Shown in pieces: positions 1 through 24,541 of a stretch of DNA of 24,541 bases (the first letter of the stretch is position 1; the number at the start of each line of letters is the position of its first letter). This stretch comes from Candidatus Sigynarchaeum calidifontis. GTDB lineage: Archaea > Asgardarchaeota > Lokiarchaeia > Sigyniarchaeales > Sigyniarchaeaceae. The position numbers and the translations under genes were made by a program. The notes beneath the pieces were generated by a model. That model worked only from the letters and a program-made list of their open reading frames with translations. It was not told where the DNA came from and ran no database searches. Location of the stretch: the NCBI GenBank assembly GCA_030587475.2, contig JAUQYZ020000039.1:1-24541 (forward strand), read 5' to 3'.

Positions 1-120
1 GCTTTCGTCCATTATTGCCAAGACACGTTTGCATCGTGGTTACACGAGATCCGGGTCGAATGCGGCACGTGTCCCGTCGCCAGGTGGATTGACGATCACG
101 TGTTCGTAAATCCGGGTTAA
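1..120 (+). CDS. 3' end of a truncated hypothetical protein (…AFVHYCQDTFASWLHEIRVECGTCPVARWIDDHVFVNPG*), contains CxxC
   Basis: Frame 1 is open from base 1 to TAA at 118-120. GC is host-like (64/120). The 5' part lies outside the window. Confidence 0.5.
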   Translation, partial: AFVHYCQDTFASWLHEIRVECGTCPVARWIDDHVFVNPG

Positions 121-191
121 ATCATGAAATTCGGAGGCATGAAGATAAGAATAGAGATACTTTGAAAAACTCAAGAAATCTATTTGAGACT

Positions 192-207
192 TGATTTAAA
201 TAATATA
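192..207 (+). promoter_or_regulatory. Archaeal TATA-like box upstream of ORF 246-740
   Basis: TTTAAATAATATA at ~194-206. An SD-like GGGGATG lies at 234-240 before ATG 246. Confidence 0.4.
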
Positions 208-245
208 TTCGTAGCGATGAGACGAAATAATTAGGGGATGCTGAA

Positions 246-740
246 ATGGGAATCGCTATAACTTGTGCAATCTATGTCGATGAATCAAATTTCTTACCAA
301 CTCGGTTAGATCTGATCAACATAGCATTGGTCTTATGTGAAGCTAAAATTATAGATGATTATGAAAAATCACGATTAATCAAAAATATTGTATCAGAGAG
401 GTATGATCTTAAAGACCGTATCGAATTTAAAGAGCGAGAAGAAGTCACATTCGAATATCATGTAAAAAAGTTGCTATGGTTTCACGGTATCTCCGAAGAG
501 ACTGCAATGCATCTGGATCTTCACAAAATGACTATTCGAGCTAATAAGCTCCTCGCTGACGAAGATCACGGTACACTCTTTACCATCGCTTCGCAACTCT
601 GTCTGCCTCCTGTAGATATCGATGGAGCACTATTGCAATTAAGACAGATTCAGAGAGATCCACAGATGGTCAATTTACTTTCGCAATTATCAAAGGCGAT
701 AGGAAAGAGTATTAAAATAGGGATTTTTTTCCACGTGTGA
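246..740 (+). CDS. Hypothetical protein, 164 aa, low GC
   Basis: Only long ORF in an AT-rich stretch, with TATA- and SD-like signals upstream. No family motif recognised. Confidence 0.7.
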   Translation: MGIAITCAIYVDESNFLPTRLDLINIALVLCEAKIIDDYEKSRLIKNIVSERYDLKDRIEFKEREEVTFEYHVKKLLWFHGISEETAMHLDLHKMTIRANKLLADEDHGTLFTIASQLCLPPVDIDGALLQLRQIQRDPQMVNLLSQLSKAIGKSIKIGIFFHV

Positions 741-748
741 TTTATATC

Positions 749-1018
749 TCAAGTAACGGGTATATAGGGGCTCGACTCATGATTCGGGATTAAGATAAAG
801 CCCGTAGATAAATCCACAATGATATAGATGCCTTCATTCGAACCTTTCTTAAGATAATATCTAATCACACCATCACTGATGATAATAGGCGAGACAGAAG
901 TGTCGATCGTCCATCCTCCATTAATGACGCCTTGATATACCCATAACGTACCATATTGCACGCCACGCACGTCGTGTGGGGCGGGGAGAACGAGACCTCC
1001 TGGGAGCGGGGGGGCCAT
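749..1018 (-). CDS. Hypothetical beta-rich protein, 89 aa; possibly the 3' part of a frameshifted gene starting at 1053
   Basis: Protein-like composition (GTLWVYQG…GIYIIVDLSTG) and convergent with 246-740 with an 8-nt gap. Lacks a clear SD. An overlapping 62-aa ORF (865-1053) starts directly after the upstream stop codon. Confidence 0.4.
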   Translation of the reverse strand: MAPPLPGGLVLPAPHDVRGVQYGTLWVYQGVINGGWTIDTSVSPIIISDGVIRYYLKKGSNEGIYIIVDLSTGFILIPNHESSPYIPVT

Positions 1019-1053
1019 ACCTTGATTCTCTCGATGTGAAACGGGAGTTTCAT

Positions 1054-2085
1054 TTATTTGGCTTTTTCAGTTTCTTTATAAAGCTCGTCCAATTTTTTAA
1101 TGGCTCCTTGAAGATCATCTAAAGCTCCTTGTTTTTCCTTTTCTGAGAGCTTGGAGAGATCTATCTGAGGTTCCGTGCCAACGATCCCGGCATCTTTATA
1201 ATAATCCATAATAACTTTGCTGATGCGCTTGTTGTATTCCTCGATAACCCGATTGACATCAGGGTCGTTTTTTATGGCTTGAAAGGATGCATGATTTGCG
1301 AGAGCGTTTAATCCTAAATTCCATTTGAACCACGCTATAGGCTTTTTTTTCCCAAGTTTAAATTCTTCCAATAACTGTTTCATGACGATCCAATCGACTT
1401 TAACCGCATCAACGGATAATGTGTCCGAAAGAATGATGAATTCTGCAACACCTTCATGATCCGCAACAATTCCTGCAATATGACCTTTGATATCATTTAC
1501 AGAGACAATAAAATCCTTACCCGTGATGCTTTGCTGCTTGGGCCACAATTTCCCGAGGGATCCATAGCGCCCGATAAACCGGATGGTAACGATGGACTTG
1601 CCGTCTTCCGACTTGCCTTCGATAGGCACGGTCTTGCCATCACGGAAATGCTTGTGCACTGCCTCTAGCTTGTTGATGATATCGGGTTCCACGTCCACGA
1701 AGATCGACGATCCGAACGCATTTGCCTCGAGCTCCAGCATGCCATGCAAGAATAACTTGTTCCGCTCGATGAATCGAAACATCTGCACGATGCGCTTCTT
1801 CATGACTACCGGATCTTCGGTGTCCATCTTTCCGACCATGAACTTGATGTCCGCGATCTGATCCATCGTGTCCTTGTCGATGATGCCCTGGCTTTGCCTG
1901 TCCTCCAGTGGATCCTGGACGATCATTTCAGTCGGGCTCTTTAAAGCGACGACGGACAGCTCGCCGAACAAGTCAACGTGATCGCCCGTGCCGCTCGCGA
2001 AGAGTGCACGAGGAGGATTACGGAGCAAGATATCTGGAGATGTATGGATGAGTTTCGCTGCAATGTCGTCTTTCTGCTGAGCCAT
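1054..2085 (-). CDS. Hypothetical protein, ~343 aa, with charged helical C-terminus
   Basis: Long ORF (track start GTG 2103). ATG 2085 (MAQQK) is preferred because SD-like GTGGGGT lies ~10 nt upstream. TATA-like TTTTATAT at 2193-2200 on the minus strand. Confidence 0.85.
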   Translation of the reverse strand: MAQQKDDIAAKLIHTSPDILLRNPPRALFASGTGDHVDLFGELSVVALKSPTEMIVQDPLEDRQSQGIIDKDTMDQIADIKFMVGKMDTEDPVVMKKRIVQMFRFIERNKLFLHGMLELEANAFGSSIFVDVEPDIINKLEAVHKHFRDGKTVPIEGKSEDGKSIVTIRFIGRYGSLGKLWPKQQSITGKDFIVSVNDIKGHIAGIVADHEGVAEFIILSDTLSVDAVKVDWIVMKQLLEEFKLGKKKPIAWFKWNLGLNALANHASFQAIKNDPDVNRVIEEYNKRISKVIMDYYKDAGIVGTEPQIDLSKLSEKEKQGALDDLQGAIKKLDELYKETEKAK

Positions 2086-2216
2086 GTAACTTGTTACCCC
2101 CACATCGTTTTTTCTCGAGCATTCTCACGCGATCGGCGAGACAGAGGAGGGGTGGCCGAGCGCGGCTTGTCGAGGTTAATTCTGTCGAATGGATATAAAA
2201 TGCTTTTGAAATCGAG

Positions 2217-2399
2217 TCATGATCGCTTCGTTTTGTACCGCGCGAACAATTTTTCCATCGCTGCGAGGGAAGCGGGACTGGAAGACCGCATGTTCCACAA
2301 GCACCGGGTACAATCCACATCCTTCGGATTCGGGCTCGTTTTCTTGATGCAAGAAAGGTTTTTAACTTTCATATAACATGTGGGTTGCTCCGGCTCCAT
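2217..2399 (-). CDS. Small 4-Cys protein, 60 aa (C8, C17, C30xxC33); putative Zn/Fe-S microprotein
   Basis: Strong SD GGTGAGGA just before the ATG. Own BRE/TATA-like GAAAAACGCTTTTAAT at ~2481-2496 (minus strand). Confidence 0.65.
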   Translation of the reverse strand: MEPEQPTCYMKVKNLSCIKKTSPNPKDVDCTRCLWNMRSSSPASLAAMEKLFARYKTKRS

Positions 2400-2605
2400 T
2401 AATCCTCACCGTAACAGATGAAAAGAGGAGGTGGTATCGGAGATAGCTGGTAGCATCATCGTGGCGCCTAAGTTCCACTCATTAAAAGCGTTTTTCGTCA
2501 TTTACCACGTAGCTGAATCCCAAGTGGAAAAAATACTTGATCCTCACGCCGTCTTCCGGGTGCAAGGGAAGCGCGGGTCGGGGGCATATCAAAGGATATA
2601 CCATG

Positions 2606-3970
2606 TCACGCTTGAAGCATTTCCATGAATGCTTCGATGCGGGTCTTATTCTGCTCGATGTTTTCGCCAACATTGTTGAAGCTGGTTTCCAGCACGGGTA
2701 TACCATTCTGGCGCGCTTTTTCCTTGAAGATCTTGAGAACTGGCCCCAGGTTCTTGCATCCGAACGTGCTCTGGAATAGCACGCCCTCGACCCCGATGTC
2801 CTTCGCGACGCGAATAATCGAGTTGGCAAAGGTATCGTTGTTGAAGCCGAGAAACTGGTTCATCCGAAGTAGATGGCGGGCGAAATTGCGTAACACGTCA
2901 CCAGACGTGCTGATGGGTTCCAGGATCCCGAATATCTCCCAATCCGCGAGAATAGCGCGGCCGCCGAGCTTGGAAATGACCTTGATGTTTTCTTGCTCGA
3001 ACCCGGAAAACATGGGAACGTACAAGATTTTCGGACACCGAGACGCGTTGAATCCCTCGCCCCGGGCGATCTTCCCGTTCATCTCGGCGAACAATCGCTT
3101 CAAATTCGATCGGAACGCCTTGAGGTTGGAATTGAAGTCTATCATGCCAAACATCATGAGCGCTTGCACCTCGCTGAACGTGAGGGGATTATAAGGCAGG
3201 ACATCGCCCTTGCAAATGCCGTAGAGGATTTCCTTGTAGATAGCCTTGATCTCGTTCGTGATCCCGATCGTCTCGGCGAGGCGGGCCTCCGAATACGCGT
3301 TCCCCGTGAGCCGCTCGAGCACGACGATGAATTCTTTCAGGTCGGATAGCAGCGTAGCCTCGGCTGCCTTCCCGCTTGTGACGGGAACGTCGAGTATGTA
3401 GTTATTCTTCACGAAGGGCGTTAGGGAGTCGTAATACTTGGCAAAGAATGGGCACCGGTAGGGCACGTTGAAGCTCGCATCGACCACCTTGCTTTGCCGC
3501 AAGTTTGCCGCGTAGAGCATTCTCGAAGCGAAACACGAGTCCACCGGGAACCCGTGTTCCTCCGCGTACTTGGGAAGCTGGCTGTAACGCTCGTTGAGCG
3601 CGCCGATCATGTTATCGCACAAGATGTCGACCACGTCCGCGCCTGCCCGCGTGAAATAGGCAAGCTTGAGGAGATTGTCGATTGCACCCCAGCCGAATAT
3701 TTTCGTGATCTCGGTGATACGGCGCATGAGGACATGCGTCTCTTTATACGTGAAATCCTCGTGACGCACCAGGTTTAATGGTATTGCATCCATTGCAACG
3801 ATGATTTCGGAGAAGGGAAGGGTCACCGAGACGACCTTCTTGCCGGGATATTTGTTCTTGTACATGCTAATGAATTCTTTTCCCGAGAAGAAGGCATGGG
3901 CCATCTTGACGGTCTCCACCGAGTTAAGCAGGCTAAACTTGCCCGATTTCACGTATGGCATAGAAAACAT
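2606..3970 (-). CDS. 2-hydroxyacyl-CoA dehydratase family (HGD-D) subunit, alpha/HgdA-HadB-like
   Basis: Motifs PFSEIIVAMD, AEEHGFPVDSC, YRCP, FGCK and C-terminal TRIEAFMEML. Three conserved [4Fe-4S] Cys. SD GGAGGG within the end of the upstream gene. Confidence 0.85.
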   Translation of the reverse strand: MFSMPYVKSGKFSLLNSVETVKMAHAFFSGKEFISMYKNKYPGKKVVSVTLPFSEIIVAMDAIPLNLVRHEDFTYKETHVLMRRITEITKIFGWGAIDNLLKLAYFTRAGADVVDILCDNMIGALNERYSQLPKYAEEHGFPVDSCFASRMLYAANLRQSKVVDASFNVPYRCPFFAKYYDSLTPFVKNNYILDVPVTSGKAAEATLLSDLKEFIVVLERLTGNAYSEARLAETIGITNEIKAIYKEILYGICKGDVLPYNPLTFSEVQALMMFGMIDFNSNLKAFRSNLKRLFAEMNGKIARGEGFNASRCPKILYVPMFSGFEQENIKVISKLGGRAILADWEIFGILEPISTSGDVLRNFARHLLRMNQFLGFNNDTFANSIIRVAKDIGVEGVLFQSTFGCKNLGPVLKIFKEKARQNGIPVLETSFNNVGENIEQNKTRIEAFMEMLQA

Positions 3971-3972
3971 GC

Positions 3973-5118
3973 TCAGCGCGTCCCTCCTTCCACGAGTTCT
4001 TTGAATGCCTCGATTCTCGTTTTCAAGCCCCCGATACCGGATTGCGAGTAGTCGCGCTCCACATCGAGCACGGGAACGAGTTTCCCGATTTGTTCCTTGA
4101 ATTCAGCTCGCCCTATGGCTTGAAAATCGCAAAATTTTAGCGTGTGGTTTATGATCCCTGTTATATTGCGTTCCTTGACCAATGAAATCGTTTTTTTTAG
4201 CTTGCCATCCATCGCCGCGGGCACGAAGCGCTCCAAGCCTTGACCTTCGAGGTATGCCTTTGCTAATGCATGGTAGATGTCGGGATCTGCCTCGTCGATC
4301 ACGATCTCGCCCATTCGTGCCCCGATCCACGTGTCGTAGTACACGATTTTGGGGCCAAATTCCTCGATCCAGTTGGCGAAAAAATCGTTGACGAATAGCG
4401 GATCGCCGCTGAGCATTATGCCAGGACGCTTACCGCCATCCTTGCAATTCTTTGCCAGAAACTGCTCGTTTTTGAAGTACAACGCGTCGAGCCGCTCGAT
4501 GAGCTCGGCAGGCTCGAGTATTGCTGCCTCCTGGTACCTTTGGAGAAGTTCGGAACCTTGTATTCCCGTATCGGGTAACCGGCGAATCGCCGCACGCGCA
4601 GCGTCGTGTACCTTTACCTGTCGCCGGATCTCGTTCTCAGGTATCTCCGTCCTGAGCGTCCCCGCGAGGTTTTCCGCGAATGCCTTGACTTGATCGGTGA
4701 AGTACGCGACCGAGTACGCGCGTGTCTTAATAGGAATGGCAAGATCGATGGTGGGAAGGTGCAACTCGTGGCTCAAGTATTCCATGCCACAAAAATCGCC
4801 GTTACAATAATTTGACCTCACGAGATACTCGATTTGCTTGTAAAATCGTATTTCCTCGTGCATGAATGCCCCGACAATGTTCCGGGCGAACGTACACGTG
4901 CTGTGGGACATAAGCGATCCACCAGTGGCCGAGTATTCCTCGGGTCCAACGAACACCAACGGTACAACCATCACGCCAGCTGCCCGAACCAGCTCCACGG
5001 GTACCAGCTCGTGCGCGAAGAGACCGACGAACACGCGGCCCGCCTCCTTTTTTTCCATGAAATATTGCGTGTAGGGAAACGGGTCGCTGGCCGGCGTGGT
5101 CAAGATGTCGTCCATCAT
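3973..5118 (-). CDS. 2-hydroxyacyl-CoA dehydratase family (HGD-D) subunit, beta/HgdB-HadC/BcrC-like
   Basis: Motifs VPVELVRAAG, STCTFAR, SNYCNG, LKFCD, ERDYS…LKTRIEAFKE. 2-nt gap to the partner gene. Confidence 0.88.
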   Translation of the reverse strand: MMDDILTTPASDPFPYTQYFMEKKEAGRVFVGLFAHELVPVELVRAAGVMVVPLVFVGPEEYSATGGSLMSHSTCTFARNIVGAFMHEEIRFYKQIEYLVRSNYCNGDFCGMEYLSHELHLPTIDLAIPIKTRAYSVAYFTDQVKAFAENLAGTLRTEIPENEIRRQVKVHDAARAAIRRLPDTGIQGSELLQRYQEAAILEPAELIERLDALYFKNEQFLAKNCKDGGKRPGIMLSGDPLFVNDFFANWIEEFGPKIVYYDTWIGARMGEIVIDEADPDIYHALAKAYLEGQGLERFVPAAMDGKLKKTISLVKERNITGIINHTLKFCDFQAIGRAEFKEQIGKLVPVLDVERDYSQSGIGGLKTRIEAFKELVEGGTR

Positions 5119-5235
5119 CGCATGATCACGTGGTGCTTTCTAAAAATAATTAACGGGCAAGGGCCGCGGACATAATCTTCAAAGACATCTATCGGTTTAT
5201 TAACTCGACGCCCACGTGCACTGCCGTGATGCACC
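5119..5235. promoter_or_regulatory. Divergent promoter region between the dehydratase pair and the marker-16 gene
   Basis: AT boxes at ~5141-5153 and ~5196-5203. CACGTG palindromes at 5127-5132 and 5213-5218. Confidence 0.45.
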
Positions 5236-6519
5236 ATGGGAAAAACGAGAACCATCGCCGAGATTAAAAAGAAGATAAATGCAGGCACTGCCGTGGTGAT
5301 GACAGCGCAAGAGTTCGTGGACACCATCGCGAAAAAGCCAATCGCTTTCGATGATGTCGACGTGGTCACGACCGCGACGAAGGGACTCATGTCCGGGATT
5401 CTCGGCATCTTCACGTTTCGCGTGTCGCCACCGAAGGAACATCGCAAGTTCGTCGAGATTTCGATGAACGGGATACCGGGCTATCCAGGTCCTTGCCCGA
5501 ACGAGTTCCTCGGCGTCGTGGACGTGTTGCTCTATGGCACCGCCCATAGCAAGATCACGGAACATTATTCCGGGGCCGTATTATTCCGGGATCTCGTCGA
5601 GGGGAAAAAAATACACGTGGTCGCGCGTTCAAACCTCGGCAAGGAGATCGAGAAGGATATCACCCTCGATGACATGCAATATGCCCGGTTGCTCGGCACG
5701 AGGCAAGGATTCAAGAATTACAATGCCATGCTAAACCCGACCGCGGAGCCGGTCGACACGATCTTTTCAACCCTCCCCATGCAGCCAAATTATGCCGAGC
5801 TTACCTTCTCCGGTTGCGGGGCGATGAACATGTTCCAAAACGACCCGGAATTCCTCACGCTCGGCGTCGGTTCTCCTTTACTTGTTAACGGCGGAAAGGG
5901 ATACCTGGTCGGTCCTGGAACTAGGAATTATTACTTGAAACCGAACATGATGACAATCGCAGACTTCAAGGGGATGAAACCCGAATACATGGGCGGCTTC
6001 AAGACATCTTTCGGCGTGGAACCCATCTGCTCCATCGCGGCTCCCATCCCGATCCTAAACGAGCGCGTTTTCAAGAACCTCGTTCGATCAGATAATGAGA
6101 TCCCGTTGGCCGTCATGAATGTCGTTGGGCGCGAGAAGGTGGCGGACATAACATACGGGGATGTATGGGGAGACAATTTCGTTGTCAAGTTCGATCCGAA
6201 GAGATGTGACGATTGTACCGATTGCCCGGGTGAAAAACACTGCCCGACAGAGGCGTTTCACAAGAAAAAGGGCATCGACAAGACCCGGTGCTTCAACTGC
6301 GGGTTATGTGCCGTGACTTGCAAGAACGCCCCGCAAGCATTTGATATCGACCTGAAAGGAGCCATCATCAACGGGAAGAAAGTGCCGGTCGTCCTCCGCC
6401 AATCGGACCGCGCTGGTGCAATCAAGCTCGCCACCGAGTTGAAGGGACGGATCCTCAAGGGCGAGTTCGACCTCTGCGAACCATCAGCACCTCTCGAATT
6501 CGCGAAGGAAGTGAAATAG
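5236..6519 (+). CDS. Methanogenesis marker 16 metalloprotein (DUF39/COG1900 family, ComF-like) with C-terminal ferredoxin-like domain
   Basis: RTIAEI…AVVMTAQEF, DVDVVTTAT…MSG, GPCPNE-LGVVD, FKNY, FSGCG, NDP, PEYMGGF. Ferredoxin motifs CDDCTDC…CP and CFNCGLC…C. GPCPNE plus a fused ferredoxin (no CBS pair) matches the marker-16 subfamily. Confidence 0.88.
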   Translation: MGKTRTIAEIKKKINAGTAVVMTAQEFVDTIAKKPIAFDDVDVVTTATKGLMSGILGIFTFRVSPPKEHRKFVEISMNGIPGYPGPCPNEFLGVVDVLLYGTAHSKITEHYSGAVLFRDLVEGKKIHVVARSNLGKEIEKDITLDDMQYARLLGTRQGFKNYNAMLNPTAEPVDTIFSTLPMQPNYAELTFSGCGAMNMFQNDPEFLTLGVGSPLLVNGGKGYLVGPGTRNYYLKPNMMTIADFKGMKPEYMGGFKTSFGVEPICSIAAPIPILNERVFKNLVRSDNEIPLAVMNVVGREKVADITYGDVWGDNFVVKFDPKRCDDCTDCPGEKHCPTEAFHKKKGIDKTRCFNCGLCAVTCKNAPQAFDIDLKGAIINGKKVPVVLRQSDRAGAIKLATELKGRILKGEFDLCEPSAPLEFAKEVK

Positions 6520-6529
6520 CGCATGGATC

Positions 6530-9268
6530 TCATGTTCCCGAAGGTTGCACAAGTTTCTGCGAGAGCTTGAAGGTCAATATCTTCGATTTCGGCACGTCTA
6601 GAAGGATCGACGATGCAATGTCATCCTTCTCGACATCCACGCGGGCGATCACGTTCTCCTCCAGGTCCACCAGTTCAACCATGGTAAACTTGATTCCCAG
6701 CTTGAGCCGGCCTCGGACAGCACTTGTCTTCGATGCGTTGTACAGCCGCAAGATGATGCCATCCGACCCTTCCGCTTGTTTCAAACACGATAACACGAGC
6801 TCGGGCGGATCTAGCTCGATGAAGGAACTGGTCATGAGCAGGAACGGGGACGGCGCGGGGATGTTCGGGAAATAACCTTGGTACTTGTTGTGCGCGCCGC
6901 GGTATTCAGCATGGACCGGATAGCGAAAGCGCATGGCATCACGAAACGCGCTCGGGAAAAGGGAACCATCATGTGGGATGATGCAATATTCCAAATCGAC
7001 CGGGCCTGGTACTTCCGTTAGTTGCACGGTGACCGGGGATGTCTTGTTGATATGCAATCCCCAGCCACGCGTGGACCGGAGCAGCGTGAGACCGATACGC
7101 ACCGTGCCATGCACTTGCTCGGTAGCCTCGTACTCGGGCAAGCCCTTATTCGCGATGAGCAATCCTTTTTTGCCGGGCACGTCCGACACGCTCACGAATC
7201 GATGCTGCATGGCTTGAGCCGTCGGCTTGACGATCCAACGATCACCCGGTGGAAGCTTGACGGGGCGTGTCGTGATGCCAAATGGACCGTCCACGTCCAC
7301 GTGACTCGAAACGATCCCGGTCGGGAAGGTACAACTGATCTTGTGATCACGCGCCTTGTTTTCCACGTGAACCGAGATCTCGACACGCGGATCGTCACCC
7401 GCGTTGACCTTGACGTAAAAAACGATGGGGAGTAGGAGGGAATGGCTCGATCGCCGCGCACGGTGTTCCGCCTCCGCTGGAATGTCCATCTCGATGGATA
7501 CCTTGATCGTGGCCGAGAAACCCGTGTTTTCAACGAGCTCACTTCGGGCGTTTCCCTTGGTGGATGAAATCGGGACATCGCCTTCAATCGGCTGGAACTC
7601 GTAACCGTCGCCGATGTCCGAGATGTCCTCGAAGGCGTTGAGTCCACGGTACATGTTGCCGTTTCTTTTATCGAAAAGATCGATGGTGCCATTTGGATTA
7701 ACATCAACCGAGATTACATCGTTTTCGACATGGCGGCTATCGGCTTTCAGAGACCTTTCCATCTCGATCTCGCGCTCGGTCGCTTTTTTCTGGATTGAAG
7801 GGATCAGGACAAGAGTCGTGTACCCGAGCGCCGGGACCTCCACGGTCTCCACGTGCAACTTGTAGAACCGCTTGGGCCGGTTGCCATGGGATCCAACGAA
7901 TTTCCGCACGAGAAAGATCTCCTCGTTGCCCGTGGGCACGGATTCAAACCTTGATTTCAACGCTTGACCCGATGCGTCCATCAACGTGAACCCGCTCTCC
8001 AAATCGAAATTCACGGGGATAATGAGCGTGACCGGTTCTATGCGAGTAAACTCGAGCGGGTTGAACAAGACGATTTCTACCTGGGAATCATTGATTTTCG
8101 GCACCTTTATCCGGGACGTGATATCGAGGAACGCCCAGTTACGCGTTTCCTCCGCGTTCTGGATGGCCACGTCGAACCGCGTGTCCATCTCTTTCATGAC
8201 CTGGTTCCAGGATGCTGTCCAGGCGCTGTCGTGGGCCTGGTTCTTGAGCAATTCCCGCCATGCTACCGTTAGAAAGCCACGATAATCCATCCCGGTGATG
8301 CTGGTCGAGATCGCCGCCAGGGGCTCGGCATATCGCTCGAGCAAGTCGTGGGCGAGGGCATTCCGCCGCTTGAGGGGCATGCAAGACGAGTACACGCCCT
8401 GGAACGCGCGCTGGTATCTGGCCCCCCGCAGCTCGCCCTCGTAGGCGGGCAAGTCTGGCTTCTCATCGAGCACGCGACGCACGAATTCTTCCATCGTTCC
8501 GAGCTGGAGCGTGCCCTCGTCTTCCGTGATCTCGTCGATTTCATTCCATGCCTTGATCGCTGCTGGAAGCACGTGCTCTGGCAAACGGTGATCATCGCCA
8601 GAGAACAAGAGCGACCATCGCGTTGCTTTCTTGATCTGCTTGATCTGCGCACGTGCGAACACGAGCATGTCGACGGCAAGCTCTGGCTGCTCGGGCAAGC
8701 CGGAGCCCATTCCATACCCACCGATCAAGTGCAGCGCGAGCACGGAAGACCCGTCCGGTGCCTTCCACTCGAATTCGAAGCCGAGACCGTGCTCCTCTTG
8801 CTGGTTCCCCATGCTGCGACCGAACGCCATGGCATTGATGCCGAAGCCGGCGAAGATTTGCGGCATCTGCTCGAAATGGTTGTACTGGTCGGGAATGTAC
8901 CCGACCTTCATTGGCCTCACGCCCCACTCGCGCGAGATGGCATGGCCCACGAGCAAATTGCGGACATACCCTTCCCCGGTTTGAAGCCATGCATCGCTTA
9001 AAACGTAATATGGCCCGATCTGGATCCGCCCCGCCTTGATCAGCGCGCCGAGGCGCCCTCTCATTTCCGGGCGGATCTCGAGATAATCCTCGAGCATGCA
9101 CGTCTGCCCGTCGAGCATGAAGGACGTGAATTCATTATCTGTCTCTAATAAATTAACGAGTTTATCCATCATGGCAACCAAACGAAACCGCATCAGCGAA
9201 AACGGCAAATACCATTCCCGGTCCCAATGCGTATGGGAAATGATAATGTTCTTTTCATCCTTGCCCAT
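6530..9268 (-). CDS. Glycoside hydrolase family 38 alpha-mannosidase (MngB-like), cytoplasmic
   Basis: SHTHWDREWY Zn motif, LDGQT, IQIGPYY…D, GYIPDQYNH nucleophile region, GDDH, NQAHD, LTLLRS. No signal peptide. Confidence 0.95.
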   Translation of the reverse strand: MGKDEKNIIISHTHWDREWYLPFSLMRFRLVAMMDKLVNLLETDNEFTSFMLDGQTCMLEDYLEIRPEMRGRLGALIKAGRIQIGPYYVLSDAWLQTGEGYVRNLLVGHAISREWGVRPMKVGYIPDQYNHFEQMPQIFAGFGINAMAFGRSMGNQQEEHGLGFEFEWKAPDGSSVLALHLIGGYGMGSGLPEQPELAVDMLVFARAQIKQIKKATRWSLLFSGDDHRLPEHVLPAAIKAWNEIDEITEDEGTLQLGTMEEFVRRVLDEKPDLPAYEGELRGARYQRAFQGVYSSCMPLKRRNALAHDLLERYAEPLAAISTSITGMDYRGFLTVAWRELLKNQAHDSAWTASWNQVMKEMDTRFDVAIQNAEETRNWAFLDITSRIKVPKINDSQVEIVLFNPLEFTRIEPVTLIIPVNFDLESGFTLMDASGQALKSRFESVPTGNEEIFLVRKFVGSHGNRPKRFYKLHVETVEVPALGYTTLVLIPSIQKKATEREIEMERSLKADSRHVENDVISVDVNPNGTIDLFDKRNGNMYRGLNAFEDISDIGDGYEFQPIEGDVPISSTKGNARSELVENTGFSATIKVSIEMDIPAEAEHRARRSSHSLLLPIVFYVKVNAGDDPRVEISVHVENKARDHKISCTFPTGIVSSHVDVDGPFGITTRPVKLPPGDRWIVKPTAQAMQHRFVSVSDVPGKKGLLIANKGLPEYEATEQVHGTVRIGLTLLRSTRGWGLHINKTSPVTVQLTEVPGPVDLEYCIIPHDGSLFPSAFRDAMRFRYPVHAEYRGAHNKYQGYFPNIPAPSPFLLMTSSFIELDPPELVLSCLKQAEGSDGIILRLYNASKTSAVRGRLKLGIKFTMVELVDLEENVIARVDVEKDDIASSILLDVPKSKILTFKLSQKLVQPSGT

Positions 9269-9347
9269 CTAACTCACTCTTGAAAGGAGAGGACATGTCA
9301 ACGCGGCACGAGTATTGTCCACGTTAACGATGGTCTAGCAAAGGCTC

Positions 9348-9361
9348 CAAAAGTATAAAAC
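9348..9361. promoter_or_regulatory. BRE/TATA-like box, possibly serving both divergent genes
   Basis: CAAAAGTATAAAA reads as TATA on both strands. It is the only AT box in the 128-bp gap. SD-like GAGTGA precedes both start codons. Confidence 0.45.
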
Positions 9362-9396
9362 GATTCGTGCGCATTTGACCCTCGAGTGATAACCCG

Positions 9397-9720
9397 ATGC
9401 CAGATTTGCTCAAGATGGAGAAGCTAGTTGATACCCTCGAAAAGACCGTTACCACGCTTAATCAGCTTTCGGAAAATTTTTCAGCGGGGATGGAAAAGAT
9501 GGTAGACTCGCTCGTCAAGACACAAAACACGATCGACCACATGGCAAAAGCGGTCGAATCGCTTTCCGAGCGCACGGGCGCGGCGATGGAAAACATGAAC
9601 GGCAAGTTCGACAAGCTCATCTCGACGCTCGTGAACCTGAGTAAAGATTCGCCGTTGCTCAACCCGCGATCCGTCGTTTCCTCGGCGAAGGACATCGTCT
9701 CGGACATCTTGAAGCGATGA
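9397..9720 (+). CDS. Small all-helical coiled-coil protein, 107 aa
   Basis: SD GAGTGA. Heptad/hendecad periodicity and an internal repeat MEKLVDTLEKT / MEKMVDSLVKT. Confidence 0.85.
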   Translation: MPDLLKMEKLVDTLEKTVTTLNQLSENFSAGMEKMVDSLVKTQNTIDHMAKAVESLSERTGAAMENMNGKFDKLISTLVNLSKDSPLLNPRSVVSSAKDIVSDILKR

Positions 9721-9771
9721 AAGTTAAACCTTGTAAATTTCTCGCTGATCTAAAAAGGGCGTCGTTTTGGA

Positions 9772-9826
9772 AAGAAAAATCGAAATGAAAAGACAAGGAA
9801 AAAAAGGAGGAAAATGAGCTCCTTTT
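9772..9826 (-). terminator. Hairpin plus U-tracts terminating the beta-propeller gene
   Basis: Inverted repeat AAAAGGAG-9nt-CTCCTTTT at 9802-9826, followed on the minus strand by several T runs. Confidence 0.55.
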
Positions 9827-11181
9827 CAAAGCCTCTTGCGGCTTTTTTTCAAGATCAACACGGGTAGCGTGGCGATGATCACGAGAACTAATAACAAGGA
9901 AGGATAGCCACTCACGCCAGGCTCCGTGCCCGGCGAATCTTTTGTCCACTTGATGAAGAATATATCGTAGTCGTTAACGGTGCTGTTGACATCCATCGTT
10001 CCGGCCGTGTAAATGGCACTTGAATCCCCGGCGATCGCACACATCTGGCCAAGAGTCGCGAAAGCATATGTTTTGCTTGAAACATAAACGCCAGATGCCG
10101 TGAACTCGGCGAGTATTCCTGCCAAATTACCGTACATGTCACGCCGGTCGCCGCAAGTGAAGATCGAATTCCCACTTTTCCACATCGAGGATATCGTCAT
10201 CTCGTATCCACTTTGCCCCCAGGTGGCGTTCCACGTGGGCACGCAGTTGGAATTCCACCCAACAATCGCGATGTTATGCGATGCCCCGCCCGTGGTGCTG
10301 AAAGTCCCGCACGTAATGATACTGGCACCAATCAAGCAGATATCCACGCTATAGTCCCCATTATTGTTACCAATCGTGCCGATCGTCCCGTTTTTTGCGA
10401 CAGTGCCATTGCCGTACCATTTCACGAGCGACATGTCAAAATTCGTAGAATCGCTTACCCAACTGCTCCCCGTCGTGTAGATGAACGTGCCATCGCCTGA
10501 TACTGCCTTGAAGAAATCGCTTTTTGGATATCCCCAATCATGTGCCCAGGACATGGTGCCATCAGTGGGATCCCATGCAACTAGTAAAGCGTTGATATTT
10601 TCCCCGCTAACCGTTAAAAAACCGGCAGTATAAATAGCCGATGCGTTTCCCCATACCGCTTCGCCGCTATCATATCCAGGAGAGCTGTATGTCTTGTTCC
10701 AAACGTGTTCGCCCTTGGAATCCCATTTCACGAGGAGCAGGTCGTTCCCGTTCAACGCGGTGTCGGTCATTCCGACAGTATAGATGTACGTCCCGTCTCC
10801 CCAGACACCGCGTCCTTCCTCATCATAATTCGGGTCATCAAAGTATGAAACCCATTCGGGAGTTCTCGTCGCAATGTTGAATTTAACCAGGACCAGCGCA
10901 TTACCCGTTGTCAATTCAGCATGGCCAGTAACGTACATGCTGCTACCATTATACCACGCCTTGCCCTGGCACCAGTCACCAAGAGAACCGTTCCAGGTGC
11001 TGATCCATGATACCGAGTACCCCGACGATACGATTTCCGGCGCCGCGAGCTTGCGGGAACGAGCGGTCGATGACGTGCTCGTCACTGAAAACATAAACGT
11101 ACCATAAACGATCAGAGCTATTAAACCCAAGATGATCGAGAATGGCTGTGTTGTGCACTCGTGTTTCATCCGTCCTTTCAC
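9826..11181 (-). CDS. Secreted/surface 7-bladed beta-propeller protein (SBBP-like repeats) with C-terminal Loki-CTERM-like anchor
   Basis: N-terminal hydrophobic segment. Seven ~50-aa repeats with IYTxG-like and LLVKW-like strands. Many N-x-S/T sequons. Tail PGTEPGVSGYP + TM helix + KKSRKRL. Start may be ATG 11169. Confidence 0.85.
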   Translation of the reverse strand: MKGRMKHECTTQPFSIILGLIALIVYGTFMFSVTSTSSTARSRKLAAPEIVSSGYSVSWISTWNGSLGDWCQGKAWYNGSSMYVTGHAELTTGNALVLVKFNIATRTPEWVSYFDDPNYDEEGRGVWGDGTYIYTVGMTDTALNGNDLLLVKWDSKGEHVWNKTYSSPGYDSGEAVWGNASAIYTAGFLTVSGENINALLVAWDPTDGTMSWAHDWGYPKSDFFKAVSGDGTFIYTTGSSWVSDSTNFDMSLVKWYGNGTVAKNGTIGTIGNNNGDYSVDICLIGASIITCGTFSTTGGASHNIAIVGWNSNCVPTWNATWGQSGYEMTISSMWKSGNSIFTCGDRRDMYGNLAGILAEFTASGVYVSSKTYAFATLGQMCAIAGDSSAIYTAGTMDVNSTVNDYDIFFIKWTKDSPGTEPGVSGYPSLLLVLVIIATLPVLILKKSRKRL

Positions 11182-11273
11182 TTGTGGAATAAGCCCACCA
11201 TGGATAGATCAGAGTGAAGAGTAATAAAGGATCTTGCTGGAAGACAACTGTCATGATACTCTGAAGGCATAGA

Positions 11274-13634
11274 TCACCGGGCGATCTTCTCTAGAATCAT
11301 CGACAACAAGAGAATGGCCGCTTTTTTCGATAATGGCTCGTTCCCGTTCCCGCACTTCGGCGATTGGATGCATGACGGGCAGCCCGTGTCGCCCTTGCAC
11401 GGGCATGATCGGACCAGCGCCAACGTGTCCTCGAGCAGCGGGATGATGTTGTCCTTTGCCTTCTCGGCAAGACCGATCCCGCCCGGGAAGGCATCGTAGA
11501 TGTAAATCATGGGCTTCTTGTACAGCGGATCGATATCGATGCTCACGCCGCCGACGTCCCACCGGCTACAAAGCACGTTCTTCGGGAACAGGCCGATCGC
11601 CCCATGTTCGACCGCGTGGATCCCGCCGCCCAGGGCCTTTTTCCCCGTCACGTCGATCGCAACCTGCACGTCCAGGGGGATGTTCAACCAGACGGCCTTC
11701 GTGTTGAACGCGGTCTTCGGTAGCTCGAGCGGGCGGTATTCGATCACCTCGGACGTGTCGATGGATTTTACCGCGTATCGCGTGTACTCGTGTTCAACCC
11801 GCACGTCACCAAAGTATACCTCCAGCGCCTCGAGGCCCGGCCCGCGGGAATAAACCTTGGCGGGCTCGATGGCCTTTGTATCCGCGACCGGTTCGAATCC
11901 AATTGAGTTAATCGATATCGGGAAGATGCGTGTCTCGTACAAGGCTTGGGTGTAGTAATTGACATCTTCGCGTCGGAGCATGACCTCGTGTTCCCGGAGG
12001 TCGAGCTTTTCAACCTTGTAAGTCTCTGCCATGAAGAGGAAAATCGCGCCCTCGTGCAGCGTGGAAAACACGCGACTCTCGGTCTCCGACGTGATGAGCC
12101 GCCTCTTCCCGCCCGCGATCTCGAACACCTTGTAATTCTCCGATGGGATGGAATTGAGGCTGGTCCGCTCCGCGGGGAAATCGTTTCGGCTGTAAAAATA
12201 ACGTCCCCCGACCTTGTGCACGGCTTTTTCCGAGACGAGCTGTTCCACGATCTCGCGAGCTTTCGGGCCGAAAAAAGAGAGATCCATCTCGTGAAGCGGG
12301 ATTTCCTTGATTCCACACTCGAGCTGGCCTTTCACGATGTACGGGTTGCAGAGATCGATGATGGCATCCTCGTGCGTCTTGGAGAAGAAATAGCCCGGGT
12401 TGTTGACGTAATACTGGTCGAGTGCGTCGCTGCCCGCGATGAACACGACGAGCGAGTCGCTCGATGACCGGCCGCACCGCCCGGCCTGCTGCCAGAACGA
12501 CGTGATGGAGCCCGGGAAGCCCGATATGATCACGATGTCGAGGCTACCCACGTCGATGCCAAGCTCGAGCGCCGACGTCGCTGCGACGCCGACGAGCTCT
12601 TTTTCACGCAGCTTTCGCTCCAGTGCCCGGCGCACCTTGGGGGGGTACCCGGCGCGGTAGGCCATCACGCGGTTAGCCATTGGCGAATCAACAAGGCTAT
12701 CCTTGACCCACCGTGCTTGGAGCTCGGCCATTTTCCTGCTCTGTGTGAAGACGAGCGTCTGGAACGAGTTGAGCGTGAATGTCTTGAACAGTTCCCTCGT
12801 GTCCTGGTGGTGAGATAGCCGTTTTCCGAGCCCGTCGACGAACATCGGGTTCCAGAACCACACGTGCTTTCCCGCGTTGCCCGATCCATCGTTGTCGACC
12901 AGCTCGAACGCCAGGCCCGTGAGTTTCATGGCCAACTCGAGAGGATTGCCGATCGTGGCCGAGCAGAAGATCCACTGCGGGATGCGCTTGAATGCCATCG
13001 CCGCGCGCTGGAGCCGGCGCATCAAGAACGCGATGTTGGAACCAAACACGCCGGAATAGACGTGTATCTCGTCGAACACGATGAAAGAGATATGATCAAA
13101 GAATTCTTTCCACAGACCCACGTTTCCTAGGTATTGATGGATACCATACGGATTCGTGATTATAATTTTGCATCGCGACCGGATCTTTCGCTTTTCTTCA
13201 GCAGATGCATCGGCGTCGTATACCCCGGCGAGCTCCTTGGGCAAGCCGACCGCATCCAGCAGCGAGCACACCTTGACGTGCTGATCCTGCGCGAGTGCTT
13301 TCAAGGGAAAGACAAGCAAGGCGGATGATTTGGCCCCGGATTTCAGCAAGGCATCGATGATGGGAAACAGATAACACAGCGACTTGCCCGAAGCGGTCGA
13401 CGTGGCCACGATCACGTTCTTTCCGCGCGATACATGGCCGATAGCTGTCGCTTGGTGCGAGTAGAACGAGATACCCGTGTCGCCGATGTATCGCTCGAGC
13501 ACGGGATGGAACGTGCCGGGCGCCACCTGGCCGAATACAGGATCCCTTGGAGAAATCACGTGGTCGTGCACCACGCTGCGCCGTATTTTTGCCCCGTTAG
13601 CCTTGATCGACTGCAAGAAGGTTTCGAGAGGCAT
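11274..13634 (-). CDS. DEAD/DEAH-box helicase with DUF1998 Zn domain (MrfA/YprA/Hrq1 family)
   Basis: Q motif YSHQ, TASGKS, DEIH, SAT, ALELGIDVG, QQAGRCGR. C-terminal IYDAFPGGIG and CxC…CxxC…C. Confidence 0.95.
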   Translation of the reverse strand: MPLETFLQSIKANGAKIRRSVVHDHVISPRDPVFGQVAPGTFHPVLERYIGDTGISFYSHQATAIGHVSRGKNVIVATSTASGKSLCYLFPIIDALLKSGAKSSALLVFPLKALAQDQHVKVCSLLDAVGLPKELAGVYDADASAEEKRKIRSRCKIIITNPYGIHQYLGNVGLWKEFFDHISFIVFDEIHVYSGVFGSNIAFLMRRLQRAAMAFKRIPQWIFCSATIGNPLELAMKLTGLAFELVDNDGSGNAGKHVWFWNPMFVDGLGKRLSHHQDTRELFKTFTLNSFQTLVFTQSRKMAELQARWVKDSLVDSPMANRVMAYRAGYPPKVRRALERKLREKELVGVAATSALELGIDVGSLDIVIISGFPGSITSFWQQAGRCGRSSSDSLVVFIAGSDALDQYYVNNPGYFFSKTHEDAIIDLCNPYIVKGQLECGIKEIPLHEMDLSFFGPKAREIVEQLVSEKAVHKVGGRYFYSRNDFPAERTSLNSIPSENYKVFEIAGGKRRLITSETESRVFSTLHEGAIFLFMAETYKVEKLDLREHEVMLRREDVNYYTQALYETRIFPISINSIGFEPVADTKAIEPAKVYSRGPGLEALEVYFGDVRVEHEYTRYAVKSIDTSEVIEYRPLELPKTAFNTKAVWLNIPLDVQVAIDVTGKKALGGGIHAVEHGAIGLFPKNVLCSRWDVGGVSIDIDPLYKKPMIYIYDAFPGGIGLAEKAKDNIIPLLEDTLALVRSCPCKGDTGCPSCIQSPKCGNGNEPLSKKAAILLLSMILEKIAR

Positions 13635-13652
13635 GGTGGAACACCTGGATCG

Positions 13653-14783
13653 TTATTCACGCCCGCTTTGCGGGGAGTAGGGCTGGTCGTTCGCTCTTGC
13701 CTTCGCGTAGGACTTCCGCAGAGCCCATCCAAGCAGGTCGTGGAGTGATTTCACGTCAATCATGTTATGGTGAAGTACACGAAGCATATCTGCCGTTTCG
13801 AAGTCTATATCAACAAATGTCTCGTTGATGCCCGATCGCGCCACTGGCAAGGTCTGTCTGTTGCCCATTGCGGCTTTCATCGAGCTGGTGAATGCGGGCC
13901 CGCCGCCGCGGGCAACGAATCCCTCGTATATGGCCGGGATCATCGCAGATGGCACGTCGAGGGCGCGGGTCGCGTGCAAGATCGATGCCTCGAAATGGAC
14001 AAGGCGGGTGCGCCGCTTCAATCCTTGAACCCGTCGCAACTCGTGCAAGAGGTCGACGTGATGACGGTCAAACACGCCGTCCGTGTCGCCGAGATAGTAC
14101 CATGCCCGGCTTTTCAGGACAGGCACGTCAAAAGCCTTGCCGTTGAAGCTCACGATGCAATCGACGCCGTTAAGGATATCGACCGCCCGCTTCACGATGG
14201 TGAATTCCTCTGTATAGTCCCGCGCGAATAATTGTGTTATCTTGAACAGCTTTTCCTCTGGCGCTGCGATGCCAATTGCAACAGCGAACACCCTCGAGCC
14301 CGGGTTCAGTCCAGTTGTCTCGATGTCAATGTATGCAACCTTCTCGGGCTTGAAACAGAACATGAGGTCGAGATCCTTGATGCGTCGCGTCGCCCGAAGC
14401 AATGCGAAACGATCATTATCGATCCAATCGAGCAACGAGGCGGCTTGGGTGCGCCACGACCTCCGTGACGAATATAAGAGGTCCTCGAGCCGTCTCAAGC
14501 CAGATCTCGCGAGCTTGTCGCGGGTTCGTTCCCCGATGCCCTTCACGATGCAGACATCACGCCGTATTTTTGCCCGGGACAAGGAAAAGAGCAGTTTATC
14601 AGGGAACAATGCATTCAAGGGAGAATGCCATTCGATTGCCAGGCACGTGCCCGCGTCGATCGAGATCTCGTCGACAACGGCCTCGTCAAAGGGTTGCATG
14701 GTTGAAAGGGCGGTTTTAAACGTGCCACTTGTCGTATCGAGCATCATGGACACCCGCACGGGTTCAACGTTCTGCTTCGTCAA
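13653..14783 (-). CDS. RNase H-like 3'-5' exonuclease (YprB/MrfB family) with N-terminal HhH
   Basis: GIGERT HhH motif. ExoI DIETTG, ExoII FNGKAFD, ExoIII HNMID. Adjacent to the MrfA-like helicase. Start uncertain (TTG 14783 or ATG ~14747). Confidence 0.9.
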   Translation of the reverse strand: MTKQNVEPVRVSMMLDTTSGTFKTALSTMQPFDEAVVDEISIDAGTCLAIEWHSPLNALFPDKLLFSLSRAKIRRDVCIVKGIGERTRDKLARSGLRRLEDLLYSSRRSWRTQAASLLDWIDNDRFALLRATRRIKDLDLMFCFKPEKVAYIDIETTGLNPGSRVFAVAIGIAAPEEKLFKITQLFARDYTEEFTIVKRAVDILNGVDCIVSFNGKAFDVPVLKSRAWYYLGDTDGVFDRHHVDLLHELRRVQGLKRRTRLVHFEASILHATRALDVPSAMIPAIYEGFVARGGGPAFTSSMKAAMGNRQTLPVARSGINETFVDIDFETADMLRVLHHNMIDVKSLHDLLGWALRKSYAKARANDQPYSPQSGRE

Positions 14784-14843
14784 AAGGCTTGCTTGTGCTC
14801 AATAGATTTCTCTTTCAAATAATAAGGTCCGCAGACCACGAAA

Positions 14844-15599
14844 TTAGTGAACCACGAGATCAAGCAGGTCAAGCTCGTCCCCGGCGAGCTTGACCATCTG
14901 TGGCAAGCGACCGCCCATGCCGACGCGATCCCCGCGGGCAGCAAAAACGCCGGTGACCAATGCAAACTTGTTGATACCTTCCACGGCTTGCCGCACGGCA
15001 GCCGATTCATCGCTCGCGGTGGTCATGTTGCATATCGCGGTGGCCGCGGCATCTGCAATGGAAGCATTGCCGCAAAACACGGTTACCACGTCCACGCTGC
15101 CGAAACTAATGGCATGGCCGATCGTTGCGGAGCTTGAGGCGATCCCGGAGATCGTCACGTCGCCTGGCGGGATGACGAAGCCAACGCGCGAGCCCAGGGA
15201 CGACTTGCCCGCGTAAAGCCCGATCGTAATCGGGCGACTCGCGCGCACGAGGATCTCGCCGCCATTTTCCATGACGAAATTTGCCATGCGACTTCCCCCG
15301 ATGCGCTCGTATACCTCGTCGACGAGCGCGCCGGCCACTGCCGCCATCGGGCCGACCCCGAACGGGGCTGTTGCATCGATCATGCGCTGGACAACGGTCG
15401 GGACTTCACGAAGACCTTCCCAGGACCACGGTTCCAGCGTCATCTTGAACTCGGGAAACCTGGCGATGAATGCCTCGAGTTCTGCCCTCGAGCGCTTGAG
15501 TTGCTCGATCGCCCTTTCGAATACCTGCGTCTCGTCGCATAAAATGATGCCGCGAGACTCGCCGACCTCGTACTTGCGGGTGATCAAGCCTTTCGCCAT
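14844..15599 (-). CDS. UPF0280 / COG2122 ApbE-like protein
   Basis: GVGPMAAVAG, ENGGEI, SSSATIGHAISFG, ADAAATAICN. Confidence 0.92.
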   Translation of the reverse strand: MAKGLITRKYEVGESRGIILCDETQVFERAIEQLKRSRAELEAFIARFPEFKMTLEPWSWEGLREVPTVVQRMIDATAPFGVGPMAAVAGALVDEVYERIGGSRMANFVMENGGEILVRASRPITIGLYAGKSSLGSRVGFVIPPGDVTISGIASSSATIGHAISFGSVDVVTVFCGNASIADAAATAICNMTTASDESAAVRQAVEGINKFALVTGVFAARGDRVGMGGRLPQMVKLAGDELDLLDLVVH

Positions 15600-15629
15600 G
15601 GATTCGCCTCTGACGCTCTTGTGGTGCCC

Positions 15630-16628
15630 TCAATCGACGGGGGGCATGACCTGGTTGCGCTTGCCAGGCTCGGCGCTCATCCACTGCACGAAATCCCTAG
15701 AAGGCGGGTGATTCGTATAGAGGTCGGCACGCGCCGACTCGAGGAACGCGGGCTCGGTGCCCATGAAGCCAGCGGCGCTCGTTATCTCGTGGTCCCTAGC
15801 CGTGGTAGATCCCTTGGCCTCGCTCCGAACGGCCTTGACATATTTGTTGTACGAGCCTTGATCCCGGCAGCAGTGGTGGTCGAGCACGATCATCGGGATT
15901 GCCTCGTGCAGCTTCCGCAGCATACGCCGCGCAATGTCGAAGGGAAACGCCTTTAAACCCTCCTCGAGGTACATGGGCGGGCCGCCGACGAAGAGCACGT
16001 CCACGGGCGTATCCAGGATGAACTTGACCGTGTCCTCGACCGCTGGCCCTTGGACGTCGGGGGCAAAAACGAAACACTCGCCCGGGTACGAGACGCGGGC
16101 CATGATCACGTGCCCGAGTTTCGTGCCGGCCTCCCCGTGCGGCACGGGATAGCTGAAGTCGAGGGTCGTGTCACCGAACGTGAATCGCTGAAAATCGATA
16201 TCGTGGATGGTCGAGACCAGGCGCGAGACCGATTGCTTGAAATACCGGCATCGCGCCTCTTGGTTCCGCCCGATGTGATGCTTCTGGCTCTTGATGAAGA
16301 GTTCTTTCCCGCTGTAGAGTTCTTTCGTGAGCGCGTTGCTCGTGTGGATGTAGAGCTCGTCGAGCATGCGTGGCTTGTAGTGGTCGTGGTGATAGTGGGA
16401 GATCGAGAGGCAGGCGCACCGCTTCGATTCGAGCAAGATCCGGGCGGTGATCTCGTGTAACTTCTTGTATTCGAGGGGATGCGGGATTTCATTGGCTTTT
16501 CGCGGCCCGAGCGAGCAGCCGGGATCCATCAAGAACGAGATGTCCGGCGTGGTCACCTTGCAGCACATGCTCCGGACGCCCATGCTCTCCGCGCCGATAA
16601 TCTCGACCTTGATTTTGTCTAGAACCAT
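15630..16628 (-). CDS. UPF0282 family metallo-beta-lactamase-fold hydrolase
   Basis: AESMGVRSMC, DPGCSLGPR, SHYHHDH, PVPHG, DVQGP, GGPP, LDHH. Confidence 0.9.
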   Translation of the reverse strand: MVLDKIKVEIIGAESMGVRSMCCKVTTPDISFLMDPGCSLGPRKANEIPHPLEYKKLHEITARILLESKRCACLSISHYHHDHYKPRMLDELYIHTSNALTKELYSGKELFIKSQKHHIGRNQEARCRYFKQSVSRLVSTIHDIDFQRFTFGDTTLDFSYPVPHGEAGTKLGHVIMARVSYPGECFVFAPDVQGPAVEDTVKFILDTPVDVLFVGGPPMYLEEGLKAFPFDIARRMLRKLHEAIPMIVLDHHCCRDQGSYNKYVKAVRSEAKGSTTARDHEITSAAGFMGTEPAFLESARADLYTNHPPSRDFVQWMSAEPGKRNQVMPPVD

Positions 16629-16754
16629 TCTTTTTCACCAGGCATCCACGCTTCACGTCGAGCGTAACGGTGTGCCTAGAAAATTAAAAAACCTGGCCAG
16701 GATGGGATCGATCCACGTCTTTGGAACCGTGCTGAGACATACATATTCATAACT

Positions 16755-16815
16755 GGAAAACCTTAATATAAACGAGGGGGAATGATCATAATAACTATAG
16801 CTAGTTATTTGATCA
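16755..16815 (+). promoter_or_regulatory. BRE/TATA followed by a 33-bp palindromic operator
   Basis: GGAAAACC-TTAATATAAA at 16755-16772. Inverted repeat TGATCA(T)AATAACTA-tagc-TAGTTATTTGATCA at 16783-16815 covers the expected transcription start. Confidence 0.7.
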
Positions 16816-16846
16816 AATGTTCAGGTAGTGAGGTAAAACGCCAATA

Positions 16847-17263
16847 ATGAGCTTTTCGATCTCAGAAGAATTGAAAAAAATGATTCAATCACTGGTGGAG
16901 AAGAAGAAAGCATTCAAGAACCAATCGGGTTTCGTCCGCACTGCCTTGACACATTATATCAACAGCGCCGAAGCAAAAATTTCCGTCGAGGACGAAATCG
17001 AGGCAGCGGATTACCAAATAAGCGGCCAGGTCGTCCTCTCGTTCAAGAAGGGCGAAAACGAGCACAAGGTGCTCAAGGACATCTATAATTGCGAGGGCAA
17101 GTACACGGACAACATCGCCTCGTTTCAATTGGTCTCGACAGACACCAACACGCACTCGTGCATCTACACGTTCACCGGCAGCATCTTTGATTTCAGGAAA
17201 TTCGTTGATGATCTCGATTCCGTGCAGAATATAGAACAATTGCGGTACATCATCAGTGAATAG
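16847..17263 (+). CDS. CopG/NikR-family ribbon-helix-helix regulator with C-terminal ACT-like domain
   Basis: RHH pattern SFSISEELKKMIQSL…FKNQSGFVRTALTHYI. NikR-like length and C-domain topology. SD GTGAGGT. Confidence 0.8.
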   Translation: MSFSISEELKKMIQSLVEKKKAFKNQSGFVRTALTHYINSAEAKISVEDEIEAADYQISGQVVLSFKKGENEHKVLKDIYNCEGKYTDNIASFQLVSTDTNTHSCIYTFTGSIFDFRKFVDDLDSVQNIEQLRYIISE

Positions 17264-17524
17264 GCAATTCCATCCCGATTTTCTCGCCTGGTTTTTTCAC
17301 TTGCGCTAGTGATTGATTTCCATCAATCAAGTCACGATGAGCTCGAGAAAACGTGAATTTTCCCGTGATGGAAAGTCATCGCCCATTTCTCGGCGAAGAT
17401 TGGTTGATAGGCGACAACAAAGGAGGTTTGGATCATCGATATATCGAGCACTATGTCCAATTTTTCAGAAATTCGCGACTCTTGTCCCCTTAAATACCGA
17501 CGCGAGGGTATGAATGACCATCAA

Positions 17525-17558
17525 TACACGCATCCAACAACGCATCCTACACGCATCC
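17525..17558 (+). repeat. Three direct copies of ACGCATCC
   Basis: Copies at 17528, 17540 and 17551. The first and third extend to TACACGCATCC. Confidence 0.8.
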
Positions 17559-17635
17559 TTTACCTTTTTTCTCCCATCGAGGTGGAGAAACACCGAGCTC
17601 GTTTTTTTTCCCAACCTCCACCTTTCACATGAACC

Positions 17636-17662
17636 AACGGGGTTTTTCCCCGTTCCCTTTTT
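17636..17662. terminator. GC hairpin with T-tract in the convergent spacer
   Basis: AACGGGG-ttttt-CCCCGTT perfect 7-bp stem followed by CCCTTTTT. Confidence 0.4.
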
Positions 17663-17701
17663 CACACACGCAAGAGCGAGTTACTCGATAACGAAGGTCT
17701 T

Positions 17702-18403
17702 TTAAACGTCTTGCTTTTTCACGTTGTAGTACGTGATGTCCATCTGGCGGTCGACCACGGCGAGAATGAGATCTTGCCTGTTGTTCATGGCATAATCAGA
17801 TATTTCATGGAGCTTGGCTAGCGAGACGGGTTTTCCTTCAAAGATGCCGAAATAGATAAATTTTGCCGGTTCATCGCCTTTTTTGACGCCTTTCTTGTAA
17901 ACGCGGAAATGGGAAATGTCCTTGATGCCACGTCGGACGATGTACCCTCTCGTTTTCAAGTCACGATAGACGACGTATTTTTCCCAGAAATCGGGCACAT
18001 GATCTTGGAAATGTTTGAAAAGCGCCTCTGGAACCAGGAATCGTGGATCGCTTGCAAATGCTTCGATTCCCTTTTCGTCCCATTTTTGCTTGATCTCGGG
18101 TAGCATCGCCATGGCGGCTTCGATGCTCTTGTCCTTGACAGCGAGCAATCGGTTTCTTTCGGAAAAGATCAATATCTCCTCGGGATACAAGAAAAGCAAT
18201 TTGGTGGCATCGTCTATCTTCCCGAAATAGGATCGCTCGTGTAGCGTCTCGATCATCGATCGATCAACGACCAAGCCACCATCGTCTGAAAGAACGATGA
18301 AAACGGGATCCGGTCGCTTTTTTTCTTCCTCTGGCTGGTCAACATCGCTCCAGTCCTCCTCAGCACCCGCATCCTCGTCGTCATCGTGGTCGCGCATGAT
18401 CAT
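17702..18403 (-). CDS. tRNA-splicing endonuclease (EndA family), probable non-catalytic structural subunit
   Basis: LYPEE, KYVVYRDLKTRGYIV, FRVYKKG, LILAVVDRQMDITYY. The catalytic His and Lys positions are substituted. Confidence 0.88.
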   Translation of the reverse strand: MIMRDHDDDEDAGAEEDWSDVDQPEEEKKRPDPVFIVLSDDGGLVVDRSMIETLHERSYFGKIDDATKLLFLYPEEILIFSERNRLLAVKDKSIEAAMAMLPEIKQKWDEKGIEAFASDPRFLVPEALFKHFQDHVPDFWEKYVVYRDLKTRGYIVRRGIKDISHFRVYKKGVKKGDEPAKFIYFGIFEGKPVSLAKLHEISDYAMNNRQDLILAVVDRQMDITYYNVKKQDV

Positions 18404-18491
18404 GCCTCGTTAAGTCAATGTCCGACCTCACGCCAGACGCACCGACCAGCGGCGTCTATTATTATAGGAATGCCGTCTTGAATCTAAATGT

Positions 18492-19067
18492 ATGGATCTG
18501 CACGACTTCGAGACCGATTTGCTTGGCAAGCTACGTGATGCCCGCCGGCTCGTGGTGATCGGAATTGGCGCCGATCTTCGCGAGGATGATGCGGTGGGCA
18601 ACTTGCTTGCTCGCGAGCTCATTGCTGATATTGCTAATAACAATCATATCAGGGTCAATACCAATATTGAGCATTCTGTGGATGAATACTTGAAGATCGA
18701 TGGGGTTCTAATTTTAAACGCCTCGGTGGTGCCGGAGCAATACATCACGGTCGTGAAAGACTTCGGGCCAGATACCATCATCATCGTCGACGCTGCAGCG
18801 ATGGGGAACCAATCCTATCCGGGCGACTTAGCATTCGTCCGCACCGAAGAGCTCGATGCATCGACGTTCTCCACGCACACGATCTCACTACGATATTTCA
18901 TAGAGATATTGAACGTGTTCGGCTTGAAAGCCCGCATTTTCATCATCGGCATCCAGCCAGGGAAGATTGGCTATGGTGAGGGGTTGTCCCCGGCCGTGGC
19001 CGACACAAAGGTTTTTCTGAAGTCGTTGCTGCTCCGCTACCTGGAGCAGACTCTCTTGAAACCGTGA
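18492..19067 (+). CDS. hycI: Hydrogenase maturation endopeptidase, HycI type
   Basis: VIGIGxxLREDDAVG, VPE, IIVDAA, STHTISL, IGIQP…GEGLS. Confidence 0.85.
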   Translation: MDLHDFETDLLGKLRDARRLVVIGIGADLREDDAVGNLLARELIADIANNNHIRVNTNIEHSVDEYLKIDGVLILNASVVPEQYITVVKDFGPDTIIIVDAAAMGNQSYPGDLAFVRTEELDASTFSTHTISLRYFIEILNVFGLKARIFIIGIQPGKIGYGEGLSPAVADTKVFLKSLLLRYLEQTLLKP

Positions 19068-19073
19068 ACGAGC

Positions 19074-20120
19074 ATGCTTGAAAGGACAATTTCCTGGATC
19101 GATGATGGTCCAGACAAGAATTCGGTCTTGCTCATCGATCAGACGAAGCTACCCTTGGAATACACGCACGTGATCGTGAAAACTTGCGAGCGGATGGCAA
19201 AAGCGATCAAGATCATGGAGATCCGCGGGGCGCCCGCCATCGGCGCCGCTGCGGCGATGGGGATGGCCCTCGCGGCGCTCGAGTACAAGGGCCAGACGAA
19301 AGACGGGCTCATCAAGCACCTTGAACAAGCGAAACGGCTGCTCGACTCGCAGCGACCCACCGCCGTGAACCTCATGTGGGGAACGAAACGATTACTCGAC
19401 AAGGCCATCGCATCGAATGGGACAATCAGCGAGATCGTCAATGCTATGATCACCGAAGCTAAAGCAGTTGCAGATGAGGACGTGGAAATCAACAAGCGCA
19501 TCGGCAAGCATGGAAGCACGGTCATCAACGATGGCGATACGATCCTCACGCATTGCAACGCGGGGGCACTTGCGTGCGTCGGTTATGGCACGGCGCTCGG
19601 GGTCATCAGGGGAGCGATCGAGGCAGGCAAGAAAATCCAGGTCATCTCTGACGAGACCCGTCCCCGGTTACAAGGTGCAAGCCTTACTTGCTGGGAGCTC
19701 AAGCAAGATAACATTCCTGTCACGCAAATTGCGGACACGGAAGCTGGCTTGCTCATGCGGATGGGTAAAATCCAGAAAGTCGTGGTGGGAGCTGACAGGA
19801 TCGTGTCCGACGGCGTGTTCAACAAGATAGGGACGTACCAGGTAGCTATCATGGCCAAGTACCATCGGATCCCGTTCTACGTCGCTGCACCGGTCTCCAC
19901 CCTCGACCTGGCCAAGAAGATGGACGACGTCGAGATCGAGCAGCGCGACGAGTGGGAGGTCAAGACCGTGTTCAAGAAGGTGCAGCTATCCCCAGACGGC
20001 GTGCCGGCGATCAACTACGCGTTCGACGGGACGCCCATGGACCTCGTCACGGGCATCATTACAGAGGATGGCGTCTTCACCCCCGAGCGCCTGCTCGAGC
20101 GATACCGGCCAAGCAAATAG
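19074..20120 (+). CDS. mtnA: S-methyl-5-thioribose-1-phosphate isomerase (eIF2B-like family)
   Basis: DQTKLP, IRGAPAIG, RPTAVNL, THCNAGALA, GTALG, ETRPRLQG, GADRI, NKIGTY, AFDGTP. Confidence 0.93.
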   Translation: MLERTISWIDDGPDKNSVLLIDQTKLPLEYTHVIVKTCERMAKAIKIMEIRGAPAIGAAAAMGMALAALEYKGQTKDGLIKHLEQAKRLLDSQRPTAVNLMWGTKRLLDKAIASNGTISEIVNAMITEAKAVADEDVEINKRIGKHGSTVINDGDTILTHCNAGALACVGYGTALGVIRGAIEAGKKIQVISDETRPRLQGASLTCWELKQDNIPVTQIADTEAGLLMRMGKIQKVVVGADRIVSDGVFNKIGTYQVAIMAKYHRIPFYVAAPVSTLDLAKKMDDVEIEQRDEWEVKTVFKKVQLSPDGVPAINYAFDGTPMDLVTGIITEDGVFTPERLLERYRPSK

Positions 20121-20195
20121 CCGAAGGTCAGCTCTTGTACCGATTTTAATTCCACATCAATGCGTTTCTTCATCCTGTTGAATCACGATTGCTGG

Positions 20196-20212
20196 ATAAT
20201 CGCCGCGATTAT
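20196..20212. promoter_or_regulatory. Perfect 17-bp palindrome, candidate transcription-factor site
   Basis: ATAATCGC-C-GCGATTAT, ~55 bp upstream of the BRE/TATA-like GAAAAAAATTAATA (20263-20276). Confidence 0.45.
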
Positions 20213-20318
20213 GTATGAGGAACCGACGATCTGCAACCCGCGCGAAGAACACCCTGGACATTGAAAAAAATTAATATTCTACGGGGTCGAAGTAAGCATC
20301 GTCCAACGTTCTACGAAC

Positions 20319-20786
20319 ATGGTGAATGGGCTGGAAGCCATGGAAACCAGAAGATTCCAATCGAAAGATGCGAGCGACAAGGTCGCCATCACCGAAATTT
20401 TAAAGGATGAACTCGCGTTACACAAGGAAATTTTCGATGAAAAAGCTTGGGAAGACCATTTACGTCGCCGTGATAGTGATCTGCAAAGCCGCCTTGGCAC
20501 GATACTCGCCGTGGATGGAAGCACCGTCGCGGGTTTCGTGTTCACGGAAGTACGATACGAGACCAGCGGGGCTCCTTACGGCTATATTCATTTTCCCCTA
20601 GCTAAAAAGGAATACAAGACCAAGGTGGAAGAATTGCTCCTGCTCGAAGCGATCAAGTATCTGAAATCCCTCAAATTGAAGGTGTTTCGATCGCGGATAG
20701 CACCAGAGAACGCGATGGCGAAATCCGTTGTCATGAAATTGCATTTCAAACAATTCCAACTAGAATGGCAATTGCTGGAAGAATAG
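20319..20786 (+). CDS. GNAT-fold acetyltransferase-like protein
   Basis: Strand pattern ILAVDGSTVAGFV, GYIHFPLAKKEYK, LLLEAIKYLKS, ENAMAKS…KLHF. Start may be ATG 20340. Confidence 0.75.
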   Translation: MVNGLEAMETRRFQSKDASDKVAITEILKDELALHKEIFDEKAWEDHLRRRDSDLQSRLGTILAVDGSTVAGFVFTEVRYETSGAPYGYIHFPLAKKEYKTKVEELLLLEAIKYLKSLKLKVFRSRIAPENAMAKSVVMKLHFKQFQLEWQLLEE

Positions 20787-20845
20787 ACAAGCATTTATCC
20801 ATCAAATCATTTTTTATTGCATATATCTTATCGCGTGGTCCCGCC

Positions 20846-21544
20846 GTGTCAGACATCGGTCTTTCTATTGATCAAGTCGTCGTGTTCGACACCAACGGCA
20901 TTGCACTCTTCGTCAAGCAGTTCAAGGAAAGCAAATTGGACCAGAACTTGCTCACCGCGTTTTTTTCTGCCATCCGGCAATTCGCTTTGCACATGATGCA
21001 AGGCGAAATCCAAGGTATCAAGATAGGCAATGTCTTGTTAAACTTCAAAATAATCCCGATCGAGAAGGAAAACTTGGTGTTCCTCATGGTATCGACGGGT
21101 TTTTCAGAGGCGGGAGCATCGGATATCGCTGACAAGATGGCCGAGGACTTCGCCATCCACCTGGAGAATTATCTTGTTGAAAACAAGATTGACTTCACGG
21201 ATTTTCGGACGAAGATGCACGTGTACAGTCCCGCATTTATGGAATATTACACCCCGCTTTGCGAGGAACGGGTCAAGGACGTGAACAAGTTCGACACGGT
21301 CTCGCTCGATTTGCCAATCAAGGTGCCAATCACGCTATTGATGTTCATTTACGACTTCCTGTCGACACGGCCAGATCTCGCGAAAGCCTATGAAAATGGC
21401 GGCATAGACATCCTGCTCGAAGCCATTCAGAACTACGTGTCCTCCGATCGAGTTAAAAGAGACGTTGCTCAAAAATTCAAGGAACACCGGAAAGAACCAT
21501 CAGAAAAGCTATGGAACATCGAGGATTCCGCAAAAACCGTTTGA
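20846..21544 (+). CDS. Longin-like domain protein with a C-terminal RHH-like segment
   Basis: IDQVVVFDTNGIALF…LLTAFFSAIRQFA…IQGIKIG is the longin/roadblock pattern common in Asgard proteins. GTG 20846 is preferred over the track start 20765, which overlaps the GNAT gene; a TTTTTAT box lies at ~20811. Confidence 0.75.
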   Translation: MSDIGLSIDQVVVFDTNGIALFVKQFKESKLDQNLLTAFFSAIRQFALHMMQGEIQGIKIGNVLLNFKIIPIEKENLVFLMVSTGFSEAGASDIADKMAEDFAIHLENYLVENKIDFTDFRTKMHVYSPAFMEYYTPLCEERVKDVNKFDTVSLDLPIKVPITLLMFIYDFLSTRPDLAKAYENGGIDILLEAIQNYVSSDRVKRDVAQKFKEHRKEPSEKLWNIEDSAKTV

Positions 21545-21600
21545 TTCACCCTTCCCGTTCAAATTTCAATTATTAAACGTGTCAGAAGACAGGGTTGACC

Positions 21601-22311
21601 ATGTCGATTGAACAAGCGAAAAAACTGGCAGGTTATGCAGCCGTTGACAATCATGTGACGAGATCGGGCATGAAGATCGGCATCGGTAGCGGCTCCACGA
21701 TCGCTTACAGCGTCGAGCGCATCGGGGAAAAGTTGAAAAAGGGCGAGCTCAAGGACATCGTCGCCGTGTGCACGTCGTACCAGAGCACGATGCTTTGCAG
21801 GGCACAGAAAATACCCGTCACCACGCTGGATGACCCGGTGATAGATGGTTCTCTCGACGTGGCCATCGACGGGGCTGACGAGTTCGACGAGAAGCTCAAC
21901 TTGATCAAGGGCGGGGGCGGGGCACACACACAAGAAAAGATCGTGGATAGCACCGCGAAGTTTTTCGTCGTTGTCGTGGACGAAAAGAAGCAATCAAAGA
22001 AACTCGGAGAAAAATGGCCGGTGCCCGTGGAGGTCATCCCGACGGCATTGAACATCGTCATGCGAAAGCTCGCGTCGCTGGGTGCAAAGCCTGAACTACG
22101 CATGGGCGTGAAGAAAATGGGTCCCGTCATCACGGACAACGGTAATTTCATCATCGACGCGAAGCTGGGTATCATCGATGATCCCGCCGCCATGGAGAAG
22201 AAATTGAACGAGATCACGGGCGTGGTCGAGAACGGCATCTTTCCGAACATGGCGTCCATCATCTACATGGGAAAAAGCGACGGCTCGATCGACGTCTTCA
22301 AGAGGGCTTGA
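21601..22311 (+). CDS. rpiA: Ribose-5-phosphate isomerase A
   Basis: GIGSGST, DGADE, IKGGGGAHTQEK, PVEV, TDNGN, GVVENGIF. Confidence 0.97.
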   Translation: MSIEQAKKLAGYAAVDNHVTRSGMKIGIGSGSTIAYSVERIGEKLKKGELKDIVAVCTSYQSTMLCRAQKIPVTTLDDPVIDGSLDVAIDGADEFDEKLNLIKGGGGAHTQEKIVDSTAKFFVVVVDEKKQSKKLGEKWPVPVEVIPTALNIVMRKLASLGAKPELRMGVKKMGPVITDNGNFIIDAKLGIIDDPAAMEKKLNEITGVVENGIFPNMASIIYMGKSDGSIDVFKRA

Positions 22312-22344
22312 TCTTTTCCATTGATTGCCACCATGGGCGGAATC

Positions 22345-23049
22345 ATGAAGTTTTTCCTCCTTTTCGACACCACGCCTTTATCGCCGGAAGCTCCATTGAA
22401 GGCATTGACGTCCCAAGGATCGAGGCTGGACGTGGCGTGCCGGATGATTCGCGCTTGCGTGCTTGGCCCTGACGGGAACCCTTCGGGGCATTCAGTCTCT
22501 GCATGGTTCGCGAGCGGCGGAAACCAATCGCCAGCCGCGGCGCTCCACGTCGATGGGCGCGTGGTAAGCGCACCGGTGGTGCTCGCCCGATTTCACTCGG
22601 AGCTGGTACTCGCGCGCTACCTCAAGGAGCTGATCAAATCAACTTTGCGCGGGACAGGGGAACACAATGCCCCGGGCATCACGCTTCAATTGCTCGATAC
22701 TGCAACCGACGCTGCCAGTGCCTTTCTCGAATCCATCAAGCTTGAAAAGGAACTTGCAGGTAGAAAAGTCGTGCTTTTACTCGAACGAGGCACCCCGGTT
22801 CTCGATGCATCGCATCCTGGAATCCTTGTCTTCAAGAACATGCAAGACGATGGCACGGCCATCATCGTCGGTGACCACCACGGATTTCCCGCTCGCGTGG
22901 AAGAGAAACTGCTAGATATCTGCGATCACGTCGCTGCTATTAATGCTGCTGGTAGAACTGACAAGCTGCGAAGAGAGATATCATATCTAGGTTCGCACGC
23001 GATCGAGTTCTTGCAATTGTTCAATCATCAGTCTATAAGACGGGGATGA
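22345..23049 (+). CDS. trmY: tRNA (pseudouridine54-N1)-methyltransferase-like SPOUT protein, divergent
   Basis: GSRLDVACR, LLERG, IIVGDHHGF, SYLGSHAI match TrmY motifs. Start uncertain (22321/22333/22345). Confidence 0.7.
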   Translation: MKFFLLFDTTPLSPEAPLKALTSQGSRLDVACRMIRACVLGPDGNPSGHSVSAWFASGGNQSPAAALHVDGRVVSAPVVLARFHSELVLARYLKELIKSTLRGTGEHNAPGITLQLLDTATDAASAFLESIKLEKELAGRKVVLLLERGTPVLDASHPGILVFKNMQDDGTAIIVGDHHGFPARVEEKLLDICDHVAAINAAGRTDKLRREISYLGSHAIEFLQLFNHQSIRRG

Positions 23050-24439
23050 GTCGAATCTTCGGCATGATGGGGGTATCGAGTTCCACGAAGAAATGAGACG
23101 ATCGGGGGCGCATGCTGGTGAATAGAATAACATCACCTTCGACAGCCTGGAGCTTGGTGTGGGTCGTCGCGATACTCGCGAGCTGGGCCTTGAATTCCGA
23201 ATCGATGCCGGAATGCACGACAGCAAACTCGATCACGTTGGCATTTTTCACGAACTTGGCGTGGTTGAGGATCTGTTTCAACATTCCATCGCTTCGATAA
23301 TCCAGGGAAGTAAATTCGATGATTGAAAACAATGGTGAAAATATTTTTTGGCACGTGAAGGAATCATAGATTTCCATGAAGATCTTGAACAAGTCTTTTT
23401 CTCGATTATCGAGCTGGACGATGTATGGCCGGCATTCCGTGATGACACCGGTTCGTTCTTCCAGCACCCGGAGATTGTTGGCCATCATTTCGGCTTCCAC
23501 GAAAAGAGGAAAATCATTCTTGCCGAGCAATATCGTGTTAATGCCGGTCACGGGGGCGAGAATCACGGCACGATCTTGCCATAGAAAGTTGATGATGGCA
23601 CTTAAGAAGAAATTACACGCCGAGAGTGGCAAGTCTGGGTCTATTTCCATAAGGTTGAACGACGAAAGCTTGAAACATTCGTTATATATCGCGTCTATCT
23701 TTTCGGATCCTGTGGAATATGCCCCGGGAGGGTCCGCGGCGACGATCCACTTGCCGGAATTTTCGATGTCGACGCGCGCCAAGGCGATACCCGCCGTGAA
23801 GCGACCATTGAACAGCGAGAACGGGATCTTCTTGTAGCGCCGCGGCGCACTTGGAAACTTGACGAACTCGAGGAATCGCATCACCCTGCCATCCAGTAGA
23901 TCGTCGTGCAAGGCAAGGATCGCGTCTGCCCGCGACTCGATACCCGTGCACCGCTCGCCGTCTGAGACCAGGAGCAAAGGAGCATCGATTGTATCGCGCA
24001 GTGCTTCTAGAAATGATACATGCTGGCCTTCCGCATCGCCCGGGGGTAGGCCGGATAAAAACGAACCAACATCATCGAGAATGACGAGCGCGTTGGAAAA
24101 AGATGCATCAAGGCCGGAGATCTGGATGGATAGCTCCCGGACACGCTCCGCGAGGGTCGCACGTGCGGTCCCGTTCTGCTTGAGTTGCAACGAAACGTCG
24201 AGCACGGCCAGCGCTTCTTGCTTCACCCACGGAAAACGCTTTTTTATCGCCTCCGAATCTCGCCCAAAGGTGACCAGGATGGCTTTACCGACGATCCTGG
24301 CTATTTCCATGGCCAAGGAAGTTTTTCCCGTACCGGGAGAACCTTTCACGAGGATAATCGTTCTCGGTTCCTTCGCTAACTTGATAATCGCAGAGGGGAG
24401 GCGATTTGGTTCCTTGTTCTGTTCGATCTTGCCTTTCAC
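23033..24439 (-). CDS. GvpD-like / KaiC-RAD55 family two-domain P-loop ATPase
   Basis: Walker A GSPGTGKT, Walker B VILDD, ADAILAL…DGRVMRFLEFVK…FSLFNGRF. Second degenerate domain begins YSTGSEKID. Confidence 0.8.
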   Translation of the reverse strand: MKGKIEQNKEPNRLPSAIIKLAKEPRTIILVKGSPGTGKTSLAMEIARIVGKAILVTFGRDSEAIKKRFPWVKQEALAVLDVSLQLKQNGTARATLAERVRELSIQISGLDASFSNALVILDDVGSFLSGLPPGDAEGQHVSFLEALRDTIDAPLLLVSDGERCTGIESRADAILALHDDLLDGRVMRFLEFVKFPSAPRRYKKIPFSLFNGRFTAGIALARVDIENSGKWIVAADPPGAYSTGSEKIDAIYNECFKLSSFNLMEIDPDLPLSACNFFLSAIINFLWQDRAVILAPVTGINTILLGKNDFPLFVEAEMMANNLRVLEERTGVITECRPYIVQLDNREKDLFKIFMEIYDSFTCQKIFSPLFSIIEFTSLDYRSDGMLKQILNHAKFVKNANVIEFAVVHSGIDSEFKAQLASIATTHTKLQAVEGDVILFTSMRPRSSHFFVELDTPIMPKIRLIPVL

Positions 24440-24513
24440 GTTCTTGACCTTGTAGAGAAATGAATACGACTATTGGTGATCGAAATCTCGGATAGGATGA
24501 TGCTTTACTCCGG

Positions 24514-24532
24514 GAAAAAAAAAAGGTTGGGA
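24514..24532 (-). terminator. U10 tract, probable terminator of a gene outside the window
   Basis: A10 run on the plus strand (T10 on minus) in an intergenic context. Confidence 0.35.
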
Positions 24533-24541
24533 TCGCGAGCA

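Follow-up and report, generated by a model that had tools for sequence, protein, structure and literature searches.

Two groups of described proteins are closest to those encoded at the locus considered here. The first consists of COG1900 proteins, namely MMP16/ComF, of which we take MJ1681 of M. jannaschii to be an example, and the L-ASST enzymes (COG1900a, MA1821-type). The second belongs to the HGD-D superfamily (PF06050) and includes DCCP, an ATP-dependent low-potential reductase scaffold with solved structures (6ENO, 7YYL), and the alpha/beta pairs HadBC (3O3M) and BzdNO (8S02). For the first group, tests of the ComF assignment of MMP16 have been confined to archaea with MCR or ACR, and both C200 and C202 of the M. 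acetivorans MMP16 are dispensable (PMC12068725).

Here, we describe a locus at which genes of these two types lie head to head (Table 1). The window, that is, the whole stretch of DNA that was analysed, is 24,541 nucleotides long. An earlier note, made from the letters alone, gave positions for the ORFs of this locus that proved exact, and took the host to be an Asgard archaeon; the named homologues agree, and Helarchaeota belong to the same class. Our preferred reading, to which we give a probability of about 0.6, is that a ComF-derived reductive aldehyde-to-thiol enzyme stands beside an unrelated, lineage-specific HGD-D pair, the adjacency being synteny within one family.

Table 1. Position of the features discussed in the window
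Feature	Position	Strand	Remarks
Conserved 349-aa ORF (orf349)	1054..2103	-	syntenic with the block
Small four-Cys ORF	2217..2399	-	60 aa; downstream of the HGD-D pair, conserved
HGD-D superfamily subunit, alpha-like (HGDa)	2606..3970	-	454 aa; PF06050, 115 bits
HGD-D superfamily subunit, beta-like	3973..5118	-	381 aa; PF06050, 172 bits
Divergent spacer	5119..5235	.	117 bp; TATA-like stretches by eye, CACGTG twice
MMP16/ComF-type COG1900d protein	5236..6519	+	427 aa; 2x[4Fe-4S] ferredoxin domain, Cys 324-362

The MMP16/ComF-type protein

The product of the plus-strand gene genuinely belongs to the MMP16/ComF clade (COG1900d). It matches the NCBIfam model TIGR03287 (methan_mark_16) over all positions (1-391 of 391); the score is 466 bits and the cut-off 364 (363.95). 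In Pfam it shows a PF01837 match of 288 bits together with Fer4 matches, so that a COG1900 domain and a 2x[4Fe-4S] domain are joined in one chain. It is 44% identical over the full length to MMP16 of Methanosarcina barkeri, and in the alignment all eight of its ferredoxin cysteines (324, 327, 330, 336, 352, 355, 358 and 362) have counterparts in the methanogen proteins.

In both COG1900 trees the protein lies inside the MMP16 clade. In the careful tree, an outgroup of COG1900 proteins (about 31-35% identity; assumed to be of the L-ASST type, COG1900a) is split off by a 100/100 branch, and the clade of the window protein is nested in that of a sister family, with nodes at 99/99 and 98/93. The order-level MMP16 clade is the sister (99/99) of an ACR-positive Helarchaeota copy from a CoM cluster, and the window protein has its place among ComF copies that belong to real CoM clusters. 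The model score and both trees thus agree with the earlier placement in the marker-16 clade and not in the homocysteine (L-ASST) clade.

The COG1900 fold would also fit a redundant enzyme that forms homocysteine by acting on aspartate semialdehyde as L-ASST does, and cross-compensation between L-ASST and MMP16 has been suggested in M. acetivorans (PMC12068725). Such a role is nevertheless very unlikely, because the host genome encodes a separate, typical L-ASST (contig C207; PF01837, 501 bits), to which the window protein is 31% identical; the 100/100 branch in front of the assumed COG1900a outgroup points the same way.

According to the alignment, C95 and C202 of the M. acetivorans protein correspond to C87 and C194 of the window protein, and the position of C200 is taken by S192. 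C200 is a cysteine in just 44% of the methanogen copies sampled and is invariant in the Asgard copies found in a CoM context. In addition, the window protein has a clade-specific cysteine, C265. To judge from these residues, this clade, having lost C200 and gained C265, could catalyse an altered reaction.

By analogy with the characterised methanogen enzymes, the window protein would be a reductive sulfurtransferase that converts an aldehyde group to a thiol with sulfide, the two electrons being supplied by the 2x[4Fe-4S] domain that it carries itself. In its phylogeny it descends from ComF of ACR-bearing Helarchaeota, and it falls in a large subclade that MCR-free Lokiarchaeia have kept.

The HGD-D pair and its linkage to MMP16

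The two adjacent minus-strand genes had been read as a radical dehydratase pair. Both products are indeed PF06050 proteins, but the name holds as a superfamily label only, and the nearest solved relative, DCCP, is no dehydratase. Among solved structures, the beta-like subunit scored best with DCCP (6ENO/7YYL, 76 bits), with 29 bits for HadC and 22 bits for BzdN, and the alpha-like subunit scored 43 bits with DCCP and 24 bits with BzdN. The equivalog models gave the following values: for NF040772 (double_cubane, cut-off 350), 140 bits with the beta-like subunit, the other value for the pair being 74; for HadC, 38 bits (cut-off 700); and for BzdN, 22-28 bits (cut-off 454). Since these scores are far under the cut-offs, the DCCP and HadBC/BzdNO identities were both rejected at the equivalog level. 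Each subunit contains three invariant cysteines (C146, C173 and C405 in the alpha-like subunit; C75, C105 and C330 in the beta-like subunit), a pattern typical of [4Fe-4S] sites in the HGD-D superfamily.

By analogy, the pair would depend on an activator of the BcrAD/BadFG type. No Pfam or NCBIfam match to the activator ATPase (PF01869) was obtained among the 16 larger ORFs of the window, and the window also yielded no CoA-transferase and no 2-hydroxyacid dehydrogenase; activator genes are present elsewhere in the host genome, on contigs C255 (a lone activator) and C175. The small four-Cys ORF is a probable partner of the pair: copies of 42-80% identity follow HGDa at four related loci (L036, L037, L038 and L040), and a gene of 60-63 aa is called at the same place at two others (L130 and L131).

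Close relatives of the beta-like subunit are few (about 20 found, all Asgard). In a scan of 400 genomes, matches to the alpha-like subunit at 79-81% identity occurred solely in the host's family, and elsewhere identity was at most 37%; the 50% identical copy at L040 comes from an assembly outside that scan. We consider the pair to be probably a separate, lineage-specific ATP-activated [4Fe-4S] enzyme, which would work with the four-Cys ORF and with an activator whose gene lies at another place in the genome.

The head-to-head arrangement, with a spacer of 114-211 bp, is kept in at least six genomes of one family, and it persists down to 66% identity for MMP16 and 42-50% for HGD-D. It is set within a larger syntenic block, which also holds a GH38 mannosidase, NTP_transf_3 and orf349; copies of orf349, an ORF for which Pfam, NCBIfam and Atlas searches gave no match, lie near the pair with 54-81% identity at L036, L037, L038 and L040. 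At L040 and L043, the genes downstream of MMP16 differ. Because the arrangement survives both deep divergence and this change of downstream genes, some degree of linkage selection or co-regulation is possible.

Outside this family the arrangement was not encountered. When the contexts of 65 MMP16 loci were compared, the HGD-D pair adjoined MMP16 only in the host's own family, and the divergon was missing from about 58 loci of other Asgard families. Most genomes with the HGD-D pair also have MMP16. The exceptions to linkage include genome G280, which has the pair (73% and 79% identity) without MMP16, assembly GCA_048886965.1, in which the pair and MMP16 are on separate contigs, and the P0404 contig, on which MMP16 is absent from the 5 kb around the pair. 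The earlier note had named a lack of conserved adjacency as grounds for refutation, and this is largely what was observed: the divergon is an arrangement of a single family. The pathway built on it, which joined acyl-CoA radical dehydration to thiolation, is not supported, since the adjacency is family-limited and uncoupled in G280 and GCA_048886965.1.

The 117-bp spacer and both CACGTG motifs described in the earlier note are present; the motifs are poorly conserved. One copy (5127-5132) precedes the HGD-D start by 9 nt and the other (5213-5218) precedes the MMP16 start by 18 nt. Each copy follows an AT-rich, TATA-like stretch (about 5141-5154 and 5196-5204, respectively, assigned by eye alone) and stands between it and the start codon. 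CACGTG is a common motif, with 3401 copies in the genome (1 per 1.47 kb) and 22 in the window. With about 0.08 copies expected per 117 bp, a spacer would hold at least two by chance with a probability of about 0.003, so that some ten spacers of this kind are predicted in a genome. Upstream of genes, the motif showed no real enrichment (0.84/kb, as against 0.67/kb in coding sequence) and no positional peak. Retention is confined to the HGD-side copy in the two closest relatives; the MMP16-side copy is degenerate there, and both copies are missing at L038, L040 and L043. CACGTG was therefore rejected as evidence of a shared operator.

These observations bear on the idea of a single organosulfur module, in which the HGD-D pair and the four-Cys protein would supply or reduce an acyl-CoA or aldehyde precursor, MMP16 would thiolate it and the spacer would co-regulate both sides. 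Such a module would fit the persistence of the close head-to-head arrangement at low identity, the place of both CACGTG copies between a TATA-like stretch and a start codon, and the fact that the pair and MMP16 are both low-potential Fe-S enzymes. We regard it as improbable, however: besides the family-limited adjacency and the uncoupled genomes, HGD-D matches stay at or below 37% outside the family in the 400-genome scan whereas MMP16 is widespread, the syntenic block takes in unrelated genes, GH38 among them, and the CACGTG pair is not conserved. Under the preferred reading, HGD-D stands next to MMP16 through synteny inherited within one family rather than through a common pathway, and we infer that the two function independently.

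Coenzyme M genes and MMP16 in other Asgard archaea

MMP16 scored over the cut-off in about 117 of the 154 genomes of the host's MCR-free order and in 131 of the 400 genomes of the phylum. PGAP already names MMP16 in many Asgard MAGs (put at hundreds), so that the protein in the window is not a unique find. In the literature that we searched, neither MMP16 nor CoM biosynthesis was found to be discussed for Asgard archaea that lack MCR.

As had been stated from the window, no further methanogenesis or CoM gene was seen among the larger ORFs scanned there. The host genome (89% complete) extends this picture: MCR/ACR (MCR_alpha), ComA, ComD and cysteate synthase were all not found, nor was a known CoM-using enzyme; the host is apparently unable to make or use methane. 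MCR was found in none of the 153 other genomes of the order. In the host's family, ComD was found in none of four genomes, and ComA and cysteate synthase were also not found. Canonical CoM synthesis in the host was rejected because ComA, ComD and cysteate synthase are missing, although these absences fall short of proof, given the completeness of the host genome (89%) and of the family members (63-81%).

Other families show different neighbourhoods. At Helarchaeota-type loci, cysteate synthase and ComDE flank MMP16, some of them with HdrCBA directly before it, and these are real CoM clusters. In the large sister family, MMP16 is the first gene of an operon with VOC, a ThDP enzyme and SDR (about 38 of the 65 loci). 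The ThDP enzyme scored 385 bits for acetolactate synthase (cut-off 538) and 316 bits for Xsc (cut-off 620); since both values are below the cut-offs, a reading of this operon centred on sulfoacetaldehyde is speculative. ComD exceeded the cut-off in 78 of 161 genomes of the class, among them genomes of the sister family, which has no MCR; there, ComE adjoins MMP16 in genome G189.

Alternatively, the protein might still act as ComF, making CoM from sulfoacetaldehyde obtained by uptake or by a non-canonical route for a role outside alkane metabolism, for example as a thiol serving Hdr-type enzymes. The score above the equivalog cut-off, the nesting among ComF copies of real CoM clusters, the ComD and ComE genes of MCR-less relatives and the Helarchaeota gene directly after HdrCBA are all consistent with this. 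Against it stand the lack of ComD, ComA and cysteate synthase in the host's family, the lack of any known CoM-using enzyme, the change of C200 to Ser and the new clade-specific cysteine at 265; we consider it possible but clearly less probable than the preferred reading. In the preferred reading, the substrate in the host would be either sulfoacetaldehyde of some other origin or another small aldehyde, since the canonical sulfoacetaldehyde routes are missing.

For the MCR-free Lokiarchaeial MMP16 clade as a whole, the window gene included, we tentatively propose that CoM or a related small thiol may be made for a non-alkane use, such as an Hdr-type substrate. The precursor might come from ComDE, ThDP enzymes or aminotransferases whose genes adjoin it or lie close by in the sister families, and from a new supply route in the family of the window, for which the HGD-D pair is a weak candidate.

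Significance and comparison with known systems

A protein treated as a methanogenesis marker is kept in most genomes of an MCR-less Asgard order, often with ComDE, yet without ComA or cysteate synthase. Its retention points either to a use of CoM that is independent of alkane metabolism or to a thiol product that is new, and either outcome bears on the thiol/disulfide chemistry of the abundant Asgard Hdr complexes. Nor should an annotation as "marker 16" count as evidence of methane metabolism. To this, the HGD-D/MMP16 divergon adds little.

Compared with MMP16/ComF of M. acetivorans (PMC12068725), the window protein has the same COG1900 plus 2x[4Fe-4S] architecture and retains cysteines that correspond to C95 and C202. 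It differs in the residues at the C200 position and at 265, in a host without MCR/ACR or known sulfoacetaldehyde-forming enzymes, and in a gene context unrelated to CoM synthesis. The L-ASST enzymes share the PF01837 fold and presumably the aldehyde-to-thiol chemistry, but they form a separate clade of about 31% identity and have no fused ferredoxin domain. The window protein is nested in the clade that carries the Lokiarchaeial MMP16-VOC-ThDP-SDR operon, whereas in the host's family the partners are not adjacent, and all that the host has is a ThDP enzyme of 42% identity, encoded on a different contig.

For the HGD-D pair, DCCP is the nearest solved relative of both subunits, with a likeness to an ATP-dependent low-potential reductase scaffold. 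The window, in contrast, has a heterodimer-type gene pair with three invariant cysteines per subunit, and one cysteine of the DCCP chain aligns to a Trp in the beta-like subunit. HadBC and BzdNO are PF06050 alpha/beta pairs, as in the window, but their proteins or models match the window pair with only 22-38 bits.

MMP16 and its neighbours in the window

The earlier note described a gene for the methanogenesis marker 16 protein (MMP16, or ComF; COG1900d) divergent from a pair of HGD-D genes, with two CACGTG palindromes in a shared divergent promoter, and proposed either synthesis of CoM or another small thiol in an Asgard archaeon, or a new organosulfur pathway coupling acyl-CoA radical dehydration/reduction to reductive thiolation. 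The gene layout is correct, since the open reading frames, the domain matches (PF06050 for the pair, TIGR03287 for MMP16) and the motif positions agree with it.

Features of the MMP16 and HGD-D region
Feature	Position	Strand	Description
orf349	1054-2103	-	349 aa; 54-81% identity conservation in the same syntenic block; no match in Pfam, NCBIfam or Atlas
60-aa ORF	2217-2399	-	Four conserved Cys (C..C...C..C pattern), PKDV motif; unannotated
HGDa, HGD-D gene	2606-3970	-	454 aa; PF06050, 115 bits; adjoins the HGDb gene
HGDb, HGD-D gene	3973-5118	-	381 aa; PF06050, 172 bits
Spacer between MMP16 gene and HGD-D pair			117 bp; divergent
MMP16 gene	5236-6519	+	427 aa; PF01837, 288 bits, and Fer4 models

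The MMP16 protein aligns end to end with the NCBIfam model TIGR03287 ("methanogenesis marker 16 metalloprotein"), scoring 466 bits (cut-off, 364), and shares 44% identity with Methanosarcina barkeri MMP16 across its whole length. The eight ferredoxin cysteines are all present in it, as are cysteines corresponding to C95 and C202 of M. acetivorans; C200 is replaced by serine, and Cys265 is a new cysteine that marks its subclade. According to PMC12068725, neither C200 nor C202 is needed in vivo.

For the COG1900 phylogeny that had been suggested, a quick version was followed by a careful ML tree, from which the support values are taken. In this tree, a 100/100 branch separates the MMP16 proteins, including that of the window, from a low-identity COG1900 outgroup, which we take to be of the homocysteine-forming L-ASST type; the host also encodes a typical L-ASST on contig C207. 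The window clade (99/89) is nested inside the MMP16 clade of f4, a large sister family of the host's own family f1 (nodes 99/99 and 98/93), and the order-level clade of the host is sister (99/99) to an ACR-positive Helarchaeota-type copy. Both the score and the tree placement bear out the marker-16 assignment.

The HGD-D pair and its adjacency to MMP16

The nearest solved relative of the pair is the double-cubane cluster protein, DCCP (76 and 43 bits); HadC and BzdN rank behind it, and all scores against equivalog models are far below the cut-offs. Each subunit has three invariant cysteines. The subfamily is tiny, with about 20 proteins at an identity of at least 42%, all from Asgard genomes, and a scan of 400 genomes gave no match above 37% identity outside f1. 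The host has six HGD-D loci, on contigs C82, C96, C175, C203, C233 and C255 of its genome (G000): C82 carries a paralogue about 30% identical to the window pair, C175 a four-gene BCR-like set with two BcrAD ATPases, and C255 a lone activator.

To survey gene neighbourhoods, we retrieved 65 Asgard MMP16 loci and grouped the neighbouring genes by clustering. Among these loci, the HGD-D pair adjoins MMP16 only in f1, whose members have source names that include Sigynarchaeota and Sigynarchaeum springense. In f1, the genes belong to a wider block in the order GH38, NTP_transf_3, a 307-aa ORF and MMP16, then divergently HGDb, HGDa and the small four-Cys ORF, with orf349 farther away. The four-Cys ORF always lies downstream of the pair, and the MMP16-bearing side of the block erodes from genome to genome. 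For example, a MobA-like NTP_transf_3 gene directly follows MMP16 in loci L036, L037, L038, L131 and L132; in the window, only 10 bp (6519-6530) separate the MMP16 end from the convergent GH38 gene, and NTP_transf_3 has therefore been lost. In the genome G280, the pair (73% and 79% identity) lies in other surroundings and MMP16 is absent; in GCA_048886965.1, MMP16 is on one contig and the pair on another; and one contig carries two pairs head to head with no MMP16 within 5 kb. The proposed coupling is thus not supported, and the adjacency looks like family-level synteny.

The mirrored CACGTG motifs are indeed present near both starts (5127 and 5213), with an AT-rich TATA-like stretch on one side of each and the start codon on the other, but as a shared signal they are evidence of little weight. 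The 4.99-Mb host genome contains 3401 copies of the motif and the window 22, with neither enrichment nor positioning upstream of genes (0.84 per kb, versus 0.67 per kb in coding sequence). The probability of two copies in 117 bp is about 0.003 per spacer, so that about 10 such spacers are expected per genome. The HGD-side copy is kept only in the two closest relatives, where the other copy is degenerate, and both copies are missing from the spacers of L038, L040 and L043.

MMP16 in Asgard genomes with and without MCR

MCR_alpha, ComA, ComD and cysteate synthase were searched for in the host genome (89% complete) and none was seen, which bears out the non-methanogenic Asgard host proposed earlier. 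Of the 161 genomes of the class scanned, those with MCR_alpha all belong to the Helarchaeota-type families f5 and f7; none was found in the host's order outside the host itself (153 genomes). Cysteate synthase and ComA were each found in 2 of the 161; ComD exceeded its cut-off in 78, mostly f4, and in none of the four f1 genomes. Both ComD and ComE (sulfopyruvate decarboxylase) exceed their cut-offs in many MCR-free genomes, such as G189 (L127:6921-7993). Since these genomes have neither cysteate synthase nor ComA, they appear to encode only the final two steps of CoM synthesis.

In about 38 loci of f4, which come from MCR-free Lokiarchaeia and include L064:4826-9242, L052 and L090, MMP16 heads a co-directional operon that also encodes a VOC/glyoxalase protein, a ThDP enzyme resembling acetolactate synthase, and an SDR. 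This ThDP enzyme reaches no equivalog cut-off (385 bits for acetolactate synthase, cut-off 538; 316 for Xsc, cut-off 620). Among the neighbours in family f3 one finds a class-III aminotransferase, or else a decarboxylase that resembles ComDE but falls short of the cut-off. At the f3 locus L045:7932-11268, the genes after MMP16 encode an omega-type class-III aminotransferase and a VOC protein; an MFS transporter gene adjoins them, and this aminotransferase recurs near the f4 operons. In Helarchaeota, MMP16 belongs to a real CoM cluster, as at L085:231-7907, where cysteate synthase, fused ComDE, HdrC, HdrB and HdrA precede it; here CoM synthesis genes are physically linked to heterodisulfide reductase.

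Of 400 Asgard genomes, 131 have a TIGR03287 match above the cut-off, about 117 of them in the host's order, and PGAP already names the MMP16 protein in many Asgard MAGs. The literature searched contained no discussion of MMP16/CoM retention in MCR-free Lokiarchaeia. These archaea have retained an enzyme derived from ComF, in many cases alongside ComDE.
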